Made by a program: the position numbers and the translations under genes. A stretch of DNA of 64,000 nucleotides from a virus, in the IMG/VR virus record IMGVR_UViG_3300032093_000012, positions 64,001 through 128,000 of that record. The stretch is one strand, 5' to 3'. The notes beneath the pieces are model-generated. The model was not told the origin of the DNA. It saw only the letters and a program-made list of their open reading frames with translations, and ran no database searches. Within the stretch, counting starts at the first letter, position 1, and every line of letters begins with the position of its first letter. This document shows positions 1 through 64,000 of this stretch, piece by piece.

Positions 1-625
1 TCGGCAACGAAATCTCAAAAGTGCTTGTTGCATCATATAGTTCCTTTACCCATTTAAGTCTTGTTTCTGATGGATAGTTTCTAAATAAGACCATAGCTAT
101 AAGCATATACGCCATCTGCGGCGTTTCATAGATGTAGCCAGTGGAGCGATTCTTAATTAAATACTTACCCCTGAACTGCTCCATGCCAACATAAGCGATA
201 GAAAAATCTCGTTCGTGAATAAGTACAGAATTAAGATAATCAAGATCAGCAGGAGAATACCATTCTTTAATATCTTTGTCGTAATATCCAGCATCAATAA
301 CGCTACGAATATGATCGCGAAGATGAGGGATGTTGTAATCGCCATAGACCTGCTTTCTTAGATGATAATTAATGAGTCTTCCTGCTACATATTGATATGA
401 TGGAAATTCTTCACTAATTAGATCTGCAGCAGCCTTGATAAGAGTCTCTTGAATGTCGCTTGTTTTAATGCCATTATAAAATTGGATGTGTGATTTGATC
501 TCTACTTCAGACTCAGACACACCATTTAGACCTTCACATGCCCACGATACAACTTTATGAAACTTGTTGAGATCAAGTGGTTCTTTATTACCATTACGCT
601 TAGTTACAAGTATTTGCGACATCAT
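1..625 (-). CDS. nrdA: Ribonucleotide reductase class Ia alpha subunit, N-terminal part with ATP cone (runs off the window)
   Basis: Not in the ORF track. Manual translation gives MMSQILVTKRNGNKEPLDLNKFHKVVSWACEGL...YQYVAGRL...YETPQMAYMLIAM, typical of NrdA. GAGG RBS upstream. Confidence 0.92.
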   Translation of the reverse strand, partial: MMSQILVTKRNGNKEPLDLNKFHKVVSWACEGLNGVSESEVEIKSHIQFYNGIKTSDIQETLIKAAADLISEEFPSYQYVAGRLINYHLRKQVYGDYNIPHLRDHIRSVIDAGYYDKDIKEWYSPADLDYLNSVLIHERDFSIAYVGMEQFRGKYLIKNRSTGYIYETPQMAYMLIAMVLFRNYPSETRLKWVKELYDATSTFEISLP

Positions 626-681
626 TCAATACCTCTTTTGTTCTTTTAATATTACTATATATTGATTGCGTTGTACACCAC

Positions 682-689
682 TATAAATA
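682..689 (+). promoter_or_regulatory. T4-type late promoter TATAAATA
   Basis: Exact gp55 consensus upstream of AGGAGG RBS and ORF 715. Confidence 0.75.
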
Positions 690-714
690 TTCCTGTCAGT
701 AAAGGAGGAAAATC

Positions 715-996
715 ATGGATACATGGTTTAAATTAATTGCAGACGTCGGCTTTCCAATTGCTGCCGCCTGCGCTATGGGATACTTTATTTTTCTAACTAT
801 TAAATTTATCCTCGCCGGTGTCATGAGCAGCGTGCAAGGTCTCAGTGGAATCATTACTGCTTTGGATAACAGAGTTAAGACGATGAACCACGACGTCATA
901 AGAATCGACACTCTCGTCTCCAACGCCATGGGTGTTAAACCTGACATTGACCGTATCGCCCGTGCGGACGGCAAAAACGATGCTAGACGCGATTAA
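715..996 (+). CDS. Small membrane protein (GFPI motif, YvrJ/BhlA-holin-like), paralog of 1535..1888
   Basis: N-terminal LIADVGFPIAAACAMGYFIF TM segment followed by coiled coil; strong RBS. Confidence 0.7.
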   Translation: MDTWFKLIADVGFPIAAACAMGYFIFLTIKFILAGVMSSVQGLSGIITALDNRVKTMNHDVIRIDTLVSNAMGVKPDIDRIARADGKNDARRD

Positions 997-998
997 TT

Positions 999-1006
999 TA
1001 TAAATA
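999..1006 (+). promoter_or_regulatory. T4-type late promoter TATAAATA
   Basis: Exact consensus immediately after the stop of 715..996. Confidence 0.75.
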
Positions 1007-1063
1007 CATTGTAGGTCACGGACTGCCATCCCACCTACTCTATATCTATTAAGGAGATACAGC

Positions 1064-1531
1064 ATGAAAGTAAAAGATTCAATTGGTAAAGCTCTCGGTT
1101 TGTCTGAATGTATTGTCGATTTTGACATGTCAGAATATATATCGGAACCAATACCTAGTTTTTTCAAAGGATGCGCGCATACTGAAGAAACTAAAAAAGC
1201 TATTTCTGAAGCTTTCAAAGGGATTCCTATAGGTCCATTTTCTGAAGAGCATAAAAATAACATTTCTAAAGCCGCCAAAGGTCGAAAAGTTTGGAACAAA
1301 GGTCTTGATAAGTATGATCCTAGAGTTTTGAAAAATTCCATATCACGCTCTATGGTAAAATATAGTGAAGAAACTAAAAAAGCATTCAGAAAACCAAAAT
1401 CTGAAAAAGGAAAAATTAATATGAGTATTGGGCAAAAAGGTAAGCAATATCCTAAAATTCCATGTGAAATTTGTGGTTTAAAGTATTCTTCAAATGCTCT
1501 TCATTCTCATATGAAAACACACAAGGATTAA
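1064..1531 (+). CDS. NUMOD3-repeat DNA-binding protein with C-terminal C2H2-like Zn finger (homing-endonuclease-derived, no visible nuclease domain)
   Basis: HTEETKKAIS, FSEEHKNNISKAAKGRKVWNKG and YSEETKK repeats; CEICG...HMKTH. Confidence 0.75.
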   Translation: MKVKDSIGKALGLSECIVDFDMSEYISEPIPSFFKGCAHTEETKKAISEAFKGIPIGPFSEEHKNNISKAAKGRKVWNKGLDKYDPRVLKNSISRSMVKYSEETKKAFRKPKSEKGKINMSIGQKGKQYPKIPCEICGLKYSSNALHSHMKTHKD

Positions 1532-1534
1532 AAA

Positions 1535-1888
1535 ATGGGTGATATTGCTCAATTAATCTCAAAGTATGGTTTCCCTATCGTTGCAGCTGCAGGTATGGGT
1601 TATATGATATTCTATGTATGGACATGGGCAACGCAGGAAGTTAAACCTGTGTTATCAGAAGCTAATAAAGTTTTGATTGCTTTGATTGATCGTATTCGCA
1701 TGCTTGATAATGACCTTATTCGCTTGAATCAGAAAGTTAATATAGTCTTACAACTTCGTAAGATGGACCATGATGAACTAACAAAGCAAGCTCATGAGTT
1801 TATTGTTGAGGAACAAATCGGGTCCAAATCTATACCACAAAAAGAGCCCGAAAGTGATCCAAACACAAAACCCACAAAAGTAAAGTAA
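1535..1888 (+). CDS. Small membrane protein (GFPI motif), paralog of 715..996
   Basis: LISKYGFPIVAAAGMGYMIF TM segment; ALIDRIRMLDNDLIRL aligns with ALDNRVKTMNHDVIRI. Confidence 0.7.
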   Translation: MGDIAQLISKYGFPIVAAAGMGYMIFYVWTWATQEVKPVLSEANKVLIALIDRIRMLDNDLIRLNQKVNIVLQLRKMDHDELTKQAHEFIVEEQIGSKSIPQKEPESDPNTKPTKVK

Positions 1889-1889
1889 A

Positions 1890-3953
1890 TTACTTAGAAG
1901 TTGCACGATAAACACCATCCCAATCAGAGGGTAGAGGATTTTTCTTAAATTCCTCTACTCTTTCCATCATCATATCATAATACTCAGTCATTTCTCCGTT
2001 AAACGCAGATCTAAGAGTCTTATAATAATTTTCCAATGAAACCCAGTTCTGCTCTCTATAAAATTTAACAAAGTCAGCATGTGTTTTTGAATAAGCTCTA
2101 TTGATTCCAGTCTTTGGTACAATAGTGTATATATTGACACCCTGTGATTTGCCTTTAACTGCTAAACAATCAAGTTCTAAGCATAGATATTCATCTTTTA
2201 CTAGTTCATATGTTCTCTGACCAATTACAAGTTTAACATGATATGGTTTTGATTGACCCTCTAATCTTGAAGCAAGGTTTACTGAGTCACCAAGGCATGT
2301 ATAATCAAAACGCTGACTACTGCCCATGTTACCAACAACAACGGAGCCAGTATTAATACCGAGCCCCATGCCGAAAGGTGGTACGCCTTCAACAGAGATT
2401 TCGTCGTTGAATCTGGCCAAATCATCTAACATCTCCAGTGCTGTCTTAACAGCGTGTTTGGCATGATCTGCATCATCGAGTGGTGCATTCCAAAATGCCA
2501 TCTGTGCATCGCCAATATATTTGTCTAGTGTTCCATTATTCTCAAGTATCTTAGCAGTCATGGCCGTCATATAACGGTTCATGATTTTAGTTAAACCCTG
2601 AACGTCGCTTCCGTAATGCTCACTAATAGTAGTAAAGCCACGAACATCAGTAAACATGATTGATAATTCTCGAGTATCTCCACCAAGTTGTAGTAACTCC
2701 GGGTTCTTTTGAAGCTTCTCTACCAGAGCTGGAGATAGATAAGTTCCAAACTGTTTCTTGATTTGTTGTTTTAGTCTAAACTCTCTTGCAAAATTATTGA
2801 ATACAAGATGACCAAAAGTCATCGTAGAAGCAAAAAGTAAATAACTTGTATCCCATAACTGTGAATGCTCTTTAAACATATAGACAGAAAAAGCAACACA
2901 AGAAGATACGATCACTATATAAACAGGAACGGTCCACTTAACAGATGTTCTCGGCACTAGAAAAAGTAGCGATAATAATACTGATATCAGTATTAGTTTT
3001 TCTATTAAGTTACTATATCCTGGACGCGATATCGAAGAACCGTCAATGATAGTTTGCAGAGCACTTGCCTGTACATCATGCGCCCACTTCTCACCTACTG
3101 GTGTAGCTATTATACCACCGACACCCTCAATTGAAATGCCTAATATCACTATCTTTCCATCGACACGCTTATCGATCTCGGTAGCTTCTATTCTTTCGAA
3201 CTTTGTGTTCCATGTCGTCCAGATTCTTCCTCTTTCATCAGTCTGTATCGGCGCGAATGCAGGTACACGGACGAATTCTGGTCCAATCTCACTTGTTTTA
3301 ATTTGATAGCTAGGATCTCCAGCAGCCACTCGAATCGTTTCCAAAGGAATAGAAGGATAAAGACTCCCAGCAATATTGACAAGTAGAGGGATACGACGAA
3401 CCACACCGTCCACCTCACCAATGGTGGCGACCACTCCAACACCTCCGGCCACTTCGGCATGCTCACGTAAAGGACGTAGGCCGCCCCTCCAACGAAAGAC
3501 ATACTCAGTAGGGTTAACAGGCCCGATAGCAGCAAACCCACGACGTACAGCGTCTGGCGGTATATCTTGAGTAGTAGGTGTCTGAGCGATGACGACACCA
3601 TCCAGAGATTTTGTAAGTTCATTGTCGCCTCCAGCTCTATCTTTTTCTGAGAAAAGTATAGGCATAACTATAAGTGCTGCGCCGTTCTCTTTTAATTTAT
3701 TAACAGTCTTAGCTATATCTCTTCTATCAAACGGCCACTGGCCAAATTGTTTTACTGACTTCTCACCAAAATCAACTATTACTAATTCTTCTGATTTTTT
3801 CTCTTCGATAGAATTTATTAGATAATCAAAAGTCTTTAGTTGAAGTACCTGTACTGGACTAGGGTTGTACACATATACGACCAATAGCATTATCGCTGAG
3901 ATAACAACTGCCCAAACGCTGGTTAAAAGCTTTCCTAATATTTCCATGTTCAA
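1890..3953 (-). CDS. CHASE2-domain membrane adenylate cyclase (class III)
   Basis: N-terminal TM, CHASE2 motifs (GQWPFDR, DGVVRRIPL), 3 TMs, then cyclase motifs FTDVRGFT, DKYIGDAQMAFW, DYTCLGDSVNLASRLEG. K and T specificity residues point to ATP. Confidence 0.93.
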   Translation of the reverse strand: MNMEILGKLLTSVWAVVISAIMLLVVYVYNPSPVQVLQLKTFDYLINSIEEKKSEELVIVDFGEKSVKQFGQWPFDRRDIAKTVNKLKENGAALIVMPILFSEKDRAGGDNELTKSLDGVVIAQTPTTQDIPPDAVRRGFAAIGPVNPTEYVFRWRGGLRPLREHAEVAGGVGVVATIGEVDGVVRRIPLLVNIAGSLYPSIPLETIRVAAGDPSYQIKTSEIGPEFVRVPAFAPIQTDERGRIWTTWNTKFERIEATEIDKRVDGKIVILGISIEGVGGIIATPVGEKWAHDVQASALQTIIDGSSISRPGYSNLIEKLILISVLLSLLFLVPRTSVKWTVPVYIVIVSSCVAFSVYMFKEHSQLWDTSYLLFASTMTFGHLVFNNFAREFRLKQQIKKQFGTYLSPALVEKLQKNPELLQLGGDTRELSIMFTDVRGFTTISEHYGSDVQGLTKIMNRYMTAMTAKILENNGTLDKYIGDAQMAFWNAPLDDADHAKHAVKTALEMLDDLARFNDEISVEGVPPFGMGLGINTGSVVVGNMGSSQRFDYTCLGDSVNLASRLEGQSKPYHVKLVIGQRTYELVKDEYLCLELDCLAVKGKSQGVNIYTIVPKTGINRAYSKTHADFVKFYREQNWVSLENYYKTLRSAFNGEMTEYYDMMMERVEEFKKNPLPSDWDGVYRATSK

Positions 3954-4231
3954 TATTGATTGATAATATAAGGATTAGTTGCGCAATTACTAGTACAATG
4001 AATATCAAGCGATATAGACTTATTGGTATTGCCGGATTGTGTGATATTGATGGGGACGTTATCACCAGTACTATTAATAATAGCAGTGTGAAAGCCAATA
4101 CCAGATTGATTAATAATGACATTATTAAAGTTCCCTGTTAAGTTTACTGTAGCAGTATTCATAACAGGTGATGGTAGTGTCTGTGAAAATGCAGTTGATG
4201 TCATGAATAGAAGTGCTAATAGTGTTTTCAT
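3950..4231 (-). CDS. Small secreted curlin-repeat-like protein
   Basis: Signal peptide; N/Q/G-rich INQSG and ITQSG repeats; C-terminal Cys pair. Confidence 0.6.
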   Translation of the reverse strand: MKTLLALLFMTSTAFSQTLPSPVMNTATVNLTGNFNNVIINQSGIGFHTAIINSTGDNVPINITQSGNTNKSISLDIHCTSNCATNPYIINQY

Positions 4232-5361
4232 TCTGATTGCTTTATGGTAATTATGGTTGTTCCAGTATTGTTTATTATTTGTTTAACCTCTAAACCCTCT
4301 TGAGTTATCTTAAGAGTACCAGCTTTATATTGAGACATAGTTAGCTCGGCGTAGCTATTTACTGTTTCTCTATACAATGTTAGCATTTCATTTTCAACAA
4401 AAAACTTAAGACCACTGGTTGGATTAAATTTAGGCAGTAGAGAATTAAACTCACTGAGTTCATCTGATAATAATTGTGACGAAGCCACATCTAAGAAGTT
4501 ATAAAGATAATCAGCACTAAGAAAATCTCTGTTTAGCTTATTAAACTCTTTTAAAAAATCTTTATCTAATTCAGTATATTTTAAATAATCTTTCTTAAGA
4601 AAGTCTTCATCTAAGAAATTATATCCTCTTCTTTCAATAGTTCTTTCAGTTTGTTCTACAATTTTAGGTGGTGTTACAATGATTAAATTATTAACTTGAT
4701 TCAAATCTAAGTTTAATATTGCAGAAGCTGTCGGCCTTGAAAAGCTAGTATCAACAGTCGTAGTTTCAAATGGTTTTGTTAGTAATACTGTACCCATGAC
4801 AGATGATACTAAGATCTTACCGATAACACAATCTCTTTGTATATCTTTCCAACCTTCGGGACAAGATGGTAATAGTATTATTTGTGATCTTCCAAGTTCA
4901 TCGACCGTACTTGAAAAGTCTGTACCTCTGACACCTATAGTAGCAGTTGGTGTAGTAACTACAACTTGTTGTGGATCATTCTTAGCTATTTGACCTGATG
5001 CATATTTAATAGTACCAAGCGCCATCTTGATACCAAGTTTTCCTGTTTTCTTATCACCATCATAAACGAAGTTATCAATGACTAATTTACTATGTTCAGT
5101 TATCTGGACTCTAGTATCATCTTTAAAGGTTATTCCAGCTTTTGAATTTGCTGTTGTGATGACATCTTGCATCTCGACACCAAATTGCAATGCACTAGGA
5201 ATAACCTCAGATTGCCTCTTTATCTCTGTAGGTCCAGTTTGTTCTGTTACTTGTCCAACTGAAGCATTAGTTGTGGTTGGACTTAATAGTAACAGCGTTG
5301 CTAGAACCGGTAATAGTTGTAACGATCTTTGAATCAATTGCTCCACCCTGTCTAAAGTCAA
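4228..5361 (-). CDS. Secreted/periplasmic FecR-domain protein (start uncertain, overlaps curlin 3' end)
   Basis: ITFKDDTRVQITEHSKL and TPTATIGVRGTDF FecR motifs after a signal peptide ending TTTNA. Confidence 0.85.
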   Translation of the reverse strand: MTLDRVEQLIQRSLQLLPVLATLLLLSPTTTNASVGQVTEQTGPTEIKRQSEVIPSALQFGVEMQDVITTANSKAGITFKDDTRVQITEHSKLVIDNFVYDGDKKTGKLGIKMALGTIKYASGQIAKNDPQQVVVTTPTATIGVRGTDFSSTVDELGRSQIILLPSCPEGWKDIQRDCVIGKILVSSVMGTVLLTKPFETTTVDTSFSRPTASAILNLDLNQVNNLIIVTPPKIVEQTERTIERRGYNFLDEDFLKKDYLKYTELDKDFLKEFNKLNRDFLSADYLYNFLDVASSQLLSDELSEFNSLLPKFNPTSGLKFFVENEMLTLYRETVNSYAELTMSQYKAGTLKITQEGLEVKQIINNTGTTIITIKQSE

Positions 5362-5950
5362 CGGTGTTTAATGCACCATTTATTGATAAATCTACTTCAT
5401 GACCAGTAGTTCCTGCAGTTCCTGCCTGAACAACATCAACTATATTACCACTACCACCAACGATATCAACAAGATTCTTTGTACCAGCTACAGCAGATGA
5501 AGTATTTGTCATATTAACTTGGTTATTATCTGATTGTATGTTTACTGTAGTATTAGTTAGAGAGTTTGTACTCTGTGTTAGTGAGTTACCATCACCAGTT
5601 ACAGAATTAGTGATTGTTGATGGTCCACAAGAACCTCCATTAGCACCACACTCTAAATTTAGTATATTAGAACTGCCAGTAATGACAGATGATATAGTCG
5701 CACCATCTCCCATAACCGCCATATTCGTTACGTTATTATTGCCAATCTGCTCAATATTTACAGTGTTATTATCACCATTAAATGTTGATTTAACACTAGG
5801 TGTTCCAATTGCGTTTCCAGAACCAGACTGTGTGATGTTTATAGTAGAACCATCGCCGATCTGATCCATATAAATTAAGTTTGCCGCATTTACATAACCT
5901 GACATGACCAAGAATGATATAAACATCATCATTCTTGTGATTGTTTTCAT
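5267..5950 (-). CDS. Curlin (CsgA/CsgB-like) repeat protein
   Basis: Signal peptide; repeated x-Q-x-G-x-x-N beta-solenoid units (DQIGDGS, TQSGSGN, EQIGNNN); lies next to csgG/csgF. Confidence 0.8.
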   Translation of the reverse strand: MKTITRMMMFISFLVMSGYVNAANLIYMDQIGDGSTINITQSGSGNAIGTPSVKSTFNGDNNTVNIEQIGNNNVTNMAVMGDGATISSVITGSSNILNLECGANGGSCGPSTITNSVTGDGNSLTQSTNSLTNTTVNIQSDNNQVNMTNTSSAVAGTKNLVDIVGGSGNIVDVVQAGTAGTTGHEVDLSINGALNTVDFRQGGAIDSKIVTTITGSSNAVTIKSNHN

Positions 5951-6774
5951 TTTTTGTTTTCCTTTTTAGTTGTCTCTTTATACTTCCATAACTTCTTTTG
6001 AGAACCTTGTTTTATCATGTCAACTACTGCTGCTTCTATAGCTATCCTTACAGCATAAGTTGTAGGTTCATTTATAGAAGTACCTGCTTCTAACTCTACT
6101 GATCTTGTTCCAGCATCAACAAACTTAAATACATTAGCACTTACACCAGTGCTATAGATAGTCTTTGTCACACCGCTAGAAATTAATATCTCACCTGTGC
6201 TAATTGATATTAATCTCAACATAATAGTTACTTCGTCTTTACGATATTCTTGCTGTGCTCCAAGGCCAAGATAACGTGCACCAATACCACCAGTTGCAAT
6301 ATTACTATCATAACCAACTATACCACCCTCTATCATTATACCAGCTACTATAAGTGGTGTTAAGGGTTTGGCTTGTTCTTTTTCATATACTTCACGTTGA
6401 CTTCTAATAAGTTGTCTTTCTTTAACAAGATTATCAAGACTTACTCTCTCGATAGGTTTAAAGAACTTACCTTTTGAAGCATCCTGTAAAGCTTTTATTA
6501 GTATGACTTCTCCACCTTGTGTGACAGCAGAACTTAAACTAGCATAATTGCTGGTTGGTTTTCTTTGTCCACTCATATCAGAGAATTTATACACTGCCAC
6601 TGGTATAGGGTCGCCATTTACGGCTGGTATATTTATGAGCTCATTGAATCTTTTAGCAGTAATTATTTCTGCTTTATCTACTTGATTCTCTAAATCTTTA
6701 CTAGATGTTATCTTACTGCCTGTACATCCAGCCAAAGCCAAAGCACAGACCATTAAAAATGCATATCTTACCAT
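5947..6774 (-). CDS. csgG: Curli secretion channel lipoprotein CsgG
   Basis: Lipobox LAGC; VAVYKFSDMSGQRKP, SSAVTQG, LVKERQLIR, EGGIVGYD, GGIGARYLG motifs. Confidence 0.92.
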   Translation of the reverse strand: MVRYAFLMVCALALAGCTGSKITSSKDLENQVDKAEIITAKRFNELINIPAVNGDPIPVAVYKFSDMSGQRKPTSNYASLSSAVTQGGEVILIKALQDASKGKFFKPIERVSLDNLVKERQLIRSQREVYEKEQAKPLTPLIVAGIMIEGGIVGYDSNIATGGIGARYLGLGAQQEYRKDEVTIMLRLISISTGEILISSGVTKTIYSTGVSANVFKFVDAGTRSVELEAGTSINEPTTYAVRIAIEAAVVDMIKQGSQKKLWKYKETTKKENKK

Positions 6775-7205
6775 GCTAAGCTCCCGTATGGTACTACCAC
6801 TTGCGTAACACTACCACCGGGATCTGTAATTCTTAATGTTATAGTACTACCGTCAGACGTCCACTGTAAGTTATTTCCACCGATATCAAAAGATCCTGAA
6901 GATGCTCCGCCTTCTTTAAATAATTCAGCAGCGATATTTTGTGATATCGTTGCATAGATTCTACTCTCTAGATTATTCAAGAATTTAGCTAAGTTTGTGT
7001 TCTTAGCATCAGCTGCAGCTTTAGCTGCATCCGTCTTCTTGTCTTCTATAATCTTCTGCTTCCTTGTTTGTTCAAGGTTATCAATAGTTAAGACATGAGA
7101 CGAATAGCCGACGCCAGAAAAAGATGGGTTTTTAAACCCAAAGCTCACTTCACTTGCATAAGAAGCAGAAGAAAATAAGCACACTAGTAATGCTATCTTC
7201 TTCAT
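6768..7205 (-). CDS. csgF: Curli assembly protein CsgF-like
   Basis: Signal peptide then F-KNPSFSG motif; FLNNLESRIYA; C-terminal LRITDPGGSVTQVVVP. Confidence 0.8.
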   Translation of the reverse strand: MKKIALLVCLFSSASYASEVSFGFKNPSFSGVGYSSHVLTIDNLEQTRKQKIIEDKKTDAAKAAADAKNTNLAKFLNNLESRIYATISQNIAAELFKEGGASSGSFDIGGNNLQWTSDGSTITLRITDPGGSVTQVVVPYGSLAW

Positions 7206-7225
7206 GTTTTACTCCTGTTACTGGT

Positions 7226-8890
7226 TTATTTATAATCCCTCATCTCTTTCATATGTTGCTGTAGCTCAGGATCACCTATTAATGCTGGTTCCATAATAGG
7301 TTCAACTGAAGATTTTACGTACTTATGGAAAAGCATCTTAGCAGTCTCTTCATCTTTTGCCTTTGGAACACACATACCACAACCACAAAGGTCATGTGGG
7401 CATGTTATGTAGGGGATCTCCATGTTACCATAAAGATGATCTTTTAATTTTGATATGATCTTTGAGAACTCACTAACTTTACCGATAGGTTCCTCAACAC
7501 TATTAAGGCTTGTCCTACATGTCTGATGATGGAAGACAATATCCTTCTCTTGCTCAATATGCAAGAAGAACCAATTAATCATACACTTCCAGCCCTTAAA
7601 GTTTGTGTTCTTAGCAAACTTGATTTCATCCCACTGGTCTTTTTCAGAATGAACTGTTTGACAAGACAAGTCTCTGCCACCACAACACATCCTACCAATA
7701 GAACGGCCGACTACTTTACCTTCTTCAAACTTAGATTTCTTTAGAGTATCCACGGATTTAACAATGTTGAGTGGATCTTCAAAGTTCTTGCGTGACTCTC
7801 TTATCTTATCAAGTTTTTCTTGAAAATCAAAGTTGGCTGCTTCGATACTTTGCTTTGCAGGTTTATTAACATTATCGATAAGAGTATATGTTTTTTTTGA
7901 ATGTTCACCCTGTTCAATCAATACTGCAGGAACTTCTTCTTTCTTTTTACCTTTCATTGAAATATCAGCAACTTGCTGTTGTTTAATTTCAATCTTTTTA
8001 ATTTGCTTTTGTACTTCAACCGGTTCTTTAGACAAAAATTCTTCTACAGATTCTACTTCGACTTCTTTAGAACCAATTAGTCTATCAAAGAAACCATTCA
8101 CTGAATCTTCTACACTTAGACCACTAACTTTGATATTAGAGAAAGCATGTTCAGTAAGTTCTAAGTTTTTCTTATTCCAGTACATTGTAATGTATGCAGC
8201 CTGATCATGTGTATAGGCATGCACTTTACTTCTTGTAATTACTTTCTGCTTCTTAAGATCTACTTCATCTTTCTTTTGTTCTTCTAGTCTTTCACCAATA
8301 ATTCTAGGAATAAAATTAATCTTACGTGGTGTAAGAACATTCTCCATAAGATCAACACACTCATTAAAGTATTGATCATTGGCATGCATCATGACATTTA
8401 CTTTAAAACGTTGACCAATATCCTGTAGATGAAGGATATTCTTTACAACTTTTTCTTTCAATGTTGGGTGTGCTTCAGTATGGTAGCTAACAGTAATCAT
8501 GTTGAAGAGTTTAAGGATCTTCTCACTAGTATCTGTTGGCCAAGTAGCATTAGTCGTCATGCTAAGACGATACTTCTTAGGATAAGTGTCTCTAATCCAT
8601 TCTACAAACTTAAAGAAATTTGGATTAACAGTCGGCTCACCACCAGTGAAGCTAATAGTACATGCCATATCAATCTTATGAAATGATTTATAGATTGAAT
8701 AGTATTCGTCAATATGCTTCATGGTCTTCTTAAGTTCTTCCATCTCTGCATGAGCTGACCATGAATTATGCATGTATAGTGTACAATAGGTACAGTCGTA
8801 GTTGCATCTACGACCGAGATCCCATACAATCATCATATTATAGCCAGACTTTTCATTATAGTCAATGGCTGTCAAGAGTTGTTCTTGCAT
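7226..8890 (-). CDS. Radical SAM protein with long charged insert and Cys-rich C-terminus
   Basis: CNYDCTYC motif, FTGGEPT, C-terminal CCGGR, C..NWFFLH, CPHDLCGCGMC. Confidence 0.88.
   Translation of the reverse strand: MQEQLLTAIDYNEKSGYNMMIVWDLGRRCNYDCTYCTLYMHNSWSAHAEMEELKKTMKHIDEYYSIYKSFHKIDMACTISFTGGEPTVNPNFFKFVEWIRDTYPKKYRLSMTTNATWPTDTSEKILKLFNMITVSYHTEAHPTLKEKVVKNILHLQDIGQRFKVNVMMHANDQYFNECVDLMENVLTPRKINFIPRIIGERLEEQKKDEVDLKKQKVITRSKVHAYTHDQAAYITMYWNKKNLELTEHAFSNIKVSGLSVEDSVNGFFDRLIGSKEVEVESVEEFLSKEPVEVQKQIKKIEIKQQQVADISMKGKKKEEVPAVLIEQGEHSKKTYTLIDNVNKPAKQSIEAANFDFQEKLDKIRESRKNFEDPLNIVKSVDTLKKSKFEEGKVVGRSIGRMCCGGRDLSCQTVHSEKDQWDEIKFAKNTNFKGWKCMINWFFLHIEQEKDIVFHHQTCRTSLNSVEEPIGKVSEFSKIISKLKDHLYGNMEIPYITCPHDLCGCGMCVPKAKDEETAKMLFHKYVKSSVEPIMEPALIGDPELQQHMKEMRDYK
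7227..7234 (-). promoter_or_regulatory. Late promoter TATAAATA heading the csgF-to-cyclase operon
   Basis: tatttata on + strand, overlapping the upstream stop codon, 21 nt before the csgF ATG. Confidence 0.75.
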
Positions 8891-9159
8891 TATCGCTCCG
8901 ATACTTCTACTTCAACATACGACTCTTGAAATATTTCTCTATCACAAAAATAAAACTCACCTCTAATTCCTTTGCAAAGATAGTCACCCATCTTTCCAGT
9001 CATAGTACCTTCAAGAGTCCATACCATCATACCGGATGCTGTGCCATCAGGTCTTCGCGACACTGAAGCATTAGACCATTCAATAAGATCATCAATACTT
9101 TCTAGTGTTATTTGTCTAGCTTCAATGGGAATAGGCTTCTTCAAATAAAATGGCATCAC
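8890..9159 (-). CDS. Conserved phage protein (PGDYG-like)
   Basis: KKPIPIEA...TLEG...GDYLCKGIRGEFY motif common in phages. Confidence 0.7.
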   Translation of the reverse strand: MMPFYLKKPIPIEARQITLESIDDLIEWSNASVSRRPDGTASGMMVWTLEGTMTGKMGDYLCKGIRGEFYFCDREIFQESYVEVEVSER

Positions 9160-9848
9160 TTATCTCCAAGATCAAGAGCATCCTTCAACGACGGAAACAC
9201 TTCTGTAATTTGATACCAAGCATCAGTAGCAAGTTCACGATGTTCCTTCTGAGTCGAAGGGTCCATACGAACTTGACAGTAATGAATCCAGCTACGAAGA
9301 GAACCCTTCATGTACATGCGCGACATAGTAAGACCCTCAGGAAGCACGGCACGAGCCTGTTCCTTAGCGATATTATTCCATGATGCCCAGTTGTAAGCTT
9401 CTTGAGCAGCGTCAATAGCCTTCTGCTGCACTTCACGCCATCTTTCAGCAACAGTTGTTTTCTGATCCATGTCAATGCTGTTCTGACGGTTCTTTTCATC
9501 CTGCAAACGAGCTTCACGAGTAACGAAACCCATATCTTTAGTAGGATCAGCATAACGCTGACTGAACTCTTGAAACGAGAATGAACGATGACGAATAACT
9601 TGGCGTCCAATATCGCGAGTTGTATTGATCTCCATCACTACATCAACCATCTCAAATGGCGACCAATGTTTATGCTTTGCAAGATACTTCAACAGCTTTG
9701 GTGCAGTCAAAGTGTTATTTTGATTTGATGGGTTACTCACTCGAGCAACGTATGCAATGAACTCATCAACAGTAATATATGGTGCTTCGGGGTCATCAGA
9801 GGTACAAATAGTAGGCTGAGTAACGGCAATAATCTTAGCAGTATTCAT
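9156..9848 (-). CDS. thyX: FAD-dependent thymidylate synthase
   Basis: HWSPFE, RQVIRHRSFSFQEFSQRY, KEQARAVLP motifs. Confidence 0.96.
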   Translation of the reverse strand: MNTAKIIAVTQPTICTSDDPEAPYITVDEFIAYVARVSNPSNQNNTLTAPKLLKYLAKHKHWSPFEMVDVVMEINTTRDIGRQVIRHRSFSFQEFSQRYADPTKDMGFVTREARLQDEKNRQNSIDMDQKTTVAERWREVQQKAIDAAQEAYNWASWNNIAKEQARAVLPEGLTMSRMYMKGSLRSWIHYCQVRMDPSTQKEHRELATDAWYQITEVFPSLKDALDLGDK

Positions 9849-10108
9849 ATTTTAGTAGCTCCTTTAATAATCCATCCATCAATTTTATAATCATTACTTA
9901 GCCTTTTAACATGTTGCTGAGCTAAAGCAATGGCATCATCTCTATTTTTAGCGCGAACTTCTACTTCATGTAGATCATATAACATTCGTTCATATGGTTG
10001 AATAGTTACTTTATAGAGAGAAGTATTTTTATTTTTCTTTAACAAGTCTTTTAAATAACCAACTGGCTTGTTATTCCAGATATCTTCCATCTCAGCTTTA
10101 TTTAGCAT
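9845..10108 (-). CDS. Hypothetical protein
   Basis: Tightly packed ORF within the operon. Confidence 0.6.
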   Translation of the reverse strand: MLNKAEMEDIWNNKPVGYLKDLLKKNKNTSLYKVTIQPYERMLYDLHEVEVRAKNRDDAIALAQQHVKRLSNDYKIDGWIIKGATKI

Positions 10109-11148
10109 TATATTTTACTCCAACGTTGCAAAGCTAGTTTAGCTGCCAAATCACGATGTGTATTCTGTTTTATTATATACTCAATAAATTCAGATGACAT
10201 GCCTGCAAGGATCATATCGTTAATATCTTTATGTTCTAAGTTTTCAGGCCATATACATACTCTATAACCCTGCATGATAGCCTTATCTATCTTCTTAACA
10301 GTCTCCTTAGAGCGTGGTTCATTGTCATAGACGATAACTAGTTTATCTTTATCAAAAGTACGAAGAGCAGATACTAAGTCACCACCAGCCGTAGCAATTG
10401 AATTATTAACAAACATACTATCAATTGGACCTTCAAATACGTATACATCTTTATCAAACTTAGCACGCTCAAGACCATAGACTTTTGGTACTGAATCATC
10501 AAGGATGATAGTGATGTACTTAACGTTTGAATTGCCTAATGCTCTACCCTGATAAGCATGAACGTTCTTATTAGTATCTATAAAAGGTATGAGGAGTCTT
10601 GTCTCATCTCGCGCTAAAGAATCTTCATCAAACTTATTAGGAATTAAGTTGTTAGTAAAGTTTTTAAAGTTAGGACATGAAAAAAGTATAGCATGAAACG
10701 GGTTAGGTATCTTACGACTCTCAACAAACTTTTTAATTCTATGATCTGGAGAAAGTTGAGATACTTTCTTTAAGCCTTTAAGTGGACCCATCTTTGTAAA
10801 GATAGGCTTCTTCATCTTATCTACAAACGTTTCAAGTTCTACTTGTTCAGGTGTTTTATTATTTGAGAGACATTCCATCTTATACTCAGAGAAAAGCTGA
10901 GCATCTATCTTCTTAAGAAAGATAGGAAAATCAGAATGAGCATTACAGTTGAAACAGTGAAACTTATACTTACCAGACTCTTGATAGATCCAGCCACGAC
11001 TCTTTGATCTACTACGAACAGAGTCACCACACAGTGGACACCGGAAATTGTATCCGTTGTTTCTATGTTTAAACCTTTCAAGTCTGAAAGCAATTAGATT
11101 GATATATTTTTGATCTAGCCAATACGTAGCTTGCATTACATTATCCAT
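10108..11148 (-). CDS. DNA primase (T4 gp61-like)
   Basis: CPLCGDS...CFNC Zn ribbon, EGPIDSMF, YDNEPR, KDINDM TOPRIM motifs. Confidence 0.95.
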   Translation of the reverse strand: MDNVMQATYWLDQKYINLIAFRLERFKHRNNGYNFRCPLCGDSVRSRSKSRGWIYQESGKYKFHCFNCNAHSDFPIFLKKIDAQLFSEYKMECLSNNKTPEQVELETFVDKMKKPIFTKMGPLKGLKKVSQLSPDHRIKKFVESRKIPNPFHAILFSCPNFKNFTNNLIPNKFDEDSLARDETRLLIPFIDTNKNVHAYQGRALGNSNVKYITIILDDSVPKVYGLERAKFDKDVYVFEGPIDSMFVNNSIATAGGDLVSALRTFDKDKLVIVYDNEPRSKETVKKIDKAIMQGYRVCIWPENLEHKDINDMILAGMSSEFIEYIIKQNTHRDLAAKLALQRWSKI

Positions 11149-11200
11149 TATCAGTGTGCATGGATAAGATTATAACTAATTTAAGAAGCTAAGTAAATGC

Positions 11201-11587
11201 TTATTTTAAGATACGTAGGATTTTATCACTATGTGTGATAACAAATGTAATTACGGTGAATCCACCGATGTACATCCAGATATACTTCTCGAGTGAAGTA
11301 ATCTTGTTAGTTAGTATCTCGTGTTGTTTTGTAGATTCTTCTCTAAGTTTATGTATTTCTGTTATGATATTCTTATCTTCACTTCTCATCGTATCATACA
11401 CATCTTTCAATTTGATATCTGATTCTTCGCGACGTCTTTCAAGTATATCTTCGATAGATGACACGTGTTTCTCTGAGCTTTGAATTCTTTGTTCATGCAC
11501 AGCCAGCATCTTAGTGAGATCTATCTGTACATCTGCTAGTTTTTCTAATGTTTGCTCTATCCTATCGAGCCTTTTTTCTTCTATCAC
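11201..11587 (-). CDS. Conserved coiled-coil protein with C-terminal TM
   Basis: MLAVHEQRI coiled coil and hydrophobic tail, usual primase neighbour in T4-like phages. Confidence 0.65.
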   Translation of the reverse strand: MIEEKRLDRIEQTLEKLADVQIDLTKMLAVHEQRIQSSEKHVSSIEDILERRREESDIKLKDVYDTMRSEDKNIITEIHKLREESTKQHEILTNKITSLEKYIWMYIGGFTVITFVITHSDKILRILK

Positions 11588-11862
11588 TTTTCTAATTCTT
11601 TACGAGTTAGAATAGCTCTAAGCTTTTTCTTTCCTTTGACCCATGTAGCAGGATCATCACCTGTACCGGGAACACTTGGACCAGTAACATTTGCTGGAAC
11701 TGGCGAATCTTCTTTAATCTTTCCTACTGATGATTTTAACCAAGCTTTCTTGACAGCTTTATCGAGAGTCTTCTGAGCTGCAGCAGTCTTCGATGGCTTA
11801 CCTTCAAGCGCACGAGCTTTATTTACTTTACCAACTAATTCTGCAGAAATCTCGTTTATCAT
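11584..11862 (-). CDS. Small basic protein, possible internal head protein
   Basis: MINE/ISAEL start and IKE/D site resemble prohead-protease sites. Confidence 0.55.
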   Translation of the reverse strand: MINEISAELVGKVNKARALEGKPSKTAAAQKTLDKAVKKAWLKSSVGKIKEDSPVPANVTGPSVPGTGDDPATWVKGKKKLRAILTRKELEK

Positions 11863-12257
11863 CAGATCTTCCTTAATGCTTCTACAATCTTATTATCCAT
11901 TGGGACAACATCTGTATTAATTATTTTTTCTTCACCTACATTATATAATCTACTAGGTAATATATTTAATAATATCATAAAAGGTTTTAAACACTTTAGT
12001 TGCTCTCTCATCTTTAAGAATATTATCTTACATGCAATCTCAGGACCAAAAACATTAGATAATATAATTAAATGATTTAAGATCAATCTTTCTTTTAATT
12101 CACCGGTCTCTTCATACCTAGTTACTAACTTTTTAATATACTTTATTCTTTGCAAATCTTCTATAAATTCTTCAGTACTATGACATTGTTTATCATAATG
12201 CCTGGCACAAAATACAAAGAAATTATCATCAGTTATTTTTTCAATATTCATTATCAT
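11862..12257 (-). CDS. Conserved T4-like hypothetical protein
   Basis: EEFIEDLQRIKYIKKL...ERLILNHLIILSNVFG motif. Confidence 0.75.
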   Translation of the reverse strand: MIMNIEKITDDNFFVFCARHYDKQCHSTEEFIEDLQRIKYIKKLVTRYEETGELKERLILNHLIILSNVFGPEIACKIIFLKMREQLKCLKPFMILLNILPSRLYNVGEEKIINTDVVPMDNKIVEALRKI

Positions 12258-12262
12258 CTAAT

Positions 12263-12550
12263 TTAAAATGTACTTAATGCAACTCTCTTTATATTATTAT
12301 TAGATGTAGCTACATACAAGTACGTATTATCAAAAAATAAAGTACCGGCCTTTACTGTAAGAGAGGTACTATTTGCAGGTGTTGTTGTCTGTATAACAAT
12401 ATTGGCAGAAGAATTGCCAAGAAGATTAGAGACTTTAATAGTTTTTGTTGAAGGAGTCCCATCGGGGTCTTTCAATATAATGATTCTATCATTTGCTACG
12501 GCATTATTTGTCGTAGCTAACTCTGAAGTCTTCTTGGCATTATCTGTCAT
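12263..12550 (-). CDS. Putative virion structural protein
   Basis: Thr/Asn-rich; GTLFFDNTYLYVAT...KRVALSTF tail-fibre-like end. Confidence 0.55.
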   Translation of the reverse strand: MTDNAKKTSELATTNNAVANDRIIILKDPDGTPSTKTIKVSNLLGNSSANIVIQTTTPANSTSLTVKAGTLFFDNTYLYVATSNNNIKRVALSTF

Positions 12551-12562
12551 GTTAAACCGTTA

Positions 12563-13192
12563 TTAAGTTGTGATTGTCAATACTGCGTTTGAAGATACCT
12601 TGTTGTCTGCACCTGTTGCAGAAACTGTAACCTTGAAACTTGTATTTGTTGTTACAACACCTGAGTTTACAACTAAGTTTGCTGCAGTTGTTACACCAAC
12701 GTTGGCGCCGGCGCCGAGCGAATCGCCATTTGCATATGTCCACTGATAAGCAAGTGTTGCACCTGCAGGAACTGATGCAGCAACAACTCTAAACGTTGCC
12801 ATTCCAGCAGCAGATGTGTTAGCTGTATTTCCAAGTGGCTGTGTAGTAATTGTGATTGCATAGTCTGGGAATGCAGCATCTTCTGCGTCTCCAGACATTG
12901 AACCCATAGCTACAAGAACTTCGTGCTGGATACGACCTGCACGACCACCAGAACCTTCAATTCTGTTTACCCAGCCTGCATGAGCTGCACGATTTTCACC
13001 GTTCTGGCGAGTTGCTCTAATTTCTGATGTATCAACACCATACTGGCCAACAGTGATGCCTGTGATTAGAGCATCAGCAGTTGTGTTGCCAAAAAATGCA
13101 TTTCTATTTGCAGCGTTTGCTACTACTTTATAACCGCTAACGCCCCAAAGAACTGAGTTTGCTGCGCTATCGTCGTTTTTCCATTGTGACAT
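12563..13192 (-). CDS. Putative virion protein with C-terminal Ig-like domain
   Basis: HAGWV...GGRAGRIQHEVLVAMGS motif then ITTQP...YQW...SSNAVLTI. Confidence 0.7.
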   Translation of the reverse strand: MSQWKNDDSAANSVLWGVSGYKVVANAANRNAFFGNTTADALITGITVGQYGVDTSEIRATRQNGENRAAHAGWVNRIEGSGGRAGRIQHEVLVAMGSMSGDAEDAAFPDYAITITTQPLGNTANTSAAGMATFRVVAASVPAGATLAYQWTYANGDSLGAGANVGVTTAANLVVNSGVVTTNTSFKVTVSATGADNKVSSNAVLTITT

Positions 13193-13225
13193 TTAGATAT
13201 CCTCCTAAAATGTTTTTATTATTTA

Positions 13226-13432
13226 TTATTCTTCTATAATCATCATGTCTAAGAGATATTGTGACTTCTTACCAATCTTCTTTTCTTTACCATTAACAAT
13301 AAGGACTGGATCAGAAGGATTTCTTCTTTGGACGACAGCACGTTCACGCAAAGGTTTATTTACAGGTGCAACAGGAATTTCTTCCTGTTGCTCGTTAGAA
13401 GCTTGCTGCTGGTTAGCTATTATTAGAGGCAT
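13226..13432 (-). CDS. Hypothetical protein
   Basis: Fits between flanking genes with 1-nt overlap. Confidence 0.5.
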   Translation of the reverse strand: MPLIIANQQQASNEQQEEIPVAPVNKPLRERAVVQRRNPSDPVLIVNGKEKKIGKKSQYLLDMMIIEE

Positions 13433-14772
13433 TAACCACCAATCTCTTTTCTAAAAGCTTTTTCATGATCATCTTTTTCAGCAGGTGTTCTCTTTGAATG
13501 ATAACTATCTAAAAACCCTTGAGCCTTTCTATGTGGGATCTTTACTTTCTTATCACCGACGCTTACTTCAATATGACCAGTAACGGATGGCTTAGCATCT
13601 CTGATCTGTGCAGCAAGATTACTTTCTACCATATCACCTTCTGGCTCATATGAATTGTTCTGTGCTTGCTTACGAGCTTGATCTTTGATCTTATCTGCCT
13701 GAACAGTTGCTTTTGCTGTAATAGAAGCAGCTTTCATCTTCTGCTGTGCAGATTTTTGCGCTGACTGGACTGCATCTTCTGCAAATGTAGCAGCAATAGC
13801 ATCGAGTTTGGCTTGTTCTTCATCAGAAATACTTACTTCTTCATAAGTTTGCTTACCGCTGCCACCAACTTTAACATATCTTCCAATTATCTTGTTATAA
13901 GAAGTGCGAACACCTTGACTGCGATTTCTTGTCTTTCTGTTTCTATCAGCTTTCACTTCTGCAGAATCACCTGGCTCATGGCCCATTCTATGCTGCATAG
14001 CTTTTGTACGATAGCTCTTAAGAGTCGTATCAGAGATCTCGTCAACCTGCTCTACTTCTTCTTTTGCCATCTTATATGTGTGCTTCTCTGAGTTATCACC
14101 AAAACTGCCGCTTGTGTGTTTCTTCATGCTGACAACTTTATAACCCATCTTCTTGTGCTCTGCAGCTTTCTTTGCAGTATGCTGTGGAGAACCAGTGAAG
14201 ATTACTTCTTTCTCATCAATCTGCTCTACTTCTTCTTTTACTGGTTGTCCATTTTTATGAATTTGAGCTTTAGGATCTTTAGCTTTAATTTTCTTGTATA
14301 TCGAATGATTAGAAGTAATTGGATATTTTGAAATATGATAGATTTTATCAGTATCAGATTCTGTATTTCTAATAGAATAAGAGTCTGCTTCATCAAGTTC
14401 TACATCTTCTTTGCGAAGGAGTTTGAAATCATGAGCATCGATCTTACCATTCTTGTTCTTATCGATCTTATGCTGTTTGCCTTTTAGCTCTTCTTTTTTA
14501 ACTTTTTTATCGTCATCATCATCTGGATCTTTAATATCAGGCTTGTACTGTGGATTTACATCAACTTCAGTCTTGCCTTTAGCAATTGATTTTGCAGCTT
14601 CGATAACGGAATCAGGGATTCCAATTGCTTTATTGTTTAACATGTCTGGTTCCTCATCGATAATTTTCTTTTGAATCTGTTGTTGTTTATGATGAACTGT
14701 TTTTGGATCTTTAGTCCAAGGTCTAGCGACTATATCTCTAATCTTATTTTCTAAAGTTCTATAGTCTGCCAT
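13432..14772 (-). CDS. Charged prohead-core/internal-head-like protein with repeated EEVEQ(I/V)DE motifs
   Basis: Repeats EDVELDE, EEVEQIDE, EEVEQVDE; DKNKNGKIDAHDFKLLR motif; start reassigned to MADYR just after the dps stop. Confidence 0.65.
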   Translation of the reverse strand: MADYRTLENKIRDIVARPWTKDPKTVHHKQQQIQKKIIDEEPDMLNNKAIGIPDSVIEAAKSIAKGKTEVDVNPQYKPDIKDPDDDDDKKVKKEELKGKQHKIDKNKNGKIDAHDFKLLRKEDVELDEADSYSIRNTESDTDKIYHISKYPITSNHSIYKKIKAKDPKAQIHKNGQPVKEEVEQIDEKEVIFTGSPQHTAKKAAEHKKMGYKVVSMKKHTSGSFGDNSEKHTYKMAKEEVEQVDEISDTTLKSYRTKAMQHRMGHEPGDSAEVKADRNRKTRNRSQGVRTSYNKIIGRYVKVGGSGKQTYEEVSISDEEQAKLDAIAATFAEDAVQSAQKSAQQKMKAASITAKATVQADKIKDQARKQAQNNSYEPEGDMVESNLAAQIRDAKPSVTGHIEVSVGDKKVKIPHRKAQGFLDSYHSKRTPAEKDDHEKAFRKEIGG

Positions 14773-14774
14773 TT

Positions 14775-15212
14775 TTATGCCTTTATGATTGAACGAAGCA
14801 TCCAACCATGCTTCTCATGTGCTTCAATACGAGCTTGAATAATATTTGAAATACCAAACTTTTTAGCTTCTTCAGCTAGTTCATAAGCTTTATTTAATGA
14901 ATCTAAGACTTTTTCATTGTCATCTTTTAGTCTAGTCATCATTGATACAGCACTAGGTATAGTTGTCTCATCTTGAATAGATGTTAGTTCTTTGAATCTT
15001 GAGAATGAACCAGGAACATATATGTCAAGTGTACGAATGCCTTCGGCTATATTATCTACAGCTGCAAAGACTTCTTCATAAAGATCTTTTAAAAAAGAAT
15101 GATGTTGAGAGAAGTCTACTCCCTCAACATTCCAATGAAAATAATGAGCTTTTAAATAGAAAGCAAAAGTATCAGCTTGTGCTTCTTTTAAAGCTTGTTC
15201 TAACTCATCCAT
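14775..15212 (-). CDS. dps: Dps / ferritin-like DNA protection protein
   Basis: KAHYFHWNVEG.F...H, DNIAE.IR, HEKHGWMLRS. Confidence 0.93.
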   Translation of the reverse strand: MDELEQALKEAQADTFAFYLKAHYFHWNVEGVDFSQHHSFLKDLYEEVFAAVDNIAEGIRTLDIYVPGSFSRFKELTSIQDETTIPSAVSMMTRLKDDNEKVLDSLNKAYELAEEAKKFGISNIIQARIEAHEKHGWMLRSIIKA

Positions 15213-15477
15213 TCTTTGTTACCCTTGGCTTTTTTACTTTTGCAGCAACCTTAGTAGCTACAGCTTTTGTCTTTCTTGTTGTCTTCTTCACGACTTCAAC
15301 AGCATCAGCAGTATCAACCTTGCCATCTTGATTTACATCAGCAACTTTAGTTACTGCTGCAGCAGCATCAGCAGAATCTACCTTACCATCCTTGTTTACG
15401 TCGGCCTTTGGCCAAACATAGTACCAAAGAGCAAAACCAGCAATTGCAATTAATCCGAACCAAATGATATTATCCAT
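15205..15477 (-). CDS. Membrane-anchored protein with two EF-hand/dockerin-like loops and basic tail
   Basis: N-terminal TM; ADVNKDGKVDSADA and ADVNQDGKVDTADA. Confidence 0.7.
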   Translation of the reverse strand: MDNIIWFGLIAIAGFALWYYVWPKADVNKDGKVDSADAAAAVTKVADVNQDGKVDTADAVEVVKKTTRKTKAVATKVAAKVKKPRVTKNG

Positions 15478-15514
15478 TTTATTACTCCTTCATTATATTT
15501 GAGTTATATTATAT

Positions 15515-16828
15515 TTATCTTGAAATTTCTTCCCAGTCCATTGAAGCAAGACAACTGACTGTGTTAACAGAAGCTGCCACAGCGATTGTTATTGGCTCTG
15601 GAATACCTGTTAAACTATTTCTTTGCAACTGGAACTTAAACAACGCTTCTTTAAGAATGTCAATTGTTTGTGAAGCTTGGTTAGTGATACCAATATATCC
15701 TTGCGCTAGTACCTGACCACCACTTAAACCAGTGGCTGCTGTATCATACTCAACAGAACTATCGGCTTCACCCGGTGTCCAAGACGGAGATGTTAGGGTT
15801 GTCCCTCTATAGACTCTCCAAGCAACACTACATGGATTTGAGTTAAGTCCTAAAATAGACAAAGCTGTTAAGATAGCAATCCCATCTAGATGATCAGATT
15901 TAAGTCGTATAGAAACGATAGGATAATACGTTCCTGCAGTTGTTAATGTTTTGGGTGTTTGAACAGGCGTACCGATAGATCTTTGATCACCGCGTAGTTC
16001 ATATCCACCCTCACTAATAACAGTAGAACAAACTTGCTTCATTGTAGAATTGCTTGCAGTCGTTCCGGTATTTTTAATTTCATAACGTAAAGGAAGAGAA
16101 GCAGTTGTCATATATGTAGAATCAATATAATTGGCATGATGGAATGAGTGGCAATGAATTAACTGACCATCAATTACAAAACCACATCTAACTGTTCCAA
16201 GACCTAGCCACTCAACATCGTGAAATACGATCTGTGCTTTTGACATGTCCAAAGTTTTTTGTGATGGACTAGATTCAACACTACCTAAAAGTGTATCGAT
16301 ATTCCAATTAGCTTGTTCTGCTCTTGTTTCAACCAATGAACCATTTGACCATGAACGCTCTACCCATGCAATATTGGTTCCATTAGCTTCAAGATAAACA
16401 CCATTATTTGCACCAAAATAACCAACACGCTGACGAAGATTTGCTTTAGGCGCAGACATAACAACAGTATTTAAAATTTGTAAAGATTTGCCGGGTTGAT
16501 AAGAAAATACTTTCGTTGTCTCTCTAATAATTTCTTGATCAGCAGTAGTTCCAAGATTTAATTGAATTAAACCGGCATTTGCATTAAAAGAATATGTAGT
16601 TCCGGAAGTATTAGATGTAGACCATAAACCATTGTCTTTATAACGATGTGAAGAATCAAATAAAGTTAATGGCATTGATACTCTAGAACGACCAAACGCA
16701 TCAACAGCAACACCAGAAGGATTTGCTGGTCCAACCAAGTTTCCATATTGATCGGAAAGCATGACTACTTCAAATATAGTTTTTCCATCACCTAGATACT
16801 GATGAGTATCTTTTCTAAATTGTGCCAT
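15515..16828 (-). CDS. Putative virion structural protein
   Basis: DAFGR.RVS.P.TLFDS, YQPGKS, WLGLGTVRCGF, MTTASLPLRYEI; beta-rich, in a late gene cluster. Confidence 0.7.
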   Translation of the reverse strand: MAQFRKDTHQYLGDGKTIFEVVMLSDQYGNLVGPANPSGVAVDAFGRSRVSMPLTLFDSSHRYKDNGLWSTSNTSGTTYSFNANAGLIQLNLGTTADQEIIRETTKVFSYQPGKSLQILNTVVMSAPKANLRQRVGYFGANNGVYLEANGTNIAWVERSWSNGSLVETRAEQANWNIDTLLGSVESSPSQKTLDMSKAQIVFHDVEWLGLGTVRCGFVIDGQLIHCHSFHHANYIDSTYMTTASLPLRYEIKNTGTTASNSTMKQVCSTVISEGGYELRGDQRSIGTPVQTPKTLTTAGTYYPIVSIRLKSDHLDGIAILTALSILGLNSNPCSVAWRVYRGTTLTSPSWTPGEADSSVEYDTAATGLSGGQVLAQGYIGITNQASQTIDILKEALFKFQLQRNSLTGIPEPITIAVAASVNTVSCLASMDWEEISR

Positions 16829-17287
16829 TTAGCAATTCCACTTTCTCAACGCTTTGTTGATTCTTGAATCTGGATCATTAGCTGTTTTAGCTGATGTTAA
16901 TCTCTTCTTCATACCACCCATGCGCGCACAGAAAGATTTACGACGATTGGCTGCTTTACTTCCCTTCTTTAATTTAGAAGGTTTAGTAGTAACAGGAGCT
17001 TTTAAGTTACTGCCTGTTGTTCTATTATAATAGTCTCTACCCTTTTGTGTTAATCCACCAGATGGACTCTTATGACCCTTAGAATCTTCACCTACATTGT
17101 TACACCCACAAGAACAGTTTCCATTACACTCTTGGATTTCTTCTTCTTTTACTGGAACACAATTAGGAACTTTACGACCATTTTTCATCTTCATGCCAAC
17201 GGCCGTATAGCCTTTCCAACATGCATTTTTAAGATTGCCTGTTGGTTCTTTTACGCCTTCAAGGATTTCTCTTAATTTTCTAGCCAT
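16829..17287 (-). CDS. Basic conserved phage protein (DUF6321-like)
   Basis: CWKGY...VPNCV and GGLTQKGR...RRKSFCARM...SRINKALRKWNC motifs. Confidence 0.7.
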   Translation of the reverse strand: MARKLREILEGVKEPTGNLKNACWKGYTAVGMKMKNGRKVPNCVPVKEEEIQECNGNCSCGCNNVGEDSKGHKSPSGGLTQKGRDYYNRTTGSNLKAPVTTKPSKLKKGSKAANRRKSFCARMGGMKKRLTSAKTANDPDSRINKALRKWNC

Positions 17288-17315
17288 ATTAAGCTCCTAA
17301 CTTTTAATTTATTAG

Positions 17316-17323
17316 TATTTATA
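17316..17323 (-). promoter_or_regulatory. Late promoter TATAAATA
   Basis: tatttata in the intergenic gap. Confidence 0.7.
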
Positions 17324-17325
17324 AA

Positions 17326-17961
17326 TTAATCTGCTTGAGGCTTCTTTAGTGAATCTTTGACATGATTGAATAACTCTTTAGCATGTTCTTGACTTACATG
17401 AGAAGGTATTCCCTTTTTAAACTCTTTAAATTTATTAGAACGAGCATGCTCTCTCATCTTAGAAGCAGACATGCCTTCAGTACCCTCTGCATCAGGATCT
17501 CTTGCACCAGCAGATACGACATCGATCTTATGAAAACTAAATGGTATCTGACCAGACTTATTAGGTTTACCATTATAACGATGAAGAAGATCTTTATATT
17601 CTTGTACTCTGTCTTCACCTGCTACCATGATAAGATGATCATGACCTGCTTTGTTTAAACGCTGCGCATGGTGTATGAGTGTAGGTTCAGCTTTAGATGC
17701 AGCTTTAATATTAGTATTTGGAAAGAACCTCTTAGCATGCATCAATTTTTGTTCTGGTGTCAGTGGGTTCTTATCATTATCATGCGTAGCAGATAGCACT
17801 ACTTCATGGTGTGCTTTATGTTTATCAGCAAGTTCATGAACTTTATTAACTAATACTTCATGTCCAGTTGTAGGAGGGTTCATACGACCAAAAGAAAACA
17901 CGACAGGTTTCTTCGGTTTTGGTTGATCTTCTTCTACTATAAAATCTTTAAACTTCTTCAT
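17326..17961 (-). CDS. HxGH-class nucleotidyltransferase (phage cytidylyltransferase-like)
   Basis: FGRMNPPTTGH, KNPL, SAGARDPDAEG..GMSASKMR. Confidence 0.85.
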   Translation of the reverse strand: MKKFKDFIVEEDQPKPKKPVVFSFGRMNPPTTGHEVLVNKVHELADKHKAHHEVVLSATHDNDKNPLTPEQKLMHAKRFFPNTNIKAASKAEPTLIHHAQRLNKAGHDHLIMVAGEDRVQEYKDLLHRYNGKPNKSGQIPFSFHKIDVVSAGARDPDAEGTEGMSASKMREHARSNKFKEFKKGIPSHVSQEHAKELFNHVKDSLKKPQAD

Positions 17962-19162
17962 CTTTCTTCTTTCCGGCTATGGCACCATAACCAAGCAAGT
18001 TCATCTTCGAGAACTCAGAACGGTTCACGAACTTTGCCATGCTACCTTTATTATGTGCGACGAATCCTTCTGGTCCAGTCTTTTGACCAGCTATACTGTG
18101 TTCAAAGTCAGAGTGTTGTGACATGACACTAGTTAATGTATCTTTTGCTTTTTGAAGATGATGATGAAGCTCTAATACTTTATTAATATGTTCTTTATTA
18201 TCTTGAACATGTTGAAGTTTTTTTGCGAGAGCCTGCCTCTTTTTTTCTTTACCAGCATCTGACTTTAGTTTATCAATCTCTTTTTGATGTTTAGCAGTAA
18301 GATGATCCATGTAGCCTTCATGCGAAGGCTTTCCATCTTTACGAACCATGTCGTTAACATGGCCTTCTAAATCTGCCTCGTGACCCTTAATAGCATCAAA
18401 AGCTTCTGGCTTCATTTTTGAATAAGTCTTCTTAGCATTCTCCATATGATTCATGAATTCTTTTTGTTTATCTGGAGTGTACTTAGAAGAATCAAACTTA
18501 ACTGCTGGATCAATATTATGTACATCAGGGTGATGGGAGAAGTTTTCACGATCAACATGAGGTGTAGCTTCCATATCCTCTAGTTGTTTACCCTTGTACT
18601 TTGTATGTACTACTAAACCAAACTTTGCATGTCTGATTGCCTGACCATGATGAGTATCACGATCTACTGAATACTTTACTGTGTTTGGCTGGAAATGAAA
18701 TTGACCTTTATCACTAGTCACATCTTTTTTTCCAGAGTGCATGACATCACCTTGATATACACCATTTTTAGGTGCTATCTTAGGGAGATGTTGCAAAGCA
18801 TGTTTTAGCTTCTCTGCTAATCCGGGTGCATGACCATGATTATCATCGATGTCTTTATCAGTGTAATTTATTTTAGGATTCTTATTGAAAGCAGACTTAG
18901 ATGCAACAAAGAAACGACCATTCTTTGGATGATAACCAAAAACAATAGATGGTGCACCATCATATTTAGTTGAGATATGTGTGTCTGTCTTTTTACCAAG
19001 CAAAGCTTTATGCGCATTATCCAGCATCTCACCAGCTGCAGATACACCTTCATGACCACCATGTATTGGCATGTCTTCAAGGTGTGTGAGATGTTTTAGT
19101 TTCTTACCAGAACCAGATTCATCTGTTTCTTCTGTCAAGAATATGTTGAAAGATAATACCAT
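17948..19162 (-). CDS. DUF6267-like protein with ligase-type nucleotidyltransferase motifs
   Basis: HLTHLED; STKYDGAP (KxDG), YQGD, PEGFV, AKFVNR.EFS. Confidence 0.7.
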   Translation of the reverse strand: MVLSFNIFLTEETDESGSGKKLKHLTHLEDMPIHGGHEGVSAAGEMLDNAHKALLGKKTDTHISTKYDGAPSIVFGYHPKNGRFFVASKSAFNKNPKINYTDKDIDDNHGHAPGLAEKLKHALQHLPKIAPKNGVYQGDVMHSGKKDVTSDKGQFHFQPNTVKYSVDRDTHHGQAIRHAKFGLVVHTKYKGKQLEDMEATPHVDRENFSHHPDVHNIDPAVKFDSSKYTPDKQKEFMNHMENAKKTYSKMKPEAFDAIKGHEADLEGHVNDMVRKDGKPSHEGYMDHLTAKHQKEIDKLKSDAGKEKKRQALAKKLQHVQDNKEHINKVLELHHHLQKAKDTLTSVMSQHSDFEHSIAGQKTGPEGFVAHNKGSMAKFVNRSEFSKMNLLGYGAIAGKKKDEEV

Positions 19163-19181
19163 TTTAAATCCTGTTTTATTA

Positions 19182-19189
19182 TATTTATA
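19182..19189 (-). promoter_or_regulatory. Late promoter TATAAATA
   Basis: tatttata overlapping the stop of the upstream gene. Confidence 0.7.
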
Positions 19190-20198
19190 GTCTTTCTAAC
19201 AAGACTCTTAGATACTTAGCGCCTGTGTCAGTAGCAGTCGTGCCTCTAAATTGAAAGTCGACTTTATACTTTGCGCCATTAATGTTAGCTGAAACTTTTA
19301 TAGATCCACCTTTTCTTTTTCCAAGTTCCGGATAAGAATAAGAAGATTCACTTAAATTATTTACGGTTACTTGATTGCTGCCGCCTATATCTTTAACTAA
19401 TACATCACCAGTTCTTTTTTTATGAACGAAGACTACATTTGTACCTATAGCCTGTTCTAGTACATCTGCTAAGTTTTTAGCAACTGTTGCATAATTTGGT
19501 GTTTGTGTTTGGCATGCATATCCTTCACCAAATCCAACCATCTTTAAACCTTCGAAACCAAAAAACTCGTTTATATCAACCTGTGTATTTTTATTTAAAA
19601 AATACTTTTCTAATGCAGCATTTAGAACATAATATGTTTGCGACATCTTAAGAGAAAGAAAATGTAAATCTTTGCCATTTTTTTGTATAGTTACGTCTGT
19701 TAGTGTTTTTCCATCAGACTTGCTAATATCTAAACGGGTTCCAGTGAACACAACTTCTCTTTTTTGATTCTTATAACCTTCTCTCGTTGCACTGTACGCA
19801 TTACTTTGAGTTAAGTCTAACTTTTTCTGCAATTCATTAATAACATCTGGATGTTTGATATCTGTCATATCAGCACCAGCAAAATAATTATTGAGATCTT
19901 TTTCTATCTCTGATTCGAAAGCTATACCGCCCTGACCTTTAGCAATGATAGGTTTAAAGATGATATCTGTTTTAAAATCAGGAACTGTTAAGACATCTAT
20001 TGATCCAGATTTACTCCTTTTAAAGACACTCGTGAAGTCAACTTTACTGCTTCCTAAAAGCTTCTCAACTTCTTTCTTTGTATCTTCTCTATTCTTTGAC
20101 TTAACATAGATATCATTCTTCTGTAGTAATACTACAGCGTCATTTTTAAACTTCTCTTGTATAAGATTTTTTAATACTTCTATATTTTTACTTGCCAT
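19185..20198 (-). CDS. Hypothetical protein, possible PD-(D/E)xK nuclease-like fold
   Basis: FE.E helix then TLTDVTI...FLSLK; own late promoter at 20222-20229. Confidence 0.45.
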   Translation of the reverse strand: MASKNIEVLKNLIQEKFKNDAVVLLQKNDIYVKSKNREDTKKEVEKLLGSSKVDFTSVFKRSKSGSIDVLTVPDFKTDIIFKPIIAKGQGGIAFESEIEKDLNNYFAGADMTDIKHPDVINELQKKLDLTQSNAYSATREGYKNQKREVVFTGTRLDISKSDGKTLTDVTIQKNGKDLHFLSLKMSQTYYVLNAALEKYFLNKNTQVDINEFFGFEGLKMVGFGEGYACQTQTPNYATVAKNLADVLEQAIGTNVVFVHKKRTGDVLVKDIGGSNQVTVNNLSESSYSYPELGKRKGGSIKVSANINGAKYKVDFQFRGTTATDTGAKYLRVLLERL

Positions 20199-20234
20199 TA
20201 CTTCACCTTATTTTTTATAGATATTTATAAAGTG

Positions 20235-20260
20235 AAAAGGGCGAGCCTTTCGACTCGCCC
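20235..20260 (-). terminator. Rho-independent terminator
   Basis: Minus strand GGGCGAG-tcgaaagg-CTCGCCC followed by TTTT. Confidence 0.8.
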
Positions 20261-20389
20261 CAATGTGCAACATGGACGGGTGGAACCCCACCATTTATCC
20301 CGTCAATTCCAATCCTGATTTATCAGCTTGCCACTTGTGCTGCAGACACAAACGTGTTGCATTGCCGCTCTATTGAAGCGGAACTGTTA
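20235..20389 (-). ncRNA. Candidate late-expressed structured ncRNA
   Basis: ORF-free interval bounded by TATAAATA (20391-20398) and a terminator, with several nested stems. Confidence 0.6.
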
Positions 20390-20393
20390 TTAT

Positions 20394-20600
20394 TTATACT
20401 TCAGGCAGCAGTTTTTCCTGAGGGATATTAATTTTTTTTAGCATAAATGATGGCGTCCAACCATCAAAAGCGCCGCCTAAGTTTAGATGACGAAGAAGTT
20501 TTCTTGCTGGTTCCAACCCGTCATAGTTACGAATAATCTGGTTCGTAGCAGTTTCTACGACTCCAACACCATTTTCATTCATCTTAATCTTATAGTTCAT
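20394..20600 (-). CDS. Conserved hypothetical protein
   Basis: LNLGGAFDGWTPSF motif; follows the helicase. Confidence 0.7.
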   Translation of the reverse strand: MNYKIKMNENGVGVVETATNQIIRNYDGLEPARKLLRHLNLGGAFDGWTPSFMLKKINIPQEKLLPEV

Positions 20601-22021
20601 TATTTAAACCCCACAAATGCTTCTTTACTAAAGTTAAACTTTGGCTTTGGAAGATTTCTTTCTGTATCTTCCGAACCAAACTTGGAATTGTCAAACACAG
20701 ACTTATTCTTTGGACCATCCAAAAGATCTTCCTGTGCTGATTGTTCTACGTCATAAAGCCGCATTTTACTGCGATCAATGCCAAGGAAAAACCTACGATT
20801 AGACCCTGGATCATTATAGCGATTCTTGAGTTGCTTAACCAAGATTTGATTTCGTGATTCCATTTCTTCGTTTGTTTGGAGTCCAAACATAAAATCAGCT
20901 GTGGCCGGGAGTCCAAAGGATTCTGATGTATCTTCCAATCCCAAGTCGCTGCTCGAATATCCACCTCGAGTTGTTTGAGTCGCACTGACGATAGGTACAT
21001 TGAACTCCACGGCAAGTCCTCGTAACTCTTCTGCGATTGCTTTGATATAGGTATAAGAATTGACGTTGGCTCCATACTTCATCCTCGAAGACATGCAGAT
21101 GTTTAGATAATCAATATAGATGATATCTGGTTTAAAGTTCTTCTTGATCTTCAATTCATTAAGAAGATGCCTGAAGTTTGCAGATCCAGCACAGGCTGTT
21201 GGATATTCTTTAACAATCAACTTGCCTGTAGTCTTAGACATAAGCTTCTCGATCTTACCCTTATAAGATTGTAGTGGTATGATCTCGAGCTGATCGAGAG
21301 GGATATCAAGAAGGTTAGAATCAATACGTTCAGCGATGCGTTCTTCTGCCATTTCCATCGTGATGTAAAGGACGTTATATCCCTTAGTCAAGTTAGATGC
21401 AGCACAATGACACATAAACAATGACTTACCAACACCAGTACCAGCAAGAGCAATGTTTAGTGTCTTGTTTGGTAATCCGCCGCCAGTAATTTCATTGAAG
21501 TAGTGCAAGTCGAACGGGATTCGACTTTCTTTCTTGTGGTAAAACTCATAACGTGCATCCGAGTCTTCAAGGAAGTCATGCCCAATATGCGTATCAAAAG
21601 ATACTGCAAGTGCATCTGATAAGATCTGTGGAATGGCCCCTTTAGAGGCTTTCCCACTCTTATCATCCAATATTTGAATGGAGGCCATGATCGCGTTGTA
21701 GACCGCTTTTTCTTGACAGAACTTTTCTGTTTGGTCAAGTAACCATTGGATTTCAGTCTTCTCATCCGGTTTTAGCTCCGAGATCTTATCACGAGTCTTC
21801 TTAAATACTTCTTCATTGATACCATCTTTGTTTGATAGATCGATGATTAGTGCTTCTTTAGTTGGGAATGTGTTGTACTTCTTAACATACTCATCAACAA
21901 GATTAAATGCTAATTTATCAGAATAATCTTGAAAGTATTCTTCTTTCAAAAAAGGTATAACTTTTCTACCGTAATCTTCGTTTGTTAGAAGATTACCAAA
22001 GATTAGTTGTTCAATAGCCAT
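20600..22021 (-). CDS. Replicative DNA helicase (T4 gp41-like)
   Basis: AGTGVGKS Walker A, IYIDYLNI, SATQTTR, DTSESFGLPATAD. Confidence 0.97.
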   Translation of the reverse strand: MAIEQLIFGNLLTNEDYGRKVIPFLKEEYFQDYSDKLAFNLVDEYVKKYNTFPTKEALIIDLSNKDGINEEVFKKTRDKISELKPDEKTEIQWLLDQTEKFCQEKAVYNAIMASIQILDDKSGKASKGAIPQILSDALAVSFDTHIGHDFLEDSDARYEFYHKKESRIPFDLHYFNEITGGGLPNKTLNIALAGTGVGKSLFMCHCAASNLTKGYNVLYITMEMAEERIAERIDSNLLDIPLDQLEIIPLQSYKGKIEKLMSKTTGKLIVKEYPTACAGSANFRHLLNELKIKKNFKPDIIYIDYLNICMSSRMKYGANVNSYTYIKAIAEELRGLAVEFNVPIVSATQTTRGGYSSSDLGLEDTSESFGLPATADFMFGLQTNEEMESRNQILVKQLKNRYNDPGSNRRFFLGIDRSKMRLYDVEQSAQEDLLDGPKNKSVFDNSKFGSEDTERNLPKPKFNFSKEAFVGFK

Positions 22022-22030
22022 TCGTTTTCC

Positions 22031-22249
22031 TTAGTAGCTAATTTGAAGATCTTTTAGACTAAAAACACCAATTACCCAATTCTCTGCAGCATCTTCGACA
22101 TAATGCATAGATCGATCTGGAAATACACGGTGTTCTTCAATATCATTAATCTTATAGATTACACCATAATCGTTTCCATCATGCACTACGCGTGCACTAC
22201 GATTGGAATATTCATCAACACCCTTGTACTCATGCAGCGTCTTCATCAT
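22031..22249 (-). CDS. Hypothetical protein
   Basis: GGAGG RBS before MMKTLHEY; YVEDAAENWV motif. Confidence 0.65.
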   Translation of the reverse strand: MMKTLHEYKGVDEYSNRSARVVHDGNDYGVIYKINDIEEHRVFPDRSMHYVEDAAENWVIGVFSLKDLQISY

Positions 22250-23279
22250 CAACCTCCATGATTGAACCAACTGCCATCTTATAAGTATTTTTGATATAAT
22301 CAGCAAAATCTGTATCCTGGAACATCTTGGTCCAAAATTCTTTATTATCTACAATGTCGCCAGCACGCATTGAAGGCTGTCTGACTTCGCCTGTTTCTTT
22401 ATCTACGGTAGCATACCAACCAGCTTTAGGCTTAACAATGTAGCCACCATCAATAGCAACATCCAATAGGCCAGACCACCTATTAATACCTCCATCATAA
22501 CTGACCGTGATAGGGATCTTAGACTTTTCTTTAACATAACGGGACTTCTCCACGTTGATTACGAAATGGTAGCCAGAGATACCATCCGCATCTTTTTCCT
22601 GTTGACGACCAAGGATCCAGATATTATCTGATCCATAGTAAGATCCAGTACCACCGCCAACGATATCCTTAGGATAGAGACCGATCTCCTTATATGTATG
22701 GTTGATCACTATCATAGGAATATCTTTAAGAGAAAGATGTGGTGTAATCATACGGAAGAGTGACTTAAGTTGTTTAGCACGAGACATGTCAGCAACTGAC
22801 TTACCATCAAGTGCATCCTCAACTTCTTTCTTAGAAGCAAGGTTACCAATAGAGTCGATGATAATCATGACATGATCATTGCGATCAAGCTCTTTCATCT
22901 GAGCCATAATATCAAACTTCAATTCTTCGATGTCGGTGATAGGAGTATGCACAACAGACTCAAAAGGAATATTAAAGGTACTAAAATAGGACTGAGGAGT
23001 GCCGAACTCAGAATCGTAAAAAAGAACAATGCCATCTTTGTACTTCCTTAGAAAGGATGATGCCATTAAAAGAGCAAAGCCAGTCTTAAAGTGCTTAGAT
23101 GGTCCAGCAAGCATTGTAAGGCCGGGTGTGATACCACCATCAACTGAGCCAGACAACGCAACGTTGATCATGGGTACAGGAGTAGGGATCATATCCTTCT
23201 TTGCAAAGACTTTACTGTCAAGTAGAGTAGATGTAAGATCAATCGTAGAATTCTTAATAAGCTTATCTTTAAGTGACAT
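22230..23279 (-). CDS. uvsX: RecA-like recombinase
   Basis: AGPSKHFKT, FYDSEFG, IDSIGNLASKKE, GGGTG. Confidence 0.96.
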   Translation of the reverse strand: MSLKDKLIKNSTIDLTSTLLDSKVFAKKDMIPTPVPMINVALSGSVDGGITPGLTMLAGPSKHFKTGFALLMASSFLRKYKDGIVLFYDSEFGTPQSYFSTFNIPFESVVHTPITDIEELKFDIMAQMKELDRNDHVMIIIDSIGNLASKKEVEDALDGKSVADMSRAKQLKSLFRMITPHLSLKDIPMIVINHTYKEIGLYPKDIVGGGTGSYYGSDNIWILGRQQEKDADGISGYHFVINVEKSRYVKEKSKIPITVSYDGGINRWSGLLDVAIDGGYIVKPKAGWYATVDKETGEVRQPSMRAGDIVDNKEFWTKMFQDTDFADYIKNTYKMAVGSIMEVDDEDAA

Positions 23280-23287
23280 AACGACTC

Positions 23288-24088
23288 CTATTTGTCAAGT
23301 ACTTTATCATCAATTTCTAATATACCAATATTTTGCTCTTTTGTAAACCGTTTTTGATTAGTTATACCAATATTTGCTGCTATTAAGAGTACGATAGCGA
23401 GAGGATCAAAAACAAAAACAAGAAGAAGAATGACCATCCTAACACTTCTTTCAAGGTTATCAACAGACTGTACTTCATATATGAGCTCAGAAATGTATTT
23501 GAGTGGTCCAACTTCTGCTTCGAGTTTTTTGATATCAGATTCAAGTCTAATTCTTTGTTCTGTATATGTGGATATATTTTTGACATGATCGTCTTTCCTT
23601 TTGACGAGTGATTCTCTCGTCTTTCTCTGCTGGTCAGCAGCTTTGAGTGCTGTTGCTGCTTGTCCACGATCAGTCATCTTATTTAATGCAGCATCAATTT
23701 GTTGTATCTGTTTGTCTAAGTCATCTATGCTTTGTTTTTCAAATCCAATCTTAGAGTTTAATATTTGTATTTGATCAGCAGTGCCAGTATTTAAATTAAC
23801 TGTCTGGTCAATATGTGCTTTAGATAAGAAACCAAATATACCCATGCTTGTAATAAACATCAATATAAAAACAGCTGTACTTAAATATGTTTTAATTAGA
23901 AACGGTGTTTGCCTCCAGTTTCTATACAACCATGATGCTGTTACTAGTTTACCAACTTCTAATACAGATCCCATCACTACAACTGGCCAGAACGCTGACG
24001 CAAATATGGTCGTGAGACCTATGATTGAATAGTAGCCAGAGACACCCGATAGAGCTAAGGCTACTGCGAGTGCCAGATAGTTTATCAT
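23288..24088 (-). CDS. Conserved membrane / coiled-coil protein
   Basis: 3 N-terminal TMs (LEVGKLV, TSMGIFGFLSKAH), coiled coil, EVGPLKYI, VFDPLAI TM. Confidence 0.75.
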   Translation of the reverse strand: MINYLALAVALALSGVSGYYSIIGLTTIFASAFWPVVVMGSVLEVGKLVTASWLYRNWRQTPFLIKTYLSTAVFILMFITSMGIFGFLSKAHIDQTVNLNTGTADQIQILNSKIGFEKQSIDDLDKQIQQIDAALNKMTDRGQAATALKAADQQRKTRESLVKRKDDHVKNISTYTEQRIRLESDIKKLEAEVGPLKYISELIYEVQSVDNLERSVRMVILLLVFVFDPLAIVLLIAANIGITNQKRFTKEQNIGILEIDDKVLDK

Positions 24089-24372
24089 CCGTCTACGTAA
24101 GTATTAATTTTCTTTATGAAAGCTTGGATCCTTGCAGATCGATCGGGCCAGAGGATATATTCTTTATTAGGATCTTTTGATAAGTTTTGTAGTAAAGGCA
24201 TGATCATATCTCTTAGTCCGTGTAACTTATCTTGAGCTTCAGCAGTCTTTTGTTCTACTGCTTTAGATTGTTGTTCTACTACTTTTTTTAGTTGTTCTTC
24301 GTGGGCTTTTAGTTCTGACTCAGATACAAGACTAAAGCCAAAATCGTCATCATTTAATTTCATGCGAACCAA
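24085..24372 (-). CDS. Conserved hypothetical protein
   Basis: DDFGFS...PLLQNL..DP.KEYILWPDR. Confidence 0.7.
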   Translation of the reverse strand: MVRMKLNDDDFGFSLVSESELKAHEEQLKKVVEQQSKAVEQKTAEAQDKLHGLRDMIMPLLQNLSKDPNKEYILWPDRSARIQAFIKKINTYVDG

Positions 24373-26873
24373 TCCTCTAACGTAGATATCTTCTTATTAT
24401 TTACTTTCCAGTGTAGTACATCAAGTATAGACTTGATCGGATCAAGGAAAGCTCTATCAAATTGCTTATCATAGTCAATGTATTTATTAATCTCAAGTTG
24501 TTTAGGCATAGCAGAATTTGTAGCTATGACGTTTTCTTGTCTTGTGATAGGATTAGGAGTAATAAGATATGCAAACTTGATCTTATCACCATTAGCAATT
24601 GGCTGATGCTTCTTCTCGAGACCTGCATCTTTAATTACTTTATTGTAGAGGAGAGATGCTCTAACTTGGATCGGCAGAGATTTCTGATCAAGCTTGTAGT
24701 GAAGAGGGAATGTACTACCACCATCATTCTTACGAAAGTAAATCATCTTAACACTACGAGGAAATGCTACTTCTTCGAACTCCATGTTATAGAACCTATC
24801 TCTAAAATCTTCAATGAAGTTAAGGACAGTTTTCTGATCAGTATTCATGATGAGTTCTAGTGTTTTCTTAATGTTCTCACGGCAAGATGCGGGTGTAGAT
24901 GAACGAACTGCTTCGATACCCATGATCTTAAGTTCTGGCTTTTCATACTGCACACCCTCGCTATTCCATACGTTGAGGATGTACATCTTCTTTGCTTTCC
25001 AGATACCTTTATTAGCGATGTTCTCTCGCTTCATCTGCATCTTCTGTTGATATGCATTCATCATGTCAGCAAGGTCTTGATACGACTTATTGATATAAGG
25101 CTGTATCTTCTGTTCACAGAATGCATCAAGCGCTCTAACTACCTCGTGATCATCTGTCATTTCCAACTTCTCAACGAGAGGACCCATGTTGACATACACC
25201 GAGTCAGTATCAGATGCAATCACATAGTCTTTATTATCCGTCTTGAGCATCTTGTTGAAGTATGCATTAATCTTCTGTTCGATCCAACGGATCGATAGCT
25301 GACCAGAAGTTGTGATTGCCTCCGCGTGATTAAAGTTGAACCACCTGAAGTATTGGTTACCCAACGCACCATATGCCGAGTTGAGCTGGATCTTTTTGGC
25401 AAGCTGGAGATTGTGATAACGCGATGCAAGTTTTTCGTCATCTTTGCTTTTCGTTTCTTTGAATCTTTTCTTGGCTTCAAGCATCTTGTCTTTGTAGATA
25501 ACACGATCATTGTACATCTTCTCCATGAGTTGAGGCAAGAATCCTTGTGTGTCTTTACGGTACATACAACCATTGGCTGCATAAGCTACCATGCCATCAC
25601 GATATTCCCAATTACCTTCTAGCAAATAATCGATTGAAGGAAATTGTGTACGACCAACAAAGGTTTCTGGTGAGATATTATATTGCATGATAAGGTGTGG
25701 ATAAAGAGAGTTCAAGTCGAAAGATACAACCCATTTATGCATACCTACCTGCGGGTCTTTAACATAGCCACCAACGAGAGTGTCGTAGTTATCTTCGATC
25801 TTTTGCTGCGGGATGACGATCTTCTGATCCAACAGGTAGTTGTGGATGATAACATCCCACGGTCGAACTGTAGTTAGTGTATCCATATAGTTGACTTTGG
25901 CATCATATGCAAGCGCAAACACCTGCTTAATAAAACCAAGCTTATCTTCAAGACGGTCTACGAGCACACAGTCGTGAATGTTATAGTCGATGAACTTCTC
26001 GTAGTCTTTCTTGTAAAGATCCAAGAGACTATCATATTCAGAGTAATCGAGCTTACGTTCACCAAGGACGATGTTAGCGATATGGTCTAGACGATACGAT
26101 TCTTGGTTAGTAAATGAAAACTTCTTATAGAGATGCATGTAGTCAAGGATAGTTACACCAGCAGGAACGAATGCTTGGTTCTTCTGGTCTCGAACGATGA
26201 TCTCTTTCTCGTCGAGGAACTTCCACGGCGAAAGCTTCTTGGCTTCTTTCTCGCCAAGCTGGCCGATGATACGGTTAACGATATACGGTACGTCAAAGAA
26301 CTCTACGTTCCAACCAGTCAATACATCTGGTGTCCAGTCAGGATGATTCCATGCAAGGATAAACTTAGCAAGCAGATCTTTCTCATCTTTACAAAGGACA
26401 TATGAAACATCATCAGACTTTGGCTTATAGTAACCACAACCAAACACGATGCTACGACCATTCTTACGAAGAGAGATAGCAGTGATTGGTTTAGATGCTT
26501 GCTTGATATCCGGAAAGCCGTCATCGCTAGCTACCTCGATATCGATAGTCACTACTGAAACTAGTTCAGGATCGTAGTCGATCTGACCGGGATACTCATC
26601 ATTGATGAATACGTATGGGTAGTTAGTTAGACCATAGAACTTGAAGTTAGATACGTCGCCATATTGCTTGACGAAGTCACGCGCTTCTCGCATAGAACTA
26701 AAGTTGATCTTGCCAACTTTCTTGTTGTCGAGAGTTAAATATTCGCCCTTATCAGAAGGGATGAAGAGGTAGGGTTGATAGTCTACCTCTTCACTAATGC
26801 GTTTACCGTTTTGATATCCACGTAGATAAATCTTGTTACCACGTGCATAGAAGTTTGTATAGAAACGTGACAT
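24360..26873 (-). CDS. Family B DNA polymerase (T4 gp43-like)
   Basis: DIEV exonuclease, SFDLNSLYPH, KIQLNSAYG, ASDTDS. Confidence 0.98.
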   Translation of the reverse strand: MSRFYTNFYARGNKIYLRGYQNGKRISEEVDYQPYLFIPSDKGEYLTLDNKKVGKINFSSMREARDFVKQYGDVSNFKFYGLTNYPYVFINDEYPGQIDYDPELVSVVTIDIEVASDDGFPDIKQASKPITAISLRKNGRSIVFGCGYYKPKSDDVSYVLCKDEKDLLAKFILAWNHPDWTPDVLTGWNVEFFDVPYIVNRIIGQLGEKEAKKLSPWKFLDEKEIIVRDQKNQAFVPAGVTILDYMHLYKKFSFTNQESYRLDHIANIVLGERKLDYSEYDSLLDLYKKDYEKFIDYNIHDCVLVDRLEDKLGFIKQVFALAYDAKVNYMDTLTTVRPWDVIIHNYLLDQKIVIPQQKIEDNYDTLVGGYVKDPQVGMHKWVVSFDLNSLYPHLIMQYNISPETFVGRTQFPSIDYLLEGNWEYRDGMVAYAANGCMYRKDTQGFLPQLMEKMYNDRVIYKDKMLEAKKRFKETKSKDDEKLASRYHNLQLAKKIQLNSAYGALGNQYFRWFNFNHAEAITTSGQLSIRWIEQKINAYFNKMLKTDNKDYVIASDTDSVYVNMGPLVEKLEMTDDHEVVRALDAFCEQKIQPYINKSYQDLADMMNAYQQKMQMKRENIANKGIWKAKKMYILNVWNSEGVQYEKPELKIMGIEAVRSSTPASCRENIKKTLELIMNTDQKTVLNFIEDFRDRFYNMEFEEVAFPRSVKMIYFRKNDGGSTFPLHYKLDQKSLPIQVRASLLYNKVIKDAGLEKKHQPIANGDKIKFAYLITPNPITRQENVIATNSAMPKQLEINKYIDYDKQFDRAFLDPIKSILDVLHWKVNNKKISTLEDWFA

Positions 26874-26936
26874 TAAATGCTACCTCAAGACTGTCAATTA
26901 TAGGCATATTATAACATATTTTAGATCAGAAGTAAA

Positions 26937-27407
26937 TTACTGTTTACCAGCTATCTTCTCTTGTCCACGTGTCCAAGCAGCAACACCAAGGATGGCACCG
27001 AATGCCATGTGAATCAATCCACCATTATCAAGTGTGATTGACTTCCACGGGATGTATGTCATGCCTTTTAAGAATTGTGGCATGAACATCGCGATGATTG
27101 GAAAAGCAACGAAGTCACAGAAACACATGATCATGTAAAGCCAGCCCATAGCTGGTCTCCACATTGATTTCATCCACGGTTCTTCTTGCTTAGCGTTTTC
27201 CGCTTTCCATTTTTCTCTTTCTAATTCAATGGCTGCAAGTTGTGCTGCCTCTGAAACTTGTGGTGTTGCGCTTGGTCTTGATGGACCAGTATCAACATAA
27301 CTAGTTTGTATAGATGCAGCTGCACCCTTTGTTGCGGGTGGTAGCTGATCCATCGCAGGCTTTGGTGCTACTGGTTCGTCGTCTAGTGTACCGAATTTAG
27401 GCATCAT
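26937..27407 (-). CDS. Holin-like membrane protein (3TM/GTA-holin-like)
   Basis: WRPAMGWLY motif, two hydrophobic segments, directly downstream of the endolysin. Confidence 0.6.
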   Translation of the reverse strand: MMPKFGTLDDEPVAPKPAMDQLPPATKGAAASIQTSYVDTGPSRPSATPQVSEAAQLAAIELEREKWKAENAKQEEPWMKSMWRPAMGWLYMIMCFCDFVAFPIIAMFMPQFLKGMTYIPWKSITLDNGGLIHMAFGAILGVAAWTRGQEKIAGKQ

Positions 27408-28027
27408 TAACCTCCAAAGATTTCTAAGGCTGCTTCATAATGATGCTTACGGTCTTCAAGACCTATTGTTCCACCGTTGATTTTTTTAGTTACAGTTAGG
27501 ATATCATCCTTATCTGCCCATTGATTGAGTTCACGTGAATCCCAGAACCAACCTGCAGACCATGCTGCACCCTCTTCCGTTTCTAACCATGTAGCTGCTT
27601 CTTGTAACTCCATGTTCATATCAGAAGCGAATGCTTGATAGTTGCTTTTGCCTGTTAATTGAATAAGACCACGACCGCAGTAGCGGTAACCATCACCAGA
27701 CTCAGGAGGACCGTTGCCCATTCTACTTGCGTAGACGAGGTTAGCAATCTTCTCTGGATTCTTGGCATACTCGTTTGGGTTCTTACCACGAAAATACTTC
27801 GGGAACACTTTTACGAGTGTCTCCGCCCTGTAGTTTAAGTTCTCCTTCCTAGCGCGTAGGCCACCAGATTCATGGCCTACTTGTGCTAAGAACATTGATA
27901 TTCTTCTTGGATTATTGATCTCATAGAATTCCATTACTTCATTTAATGAATCTACGAATGCTTGAACGATGTCTTCGTCAGTGTCTTCAAAAAACTCATT
28001 CAACTGTTCAAATGTTACTAAAGCCAT
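27407..28027 (-). CDS. GH19 endolysin
   Basis: FLAQVGHES, ENLNY, YCGRGLIQLTGKSNY, TKKINGG.IGL.DR. Confidence 0.92.
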   Translation of the reverse strand: MALVTFEQLNEFFEDTDEDIVQAFVDSLNEVMEFYEINNPRRISMFLAQVGHESGGLRARKENLNYRAETLVKVFPKYFRGKNPNEYAKNPEKIANLVYASRMGNGPPESGDGYRYCGRGLIQLTGKSNYQAFASDMNMELQEAATWLETEEGAAWSAGWFWDSRELNQWADKDDILTVTKKINGGTIGLEDRKHHYEAALEIFGG

Positions 28028-28172
28028 TTTAATCTCCTATATCGTAATCAGATCATAATATAGGGATTCATCATGGCTTATTTATGATTTAAGAACGCTC
28101 CAGTTTTAGTATGCCACTGATCTTGCAAATCTTTAATCTCTAATATTAGTTCGTAAATGAACTTAAACATGT

Positions 28173-28337
28173 TCATGACCTTGCAAAGTGCTTGGCAGCT
28201 TCAAACAAGATCTCTTCTCTACTAAGACCAAGACTTTTTAACTCATGATCTGTAAGTGAATTTAACTGTGAAATTGTTGACACGTATAGTGAATAGTTAC
28301 TTGCCCATTTGGCAGCAGCTTCTAGTATATTTAACAT
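28173..28337 (-). CDS. DUF1127 (YjiS-like) small protein
   Basis: Below the ORF-track cutoff; translates to MLNILEAAAKW...TISQLNSLTDHELKSLGLSREEI... Confidence 0.7.
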   Translation of the reverse strand: MLNILEAAAKWASNYSLYVSTISQLNSLTDHELKSLGLSREEILFEAAKHFARS

Positions 28338-28426
28338 TTGTGTAGTCTTTCTTTAGTTCGTATTAAATGAAAATGTGGCCAGTTGCTTTTGCCACCAGCC
28401 ACATGTCACATTATGTCATGATATAA

Positions 28427-28948
28427 TTACTTGTCTTCTACAAGAAGTTCTTTCTTTGACTTCTTTGAAGCTTCTGTATCTGTGATATCAATCTTCTTTG
28501 GCTTCTTATCTTCTGGAATGATATGTTCCAACCAGATCTTAAGGATGCCATTGACCATAGCAGCATTATTAACGACAACATTATCAGCTAGTGAGAATGT
28601 ACGAGTGAATGCACGATCAGCAATTCCCTTGTGAAGGTATTGAACATCAATGCCGTCTTCTGTGAGAGTTTCGACAGTTGTTTGACCCTTGACAACAAGC
28701 TTGTTATCTTCGAGTGTAAGTTCGATATCTTGCTTACCAAACCCTGCAACAGCAAGCTCAACTACATAGACGTTATCGTCTGTCTTCTTGAGATTGAATG
28801 GAGGGAATGCAGCACCAGCAGTCTTAGAAATGTGTTCTACAGTTTCTGCCATGCGTTGTGCAACTTTATCAGCACCAACGAAGAACTTACCAAACTTTTC
28901 GAGATCAGCAAAAGAGTGGTCGAATTTATATGTAGGCCAGTTTGTCAT
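28427..28948 (-). CDS. Small heat shock protein Hsp20/IbpA-like
   Basis: FPPFNL, ELAVAGF, YLHKGIADRAFTRTF.LA, NGIL.I.L. Confidence 0.95.
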   Translation of the reverse strand: MTNWPTYKFDHSFADLEKFGKFFVGADKVAQRMAETVEHISKTAGAAFPPFNLKKTDDNVYVVELAVAGFGKQDIELTLEDNKLVVKGQTTVETLTEDGIDVQYLHKGIADRAFTRTFSLADNVVVNNAAMVNGILKIWLEHIIPEDKKPKKIDITDTEASKKSKKELLVEDK

Positions 28949-28955
28949 GTGTTTT

Positions 28956-29000
28956 CTCCTATTAAGCGAGTATTATAATAATGGATCCATTAGGCATCCA
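28956..29000 (-). promoter_or_regulatory. ROSE-like RNA thermometer in the hsp20 5' UTR
   Basis: Minus strand CUCGCU-uaau-AGGAG hairpin sequesters the SD; upstream UGGAU/AUCCA hairpin; TTGACA promoter at 29031-29036. Confidence 0.65.
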
Positions 29001-29039
29001 CAATTCTATATATATTCATTCACTTAAAAATGTCAATGG

Positions 29040-30024
29040 TTAGTGTGCATTTCTTGTTTCTTTTGCTTCAACTGACAGTGACATAGTGTCCATGTGAAAG
29101 TAATAAATTGGTGTTAATCCATGTTCTTTAAGTTTTTCACCACCTCGCAACATTAGACCAAAATTATTATTAACATCACCCATAGCGCAACACAATGTGT
29201 TTGCTTCTTTTAAGATTGATTCTTCAATTTCTTCCATAGTATTCATCAGTCCCAGAGTCCTCTATAGTATTTGCCAAAAAGACGTAATCCATTTCTAATA
29301 CGATCATTATATTTGTTACTTGCTTCCAAGTCCCAACCATTTTCTTCTGAATAGAAGAGATCAATGTCACGTTCGGTATTAATAAGTTGATCAAAAGTCC
29401 AGATCAACTCATCCATGACCCAGTTATAACGTTCTTCTGCTTTCGAATCACTGCCATATTCATCTTTTACACCAGCTTCAATAGGTGTATCTTCTTCGTC
29501 AACAGAAAAATAACCGTGATTCTTTTCTTTGAGTTGAACAAGTAATGGATGAATTATAAGAGCAAGTGTGTGATCCATTGACCATGTATCATATGGATCA
29601 ATATGGATTTTTACTTTACGTTTCTTTTTGTTATCAAACCAATTGCAAAAGTCAGATACCCATGTGCTGGCTAGCCAATTGCCGAGTTTATCATGAGCTT
29701 TATAGTCCCAACGTTTTAAACGAGGATCATCATCATCGTAAATACCATGTTGATCTAGCCAAAAGAAGATCTTATCAGCTATCTGATAAGGTCCTGTCCA
29801 TCCTTTATAAGGTCCAATATTTACTTTCATGGTTCATCCTGTATGGTTTCATCTTCGATCGGTGGCCAATCAAGATTAGGAGCTTTTGCTTTCTCTGATT
29901 TAATTGCTGCTTCAAGAGAAGCAATGATACCGATACGAGCAAAAGCTTCTAGCTCTCCTGGTCCAAATTCTACAGTAGCATCAGCAGATCCGTCTTCATT
30001 TACTCTAACAATCTCAAGCTTCAT
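29040..30024 (-). CDS. Three hypothetical proteins (29040..29246, 29246..29830, 29827..30024)
   Basis: Translationally coupled ORFs; the middle one has the conserved phage motif DTWSMDHTLA...GLRLFGKYYRGLWD. Confidence 0.65.
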
Positions 30025-30069
30025 GATGTCACTCCTATAAATAGAGGGTATGGGTGAAAGGAACTAAAA

Positions 30070-30414
30070 ATGAACAAGCTTACCTTATATATAGCTGCCG
30101 GTATAATTGGCTTCGGTGTCCTTAGCGGTCTCTATTACAAGTGGCGCAAGGATATTGAACGCGAAGCCCTGTATGAATATAACCAGAAGCAGATCGAACA
30201 AAATCAAAGAGACCAAGAACGTCTTAGACAACAGCTTGAAGATATAGCCAAGAAACAAAAAGAAGTTGAAGAGGCTAATGCTGCTGATAAGAAAGAGTTC
30301 AAGGGCAAGATGGATGTTATCACTGCTGATATCGAATCAAAAGATACTGTAGATAGACCAGCTTCCGATGTACTTAAGAAGACTGTAAACAAACTAAAGG
30401 ATGCACCAAAATGA
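30070..30414 (+). CDS. i-spanin (Rz-like)
   Basis: N-terminal TM plus coiled coil; late promoter TATAAATA at 30036-30043; overlaps a lipoprotein gene. Confidence 0.75.
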   Translation: MNKLTLYIAAGIIGFGVLSGLYYKWRKDIEREALYEYNQKQIEQNQRDQERLRQQLEDIAKKQKEVEEANAADKKEFKGKMDVITADIESKDTVDRPASDVLKKTVNKLKDAPK

Positions 30415-30704
30415 AGTTGTTATTTGCCTCTCTTGTTGCTATCACGCTAGCTGGATGTGCATCTAAACCTCCTCAGGTTCTCACAAAGACTGAGATGCAG
30501 GTTGTAATGCCAGAAAGAACTATGTTCTATTGCCAGAATGTTCGCCGCTTTCCAAATCCAGAAACACTTACAGATGCACAGGTTGCTAAATTATTAGTTG
30601 AATTACATTCTAAAAATACAGAGTGTCAGAAAAATATGAATGCAGTTTATAAGTTTTTAGATGCTGCAAAGAAAGAAACTGAGAAGAGAGAAGAGAAGAA
30701 GTAA
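30411..30704 (+). CDS. o-spanin (Rz1-like lipoprotein)
   Basis: Lipobox LAGC, two further Cys, ATGA overlap with the i-spanin. Confidence 0.75.
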   Translation: MKLLFASLVAITLAGCASKPPQVLTKTEMQVVMPERTMFYCQNVRRFPNPETLTDAQVAKLLVELHSKNTECQKNMNAVYKFLDAAKKETEKREEKK

Positions 30705-31505
30705 TTACCACCAACCTAATTTTTTAAGATGACTGATCCTATCATCCCATAGTTCATTAGTTATTTTTTTATTTTCATCGGAGAGCTTTTGAACAAGTTT
30801 CCATGATTTACTCAATTGAGCATATAGACCATCAAAATCTCTATTGAATAGAAGATTATCAAGATCTATAATCTCAAAATTTATTTTTTGTTTATTTAAT
30901 TCATCTAGTATAATTTTATGATTTAATAATCTGTCAGATTTTAAAATCGATTTTTCTGTTTTTTCAAAATTTTCTTTTATATTTGTTAAATCAACATTTG
31001 ATTTATACATAGTATTTGATTTAACATACAATGTATAGAGAGATGTTAATTCTAACTTATAATCAATGTAGTATAATTTTATATTGTGTTTATTAAACAA
31101 TTTTAATATAGTGAAGAATTTATCAAAAATGTCTTTACGATTAATATGATCATTAATATATGTAGTATGTGTGTTTATCAATGATCTACTGGTATCTTTT
31201 TTAAAATATTTAAAATAAGTTTCAAGATTTATATCTTCTAAAGATATATTTTCCCATTTGTTTGCAGAAAATTTATCTCTTATATTTTCATCTGCTATAG
31301 GAACAAATTTTTCTAACTCTCCTCTATATCCATTAGACCACCTATTAGATGATGAATAAATTTTATTTTTAGTTAGAGTCCAACCAGATCTAAATGATCT
31401 TTGTGTCACAGTGTCTAAAGTATACGAACACACATCTGTAAAATTAACTAAAAAATCTCCTGAAGCTCCTGGATCTGTTAGAAATACTATACCATTATAA
31501 GACAT
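30705..31505 (-). CDS. AT-rich hypothetical protein, possible sulfotransferase/P-loop-like
   Basis: N-terminal PGASGDFL motif, echoed by GGSGDWL in 52711..53448. Confidence 0.5.
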   Translation of the reverse strand: MSYNGIVFLTDPGASGDFLVNFTDVCSYTLDTVTQRSFRSGWTLTKNKIYSSSNRWSNGYRGELEKFVPIADENIRDKFSANKWENISLEDINLETYFKYFKKDTSRSLINTHTTYINDHINRKDIFDKFFTILKLFNKHNIKLYYIDYKLELTSLYTLYVKSNTMYKSNVDLTNIKENFEKTEKSILKSDRLLNHKIILDELNKQKINFEIIDLDNLLFNRDFDGLYAQLSKSWKLVQKLSDENKKITNELWDDRISHLKKLGWW

Positions 31506-31783
31506 TACACTTTCTTTTCTTCCTCTTCTTCCTCTTCCTCTTCTTGTTCTGCGAGAAGTGCTAATGAAGCAGCAACACTATTCATAGTACTAGTCAACTT
31601 CTCAATAATTGTATCTTGACTGTAAATTGTAACCCAACAATAAGCAGCCCAAAATGACATCAACACCATATTACCATATGTAAAAGTATCAAACATGCTA
31701 TTAGACATGAATGTGAAATAAACAAACATTGCAGCTGAATATGCACTAGCAATGAGAGGGAAATATTTCCTATAAAAATGCAT
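31505..31783 (-). CDS. Two-TM membrane protein with poly-Glu tail
   Basis: Hydrophobic segments; EQEEEEEEEEE. Confidence 0.6.
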   Translation of the reverse strand: MHFYRKYFPLIASAYSAAMFVYFTFMSNSMFDTFTYGNMVLMSFWAAYCWVTIYSQDTIIEKLTSTMNSVAASLALLAEQEEEEEEEEEKKV

Positions 31784-32934
31784 TATGACTCCTTGATATA
31801 TTCTTTCAGCATATCATACAATTCTGGATTATGATCCATCCAGTGTTCACTTCTAATGTTATTAAGCTTATTATCTATCTCTAAGAATGAATTGAAATTT
31901 CCTGGTTTTTTCATCATTTCATTTTCAACCATCCTATAAGTATAATCGTCTATTTTATTTTTTAGATTAGAGAGAATACGATATTTAACTTCAAGAGGTA
32001 AGTTAAAACACTTTAACCAGTCTCTTCCATCCACCATATGCCACTCTATACCAATCTTATATAAGTGTTTCTGTTTTAAATATTCTTGTAACTTATAGAA
32101 TTGGTTTACATTATAAATCGATATGACAGAAAAAATCTTTACTTTGGTTCTTTTATTTCTAGGATGATTTTCAGCGAACCAATCAATAACTTTCTCTACA
32201 TTCTCCCATTGACTACCTTTTCTTAAGAAACTGTTTAAACTACCATAAGCATCTACGCTTAGATTTACAGATAAAAATTCACACTGTTTTAATAATGCAT
32301 TTAATGCTTCACTTGGTATTAGAGTAGTATTTGTTGTTAAAAATATTTTAAGTTGTGATAAGTTACATTTATTGAGTATTTCAATAAACTTTTTTTCTTC
32401 CATCAGTGGCTCACCACCAATTAGTTTTATGTGACGAAGTTTTGAGAAATCATATATTTCAAATAATTCTTTGCTATATTTAACACCAGAAATTCCGTCT
32501 TTTATATTTACACCAAAAAAATCTAATCCTAATTTAATAGCATCACTATACCAATTAGTACTTAGTCCCGGATTACACATCCTACATCTATTATTACACA
32601 CATTACTTAGAGCCAGATCAAGATGAGTTAATACTGGATTTTCTGGTATTGTTGTTCCTAATTGTTTAGCAAAACCTAAACGCATACTTGATGTATTATT
32701 GCTAGTTTTTTCTTGTTCATAACAAGAAGAACATCCAGCCACATATTCATCTTTTATCATGCTCTCACGAAGTTGTTGCATGAACGGATGATTGAACACA
32801 TCATCATGTGATAAGTCTAAATCTTTAGGTGTGTGTTCCCACCTAAATTGACAACACGGGAAAACACGACTATCGGGACGTACAGCTATATGATGAAATG
32901 GTAAAAGACAACGATGTTTATATTCAGTCATCAT
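31783..32934 (-). CDS. Radical SAM protein with N-terminal twitch/SPASM-like domain
   Basis: C.LPF...PCC...CSSCY; CNNRCRMC; IGGEPL. Confidence 0.9.
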   Translation of the reverse strand: MMTEYKHRCLLPFHHIAVRPDSRVFPCCQFRWEHTPKDLDLSHDDVFNHPFMQQLRESMIKDEYVAGCSSCYEQEKTSNNTSSMRLGFAKQLGTTIPENPVLTHLDLALSNVCNNRCRMCNPGLSTNWYSDAIKLGLDFFGVNIKDGISGVKYSKELFEIYDFSKLRHIKLIGGEPLMEEKKFIEILNKCNLSQLKIFLTTNTTLIPSEALNALLKQCEFLSVNLSVDAYGSLNSFLRKGSQWENVEKVIDWFAENHPRNKRTKVKIFSVISIYNVNQFYKLQEYLKQKHLYKIGIEWHMVDGRDWLKCFNLPLEVKYRILSNLKNKIDDYTYRMVENEMMKKPGNFNSFLEIDNKLNNIRSEHWMDHNPELYDMLKEYIKES

Positions 32935-32944
32935 ATATTCCTAA

Positions 32945-33020
32945 TGGCTCGGGGTGATGGGCTCGAACCACCAACACACGGATTCAAAGTCCGTAGTTCT
33001 ACCAATTGAACTAACCCCGA
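32945..33020 (-). tRNA. tRNA-Gln(TTG)
   Basis: Cloverleaf on minus strand, anticodon arm ACGGA-CTTTGAA-TCCGT, encoded CCA. Confidence 0.92.
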
Positions 33021-33040
33021 ATAAATTCATACACACTATC

Positions 33041-33586
33041 TTATTTGCGCCAGGGTTGTCTAAGATAAGACAAGATATTTTCTGGACTTGTTTCGCCATA
33101 AGGATCTGTTTCACAGTCATCACAGATCCCGGGTTCTTCGAACCAAGCTTCGATGATACCATCATTAACTACTGCAGCATAACGCCACGAACGTTCACCA
33201 AATCCAAGATTCATCTTAGATACTAACATACCAAGTTCAAAAGTAAACTGGCCATTACCATCAGGAATCACTACAACATTTTCAATGTTCTGTGACTTAG
33301 CCCACGAATTCATTACGAATGAATCATTGACTGACATACAATAGATGGCATCAATTCCATACTTCATGAACTCATCATAGTTCTTCTCAAAGCCGGGAAG
33401 CTGATAAGTTGAACACGTAGGTGTGAATGCACCAGGCAATGAGAACAAGACTACACGCTTATGCGCAAAGAAGTCTCGTGAGTTGACTGTCTCCCAACGA
33501 TATGGGTTATCACCACCAATACTCTCATCACGTACACGAATCATAAAATCTACATCTGGTACTGGTCGACCAACATTAGTTACCAT
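33041..33586 (-). CDS. Peroxiredoxin (Prx5/PGdx type)
   Basis: LPGAFTPTCS..QLPGF, SVNDSFVM..W, GFG.RSWRYA. Confidence 0.93.
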   Translation of the reverse strand: MVTNVGRPVPDVDFMIRVRDESIGGDNPYRWETVNSRDFFAHKRVVLFSLPGAFTPTCSTYQLPGFEKNYDEFMKYGIDAIYCMSVNDSFVMNSWAKSQNIENVVVIPDGNGQFTFELGMLVSKMNLGFGERSWRYAAVVNDGIIEAWFEEPGICDDCETDPYGETSPENILSYLRQPWRK

Positions 33587-33917
33587 AATATTCTTCACCC
33601 TTTTCTGCATAGAATCTAGCAATAGTTAAAGCTTTTGCTTCTGTGTAGTCAGTAATAGCACTCTCTTCATAATGAGAAGAGAGTTCATTGTATGCACCCT
33701 CATTCACTACTTTATATGAGATACGTATATTGTCTTTATACACGTGTACATCAATAGCTATAATCTCTTTGACTTTTGTATAAGATTCAAAAGAATCTAT
33801 TTTACGCTGCCAAGTCTCACCCTCATAAGTAAGTTCTTCAACTGCGTATGTCTTACGACATCGCGGCACAATAAACTTATGACCTATGTCATATGTAGTT
33901 TCGATGATCACTGACAA
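33576..33917 (-). CDS. Hypothetical protein
   Basis: ORF continuity within the operon. Confidence 0.55.
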   Translation of the reverse strand: MSVIIETTYDIGHKFIVPRCRKTYAVEELTYEGETWQRKIDSFESYTKVKEIIAIDVHVYKDNIRISYKVVNEGAYNELSSHYEESAITDYTEAKALTIARFYAEKGEEYYGN

Positions 33918-34222
33918 TACCTCTGAAACACTTCACGTCCACGACGATCATAACCAACAAACTCATCCCAACATGGACGGCTATTGTAATAATACATGCC
34001 TGTACCAAGAGCGCCGAGCGCAAGACCACCGAGAGCATACGGGACCCAGTTATTCTGGCGATGACGAGGCGGGTGATAGTGCTGGCGTGGAGGCGCATAA
34101 TGATGACGAGCGTGTGGCTGACGATAACCATGATCTCGCCTGTGATGGTGTTGTGCAAAAGCAGGCGCAGCCGTGAGTACAACCAGTGATACTGCTATGA
34201 CACCTAAGATGATCTTACGCAT
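33908..34222 (-). CDS. Secreted His/Arg/Pro-rich protein of rhizobial type (BA14K-like architecture)
   Basis: Signal peptide APAFA, low-complexity region, GGLALGALG segment, C-terminal Cys pair. Confidence 0.6.
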   Translation of the reverse strand: MRKIILGVIAVSLVVLTAAPAFAQHHHRRDHGYRQPHARHHYAPPRQHYHPPRHRQNNWVPYALGGLALGALGTGMYYYNSRPCWDEFVGYDRRGREVFQRYCQ

Positions 34223-34318
34223 GTTTCTTTACCTCTATGACTACAAAACGGGTGTGATCATAATAACCAATTTCCCAGTAGTTCGTCACGATATTATAAC
34301 GGCTCACATACTTCATGA

Positions 34319-34845
34319 TTAGACCCTCTCGATGATGGGACGACCAATAACCTGAATCTTGTTAGTACGCTTACCTTCCATATCCTTAGCAAACTTGATT
34401 GCAGACTGGAGGGTGGCAAACTTGCACGTCTGATCGGTGCTCAATATACCATACAAAGCACTTGACTTGTTAACATGCTTGATATCATATGTGACTTTAA
34501 ACCTGTACATGCTTGCCTCCTATGCTTGTTACATCTATATATTACCACAGTGGCACTGTTTGTACATATTTATTTTGAGTCGGGGCGGATCATGCGAATA
34601 TTTTCTCTATAGTCGCGCAGTGTCTTCACATCGATTTCATGTGCTGCAGTGTAATAGGCAGCTGCACCAATCATGACGAAGACCCATGCAACTGCTATCC
34701 ATGTAGCGATGAATACGTCATTGAGGATTACTGTAAGTTCTGTGCGGAGACCGAGCGTGCTGGTAATGCAAATGATTACGAGGAACGAGATCTTAAAGAA
34801 GTTTCGCACAAACCCAGATGAAATGTCATAACCATTATGCATCAC
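34319..34845 (-). CDS. Two small hypothetical proteins (34319..34510; 34570..34845 membrane)
   Basis: RBSs present; TGTACA promoter at 34561-34566 between them. Confidence 0.55.
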
Positions 34846-34860
34846 TTGTCTCCATTATAT

Positions 34861-34889
34861 AAAAAAGAGGGGAGAGTACTCTCCCCTCT
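34861..34889 (-). terminator. Rho-independent terminator after the omp gene
   Basis: Minus strand AGAGGGGAGAGTACTCTCCCCTCT followed by TTTTT. Confidence 0.85.
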
Positions 34890-34898
34890 AAAGTCCTA

Positions 34899-35441
34899 TT
34901 AGAACTTGTAGTTTACACCGGTTGTAACGCGATCTTCGGCATTACGGTTGGCTTTCTCGATAGCATCGATCCGACGATAGCGTACATCAAGCTCAACACT
35001 TGGTACGATCTCGTACTTAGCACCAACACCAATGTTATAAACGGAATAATCTGCAGTTACAGAATTCCAACGATAACCAACACCGCCGATACCATAAACG
35101 GTAACGTCAACGCCGGGAATCTTGTACTGTGGTACAACGTTTAGAGCAAATGTATTGCCATAATTCCACTCACCACCAACCTTAGTCTGTGGACGAGAGA
35201 AGTCATATGTACCCTCTACTGCGAGGAACGGAAGGACGTTCCAGCCAGCAACAGCACCACCAGAGTAGACGCGAGCATCTTCACTCAAGTTTGCACCGAC
35301 ATTAACACCAGCATAGAACTGAGTCTGTGCGAGTGTTGGAAGTGCCGGAGCAGCCGGAGCCTTCTTTGAAGGTAGATCAGAAGCCGAAGCTGCTGCTGCC
35401 GACGCAAGAAGAGCGAGCGCCGCTACGATAGTCTTTTGCAT
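34899..35441 (-). CDS. Omp25/RopB-like 8-stranded outer membrane beta-barrel
   Basis: Signal peptide then SDLPSKKAPAAP (Rhizobiales ADLPxxKAP motif), FYAGVNVG, terminal GVNYKF. Confidence 0.85.
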   Translation of the reverse strand: MQKTIVAALALLASAAAASASDLPSKKAPAAPALPTLAQTQFYAGVNVGANLSEDARVYSGGAVAGWNVLPFLAVEGTYDFSRPQTKVGGEWNYGNTFALNVVPQYKIPGVDVTVYGIGGVGYRWNSVTADYSVYNIGVGAKYEIVPSVELDVRYRRIDAIEKANRNAEDRVTTGVNYKF

Positions 35442-35604
35442 TTTAGTTCTCCTAGTTTGTTACATTACTCAAAGATGTTTCGGATTAAAAAGAATAAGCC
35501 TACTAATATAGGCATCCAAAACAACATTATTATTAGCCAGAAAGCTTGTACGAACTTGTCGAATAACTTGCTGGCACTTACATGCTCATGAAGCATGATC
35601 CTAT

Positions 35605-35823
35605 TTATAACCCTAGAGCTTTATGGGTGTACTTGAGATAGCCACCCTTAAAGTCATGAGTCAAGTATTCAGAGAGGATCTCAAAACGAAGGGCTGCTGC
35701 TTCGTCTGAGGAGTCTCTGAGCTGTTTAGCTGCATCATTGCAGAAACGGATAAGAGAGACCAATGAGACTTTGTCCTCGTGGTCGTGAAGAGTCATAGCT
35801 TGCTTTTTACCAGGGCGTTGCAT
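35605..35823 (-). CDS. Hypothetical protein
   Basis: GGAG RBS and promoter upstream. Confidence 0.55.
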   Translation of the reverse strand: MQRPGKKQAMTLHDHEDKVSLVSLIRFCNDAAKQLRDSSDEAAALRFEILSEYLTHDFKGGYLKYTHKALGL

Positions 35824-35996
35824 GTGTCTGTCTCCATGTTATACTTTTCATTATATACACTTTTCAGAAAATGTATACAGTTAAATATCACCTTCCCATG
35901 GGTTCTTGTAAGGATCTATCTTTAAGATCTTAACTTCCAAGATATAGATCATAGCGCAGTACAATATTACTGCTCCTGCAATCATAAATGCATCCA

Positions 35997-36287
35997 TCAT
36001 CTCTTAACACTCCATTCACGTGGTCTTTCTGGTGCAGGTTCGGGTCCGGGCACGACGGGTGTATTACTGATACGACGATGGAGGTACTCACCAATAGCTT
36101 CACGTATGCATGACGATGGGTCTTTTCCCATTGCCTCTGCATACTCGTACAGTCTGTCTCTCAGGATAGTATTACAACGAAACGAAGTAATTCGATTTTC
36201 CATACCTGACTTAGCACGATACAGCGATGTCGCGCCATCTTTATATTGGTGTCTCTCTGGCATTATACCTTGTATGTGTAGTAGCAC
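35997..36287 (-). CDS. Possible ribbon-helix-helix DNA-binding protein
   Basis: RITSFRC...LRDRLYEYAEAMGKDPSSCIREAIGEY fits the RHH pattern. Confidence 0.5.
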   Translation of the reverse strand: MLLHIQGIMPERHQYKDGATSLYRAKSGMENRITSFRCNTILRDRLYEYAEAMGKDPSSCIREAIGEYLHRRISNTPVVPGPEPAPERPREWSVKR

Positions 36288-36568
36288 TCTACTATCGATT
36301 TGAGTTTATCATCCATGATGTTGTTACACCAGTCATGATCCATGATGCCACAACACAGGTCCATATAGTCTTCGACAGTGAGGAACTGTTTACATAACAT
36401 CAGGTACTCGTATTGTGTACGAGGTTTCATGACTTGTTTACCATTTATATATCCGAATTCTCGAGAGGCTGGATCGAGATAACGTGTATCAACGAGCTCT
36501 GAGTTATCGATCAGACCTGTGTCTTCTTTCTTTATCTTTGGTTTAAATTCTATGATATCAGCCATCAC
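36263..36568 (-). CDS. Hypothetical protein
   Basis: MADIIEFKPK start typical of alphaproteobacterial phage proteins. Confidence 0.55.
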   Translation of the reverse strand: MMADIIEFKPKIKKEDTGLIDNSELVDTRYLDPASREFGYINGKQVMKPRTQYEYLMLCKQFLTVEDYMDLCCGIMDHDWCNNIMDDKLKSIVECYYTYKV

Positions 36569-36999
36569 ACATCTTTCATCAGACGTTGGATACGTGTTAC
36601 AATGCTCTCTTTGCCAGCGCGCAGTCGACGCAATGCTTTTCGCTTGATATGCATTCGAATCTTTGCTGATTCAGAGAAAGATTTCATGTTACGAATGTCA
36701 GAATCGATATCAGCGATACGAATAGGATTATAACCAGCGGTGTGATCTTCCCATTCACGGGCGATATAGTCAGCGATCCACTTATCGGTGTCCATAAGCA
36801 TCTCGTATTCTTTACGAGCTTCAGCTAATTGTTCTGCTGGACTCCAACAAGCGAGGGCAGTTTCTTTGTCTAAATAAGCTGTAGGCACAATAGTATTTCC
36901 TTGTGATCCAATACTGATACTATTAAATGCTTCTTGTGCTACCGATGGTCCTGCTGCTGCTCCGAGACCTAGTAATCCTAGCATTGATCGTCTATTCAT
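36565..36999 (-). CDS. Protein with twin-arginine (Tat)-like signal
   Basis: MNRRSMLGLLGLGAAAGPSVA. Confidence 0.6.
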   Translation of the reverse strand: MNRRSMLGLLGLGAAAGPSVAQEAFNSISIGSQGNTIVPTAYLDKETALACWSPAEQLAEARKEYEMLMDTDKWIADYIAREWEDHTAGYNPIRIADIDSDIRNMKSFSESAKIRMHIKRKALRRLRAGKESIVTRIQRLMKDV

Positions 37000-37002
37000 G
37001 TA

Positions 37003-38337
37003 TCACCCGCAATATGCTCGTGTTTGTTTCCAACAGTCACAGTCTCTGCACATCCTGTCTGGATTTTCTGACTCACAGTTTCGTTGGTCTCTCTGATCAA
37101 GATGGTGTGCCTTCACTTCCATCATCTTCTTGTATTGTCTCTCGTATGCAGCGAGTAGATGATCGTATGCTTTGATGTGTTTATCCTCGATAGCAGCGAC
37201 GAACTCTTCTAGCTCTGGCATATCTGCATTACCGCTGATAAAGTAACGACGTGGTGTCTCATTATCAATATAATTGACGAGACCTGCATCGAGTGCTAGC
37301 TGTAGGATCTCTGGCTTCATGTCACCACTCCAAGATCGTCACTTTTGCACACAAGTTGCATACACAAAAGCTGCCCATCTACTATTAGATTTAACGGAGT
37401 CCAAAGCAACCATACAGTTCTTTTCAGAGGTAAACTCTTGCATGGTCACTACCTGCCCACTGTTTACTACCGATATAACAATCAAAACATATAGCATTAC
37501 TTTACCACTCCGGGCCAGTTGTCTTTTCGGTACGTTGATATATGTATGCGAAGTCGACGCCATATGCAGGTACAACCAACAGTTTTTCTGGCATGTTATT
37601 CGTATCACGTTCACCTAACACACCACTGATAAACAGTGTATCAGGATGACTCTCAGGTGTCAACCGACGAAGGATCGTGGCCTGCATATCACACTTATTC
37701 TTGAGTCGTGTAATATCTTCCATAAGTGATTGAATAAAGCGTTTTGTTTCATCATTCTGAGTCATTGTCTACCTCGATGCAGTGCCAGACGTGTGGATAA
37801 CCATCGCTGGATGCTGCGTGTACTGTGCCTAGATATGTACCTTCCCAGCTCATGCCTGTACCGGTAAATCGTAGTGTTTTCCAGTCGACCAGAGCATCAG
37901 ATTCTTTAGTGTTTGGTAGATCTTGCCATGATGGATCAACCTCGCACCACACGTATGGATCACCGTGTTGAACACCGAAGCTGACAGGTCGACCAAGGAC
38001 CTTCAGTGATTCGCCGGGCAGAAATGGACCGAATTTCCAGATTGCTTTCATATCAAAATTCTTCCCAAAAGTAAACAGAGTTCTTTGTCTTGAACTTCAT
38101 TGATCGAAGCCCATTCTTATCAGTGTATTCCTCGAGGATCTCTGTGACTGGTGATGTTTGCCACCAGTCTTGCATGGTGTAGCTACGAGCGTAGTATGAC
38201 CCGACGCGGACACCGCACCCTACACGTGGGTATGTCTCACCGGGTATTGGTTGGTATGATTCTGAGTCGAGGATCTGGCACATTGGTCCGGAGTCGCCTG
38301 CTGACCCGTCTTCACGTACGAGTGAGTATTTAGTCAT
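37003..38337 (-). CDS. Run of small hypothetical early proteins (37003..37320, 37339..~37496, 37502..37765, 37752..38051, 38053..38337)
   Basis: Tightly packed co-oriented ORFs. Confidence 0.55.
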
Positions 38338-38696
38338 TACTTGCATTCCCTTACGTGTTTGCAGTCTTTGCGAAATCCGAAGCCTACGCAGGTACAACTC
38401 CAGTGTTGGCCGTTACGTGTGACTGTGTAGGATGTACCGGGTTTGGTGCCGGCGACGATGTGGGTCTCGCTGTCGCTCTTGGTTGTATTACTAGTGTATC
38501 CAGAGCCGATGATGCGGTTGAGGTCGATGATGCGAAAGGGGAATTGTGTTTGGCCTGTTGACAGGCATATGCAGTCTGGACCGACCCAGCGTGGGTTTGG
38601 TAGGACTTTGCCCGTGTATGTGTTGACCAGTGGACCGGGCATATTGGTCTTGACTTGTTTGACTTGGATGGTGATGTCTTGTCCGATGGCGTACAT
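38337..38696 (-). CDS. SWIM zinc-finger protein
   Basis: YTV.....WSCTCVGFGFRKDCKHV; start reassigned to MYAIG after a GAGG RBS. Confidence 0.75.
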   Translation of the reverse strand: MYAIGQDITIQVKQVKTNMPGPLVNTYTGKVLPNPRWVGPDCICLSTGQTQFPFRIIDLNRIIGSGYTSNTTKSDSETHIVAGTKPGTSYTVTRNGQHWSCTCVGFGFRKDCKHVRECK

Positions 38697-38704
38697 GGTT
38701 GTCC

Positions 38705-39192
38705 TCAGTCGCAGGAGTCGGCAACTTTGAGTGTGCAGTAGAATAGGCCGTCTTTTTCCCATTTGTCAGTGATGCGAGGGAAGTAGACGTAGTTGTGTTC
38801 GTCTTGGTATTTGCCGAACTCGGCTACTTCTTCGAGGGAAGAGAAGCCGGTGTAGGTATTGTACCAGTCGCGGCCTTGTTTCTTGCGGTCCACGAACTGT
38901 AGGTGTTTCCAGTCTGTCTTCATCTTGCCACCATTACTTTCTTGTTGATCAGGTCGTAGGAGACGTAGCCGTCTTTCATGAGGATCTGGCCGGGAGCCTC
39001 GTCCTTGAGGCGAGAGAAGTAACTCTCTGTATCGTAGTACTTGCAGAGCAGGCGGACATAGTCTGATTTCTTGACCATGCCACGATACTTGAACCGAGCC
39101 ACGAACCGGTTATCAGGTCCGTAGGTGAGGTATCCGCCGTGATAGTTGAACTGTGACCGCTCGAACTTCATGTGTTCCACTCCGTTATTCAT
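38705..39192 (-). CDS. Two small hypothetical early proteins (38705..38923, 38920..39192)
   Basis: Downstream of the TGTACA promoter at 39221-39226. Confidence 0.6.
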
Positions 39193-39249
39193 ATTAAGAT
39201 AGTACCATACCCACAGTCCCTGTACATGTTTATTTTAAAAATAATTCGA

Positions 39250-39440
39250 GACCTGATAACCTATTGACCAGTATACCAATCCACCAGTCAACCTATCCAC
39301 CTGTAGACCTGTTAACCTGCCGACCTGTAGACCTACCGGCCTGCCGGCCTACCTGACCTGTAGACCTATCAACCAGTAGACCAGAGGACCAGTGTACCTA
39401 TGGACCTGTAGACCTGTAGACCTACCTGACCTGTACCTAG
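39250..39440. repeat. Degenerate ~8-nt tandem repeat (ACCTGTAG / ACCWRYNG)
   Basis: About 20 ACC-anchored units, e.g. acctgtag-acctgtta-acctgccg-acctgtag. Confidence 0.85.
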
Positions 39441-39490
39441 CCATACACGTATACCCTCATGCATACCTGATATACATGATCTCATCTCCC

Positions 39491-39673
39491 CTAGAACAAG
39501 AGACCAGCAGACTCACGTTCCTCAGCATCAAACCGCTTAACAACCGCCTCCTTGATCTCAGTCATACGAGCATGCATGCCCGGTACCTCAATAACCTCAG
39601 CGATACAGATCATCTCCTCAATAAAATCATGGATAGTCCAAGTGCTAGTCTTATTCTCAGAATAGGCAGACAT
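39491..39673 (-). CDS. Small hypothetical protein
   Basis: GGAG RBS; plausible helical 60-aa product. Confidence 0.45.
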   Translation of the reverse strand: MSAYSENKTSTWTIHDFIEEMICIAEVIEVPGMHARMTEIKEAVVKRFDAEERESAGLLF

Positions 39674-39810
39674 GTGTTACTCCATAGGATATATTATGCT
39701 CGATACTGCTCATTATACAGTAGCAGTATATACCATGTACATGCCCTGAAAGGGTCTATTATAGTATTACAAACCAGAGAAATTGATAATTCTGACGTCC
39801 GCGCTAGGGT

Positions 39811-40104
39811 GTGTTTCTGTGGATGGAACACGATACCGCCTGCAGGAACACAACTACGCAGAGCTCTGTTCCGCATACAGGAACACGCGATGTGACACGA
39901 GCATGACTTGGCAATCCCAGTGTTTCGCATGGAGGAACACCGTGATCAGCAGCACGCATGACTGGCCTCCGGAGGGTCCGGATCACCATTTATAGATCCA
40001 TTCTATCACATCAGTTTTTTTTGTACATAGCGCTTTAGTATAATGTACACGTGCTGTGGGATGTGGTATAATGAAATGAGGACATGTTTCGCATGGAGGA
40101 ACAC
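39811..40104. repeat. Palindromic 21-nt repeats (G)TGTTYC-N7-GGAACAC
   Basis: Copies at 39811-39831, 39866-39886, 39920-39940, 40084-40104, plus a half copy ending at 39851. Confidence 0.8.
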
Positions 40105-40262
40105 GGGATCTACCAACACTCCCAGCTCCCCGCTCTCCCCGGACTTCTATTATATCCTATCAAGTTTCCTGCCTATGTACACCGTTTTTTTTCGATTTTT
40201 TTTTCGAAATAAGCATGTACAATCCCGGTGAGCTTGATATAATGATCTTATCGAATGGAGGA

Positions 40263-43200
40263 ATGGTTATGCAGTTCACTCAGTCCCTCGCTTATACCCG
40301 CCTGCTGGCTAAGGGTGTGAAGATCATCGATTCCCGCTTCCGTCCTCTGGCTAAGCTGGATGATGATCGTCAGTTTGAGGCCATAATGGAGATCGCGATG
40401 GAAACGATCGACGAATCCACTTTCGATCTCACGTACTTCCTCCGTAGTGAAGCTGAAGATGAGCTCGACGAGATGGAATACGAACTTCACATGACCCTCC
40501 AGGCTGATCTCACCTCATATCTCGTCAATGAGATTCGCGAGATCACCCGCCTCAAAAAAGAGATCGTCTTCTAAAAAAAGCATGTACATGTCACCTGGAT
40601 GTGGTACATTTAGATAGTCAACTTGGAGAGAATCACATGAGCAAGTATCGTTCCTCGGCCTACGTGGCCACTGTGTATGACATCAATGATCCGCTCATTG
40701 CCGAGCAGAAGCGAATCGCACGTATCATCAATGCCAAGAAGCGAGTGTTCGAGTTGCAGGGTATTGGCAAGCAGGTGACGTATGGTGATCGCACCTACGT
40801 AGAACGCACGCGTGTCGTCGTTCGTCCTCGCCTTGGCAAGAACAATGTCCACGCACCACTCTATCGTCGTGGTGGAGCACTTAAGCGTATGAGTGCACAG
40901 ACGATTCGTCCTGAACATGGCACACGCTTCGACGTGTACATGTCACCTGCCTTGGTCCAACGTAAAAAAGTTTGAAATAAGCATGTACATATCACGGTGA
41001 CTGTGGTAGGATATATCATGGTCAAGGAGAGAGACATGATACTGATCGAACTGACACTGCCCACCTTCTGGGCGTCTTCGCTGGTCAACGGTGACGACAC
41101 CGGTCTAGATGACGAAGATCAAGCCCAGCTGGATGCCTTCATCGATGACATGGTCAACCAGTATGGCAAGTGCTGGTGCCTCGGCATCAAGGACGGCGAT
41201 GAGCCTGTCTTCACCTCGTACCACGACGCCAATGCATTCGGTGTCCTGGCCTGTGACTGCGCAATCTTCGTATTTGAGGGCTGAACCATGCAAGCTGAAC
41301 AACTCCACCTCGAGAACCTCCCATTGGCCGATGCACAGGCAAAGGCCATTGCCATCCTGAAGGACACCAAGACGAAACAGGCAAAAGTTAACAACCTGGT
41401 CCGAGACGTCCAGCGTGCCCGGTCCTCCCGCGAGGTCCAGCGCATCATGTGGAACACCCTGCTGGCAGGCACCGGCTTTGGCACGGTGGACAGCCCCTGG
41501 CAACAATTTCACAAAATGACGTAAAAAACGCGAAATAAGCATGTACAAGCATGCAGGACTTGATAAGATCAGATAGTAAGCAAATGGAGTACACACGATG
41601 AGCACCTCAGATATCATGATTGTCCTGGCCCCGTTCGCGATCCTGTGGTCGGTCATGGCCATCGGGTTCCTCATCGTCCACATCTTTGAAGTGAAAGGAA
41701 ACTAAGTCATGACTACTGCGACTGTTGAAGCCATCAAGGCCAAGAACCTCGACACCATGCGTGCTGTCACCCAGATGCTCAAGGACGAGCAGCGCGCCCC
41801 TAAGCGTTCCACCAAGGAAGTCCCTGCTGCCAAGCTCCTGAAGGAAGTTGGTGTCAAGGTGCCCAAGCAGGCAGGTAAGGAAACGAAGCTGGCCTGTTCC
41901 CTGCGCTTGATCGAGACCTACAAGGTCCGTGATGAGTTTGTCAAGATGCTGCAGGGCCACTTCCCGGATCTGTCCGAGTTCAATGCCCGCTGCTACTTCA
42001 ATAAGGTTCGTCAGGGGTGATCCCTCTCCTCCGTATACCCTGACGCTTGTTGGGGCCGGTTGCCTTAGCGCGCTGGCCCCACTTTTTTCGAAAATAAGCA
42101 TGTACAACCCCTCTGGATATGGTATTCTAGATTATACCAAGGAGAGAGCACCATGTACACCGTTGACCAGATCCGCACCATCCTGGACGAGCTTGAGTCC
42201 AACTACTCGATGGCTATGGACTTCCAAGCCTATCCCCTGGCTAATCACCTCCTGAAGCAGATCGATGCCCTCCGGGATGAGTTGGTTGGCCTGATCATGG
42301 CCGAGGATCCTTATACGTCTGAGGCTGATGTCCGCTACTTCGAGGGGTTCTGAGATGCAGGTAATAGCCAACTGCCAGGCCGGTGGCCACAAGACCGGCG
42401 AGCTCAATGACATCACGGTCGAGGAGATCAGCGCCACCCTGGGCTTCGAGCCTAACGTGGATGATGATCCCTGTAAAGTGGTCAATTCCTGGGGCTTCAC
42501 CGTCGATGGCCATGACTGTGGCATCTGGGACTATAAGGGCTCTCACAAGATCGGCATGTTCTCCACCTTCGGTCCGGACTACGTCTTCCGCGCACTGTTC
42601 TCACCATACTACAGCCGCTGATTCCTGTACATTATACTAAAGCACTATGTACAAGGCACGTGACTGTGGTAGGATTAGATATCAAAAGGAGAGACTAACA
42701 TGCAAGCACAGACCTACAGCATCATCGAAGCAGTCCAGGACTTTGGTCCGATCGTCCACGTGGACGAGGATCTTGGCTTCATCTTCTGCTGGAACCGCAA
42801 CCACACCTTCAATGTCCTGACCAAGTTCAATGATCGTTATCAGGTGGTTGACGCTTTCCAGAACTACGACGTCGAACGCACAGATTCGCTGACCAAAGTG
42901 ATTAGCAAGTGCGAGTGCTATTGCATCAATCTCCATGACGAGCTCAACGAGGAGTATGCTTAATGTCCAAGCTGTCTCAATTCATCGTCAAGCACAACGT
43001 CGAGGATGGCTACTCTGTGGCCTTTGCTGTGGAACGCATTGCCATCTTCCTTCGTTGTTCAGAGGACGAGATCCTCTCTGGTGCTCTTAATGACACCAAG
43101 GCTGCACAGTATCTTCTTAACCTTTCTCGGAGACTCGCTAATGTCTAAGAACCTCGAACTGGCGAAAGCCATCCGCCACGGCCTCTTCGCAGACCGCGCC

Positions 43201-43606
43201 ACTGTCAAGGAAGCATTTGATTATGCCTTTGACGTCATCTCCCGCCTCCCTTCTTCTGAGCAGATCGCTGCCACGACAGCCATGTACGTCGTCCTCAACA
43301 CGATCTCCAAAGAGATTGAGAAGAACGAAGCGGCTGCAGAGGAATACCCTGCAGGCGGCGGCATCGAGAAGGCCTTTGCCACAGGCGACCACTCTCCCAA
43401 GAACGTCTGGCCATAAGGATAACACCATGTCTGAGACACTGACTCCTACATCATGGACCATCATCGTCCGCAAGGGCTCCATTGGTGGCAACCTCATCAT
43501 CCTCAAAGAGGAATACACCGACTATGACGCTGTCATGACCCGCCTTGACGAGGTCGAGCGCAACTACGGTAGCCGCTACTGGATCGACCTACGCACCCAC
43601 TACTAG
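40263..43606 (+). CDS. Cluster of small GC-rich early hypothetical genes (40263..40574, 40637..40975, 41036..41284, 41288..41524, 41598..41705, 41709..42020, 42153..42353, 42355..42621, 42700..42963, 42963..43148, 43141..43416, 43427..43606)
   Basis: Most have GGAG/AGGA-type RBSs, many behind a TGTACA promoter; C-ending codon bias. Confidence 0.65.
42051..42088 (+). terminator. Rho-independent terminator
   Basis: TGGGGCCGG...CTGGCCCCA followed by CTTTTTT. Confidence 0.7.
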
Positions 43607-43798
43607 GACTAGCCTAGAGCAGGACCAGTGACTATGGTAAGCTCTAGGTACCCTTTTACTATACTGGATCTAGTACGTCGGTCTCCTATTAATAGACTTT
43701 GCGTTCCCTCACTTTGAAAATTTTTTCTGGAAATTTTTTTAGCTCTCCACGGTCATATAGCTGTTTACATCTGTCCTCATCTGGGGTATAATGATTTC

Positions 43799-44777
43799 AT
43801 GATCAAACATATTACTGATAAAGACAACTACTGGGTACGAGTTACCTGGCGTAAGACTGTGGTACCTTACGGTCCCCGTAAGGTACAGACTATTACCAAC
43901 CTGAGTAGGGATAGAGCTTCTCAGTTGTACCGTAGGTATGACTATGAGATGGAAATCCTTGACATCTACAAGGTGGAGATGGGTCGAGGATGAGTAAGTA
44001 TCGTTTAGAGGTATCTCATTGGACCCGTAGCCGTGATGGGGATGATTGGGTTGACTCAGAGTATTGGGTTAACTTTCAGTCTCTATCAGAGGGCATGGAG
44101 CGTATTGAGAGGATCTCCGATCCCTTGAACAGGAGTCTTATAGAGGTACGTCTCTACAACATGACTGATAGTAAGGACCTCGTTTACAGGAAAGACTTTA
44201 TCTCAGGGAAGGTGGAGGATTATACTACTATCCCTGATTTCGATTATCACAACAAGGAGTATGACAATGGTAAGTAAAGCAGCAGAATACACTAAGACTA
44301 CAGATACTAAAGAGAAGAAGCCGGGCCGGTACGTGTTCTACGTGAACGTAGATCAGTACTGCAAGCAGGGTTGGTTGAACCAGATCTTCATGTCCGAGTC
44401 GCGCAGCGAGAAGCTGCTGCGTATCAAGGCTGAGATCGCTCGCTCAGGTTTCTTCAAGCCAGATGAGGAAGTCCTCATCGTCCCCTCTAACGGCACCCAT
44501 CTCGAGAAGCTCTGGGAAGAGTAAGATCTCTCTGGAAATCTAGAAAAATGTGCCGTAATAGGATAGAGAAATGACAGACGTACTAGATGAACTGACACAG
44601 GCATATAGCTTTACCAGAGATGAACTTCTTGGTAAAGCTATCGACGAGATCGCTCAACAACGTAGACACATCGAGAACCTCTCTCGAGAACACTCAGACC
44701 TACGACATGAGAATCAGATCCTCGTAGAGATCAATCGAGACCTACACTGGAAAATGGAATATGAGAGGAAACACTAA
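43799..44777 (+). CDS. Small hypothetical genes (43799..43993, 43990..44277, 44261..44524, 44571..44777)
   Basis: Behind a GTTTACA...TATAAT promoter at ~43763-43792. Confidence 0.6.
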
Positions 44778-45235
44778 TGTCCGATGCATTTACACAGGAA
44801 GAAGCATGGATCTTCGACATGGATGGTACACTCGCTAACTCTAAATGGCGACAACACCACCTCATGGGCATCAAGAAAGACTGGAAAAGCTGGAATACCG
44901 GCATGATCCACGACCTGCCAAATCATGAGATCATCCAGTTTACTCATATCGCTAAGGAAAAAAACATCGCTGTCATAGTCTGTACAGGCCGAGAGGATAC
45001 ATACAGAAAAGACACCGAAGATTGGCTCAAGATGCACTGCGTTTCCTACGATATGCTCTTCATGCGAAAGGCAAAAGACTATCGCAAGGATCAATTCATC
45101 AAGAAAGAAATGCTCGAGACTATCAAGTTTCTTAACTACAACCCTACACTCTCTTTCGACGATCGCGACCGAGTGGTCAAGATGTGGCGAGAAGAAGGTA
45201 TCCGATGCTTTCAGGTCGACTACGGCGACTTTTAA
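44777..45235 (+). CDS. HAD-family phosphatase (PseT 3'-phosphatase-like domain)
   Basis: IFDMDGTLA, CTGR, LFMR...DYRKD..IK, FDDRDRVV.MWR..G. Confidence 0.88.
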   Translation: MSDAFTQEEAWIFDMDGTLANSKWRQHHLMGIKKDWKSWNTGMIHDLPNHEIIQFTHIAKEKNIAVIVCTGREDTYRKDTEDWLKMHCVSYDMLFMRKAKDYRKDQFIKKEMLETIKFLNYNPTLSFDDRDRVVKMWREEGIRCFQVDYGDF

Positions 45236-45252
45236 CATAGAAAGGTGATAAT

Positions 45253-45736
45253 ATGCATATCAATGCCAACATCAGCGTAGAACTAGACGAAGATCAGGCT
45301 GACGAAGTCCTGCTTAACATCCTCAAGAGGGACTACGTACGTCTCTACGACGAACGTCAAGATCTCATGCAACGCGTCAATGAGCTTGCAGAGTACGAAA
45401 AAGAAGACCTTGAGCACATTAATGGCTACATAGTCGCTATCGAGACCCTCCTGAAGTACTACATGTACGTCGGAGACGCTGAAGAGTTCATTCGAGGCGT
45501 AAAAGGGGTTTACATCTCTGAATAACCGTGGTATAAAGAGTCTGTAAGTCACAAGGAGACACAAGATGAACGTGTATATCCAGTATCAAGACGTTACAGG
45601 CTCATGGTACCAAGTCATGGTCACAGAAAATGAGGGCCCTCGTATCCTCATGGCCATGAAGACAGTATCCAGCCAGTATCCTGGCTCACGTGTTCGTGCC
45701 GTTGATGAAAACGGGCGAGTAGTTGACATCCTCTAA
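45253..45736 (+). CDS. Two hypothetical proteins (45253..45525, 45566..45736)
   Basis: RBS and GTTTACA promoter; the second was translated manually. Confidence 0.55.
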
Positions 45737-45817
45737 AAAAAGTTGTTGACAAATTTTCATCGTTGTAGTACTATCTAAACAGTGGCAGTGAGCCACACAA
45801 CTAGGAGAATATACATT

Positions 45818-46087
45818 ATGCGTAATACTCAGTCTACCAAGCTCGTCACCGCTCTCGAGAAGGGTGAAGAGCTCACTGCCAAGCAGATCTCTGCTCGGTT
45901 CAACATCGCTAACCCTACCGCAGTCATCGCTAACCTTCGTTCCGAGGGTCATGTGATCTACACCAATACCCGCAAGAATCACCGCGGCGAAACGGTCTCT
46001 AAGTACCGTATCGGCAAGCCCACTAAGCGTCTCGTCGCCGCTGGTCTCGCTCTTCTCGGTGTCCAGGGTGCAGGACTCGTCAACTAA
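45818..46087 (+). CDS. Winged-HTH DNA-binding protein
   Basis: LTAKQISARFNIANPTAVIANLRSEG..IY...YRIGKP; TTGACA promoter and AGGAG RBS. Confidence 0.75.
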   Translation: MRNTQSTKLVTALEKGEELTAKQISARFNIANPTAVIANLRSEGHVIYTNTRKNHRGETVSKYRIGKPTKRLVAAGLALLGVQGAGLVN

Positions 46088-46345
46088 AAAATAATGTCTA
46101 ATAGTTGACAGTTTTACAACTCTGGTGTATAAATAAAGTGATTCCAGAGTTGTAATACTCTCGCTGTTTGACATTGTTGGTAAGAATGTTGAGACAATCG
46201 AAAGGTTGTCTCTTCACGGATGCATCAGAACCCGAAGTGTGTGCACAATATTAACATAGAGGTAGGCTACTCAGCCCGTCTAAGTCGGCCGTAATTGACG
46301 GTGGTATTAGTAGTTAGATAGCTGGTGCATCTTTGTAGAGACAAT

Positions 46346-46422
46346 GGACCCTTAGCTCATTTGGTTAGAGTAGCGGTCTTTTAAACCGTTGGTACTGGGT
46401 TCGAATCCCAGAGGGTCTACCA
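46346..46422 (+). tRNA. tRNA-Lys(TTT)
   Basis: GCGGT-CTTTTAA-ACCGT; CCA. Confidence 0.92.
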
Positions 46423-46439
46423 TAATATGGAGAAGTGTA

Positions 46440-46673
46440 ATGAAGAAGATCTTTTTAGCAAGCGCATGTGGATTATTTTTGGCCGGTTGCAATGCAACTG
46501 TCTATGATAGTCGTCCATCAGTGTATGTTCCTCGGCCGGCAGTAGTCGTACCACCGGTGTATGCACCGTTGCCACCGCCGCGTCCTTACTATGTTCGTCA
46601 ACCTCGTAGAGAGTGTTTTACGACATGGGACCGTACTCCTTATGGGCTGCGCGAGCGAGTTGTCTGTCGTTAA
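46440..46673 (+). CDS. Small Pro-rich lipoprotein
   Basis: Lipobox LAGC; GGAG RBS. Confidence 0.7.
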   Translation: MKKIFLASACGLFLAGCNATVYDSRPSVYVPRPAVVVPPVYAPLPPPRPYYVRQPRRECFTTWDRTPYGLRERVVCR

Positions 46674-46679
46674 AAGTTT

Positions 46680-46769
46680 GGAAGGGTGGCCGAGTGGTTT
46701 AAGGCTCCAGTCTTGAAAACTGGCGTAGGCGCAAGTCTACCGTGAGTTCGAATCTCACCTCTTCCGCCA
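46680..46769 (+). tRNA. tRNA-Ser(TGA)
   Basis: CCAGT-CTTGAAA-ACTGG, long variable arm. Confidence 0.93.
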
Positions 46770-46774
46770 AATAA

Positions 46775-46852
46775 CCCGTGTTAGTGTAGCGATCAAACAT
46801 ACCCGCCTTTCAAGCGTGGAGATCATGGGTTTGAATCCCATACGCGGGACCA
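46775..46852 (+). tRNA. tRNA-Glu(TTC), atypical
   Basis: CTTTCAA loop, one anticodon-stem mismatch, T-loop TTTGAAT, CCA. Confidence 0.75.
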
Positions 46853-46856
46853 ATAC

Positions 46857-46932
46857 GGACCGTTAGCTGAGTTGGTTTTAGCAGGAGACTCTTAATCTCT
46901 TGACGGGGGTTCGAATCCCTCACGGTCTACCA
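46857..46932 (+). tRNA. tRNA-Lys(CTT)
   Basis: GGAGA-CTCTTAA-TCTCT. Confidence 0.9.
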
Positions 46933-46942
46933 AAAAGTTTAT

Positions 46943-47019
46943 TCGCTTGAACCCGAATGGGTATCGGGACCTGACTGTTAATCAGGCCACTGTAGGTTCG
47001 AATCCTACCAAGCGAGCCA
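46943..47019 (+). tRNA. tRNA-Asn(GTT)
   Basis: CCTGA-CTGTTAA-TCAGG. Confidence 0.88.
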
Positions 47020-47102
47020 AATTTGAAGTGTCGGCTTATAGCACTATAAATAAACCGATATATCATCACCGAGTGTTAGTGATGACGCTTCAAGCCAATT
47101 AT

Positions 47103-47177
<75 letters not shown>

Positions 47178-47190
47178 TTTTATAGGATAT

Positions 47191-47358
47191 ATGATGAATG
47201 AGTTTGTGATTGAAGTTGGTGATAAGCGTTTGCAAGTTCATGCAAACAATATGATTGAAGCTATTTACATAGCTAGATCATACAACCAAAAGCGACAAAC
47301 TTATAGAGTAACAGATACAAAGACTGGAAAAACCGTAACAGGTATTCCACTTGATTAG
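47191..47358 (+). CDS. Small hypothetical protein within the tRNA cluster
   Basis: Manual translation MMNEFVIEVGDK...GIPLD; AGGA RBS. Confidence 0.5.
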   Translation: MMNEFVIEVGDKRLQVHANNMIEAIYIARSYNQKRQTYRVTDTKTGKTVTGIPLD

Positions 47359-47361
47359 TTC

Positions 47362-47437
47362 GGGGCCATAGCTCAGCTGGGAGAGCGCTTGATTTGCATT
47401 CAAGAGGTCTGCGGTTCGATCCCGCATGGCTCCACCA
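47362..47437 (+). tRNA. tRNA-Ala(TGC)
   Basis: CTTGA-TTTGCAT-TCAAG; G3:U70. Confidence 0.95.
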
Positions 47438-47497
47438 ATAACGGTTAGTCGCGATAAATAGACTCGCGTGGGCCCACGGTTAGCCCATAACAGTTTC

Positions 47498-47573
<76 letters not shown>

Positions 47574-47579
47574 TATTGA

Positions 47580-47654
47580 CGCAGAGTGGAGCAGTAGTAG
47601 CTCGTTTGGTTCATACCCAAAAGGCCGGTGGTGCAATTCCATCCTCTGCAACCA
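47580..47654 (+). tRNA. tRNA-Met(CAT), initiator-like
   Basis: C1:A72 mismatch; TTTGG-TTCATAC-CCAAA. Confidence 0.8.
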
Positions 47655-47657
47655 ATT

Positions 47658-47808
47658 CACAGGGATGGGTTCCTGTGCGTCACCAACATCACCGATCGCA
47701 CGGTCTGATGTTGGGTATAGTGACCAGCCACTGAGGTCTGGAGTGTGCGATCGTCTAACCCATAAAATCTGACACGCGAAAAGGTGTCGCTGGATGGCAG
47801 TAACCAGC
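47658..47808 (+). ncRNA. Candidate double-pseudoknot ncRNA
   Basis: Five stems plus two loop-to-downstream complementarities (see findings). Confidence 0.65.
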
Positions 47809-47863
47809 TATGTTATAAAACGGCTAATAGTAGCAAATATTAGTAGCCGTTTCATAACATATT

Positions 47864-47940
47864 GGCCTCGTAGCTCAGTTGGTTAGAGTGCCAGCCTGTC
47901 ACGCTGGAAGTCGCCGGTTCGAGCCCGGTCGAGGTCGCCA
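47864..47940 (+). tRNA. tRNA-Asp(GTC)
   Basis: CCAGC-CTGTCAC-GCTGG. Confidence 0.95.
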
Positions 47941-47941
47941 T

Positions 47942-48017
47942 TCCGGAATAGTTCAGCTGGTAGAACATCAGACTCTGAATCTGAGTGTCGGTGGTTCGAA
48001 TCCATCTTCCGGATCCA
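47942..48017 (+). tRNA. tRNA-Gln(CTG)
   Basis: TCAGA-CTCTGAA-TCTGA. Confidence 0.92.
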
Positions 48018-48022
48018 AGCTT

Positions 48023-48099
48023 GGGGAAGTGCGCTGGAGAGGCAACAGCAGGGTCTGCAAAACCTTCGAATGTCGGTTCGAATCCGATCTTCCCTTCCA
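48023..48099 (+). tRNA. tRNA-Cys(GCA)
   Basis: AGGGT-CTGCAAA-ACCTT; U73. Confidence 0.85.
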
Positions 48100-48100
48100 T

Positions 48101-48177
48101 GTCTCGTTAGCTCAACTGAATAGAGCGTCGGTCTACGGAACCGAAGGTTGAGGGTTTGATTCCTTCACGGGACTCCA
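48101..48177 (+). tRNA. tRNA-Arg(ACG)
   Basis: TCGGT-CTACGGA-ACCGA. Confidence 0.9.
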
Positions 48178-48180
48178 TTT

Positions 48181-48255
48181 GCGGGTGTAGCTCAGTGGTA
48201 GAGCGTCACGTTGCCAACGTGAATGTCGTGGGTTCGACCCCCATTGCCCGCTCCA
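48181..48255 (+). tRNA. tRNA-Gly(GCC)
   Basis: TCACG-TTGCCAA-CGTGA; U73. Confidence 0.94.
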
Positions 48256-48260
48256 ATAAT

Positions 48261-48337
48261 GCGCGTGTGACGGAATTGGTATACGTATTAGTCTTAGAAA
48301 CTAAGTTTTGCAGGTTCAAGTCCTGCCATGCGCACCA
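48261..48337 (+). tRNA. tRNA-Leu(TAG) with short variable loop
   Basis: TTAGT-CTTAGAA-ACTAA; only ~5-nt variable region. Confidence 0.85.
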
Positions 48338-48343
48338 TAAATT

Positions 48344-48897
48344 AGGTTCACTACAGCATATAGACATGATAATAGGAAAGTTCCGGTGTACAATTCCGGA
48401 GGACCTAAGGGTCTTAGTGTAATAGGCTAGCACGTCCTAACCTAAGTGTGAACCTGCATAGTTTTAGGCTATCTACAGCATATCTTTCGCCTTGTAAGCC
48501 GTAGGTCGTTGGTTCGAATCCAACTAGGAGCTCTTTGCTTCTATAGCTCAGCGGATAGAGCAACGTAAATGCATAGCCTGTTGAAAATAAATGTTTACTT
48601 AATAAATCTTTATGGTATTATCAAGTTATAGAGTTTAAGGATCCGTACAGCATACTCGCCGTAAGGCACTTTTATTGGAAAAAGCAAAGGGATCCTGTTG
48701 AGTTTAAGATTGACCATACCGCAAAACATTTGACTCTTAGAGTCTTACAGCACTGATACAACTTTGCGAAGTTGTTATCCACGTGGATAGTTTCGAGGGT
48801 ACACCACGTTAAAAAAGGAAAGTAGAAGTCAATCTGTTGAGTTTAGATTCAGTTCCGCATACATTACAGTCTCGAAAAACTGACAAAGTTGAATCTG
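48344..48897 (+). ncRNA. Array of five Y-RNA-like stem-closed RNA cassettes; the first two contain permuted tRNA-like domains
   Basis: Units 48344-48456, 48466-48580, 48638-48697, 48707-48836, 48845-48897 share AGR-stem...(A/T)C(A/C)GCA...stem-CTG(TTGA). Confidence 0.75.
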
Positions 48898-48916
48898 TTG
48901 AAAAGGAGAAAGTGAA

Positions 48917-57823: not shown

Positions 57824-58663
57824 TTACTTCTTAAGTTGATCAGAATCGGCAGTTGCAGAAGCACCAATAGATGCAAGATCTGCGAGTGAACCACCGAAGA
57901 TATATGTTCCAACATGCTGGAGCTGCATCCACGGGCAAAGCCATGTACGAAGGTTTGCTTCTTGAAGCTTCTGACAGAACCAATAATCTTCAGAGAGATA
58001 ACGTTCAGACTTAGGATCTACTTCAGCTTGGAAGTACATCATGATCTTACGAGAACCATCGAAATGCTTTGTTCTAACATGATCCGGCTTATAAAGATAC
58101 TGCGGGAACTTTTCATTGAAGGCTTCAAACGTCTTACGACGAATCATCATGAAGCCGGTGCCAATTTCTAGAACTTCTGCAGGTTCACCAATCGGAATAG
58201 CACCAGTGCCACTCTTAGGATTAAAGACGTAGTCACCAACAAACTTTTCTAGTACGCTAGGATCCTTGTCAGCAACACCCTTATCGACAGCGTGCTTAAT
58301 CTTTTCCCATGAGATACACTTCTTAGGATATGGACCACCAATGACGTCATAGTCTTCGTTTTGGATCTGCAGAGCAAGAAGTGCAATAACATCCTGCGGG
58401 TTGAATCCAATATCGGAGTCGATAAACAACATGTGAGTTGCATCTGAGCGCATGAACTCATCACAGCAATAATTTCTTGCTCGTGTAATCAACGATTCAT
58501 TAAACAAGAAATACATTTGCAAAGGAATACCATGATGTGTGCATAGAGCAGAGAGATCTGCGATGCTACGTGCAAACATACCAGCACACTGGCCACCATA
58601 CATAGGTGTAGCTACAAATAGCTTGCACTTTCTAAGTTCGTCGGTGTTAATCTTAATTTCCAT
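57824..58663 (-). CDS. GT-A fold glycosyltransferase-like protein
   Basis: FVATPMYGG, ESLITRARN, FIDSDI (DxD), GTGFM, YLSEDYWFC. Confidence 0.75.
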   Translation of the reverse strand: MEIKINTDELRKCKLFVATPMYGGQCAGMFARSIADLSALCTHHGIPLQMYFLFNESLITRARNYCCDEFMRSDATHMLFIDSDIGFNPQDVIALLALQIQNEDYDVIGGPYPKKCISWEKIKHAVDKGVADKDPSVLEKFVGDYVFNPKSGTGAIPIGEPAEVLEIGTGFMMIRRKTFEAFNEKFPQYLYKPDHVRTKHFDGSRKIMMYFQAEVDPKSERYLSEDYWFCQKLQEANLRTWLCPWMQLQHVGTYIFGGSLADLASIGASATADSDQLKK

Positions 58664-58946
58664 TATTATTCTCCTTATCATGAATATAAAGTGCAAGAAT
58701 ACCGTAATGAAGGATCTTCAAAAGATCCTGTCTATTCCTACCGTTTTTCTTACCATATCTGGCTGCATACTTAATAATATCACCGATGGTGAACCCAACA
58801 CCGTGACCTGCAGAAGCAATTAGTTCAAACGCTTGAATATTATCAGGTCCGACATAATGCTTAGTATATGTATCAGCGATGTACTGATACAATTCATTAA
58901 TTAGTTCTGGTTCATTAAATTTATAATTTGCTGACATTTTATCCAT
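58653..58946 (-). CDS. DUF3310-like conserved phage protein
   Basis: HY...GF.IG.IIKYAARYGKK.G....DLLKI.HY. Confidence 0.7.
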   Translation of the reverse strand: MDKMSANYKFNEPELINELYQYIADTYTKHYVGPDNIQAFELIASAGHGVGFTIGDIIKYAARYGKKNGRNRQDLLKILHYGILALYIHDKENNNGN

Positions 58947-60145
58947 TACATAAAATACTCCACCAGTGTACTAGTTTTTGTGCTAATAATTTCATTGGTA
59001 CGATCATGATTATATTGATAAACCATAAAATTGTCAACATAATCTCTTTCACCATTCAATACTGCTTTAACTTCTGTTGCCATATCAGTTGCAGTCTTAA
59101 CAGGAACGTTCTGACATATGTGATTATAACTTACCGATGGCTTAAGAAGCTCATAGTCTTCTGGCATTCCCATGATACTGAGAGCTTCTCTGTAAGTAAT
59201 GTATCTATCTTCATATGGATGTGTGAGCATCTTAGGATAGTGACCAACGAAAGCACCAATATGATCTTTTGGAACGATAGTGCCGCGCCTCATGATGTTA
59301 CCACCAGAGGCAAGTTTTTCGTGCATACGTTTACATTTTTCAACTTCTTTCTCATAACCTTGTTTCTGCATCCATTCACCAACCTGTACGTATGAATGGT
59401 TATGATGTTCAATCAATGATTTAGCATCAAAATATCTAACAGCGATATCTCTTAGATCAAGAAGATCAAAGTGTTCACGATGAGTAACTCCACCATGAAT
59501 GACTTCTAGCAGATAACGATAGTAAGGATCATTGCTTGGCGTGTTTTTATTAATTGGCTCCATCATAGTATTTGATTTTACGCCAGTGATGACATCTTCA
59601 ATCTTTTCATATTCACGACTATAGAAGTTAAGGAGAGGTGTCTTATTACCACGCCAGAAGAAATAGAATGTGCGTTCTCTAACCTGAGGAACACCATGAA
59701 GCAAACTCTTAGTACGATAAAGAGTCATAGTGTAACCGTTCTCTTTACCAATCTGTTGAAGTTGTTCTCTAATTGGCTTACCTACTTTACCAGCAAGAGC
59801 TGGTGCATTCTCACCCCAAAATACTTTTGGCTTAACTTCACCAAGAACATATTTTGCTGTTTCAATCATCCATTTATTATTAGGATTATGTTCACCATAT
59901 CCTAATGAAAACATAGAAAGACCTGCGCAAGGACATACACTAGAAACAATATCAACTTCATGAGGATGGCGTTGACCCTCATCAAGAAGATAGTATGGAA
60001 CTTCGTGGTTCCAATAATTTAGAAGGTGTGATTCGTTATCTTTGAATGCGCTATATGAAAGGATATAGTCTGGTCGACTTCCAAACACATTAGTCGAAGC
60101 AATTGCTTCTCCGCCAATAAGCGGGATAATCGTCGCATGTCTCAT
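58946..60145 (-). CDS. Divergent C5 DNA cytosine methyltransferase-like protein
   Basis: PLIGG (motif I variant), CPCAGLS (IV), ENAP (VI), PQVRERTF (VIII), HP.EDR..T.RE (IX), QNVP (X). Confidence 0.75.
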   Translation of the reverse strand: MRHATIIPLIGGEAIASTNVFGSRPDYILSYSAFKDNESHLLNYWNHEVPYYLLDEGQRHPHEVDIVSSVCPCAGLSMFSLGYGEHNPNNKWMIETAKYVLGEVKPKVFWGENAPALAGKVGKPIREQLQQIGKENGYTMTLYRTKSLLHGVPQVRERTFYFFWRGNKTPLLNFYSREYEKIEDVITGVKSNTMMEPINKNTPSNDPYYRYLLEVIHGGVTHREHFDLLDLRDIAVRYFDAKSLIEHHNHSYVQVGEWMQKQGYEKEVEKCKRMHEKLASGGNIMRRGTIVPKDHIGAFVGHYPKMLTHPYEDRYITYREALSIMGMPEDYELLKPSVSYNHICQNVPVKTATDMATEVKAVLNGERDYVDNFMVYQYNHDRTNEIISTKTSTLVEYFM

Positions 60146-61233
60146 ATAAAACTCTCAAGGCTGGCATGATGTACTTTAACTGGTTTATTTATAGGAGGAT
60201 TAAGCCCGTTCCACTCCCAACCTTGCCAATGTGGATAAAATTCTCGAGAAAGATGAACTGATTGCGGCTTTTCCATGTACTTAAAATCAAGTTCACCATG
60301 TTCGTTAATGAGACCGTCAACCCATTCAAATACACGAAGAGAAGAGCATTCATACTTCTTTAGTTCTTCTTTGAAGAGTCTACGAATATTATCACGTTCA
60401 ACACGAGATCCATAGAATGGTGTTTTCTCATACCAACCAGTCTTTGGAATATGACGCTTCTCATTTTCGATAGGAAGAAGTTCATAGAGAGTAACGGTGG
60501 AATTATACATCTCTGCAACGCCAAGCGCTTGACGAGTATATTCTCTAACGAGTTCTTTAGTTGCTGCTACAGGATCTGGTTGACGTAGAAGATGATGACG
60601 AACATCAATATTGCCGAAATAAAATTCTACATTTTCAAAATCATGATCGCATGGTTTAATGAAAGTATGAAGGCCCATCTTCAACGCGCCATGTAGAGTC
60701 TTAAATGGCATTGAATAATTTATCCATTCGGGGCGATACATACAAATAGCATGACTATCCCCAATTGCAATATTTGGGTATACTTTCAATAAGTTTGGTG
60801 TAATAGTCTCAGCTTCATTCTGCATGCGAATGATGTTGTTCCAATCAACTTGATTCCATCGAGGATCAATAGGTTTATTCTTGCTATTAGCTAGATCAAC
60901 TTTATGTTTTAGTTGTTCATAATAATCAGGAAAATCAATTATTAACGAATAGACTTTACCCTTGAACTTAGAGAAGTTTAAGAAGTTATCTACGTGTGGA
61001 AATTCTTTCAATCCACCAAACAAGTTAAGATGACCTGACCAATCGTTGCCATGATACACATACATGGTATCAAACGTGTTATGATCTTCTACATAACGAT
61101 CAAGTGACATATTAACGTATAGATCGATACCAGCTTGTTTAAGCTGATCAGCATAAATCACACCCTGCGCAGCACGATGTGAAGAAAGATTCTTAGCAAT
61201 AGGAATGAAAGGAGCTGTTAAAACTGCTGTCAT
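60142..61233 (-). CDS. Conserved hypothetical protein of the modification cluster (C-terminal SGNH-like motifs)
   Basis: IGDSH, YFGNIDVRHH, SVHL. Confidence 0.6.
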   Translation of the reverse strand: MTAVLTAPFIPIAKNLSSHRAAQGVIYADQLKQAGIDLYVNMSLDRYVEDHNTFDTMYVYHGNDWSGHLNLFGGLKEFPHVDNFLNFSKFKGKVYSLIIDFPDYYEQLKHKVDLANSKNKPIDPRWNQVDWNNIIRMQNEAETITPNLLKVYPNIAIGDSHAICMYRPEWINYSMPFKTLHGALKMGLHTFIKPCDHDFENVEFYFGNIDVRHHLLRQPDPVAATKELVREYTRQALGVAEMYNSTVTLYELLPIENEKRHIPKTGWYEKTPFYGSRVERDNIRRLFKEELKKYECSSLRVFEWVDGLINEHGELDFKYMEKPQSVHLSREFYPHWQGWEWNGLNPPINKPVKVHHASLESFI

Positions 61234-62099
61234 AGATTTTTATCCCAATCTTTATAAGATTTTACAGTATCATAGAGACTCAAATTTGTCAACTGTGGCT
61301 CAGTACCAACATTCCACATCAATATATTTCTTCCAGTATTCTTAGGAATATACTTCCACACTTTAGCATCATAAGATTTTACCGTAGGAAATGGTGGCAA
61401 TTCAGTTTCTTCTTGTGCAAATTCTAGAGGTTCTGATATGACTCTTGCTCTGCCAAGTTCACCTTGTTTAAGGTTACGAGCTACAGCAACACAGTTAAAC
61501 TTTGCATTTGGCCATGCGATCTGCAAGGCTCGAGAAAGTACACCAGTAGAGATTGCTACATAGACTTCTTCCGGTTCAGGAATCTTTGAAGCAGCATGTA
61601 CAATTCCTGCGGTAGCTAGTTCATGTTTCAATCCAAGTGGTACGAAAAAAGCATTGTTCTTATCGGCCCACTCTTTAGCTTTCATGTTTAAGATTGGCAT
61701 AGCCGCAATACGCTCGAACATAGGTACAGCACCTTGTTCAATGCAGCATGCTTGATGTAATGATATGCGCTTAGATGCTGGCATAAACAAAACTATCTTC
61801 TTATTATGATGCTTTGCAACATCAAGCAAAGAAACTCCAGCCAAACCAACTCGTGGTTGTGAATAAACGATAGTATCATTATTTAATTTTGAAGCAAGAA
61901 GATCACCTGCCCTAGTTTTTGTGCCAACGATTAGATCGTCACGCACTACTCTGACACCTTCATGATCGATTACTACAGGATCCGGGTTATATGGAATCCA
62001 CCCTTCTGCCAAAGAAAGATAGTATTCTTTAGCAGCTTCGTATCCAAAGACTCCTACGTCTTTATTGATACCATCAATTACGTGTTTATTATGACTCAT
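61230..62099 (-). CDS. PLP-dependent fold-type II (PALP-like) enzyme
   Basis: VVRDDL..GTK.R lysine motif; VAISTG; YDAK.W; WNVG. Confidence 0.7.
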   Translation of the reverse strand: MSHNKHVIDGINKDVGVFGYEAAKEYYLSLAEGWIPYNPDPVVIDHEGVRVVRDDLIVGTKTRAGDLLASKLNNDTIVYSQPRVGLAGVSLLDVAKHHNKKIVLFMPASKRISLHQACCIEQGAVPMFERIAAMPILNMKAKEWADKNNAFFVPLGLKHELATAGIVHAASKIPEPEEVYVAISTGVLSRALQIAWPNAKFNCVAVARNLKQGELGRARVISEPLEFAQEETELPPFPTVKSYDAKVWKYIPKNTGRNILMWNVGTEPQLTNLSLYDTVKSYKDWDKNL

Positions 62100-63078
62100 A
62101 TGTGTTTGTCTTCAATGACCAGTTTTTAGGATACACCCAATCATATGGGATCTGTTTAGTAGTTTGTTTGATAGCATTTCTAATAGCTATATGCTTGTAG
62201 AAGAAACAAAGTTTATCTTCCAAGTTTAGAAACTTTTGATGTTTAATAGGATTACTAGGATGTTCATAGAGATATAGCATCTTATCATAGAAAGATTGAC
62301 CAGCATTATTTGTTGGCACATATCTTCCATCGTCTGCAATCTCATATTTTGCTTTACTCATATACTGTGGACAATCAAACACTTGGCTGAGACCATCAAA
62401 AAATCCCGTACCACCATGTAAGAAACTTTCAGGATCAACCCAGCTTGGATGACTCATGGCAACGTGTCGAGCAGCATTTTTAGATGGATACATTGCATTT
62501 CTAAAACCATATTCATCAACGAATATTTGATTTAGCTTCTTAGCAAACTCCATCATAGTATACTTGCTTTTAACATTAAAGATTTTCATCGAATGCTTCT
62601 GCGCAAAGTCTTTTGGTACTTCACACAACCACTCTTTAACATTTGTATCTTTTGGATAATATATCTGAAATAGATCGCTGCGCGCATGTCTTTCTGTTAA
62701 AAATCTTTCTCTCATGGCATCAGATCCGCCTTTACGCCATGCTCTAAATGTTTGCCAGTGTTCATTAGTAAATGAGAATACCAAGCAAGCTTCTAGAACA
62801 GTCGTTGGATCATTTATTAGTTTAACTTCATCAACAAATGGACATTCATCCCAATGTAAGCGGTGTGAGAACTGCTGATAATTATCTCTAAGAAGTGAGT
62901 CTTCTCTCTTATCATAAGCATTGCAAAACTCAAAGAACTTTTCTGTACGTTCTTCTTGAGACCATTTCCACATCCAACTACGAACTGGTTTACCAGCATC
63001 ATCTAAATCAACTTCAGCAAGATTCTCGTACTTAATATCATGAGTACGATCTGTCATGAATTCAGCTAACGAGTTCAT
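62089..63078 (-). CDS. Putative amino acid:DNA transferase-like (aGPT-Pplase) protein
   Basis: FFEFC..YDKRED...YQQF; GGTG..DGL; LEDKLCFFYK resemble the HhH-fold family pattern (recognised by eye). Confidence 0.5.
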   Translation of the reverse strand: MNSLAEFMTDRTHDIKYENLAEVDLDDAGKPVRSWMWKWSQEERTEKFFEFCNAYDKREDSLLRDNYQQFSHRLHWDECPFVDEVKLINDPTTVLEACLVFSFTNEHWQTFRAWRKGGSDAMRERFLTERHARSDLFQIYYPKDTNVKEWLCEVPKDFAQKHSMKIFNVKSKYTMMEFAKKLNQIFVDEYGFRNAMYPSKNAARHVAMSHPSWVDPESFLHGGTGFFDGLSQVFDCPQYMSKAKYEIADDGRYVPTNNAGQSFYDKMLYLYEHPSNPIKHQKFLNLEDKLCFFYKHIAIRNAIKQTTKQIPYDWVYPKNWSLKTNTYES

Positions 63079-64000
63079 ACTCTCTTACCTTCTGTTTATA
63101 TTCTTTAACACTCATACTATGCATATCTAAAACAAAACTGTCTGCTGGATGGTGATTAATTCTATTAAAAGAATCAACAAGACCAAGTGTTAACATTGAT
63201 TTCTGACGACCAAAAGGATGATCTTTTATTCGACACGAAGACCAGATGGCATCACGATCTAGATGATCGTAATCTGCACCTGGCTTTATATAATTTTCAA
63301 CCCAACGAATAAAGTCACAACAAACGTCTTCTGCATTGTATGGATAAGCACCGGTGTCTTCATAGATTTTATCCATTACTGCATCTAAGAACTGTTCTTG
63401 TTTTAGTTTCTTGGTATTCACTGCAAGATAAGAGATACATTCTACAGCATTTGATCCATAATAGAAAGGACTTTCTTTATTAACATATTGTGGATACCAG
63501 TCAGCAATATCTGCAACTACAGCAGCATACTGAAAATGATACTGTTTAAGACCATTTGCTACGTTCCACTTCAACATGAAGTCGCCGATTTCACGCAGAT
63601 CTTTTCTTGCATTACTCTTTTCTAAGAATTCTGCTAAGTCTCTTGCAAGTCTAGGAGCAAACTCTGTAAGATAGTAGTCACCTGCTCTTTTATAACCAAC
63701 TGGAGGTTTAGGAAACTGAGGAAACTGATATCCAACAGAAGTATAAAAAGATGTAGGATAGTTATTCACCATCTTAGTCATCTCTTCAATAGTCTTACAG
63801 TTATATAAGTTAAATAAAATGGTATTGTGATAACCAGAAGGTTTAAAGGAATAATTAATACCAGATCCACACACTCTATGTAAAATGAATATGTAAAGCC
63901 ATTCAGCTAATTTAAAGTCTGCGTGTTTTCCAGTCCAATCTTTGGCTACCACTTCACGTTGACGCGTATAGAATCCTTGTTCCATCTTGTGCCAATATGG
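63062..64000 (-). CDS. Putative amino acid:DNA transferase-like paralog (5' end beyond the window)
   Basis: FQYAAVVADIA, GSNAVECI, AEDVCCDFIRW; frame remains open to 64000. Confidence 0.5.
   Translation of the reverse strand, partial: PYWHKMEQGFYTRQREVVAKDWTGKHADFKLAEWLYIFILHRVCGSGINYSFKPSGYHNTILFNLYNCKTIEEMTKMVNNYPTSFYTSVGYQFPQFPKPPVGYKRAGDYYLTEFAPRLARDLAEFLEKSNARKDLREIGDFMLKWNVANGLKQYHFQYAAVVADIADWYPQYVNKESPFYYGSNAVECISYLAVNTKKLKQEQFLDAVMDKIYEDTGAYPYNAEDVCCDFIRWVENYIKPGADYDHLDRDAIWSSCRIKDHPFGRQKSMLTLGLVDSFNRINHHPADSFVLDMHSMSVKEYKQKVREYELVS

Follow-up and report, generated by a model that had tools for sequence, protein, structure and literature searches.

The window, a 64,000-nucleotide stretch from an uncultured marine T4-like phage, holds an intact viral curli block, and on balance we favour reading this block as a late-expressed chimera in which a fibre-export module is joined to a FecR-CHASE2 envelope sensor of bacterial origin that reads the state of export or of the fibre. 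Six co-oriented minus-strand genes, abutting or overlapping, follow a single TATAAATA motif in the order csgF, csgG, curlin, FecR-domain gene, short curlin-like gene and CHASE2 cyclase (Table 1), which is the arrangement that an initial annotation of this DNA had described. From csgF to the cyclase the junctions overlap by 7, 4, ~95, 4 and 4 nt, the last becoming 0 nt if the cyclase begins at the ATG at 3947, the start used by public gene callers. The block is already known, being one more example of the curli (type VIII secretion) region that SAR11 and OM43 phages carry. The remark in the initial annotation that curli genes occur in some aquatic myophages extends to the whole block, FecR and cyclase included, which has been published for pelagiphages as a T8SS+FecR+AC region (Wittmers et al. 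2022, PMC9599517); the viral curli region is also treated by Zaragoza-Solas et al. 2020 (PMC7029224). Added here are linkage across 103 loci, a pair of small membrane proteins, the proposed chimeric origin, a weakly curlin-like FecR tail and a search for a cAMP receiver.

The promoter motif overlaps the stop codon of the radical-SAM ORF upstream and has no further copy inside the block (1890-7226), while the window as a whole holds 13 copies against 5.9 expected. The single sigma-like ORF of the phage, a Sigma70_r2-like protein that is possibly a gp55-like late sigma, lies ~70 kb from the block and outside the window. Signal peptides are present on all five non-cyclase products, and the sixth places its CHASE2 domain in the periplasm and its catalytic domain in the cytoplasm; the parts of the block thus span the whole envelope.

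Table 1. Features of the curli block and its flank in the window
Feature	Coordinates	Strand	Basis or remark
sm1, small membrane protein, 93 aa, sm2 paralogue	715..996	+	own TATAAATA at 682-689
sm2, 117 aa, one N-terminal TM, helical tail	1535..1888	+	phrog_18771; convergent on cyclase gene
Inner-membrane CHASE2 class III adenylate cyclase	1890..3953	-	PF05226, E 2e-36; PF00211 (Guanylate_cyc), E 1e-20
Short curlin-like exported protein, 93 aa	3950..4231	-	BLAST to block curlin, E 9e-6
Exported FecR-domain protein, 377 aa	4228..5361	-	PF04773, E 6e-12
Curlin-type secreted subunit, 227 aa	5267..5950	-	family Curlin_rpt matches, AF2 model
csgG, type VIII secretion outer-membrane lipoprotein pore	5947..6774	-	PF03783, E 2e-51
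csgF, exported CsgF-family protein, partner of CsgG pore	6768..7205	-	PF10614, E 8e-18
T4-type late promoter motif TATAAATA	7227..7234	-	21 nt upstream of csgF ATG

Pore and fibre genes

Phage CsgG carries an LAGC lipobox and aligns full-length to E. coli CsgG structures (E 1e-47). CsgF has a signal peptide and a mature N-terminus with the motif F-x-F-K-N-P-S-F-S-G, and matches solved E. coli CsgF weakly (E 0.44, residues 3-35). The 227-residue subunit comprises ~8 strand-turn-strand repeats with I-x-Q-x-G-x-x-N motifs. Alone it stays below the cut-off against Curlin_rpt (E 0.003), but the profile is matched by 9 of 17 members of the phage curlin family (best E 9e-8), and an HMM of this family recovers curlin genes adjoining bacterial csgG. 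The AF2 model of the subunit is a beta-solenoid (pLDDT 88) whose top VIA match, tied with other solenoids, is CsgA 8c50 (Z 17.5, rmsd 8.8, 188 aligned, 20% identity). The phage curlin is a real curlin, and the curli part looks like a genuine fibre-export module in which csgF, csgG and one or two curlins would export the beta-solenoid subunit through a CsgG-CsgF outer-membrane pore. The short curlin-like protein, which has no Pfam match above cut-off, is the variable member of the block: in relatives it ranges from 87 to 484 aa or is absent, and a second curlin is found in 26 of 47 phage loci. As the initial annotation had noted, CsgE and CsgC are missing, with no family match for either, even at E up to 1, across the 167 kb of the phage record. 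The CsgE gate and the CsgC chaperone are not universal outside Gammaproteobacteria.

The FecR-domain protein and the CHASE2 cyclase

The FecR-domain gene starts at a TTG at 5361 or a GTG at 5346, and its product combines a signal peptide, a beta domain at ~36-205, an acidic segment of D-x-L repeats and a C-terminal curlin-like strand motif. In Foldseek the AF2 model hits anti-sigma factors in their periplasmic domains (4m0h/4m0n, and PupR 6ovk_R; probability 1.00, TM 0.5 by target), a fold resembling the protein-binding periplasmic domains of PupR-type regulators. The C-terminal motif is conserved across distant phages and beats shuffles against the curlin profile, and hhalign aligns it to the last curlin repeat (P 0.004). 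The curlin resemblance of the FecR C-terminus is nevertheless weak: the hhalign probability is 8%, and only 35% of sequences score above the 95th percentile of shuffles.

With a complete pore, a real curlin and reported expression in ocean metatranscriptomes (PMC9599517), the block might do nothing beyond producing curli-like fibres that serve aggregation, 'sibling capture' or defence against superinfection (PMC9599517, PMC7029224); the cyclase and a FecR protein read as an iron regulator would then do no more than regulate the fibre genes in the manner of cAMP and CsgD in enterobacteria. We consider this unlikely. The FecR protein has no cytoplasmic anti-sigma N-domain and no TM segment, the N-terminal signal-peptide-like stretch being its sole hydrophobic segment; no STN-domain transducer was matched in the phage, and no ECF sigma adjoins the FecR gene, the only sigma-like ORF being the distant one described above. 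Neither CsgD, a cNMP-binding protein nor a kinase was found in the phage, and no clumping was observed with the related Methylophilales phage Melnitz (PMC9004378). Since a single late promoter motif serves all six genes, any transcriptional control that the block made for itself would also come late.

The cyclase is laid out as a TM segment, a periplasmic CHASE2 domain, three TM segments, a cytoplasmic cyclase domain and a conserved C-terminal tail, with hydrophobic segments at 10-28 and ~316-390. Residues were assigned by alignment to the closest solved catalytic domain among natural proteins, that of P. aeruginosa CyaB (3r5g), and include the metal Asp pair (D436, D482), the adenine-specifying Lys with its Thr/Asp partner (K478, T552) and the transition-state Asn and Arg (N559, R563). 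Across 67 distinct phage homologues there is no variation at D436, K478, D482, R563 or K600; position 552 varies among T, S and D, and position 559 between N and S. This bears out the earlier statement that the catalytic residues are intact. Judged by these residues, the enzyme is predicted to be built for cAMP synthesis. Its periplasmic CHASE2 sensor domain is conserved among the phages (mean 48% identity), from which we argue that cyclase activity is regulated.

Phage and bacterial contexts of the two modules

In 103 phage loci, counted where the flank suffices, csgF is present in 95/95, curlin and FecR in 84/84 and the cyclase in 47/47. The cyclase and FecR genes thus accompany csgG in every sufficiently flanked locus, and the lack of co-occurrence that the initial annotation had named as evidence against its sensing pathway was not seen. 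The bacterial picture, drawn from the best 80 hits per scan with naive ORF calls, is one of separate contexts. FecR and CHASE2 occur in 0 of 71 bacterial curli loci, and CsgG in 0 of 80 bacterial CHASE2-cyclase loci (best 80 hits). An exported FecR-domain ORF lies within 6 kb in 32 of these 80 cyclase loci, directly adjacent in ~20; type I secretion genes are found in 30, and neither neighbour in 31. The bacterial FecR neighbours are often fused to cadherin, Big_9, VWA or RTX repeats, with ABC, HlyD and OEP genes adjoining, and one such genome has further FecR-CHASE2 pairs at other sites, although a genome-wide search with the phage FecR does not always find its best match in the copy next to CHASE2. 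Type I secretion genes are the usual company of the bacterial pair, and the FecR domain often forms the N-terminal portion of a large secreted adhesin. This distribution suggests that the FecR protein and the cyclase are an envelope-sensor pair borrowed from bacteria.

A different origin for the linkage would be that the cyclase is independent cargo, a host-takeover gene that floods or drains nucleotides and travels with the curli genes by transfer of the whole block. Such transfer between phage families has been described (PMC9599517), and in some phage loci the cyclase is inverted or lies several kb from the FecR gene. The linkage outlasts these rearrangements (47/47), however, the CHASE2 domain is conserved to the degree given above and FecR-CHASE2 adjacency recurs in bacteria, and we regard the cargo explanation as improbable.

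A pair of small one-TM paralogues, sm1 and sm2, accompanies the block in 37 of 40 phage loci, and among 50,697 phage records the family is confined to the six that bear curli genes. The holin-like leads for these proteins are weak, comprising phrog_4898 (E 1e-4 over 21 residues) and an Atlas lead to Holin_BhlA (0.83, below the reliable range). Here the two genes are split by a homing-endonuclease-like ORF. The linkage and restriction of the pair, the holin-like leads, the absent CsgE gate and the late expression predicted for all genes could be accommodated by a role in lysis timing, in which CsgG-CsgF is a pinholin-like valve or an outer-membrane pore without a gate (PMC9004378), and one sm protein would serve as holin and the other as antiholin, with the timing set by the cyclase. 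This appears distinctly unlikely. The holin resemblance is too weak to pass a reliable threshold, opening the outer membrane leaves the inner membrane polarised, the scheme has no role for the conserved curlin and FecR genes, and in this phage the block has neither an endolysin nor a spanin linked to it.

The sensing model and known systems

The chimeric reading that we favour provides a possible route from the cell surface to the cytoplasm. The exported FecR-fold protein and the inner-membrane CHASE2 cyclase would form the sensor pair, with the FecR-fold protein as a periplasmic link whose weakly curlin-like C-terminus may engage curlin or the pore and whose FecR domain may engage the CHASE2 domain. 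Cyclase activity, and hence cytoplasmic cAMP, would then depend on the state of the surface fibre or of export. The gene content, topology, intact catalytic residues, strict phage linkage and separate bacterial settings of the two modules are shown, whereas these contacts, the way in which the signal runs and what cAMP acts on are inferred. The general proposal of trans-envelope sensing made in the initial annotation is supported in part, by the phage linkage, the envelope-spanning topology, the bacterial FecR-CHASE2 pairs and the NsrA precedent discussed below. Against it, a search of the phage for a cNMP_binding or GAF protein gave no match, and only 2 of 61 genomes of Pelagibacteraceae (SAR11 family), a family that may not be the host of this phage, have cNMP-binding domains. 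An output of cAMP-Clr/CRP type thus has no visible receiver.

The initial annotation had also named a signal, namely that superinfecting virions or curlin from lysed neighbours feed into cAMP, for example to time lysis; delaying or timing lysis in this way would be an analogue of lysis inhibition. The parts do span the envelope, and an outer-membrane barrel feeding CHASE2 cyclases is a precedent (PMC13001267), but this signal is not indicated by anything in the sequence and a receiver is again missing. As the hosts are very dilute planktonic cells, superinfection should moreover be rare. We consider this version highly improbable, and the analysis gives no indication that the signal is superinfecting virions or released curlin, or that the output is lysis timing.

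A stricter form of the favoured model, which we think unlikely, has the FecR-fold protein run through the pore as a physical tether that links the outside fibre to CHASE2. The curlin-like C-terminus and long acidic linker would enter or cross the CsgG channel and join the fibre, while the folded FecR domain, too large for the channel, would stay periplasmic and touch CHASE2, so that assembly, load or loss of the fibre outside would be read out directly as cAMP inside. If true, this would amount to a hitherto undescribed, general 'secretion-cargo occupancy sensor', whose logic would extend to bacterial adhesins with an N-terminal FecR domain where their genes adjoin those for type I secretion and for a CHASE2 cyclase. 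More broadly, if the FecR-CHASE2 pair reads pore or fibre state, a ligand class would be assigned to CHASE2 domains, which are poorly understood so far, and the phage would install a complete surface-to-cytoplasm sensor in a host seemingly without cAMP signalling. The missing receiver is a sharp and testable question. The block has been reported from all sampled ocean stations, carried by phages that infect the most abundant bacteria of the sea (PMC9599517).

The same region is present in Pelagibacter phage HTVC008M (KC465899, 7562-13807) and in Melnitz (MZ577098, ~50731-56876; PMC9004378), both T4-like myophages with the same six genes in the same order, CsgE absent and proteins 31-48% identical to those described here. 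They differ in having a second curlin of 338-441 aa, compared with 93 aa, and sm genes upstream of csgF, which in the present phage lie downstream and convergent. The published accounts (PMC9599517, PMC7029224, PMC9004378) name neither the CHASE2 domain nor the small proteins, nor do they mention the company of FecR and CHASE2 in bacteria. Bacterial curli systems (E. coli csgBAC/csgDEFG; csgF-csgG-curlin in Bacteroidota and Proteobacteria) share CsgG (40-52% identity), CsgF and a curlin-repeat subunit, whereas the phage lacks CsgE, CsgC and CsgD and its CsgG constriction loop is divergent.

For the sensor half, the S. meliloti cyclases CyaD1, CyaD2 and CyaK have the CHASE2 domain, TM segments, class III cyclase and same conserved C-terminal tail, the phage enzyme being 29-41% identical to alphaproteobacterial relatives, and in Sinorhizobium meliloti a FecR-domain gene, smc02177, lies beside cyaD1 (PMC5498481). 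These CHASE2 cyclases are reported to sense their signal through the outer-membrane barrel NsrA, with Clr as regulator (PMC13001267, PMC5498481); the outer-membrane partner in the phage would instead be CsgG, and no Clr/CRP-type receiver was found in the phage or in most of the SAR11-family genomes. Burkholderia and Pseudomonas have an operon of a LysM-FecR protein and a CHASE2 histidine kinase (PMC5192318), in which an exported FecR-domain protein is likewise encoded directly upstream of a CHASE2 membrane sensor, although the pathway there ends in a histidine kinase and a response regulator and the FecR protein carries LysM rather than a curlin-like tail. The periplasmic FecR fold is shared with FecIRA/PupR cell-surface signalling, from which the phage protein departs in lacking the anti-sigma domain, membrane anchor, STN-domain transducer and adjacent ECF sigma. 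In PupR this fold binds the periplasmic domain of an outer-membrane protein. LapA is a type I-secreted adhesin with an N-terminal periplasmic retention module. The phage differs from LapA-type systems in its CsgG pore and curlin repeats, and we infer periplasmic retention of its FecR domain; the bacterial CHASE2-cyclase loci resemble them in placing a FecR domain near the N-terminus of cadherin/RTX proteins.

The six-gene block and its surroundings

The block comprises six head-to-tail minus-strand ORFs within an IMG/VR virus record of 167,475 bp that is estimated to be 99% complete and of which the window covers bases 64001-128000. In order, the products match Pfam CsgF (E 8e-18), CsgG (E 2e-51), Curlin_rpt weakly (E 0.003) and FecR (E 6e-12), followed by a 93-aa curlin-like ORF for which the Pfam search returned no match, and a cyclase matching both CHASE2 (E 2e-36) and Guanylate_cyc (E 1e-20). 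Successive genes overlap by 7, 4, about 95, 4 and 4 nt. The T4-type late promoter motif TATAAATA precedes csgF and occurs 13 times in the window against 5.9 expected, with no copy inside the block. CsgF, both curlin-like proteins and the FecR protein carry signal peptides and CsgG a lipobox, while CsgE and CsgC had no match anywhere in the phage record. The cyclase begins with a single hydrophobic segment, followed by CHASE2 in the periplasm, further membrane segments at about 316-390 and, in the cytoplasm, the catalytic domain, which aligns best with the phytochrome-cyclase fusion 6fht and P. aeruginosa CyaB (3r5g). Across 67 distinct phage homologues there is no variation at D436, K478, D482, R563 or K600; T, S or D occupies position 552, and N or S position 559. 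The initial annotation had described this gene order, the late motif, intact catalytic residues and the lack of CsgE and CsgC; as the ORF, Pfam, motif, catalytic-residue and CsgE/CsgC checks agree, every point is confirmed. No phage record matched the block by megablast, and its relatives are therefore recognisable at the protein level only.

The radical-SAM ORF 5' of csgF is found only in the closest relatives (loci L004-L007), and a gene for ThyX, a flavin-dependent thymidylate synthase, lies a short distance further upstream. The sole Sigma70_r2-like ORF of the phage, about 70 kb from the block and outside the window, is possibly a gp55-type late sigma factor reading TATAAATA. Elsewhere in the window, many small ORFs at 35.6-46 kb, where G+C rises to 0.44-0.51 from about 0.36 elsewhere, precede a tRNA gene cluster.

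Features of the phage record and of related bacterial loci (window coordinates unless a locus is named; G000:C1 is the whole phage record)
Feature	Coordinates	Strand	Remarks
sm1, small membrane protein	715-996	+	phrog_18771; own TATAAATA at 682-689
NUMOD3 and C2H2-zinc-finger ORF	1064-1531	+	phrog_314; homing-endonuclease-like; TATAAATA at 999-1006
sm2, small membrane protein	1535-1888	+	phrog_18771; paralogue of sm1
Six-gene block	7205 to 1890	-	
Acidic D-x-L / D-F-L repeat segment	4462-4683	-	FecR residues about 227-300; pattern kept across phage homologues
Late promoter motif TATAAATA	7227-7234	-	21 nt 5' of csgF start; spans stop codon of radical-SAM ORF
Radical-SAM ORF, 554 aa	7226-8890	-	directly upstream of block; stop codon within late promoter motif
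ThyX gene	9156-9848	-	likewise in Melnitz
tRNA cluster	46346-51879	+	21 tRNA genes
Sigma70_r2-like ORF, 215 aa	G000:C1:137707-137850	-	
Giant N-terminal-FecR repeat protein	L029:5326-9879		directly beside CHASE2 cyclase
Giant N-terminal-FecR repeat protein	L028:6030-9707		directly beside CHASE2 cyclase
Giant N-terminal-FecR repeat protein	L054:5538-9746		directly beside CHASE2 cyclase
HlyD-type membrane-fusion protein	L036:8279-9994	+	N-terminal cNMP-binding domain; beside CHASE2 cyclase

Linkage in phages and separate bacterial contexts

We collected 103 phage loci from IMG/VR contigs, two isolates and MAG-binned contigs, with CsgG 42-95% identical to that of the window. Counting only where the contig leaves room, csgG is linked to csgF in 95/95 loci, to curlin in 84/84 and to a second curlin in 26/47. 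The initial annotation would have been contradicted had FecR and the cyclase failed to co-occur with csgG; within the best 80 matches per scan, FecR is linked in 84/84 loci and the cyclase in 47/47. The cyclase may alternatively be an independent host-takeover enzyme, and in some loci its gene is inverted or several kb away, with linkage kept; a lower frequency of the cyclase is reported for podoviruses (PMC9599517). A bacterial origin of the whole block was dropped: the MAG contigs concerned (L022-24, L105-113) have further phage genes in common with the window and are therefore phage contigs binned into MAGs. The block is also present on five IMG/VR contigs of 286-364 kb (L210, L213, L221, L223 and L231), which could represent jumbo phages or result from mis-joining.

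Bacterial counterparts were gathered with a profile built from the cyclase and its relatives (best 80 matches, mostly Alphaproteobacteria), and neighbours were sought by running HMMs locally on naive ORF calls over 10 kb on each side. The full-length bacterial CHASE2 cyclases are 29-41% identical to the phage cyclase and have its C-terminal tail in common. CsgG, CsgF and curlin occur in none of the 80 loci within this distance. An exported FecR-domain ORF lies within 6 kb in 32/80, directly adjacent in about 20, and type I secretion ABC or HlyD genes lie within 6 kb in 30/80; both are present in 13 loci and neither in 31. TolC-like OEP genes, TPR/Slam-like barrels or GAF-HD proteins accompany some of the cyclases. 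Every bacterial FecR neighbour begins with a signal peptide. Where type I secretion genes are present, the neighbours are proteins of 1000-1500 aa with the FecR domain close to the N-terminus and cadherin, Big_9, VWA and RTX repeats, of which three giant examples are tabulated; in other loci the neighbours are TPR-repeat fusions. About 14 of the 80 loci include cNMP-binding ORFs. In one case, from a marine alphaproteobacterial single-cell genome (L036), the cNMP-binding domain is fused to HlyD, an arrangement which suggests a direct action of cAMP on type I secretion.

Conversely, neither FecR nor a CHASE2 cyclase was found within 10 kb of any of 71 genuine bacterial curli loci. The counts within 10 kb, 0/71 curli loci versus 34/80 CHASE2 loci, also provide an internal control against chance adjacency. 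Published cases fit these separate contexts: Burkholderia and Pseudomonas encode a LysM-FecR protein together with a CHASE2 kinase (PMC5192318), and smc02177 adjoins cyaD1 in S. meliloti (PMC5498481). The bacterial FecR-CHASE2 pairing is not exclusive. Other FecR paralogues stand alone, and one genome has three FecR-CHASE2 cyclase pairs. The proposal that phage FecR is a specific orthologue of the CHASE2-adjacent copies was not upheld, as that copy is its best genome-wide match in only some of five genomes and the best hits are sometimes stand-alone paralogues.

Curlins, the FecR protein and small membrane proteins

The phage curlin is a real curlin. Curlin_rpt matches nine of 17 family members (best E 9e-8), and the family profile picks up csgG-adjacent curlin genes in Flavobacterium, Hymenobacter, Noviherbaspirillum, Pseudoalteromonas and Colwellia. 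The AF2 model, from an alignment that left out rows from GenBank phage loci, has about eight stacked strand-turn-strand units (pLDDT 88, pTM 0.81). In a VIA wide search of 48,161 PDB representatives its top match is the Pontibacter CsgA curli subunit 8c50 (Z 17.5, tied with unrelated solenoids; 188 aligned, rmsd 8.8, 20% identity), and Foldseek found no significant match in the PDB. The 93-aa protein resembles the curlin N-terminal repeats (E 9e-6). The block may alternatively produce fibres under ordinary regulators.

In the AF2 model of the FecR protein (pLDDT 70), a beta domain predicted with confidence at about residues 36-205 is followed by the low-confidence acidic segment, a helix and short C-terminal strands. 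Foldseek matches the beta domain to anti-sigma-factor periplasmic domains, among them the one with which PupR binds its outer-membrane transducer. The protein has neither an anti-sigma domain nor a membrane anchor, and the phage encodes no STN-domain protein; a role as an iron regulator was dropped because the anti-sigma domain, an STN transducer and an adjacent sigma factor are all absent. The last ~35 residues keep the pattern h-x-I-x-Q-x-G ... I-x-I-x-Q-x-N across very distant phage homologues. This C-terminus falls on the last curlin repeat in hhalign (P 0.004, probability only 8%), and FecR C-termini average 4.3 bits against the curlin profile compared with 0.4 bits for shuffles, 35% exceeding the shuffles' 95th percentile; the resemblance to curlin is weak, though consistent.

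The paralogues sm1 and sm2, each with a single membrane segment at the N-terminus and a helical tail, are adjacent in relatives and are separated here by the NUMOD3/zinc-finger ORF. Of 40 loci having both flanks, 37 have homologues alongside the block, lying 5' of csgF, between the FecR gene and cyclase, or 3' of the cyclase, and a search of 50,697 phage records placed the family in the six that bear curli and in no other. The block may alternatively form a lysis pore, as in the lysis-timing pore proposed by Buchholz et al. 2022 (PMC9004378); a holin resemblance of the sm family is a lead only (phrog_4898, E 1e-4 over 21 residues; Atlas Holin_BhlA 0.83).

A proposed chimeric envelope module and its precedents

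The best-supported reading of the block is a chimera of a curli-type fibre-export module and a FecR-CHASE2 envelope-sensor pair, the latter accompanying other secretion systems and adhesin cargo in bacteria. In such a chimera the FecR protein would couple the state of export or of the fibre to the cyclase. The trans-envelope sensing anticipated in the initial annotation is partly supported by the sensor pair and has a precedent in NsrA, which acts upstream of CHASE2 cyclases (PMC13001267); the proposed signals, virions or released curlin, and a lysis-timing output found no support. The boldest reading, and an unlikely one, is that FecR is a tether threaded through the pore, such that cAMP would report fibre occupancy. 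No cNMP-binding, GAF or HATPase_c match was found in the phage. Of 61 genomes in the family of a Pelagibacter MAG, 2 have cNMP_binding and 3 a class III cyclase domain; a CRP/Clr-type output is therefore without a visible receiver in SAR11-type hosts.

The block is already known from the pelagiphage literature. The curli operon of pelagimyophages was described by Zaragoza-Solas et al. 2020 (PMC7029224), and Wittmers et al. 2022 added FecR and adenylate cyclase, with a histidine kinase in podoviruses, and stated that FecR, cyclase and kinase are not part of bacterial curli operons (PMC9599517). CHASE2 is unmentioned in PMC7029224, PMC9004378 and PMC9599517, and the literature searched contained no further paper joining phage, curli, FecR and cyclase. 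The Pelagibacter phage HTVC008M and the Methylophilales phage Melnitz also carry these six genes, arranged in this order.

Follow-up and report, generated by a model that had tools for sequence, protein, structure and literature searches.

A double-pseudoknot RNA of a family uncatalogued in Rfam, embedded in the tRNA cluster of a T4-type phage

Introduction

Positions 47658-47808 of the window, the 64,000-nt stretch of phage DNA analysed here, are the gene for a non-coding RNA of about 150 nt that belongs to a previously uncatalogued family, the word being meant relative to Rfam 15. The RNA, called the knotted RNA below, is read from the same strand as the surrounding tRNAs and consists of five hairpins (P1-P5) and two pseudoknots that join hairpin loops to downstream segments. 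With 37 further copies in IMG/VR, the family comprises 38 loci and 30 distinct sequences. Our preferred reading, to which we assign a probability of roughly 0.55, is that the knotted RNA is set free when the flanking tRNAs are processed and then acts in trans as a stable RNA in its own right; release and stability are inferred from its position.

Clusters of tRNA genes in phages have come to be regarded as loci of counter-defence and of support for translation. The non-tRNA RNAs that they contain, such as RNAC and RNAD of phage T4, which were described decades ago, are still unexplained, as are GOLLD and ROOL. Within this known phenomenon the knotted RNA constitutes a well-defined new family, and it offers a tractable entry point, being small, with a well-determined covarying fold, few invariant nucleotides to mutate, and natural presence and absence among genomes. 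Should it turn out to be a catalyst, or to divert a defence system as a decoy, it would establish a new class of RNA.

The window copy and its fold

The window corresponds to positions 64001-128000 in an IMG/VR virus record of 167 kb with a completeness estimate of 99%, and the knotted RNA is single-copy in that genome. The T4-type DNA polymerase encoded in the window shares no more than 50% identity with the polymerases of cyanomyoviruses, which points to a phage without a close cultured relative. ARAGORN finds 21 tRNA genes on the + strand, at 46346-48337 and 50475-51879. A GC-rich island at 34000-52000 (44-51% GC, roughly 36% elsewhere) holds the tRNA arrays, small ORFs and a Ro-like gene. 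The knotted RNA occupies the 209-nt gap between tRNA-Met(CAU) and tRNA-Asp (Table 1), as part of an insertion of ~205 nt bounded by the 3-nt direct repeat ATT.

The complementarities listed in the preliminary description are all present in the sequence, with coordinates corrected by at most a base or two. Its structural reading, in which two loop pseudoknots are followed by three hairpins, is borne out by covariation, but the AT-rich hairpin that it appended belongs to a separate module. The P2b strand CCAACATCA and the GTCAC described earlier have one C in common. Written as RNA, PK2 pairs CGAUCGCAC with GUGCGAUCG, giving 9 bp and one G-U in the window copy. With just 1 nt between P2b and the PK2 strand of 9 bp in that copy, it may not be possible for every pair to form simultaneously.

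Table 1. Coordinates of the knotted RNA and flanking features in the window, with the family-wide behaviour of each helix (percentages and both-side changes come from an alignment fitted to the nested structure and lean towards it; duplex energies are alignment-free).
Feature	Position	Strand	Sequence and remarks	Across the family
tRNA-Met(CAU)	47580..47654	+	initiator-like (C1 opposite A72), CCA encoded; 3' end sets the 5' side of the knotted RNA; ARAGORN; Rfam tRNA 56.8 bits	
AUU linker	47655..47657	+	ATT again at 47861-47863	
Knotted RNA core, P1 through P5	47658..47808	+	family covariance model R2	
P1 hairpin	47658..47677	+	CACAGG 47658-47663 with CCTGTG 47672-47677; 8-nt loop GAUGGGUU	98.9% of cells paired; both-side changes in 5/6 pairs
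PK1	47665..47763	+	P1-loop strand AUGGGUU 47665-47671 with AACCCAU 47757-47763; exact complement, 7 bp	cognate -6.9 vs permuted -4.4 kcal/mol; 4-8 bp; 25 distinct 3' strands; 0/20000 permutations as good
P2a	47679..47724	+	GUCA 47679-47682 with UGAC 47721-47724	in window subtype only
P2b hairpin	47683..47714	+	CCAACATCA 47683-47691 with TGATGTTGG 47706-47714; 14-nt loop	90-98% paired; both-side changes in 8/9 pairs
PK2	47693..47753	+	P2-loop strand CGATCGCAC 47693-47701 with GTGCGATCG 47745-47753; exact complement	cognate -12.4 vs permuted -6.3 kcal/mol; 5-12 bp; 27 distinct 3' strands; 0/20000 permutations as good
Conserved junction	47713..47720	+	GGGUAUAG	consensus GGRUAUAG
P3 hairpin	47724..47741	+	CCAG 47724-47727 with CUGG 47738-47741; loop CCACUGAGGU	92.5% paired; both-side changes in 4/4 pairs
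CGUCU	47752..47756	+	between the 3' strands of PK2 and PK1; its CG also closes PK2 in the window copy	
AAUCU	47766..47770	+	single-stranded, directly before P4	AAYCU
P4 hairpin	47771..47788	+	GACAC with GUGUC; loop GCGAAAAG at 47776-47783	100% paired; both-side changes in 4/5 pairs; loop RCGNNAAG
P5 hairpin	47789..47808	+	GCUGG with CCAGC; loop AUGGCAGUAA at 47794-47803	100% paired
AT-rich hairpin	47810..47860	+	terminator-like shape: A-tract, CGGCU/AGCCG core, interrupted U-tract	
tRNA-Asp(GUC)	47864..47940	+	ARAGORN; Rfam	

Homologues in uncultured phages

Similarity searches with the window copy returned little. The 209-nt gap was compared by blastn and nhmmer with first 80 and later 166 loci that surround Ro-like gene relatives, and the only similarity was to the AT-rich hairpin. 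Two scans of IMG/VR for the copy's own pseudoknot strands as exact words gave no match, because those strands are hypervariable. Neither the window copy nor the L189 copy was matched by blastn among 50,697 deposited phages, and in a scan of one representative genome per GTDB species the RNA was absent, the single match being a false one of coding type. A literature, motif and keyword search yielded no description of the knotted RNA.

The route to homologues was the AT-rich hairpin type, which led in IMG/VR to contig L177, whose Met-Asp spacer aligns with the 3' two-thirds of the window element. There every stem is altered in sequence with its pairing intact, P3, P4 and P5 retain their hairpin loops, and both pseudoknots are kept in other letters (PK2 reads GGCUACA/UGUAGCC, against CGAUCGCAC/GUGCGAUCG in the window). 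Three pattern scans of IMG/VR, each with a different set of conserved segments, were followed by the covariance models R1 and R2, which match all 38 loci over their full length at 92-155 bits and reject nine pattern matches as false (L203, L205, L211-L215, L224 and L225). Window positions 47655-47810 score 155.4 bits (E 2e-42) over model positions 1-154 of 154; since the window sequence seeded R2, independent support comes from the remaining 37 loci, which score 92-141 bits. The family as sampled here consists of members recognisable by conserved-loop patterns in IMG/VR, and more divergent members, with their contexts, lie outside the sample.

Covariation and the double pseudoknot

In an alignment that was fitted to the nested structure, and whose counts therefore lean towards it, the nested helices of the 30 distinct sequences are 91.3% paired, versus 27-41% when the partners are slid; 25 of the 32 nested pairs change on both sides, and none of 500 shuffles reaches the observed values. 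For P1, P2b, P3, P4 and P5 pairing amounts to 90-100% per helix, with both-side changes in 23 of 29 pairs (Table 1). P2a was rejected as a family-wide helix, being just 48-54% paired and specific to a subtype. An outer closing helix between a 5' AAUUC and the 3' GAAUU trailer, seen by eye in several members, was also rejected, as its AU-rich strands are conserved without covarying and other members lack it. So was a kissing contact between the P3 and P5 loops (ACUG with CAGU), which is lost in variant P3 loops.

The pseudoknots are absent from the covariance model, so that they can be judged independently of it. Without any alignment, we compared the duplex energy of each member's P1 or P2 loop with its own downstream segment against that with the segments of other members. 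The cognate combinations are the more stable for both PK1 and PK2, no permutation is as good (Table 1), and the two pseudoknots hold in all 30 distinct sequences. The compensatory sets of PK1 include GGG/CCC, GAG/CUC and GGAUA/UAUCC as well as UU/AA, CU/AG, AA/UU and AU/AU. The covariation check proposed at the outset has come out in favour of the fold: homologues maintain the nested helices and both pseudoknots with changed sequences. Dozens of helix cells are G-U, which the other strand would read as A-C mismatches, and the RNA strand is hence that of the tRNAs.

These results bear directly on the possibility that the complementarities are chance matches or DNA-level repeats, such as HIP1-like CGATCG palindromes, devoid of RNA function, to which we attach a negligible probability. 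The palindrome CGATCG does occur in the PK2 strands, and single-sequence folding gives a z-score of -4.5 for the whole gap and of just -1.87 once the AT-rich hairpin is removed. However, with 10 copies in 64 kb, and no GCGATCGC, the palindrome shows no enrichment, for which reason a HIP1 origin was rejected, and in homologues the PK2 sequence is wholly replaced while its pairing is kept; the massive covariation has already refuted this reading. The earlier judgement that chance was improbable is likewise upheld, given those maintained pairings and given that two perfect 9-bp helices within 154 nt arise in only 0.02% of 5000 dinucleotide shuffles; within the 64-kb window, such paired helices are found at only three places. 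The proof of the fold comes from the homologues, folding energy being weak by itself. The single-sequence minimum-free-energy structure, a rod spanning 47679-47798, is unlike the double-knot model and was discarded as incompatible with the covarying P2b, P3, P4 and P5.

Near-invariant unpaired segments

Set on these variable helices are unpaired segments that hardly change, all of which are present in the window: GGRUAUAG, CGUCU, AAYCU, the RCGNNAAG loop and the AUGGCAGUAA loop. The GGRUAUAG junction after P2b reads GGATATAG or GGGTATAG in 20 of the 30 distinct sequences. CGTCT is found in 29 of 30, although it was built into the patterns of two of the three member-finding scans (not the first), and the segment before P4 is AACCT in 17 and AATCT in 13. 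In most members the P3 loop has an inner C-G closing a UGNN tetraloop. The P4 loop, whose variants were taken from a scan in which it was not fixed, probably forms an inner C-G pair closing GNNAA, a GNRA-like pentaloop. The P5 loop AUGGCAGUAA is identical in 30/30, including all 23 true members from the scan whose pattern omitted it. Invariant loops carried on variable helices point to a specific partner or pocket, and the invariant junction nucleotides around the double pseudoknot would fit a ribozyme or a ligand pocket just as well as a stand-alone trans-acting RNA.

Genomic context and mobility

Every copy has the orientation of the tRNAs beside it, and in most loci the RNA begins 3-4 nt after a tRNA CCA. 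Of the first 30 loci, 24 begin no more than about 20 nt beyond an upstream tRNA end, and 17 end at most 12 nt before the next tRNA; eight later loci are placed likewise and add Gly upstream and Arg downstream to the neighbours. Altogether the upstream tRNA can be Met, Thr, His, Asn or Gly and the downstream one Asp, Tyr, Cys, Ser or Arg. Two settings are different. In the L186 group, 166 nt separate the RNA from the preceding tRNA-Thr and 9 nt from a following 2OG-Fe(II) oxygenase ORF, and in L198, from a GC-rich phage that is not T4-like, it lies in a 636-nt gene-free gap by an Sf6-like small terminase gene, with no tRNA nearby.

The closest relatives of the window phage have a Ro-like protein 91% identical and an unchanged tRNA order, and the RNA is absent from them. 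In these closest phages tRNA-Met and tRNA-Asp are only 4 nt apart. In relatives that do not have the element (L088, L089 and L090; L004 and L082) the spacer is only TTAT or ATT, and against the collinear L088-L090 the window element is a clean indel of ~205 nt, with no gene gained alongside. From these varied inter-tRNA sites, the presence or absence among near-identical genomes and the one copy outside any tRNA array, we conclude that the knotted RNA is a portable cassette moving among inter-tRNA sites.

An association with tRNA genes this close would also be expected of a cis-acting part of the tRNA operon, a structured spacer that guides or times processing, shields its tRNA neighbours against exonucleases, or, jointly with the downstream hairpin, attenuates transcription. 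The RNA is almost always found between tRNAs and on their strand, and a terminator-like hairpin follows it in four loci, the window included. Yet the hairpin is absent from most members, the tRNA neighbours vary by subfamily, the closest relatives mature the same tRNAs without the RNA, and L198 and the L186 group do not have tRNAs on both sides. Invariant loops and two covarying pseudoknots also far exceed what a spacer needs. We hold a cis role to be improbable.

Two contigs show a further interruption of this region. Just after tRNA-Met in L082 and L083, the T-arm of tRNA-Asp is interrupted by an ORF with HNH-like CxxC and H-N-H motifs, which looks like a homing endonuclease inserted in the tRNA gene. 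In the window, positions 47178-47361, between tRNA-Val and tRNA-Ala, are a second insertion of ~180 nt relative to L089, with a 55-codon ORF (47191-47358) inside.

The AT-rich hairpin

The hairpin downstream of P5 in the window belongs to a recurring type, UGUUAUAAAA...UUUUAUAACA with a covarying GC upper stem. It occurs within tRNA arrays just upstream of a tRNA (L014:1567-1615 in L014/L177, L084:1434-1482, L173:1423-1470) and also away from tRNAs (L170-L172, L175), and it follows the knotted RNA in four loci only, namely the window, L209, L183 and L184. Since it exists elsewhere without the knotted RNA and is missing from most members, we regard it as a separate terminator-like module; in the window copy it would probably serve as a 3' cap or partial terminator. 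The shape of the type is that of a bidirectional terminator.

An aptamer-like conserved core followed by such a hairpin, as in those four loci, is also the layout of a metabolite- or ion-sensing riboswitch, for which 47810-47860 would be the expression platform. This we consider very unlikely. In most members a tRNA follows after 8-12 nt and the hairpin is lacking, so a conserved expression platform is missing; P5 and the hairpin offer no alternative pairing, no regulated ORF lies downstream, and there is no match to an Rfam riboswitch.

Comparison with known RNAs

Searched by cmscan with permissive filters against Rfam 15, neither the window gap nor seven other members gave a match at E<=1. 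The suggestion in the preliminary description that the element might correspond to manA was not borne out, as these eight members match neither manA nor any other Rfam 15 family at that threshold. The manA motif (RF01745) is likewise a phage-associated structured RNA, but its sequence and fold are unrelated to those of the knotted RNA.

In its setting the knotted RNA resembles RNAC and RNAD of T4 (species 1 and 2 RNAs; rnaC, rnaD), which come from the tRNA region and whose role is unknown (PMC3014915, PMC9697503). They are non-tRNA RNAs of 119-139 nt, on the tRNA strand and adjoining tRNA genes of a T4-type phage, and the knotted RNA, too, is a non-tRNA RNA gene on the tRNA strand within a T4-type phage tRNA cluster. 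Model R2, run with filters off against the T4 tRNA region (NC_000866 68000-76000), found no match at E<=10. To our knowledge, no double-pseudoknot architecture and none of these invariant loops has been described for RNAC or RNAD.

Multiple pseudoknots, an unknown function and a frequent location near tRNA islands also characterise GOLLD and ROOL (RF01998, RF03087), which phages or prophages encode (PMC12286853). These RNAs have 4-6 times the length and assemble into homo-oligomeric cages, whereas the knotted RNA is a single domain of ~150 nt without an Rfam match. Mining of IMG/VR has produced a catalogue of unnamed candidate structured RNAs (csRNAs), put at 10,006 or at about 8,500, with lengths of 29-151 nt and no functions assigned (PMC10690425); they share the data source and the kind with our family, being covarying intergenic RNAs of uncultured phages, some of them tRNA-associated. 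A Type III antitoxin RNA (ToxI-like) was dismissed, as the RNA is single-copy, has no internal repeats and is flanked by tRNAs rather than an ORF.

HDV-like theta ribozymes are pseudoknotted, self-cleaving and located immediately 3' of phage tRNA genes (PMC10879173), and they supply the precedent for a ribozyme reading, in which the double pseudoknot and its junctions would be a putative active site for self-cleavage, freeing the upstream tRNA 3' end or the RNA's own ends, or for another reaction. A complex pseudoknot with near-invariant unpaired nucleotides, beginning in most loci 3-4 nt past the tRNA CCA, is compatible with it. Nevertheless, no Rfam ribozyme family is matched at E<=1 in eight members, and no HDV-family model is matched among them. 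Theta ribozymes are smaller and built as a nested P1/P1.1/P2/P3/P4 double knot, whereas the knotted RNA has two side-by-side H-type knots plus three hairpins: its P1 forms locally, as a hairpin closed by an 8-nt loop, its two long-range helices are nested with each other, and the 3' strands of PK2 and PK1 are adjacent, which is not the nested, P1/P2-crossing HDV topology. Furthermore, RNase P and host nucleases suffice for arrays that do not carry the element, such as L088-L090, and the L198 copy has no tRNA to process. We therefore see catalysis as a possibility of low probability.

Release and mode of action

The preferred reading is that of a stand-alone RNA acting in trans. The knotted RNA would be made within the polycistronic tRNA transcript, for which a putative promoter region lies near 46105-46177. 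An endonuclease, along with trimming at the tRNA-Met CCA that lies 3 nt upstream, would free its 5' side, and RNase P cleavage at the 5' end of tRNA-Asp would set its 3' boundary, so that it would be excised by the tRNA-maturing machinery, as is assumed for T4 RNAC and RNAD. The released compact RNA would then act in trans as a self-contained module, most plausibly by offering its invariant loops (AUGGCAGUAA, RCGNNAAG, CGUCU and GGRUAUAG) to a partner, either protein or RNA, that is encoded elsewhere. The roles put forward in the preliminary description, namely a ribozyme, a nuclease-resistant RNA or a protein decoy, are conjectural; catalysis and a decoy function are both conceivable, but the data speak rather for the stand-alone RNA. 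Trans action is suggested by the lack of any co-travelling gene, by neighbours that differ between subfamilies and by the one tRNA-free copy.

A more specific proposal is that the family is a new functional class whose targets are tRNAs or host defences directed at tRNAs. It would be either a catalytic RNA with the double-pseudoknot core as its active site or a binder of tRNA ends through the UGGC of the P5 loop, and phages would express it from the tRNA transcript in order to process, protect or sequester tRNAs or to serve as a decoy for an anticodon or acceptor-end nuclease. The UGGC in that invariant loop is complementary to a GCCA 3' end, and contacts of the GCCA 3'-end type are used by T-box leaders and RNase P RNA. 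We advance this proposal tentatively and think it unlikely.

The Ro-like gene and other array elements

A Ro60-like DUF2828/DUF7788 protein (phrog_850, 'RNA-binding protein') is encoded at 48917-50350, 1.1 kb downstream of the knotted RNA. Directly upstream of this gene there is a string of small structured units that have the ACAGCAUA motif in common. Within it, 48480-48593 gives a Y-RNA-like (YrlA) match that, at 37 bits, falls short of the gathering score, and the whole region, 48344-50350, looks like a phage Ro/Y-RNA system.

A Ro-like RNA-binding protein and a YrlA-like match in the same window could mean that the knotted RNA is the Y-RNA-like partner of the Ro60-like protein, but this reading is largely refuted, and we give it very little weight. 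Positions 47655-47863 do not match YrlA (RF02553), and the two elements part company in both directions: the knotted RNA is found in none of 166 Ro-like loci, and relatives retain the Ro-like gene where the RNA is absent. Conversely, none of the 31 loci from the first pattern scan has a Ro-like gene, and a 157-kb, 90%-complete record that bears the RNA has no Ro-like protein, the positive control of that search having worked.

Other structured elements accompany the tRNAs in these arrays. In the window, a structured leader of ~150 nt (46191-46344) precedes the first tRNA, tRNA-Lys. It shares a long conserved 3' segment, GGUGGU...AGUUAGAUAGC...UCUUUGUAGA, with the spacer after tRNA-Met in L084 (1308-1433), which suggests a second conserved non-tRNA RNA family. 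At the site after tRNA-Met, other modules are found in L010:1767-2059 (= L085), L086 and L087, none of them matching the family model; homology of the knotted RNA with these structured spacers after the same tRNA-Met, and with that of L084, was rejected. One of the modules is a tRNA-like element, GCUCACA...UGUGAGC with a T-arm, and L010 also has a long-stemmed unit around two further T-arm-like hairpins.

Related arrays also carry tRNAs that read UGA or UAG, with anticodon UCA in L003, L004, L010 and L084 and CUA in L014/L177. ARAGORN calls them SeC and Pyl, and they may be suppressor tRNAs. In another related phage contig, L087:11699-12057 is predicted by ARAGORN to be a permuted tmRNA with the tag peptide AAYASNDNVPYSAMKIAA.
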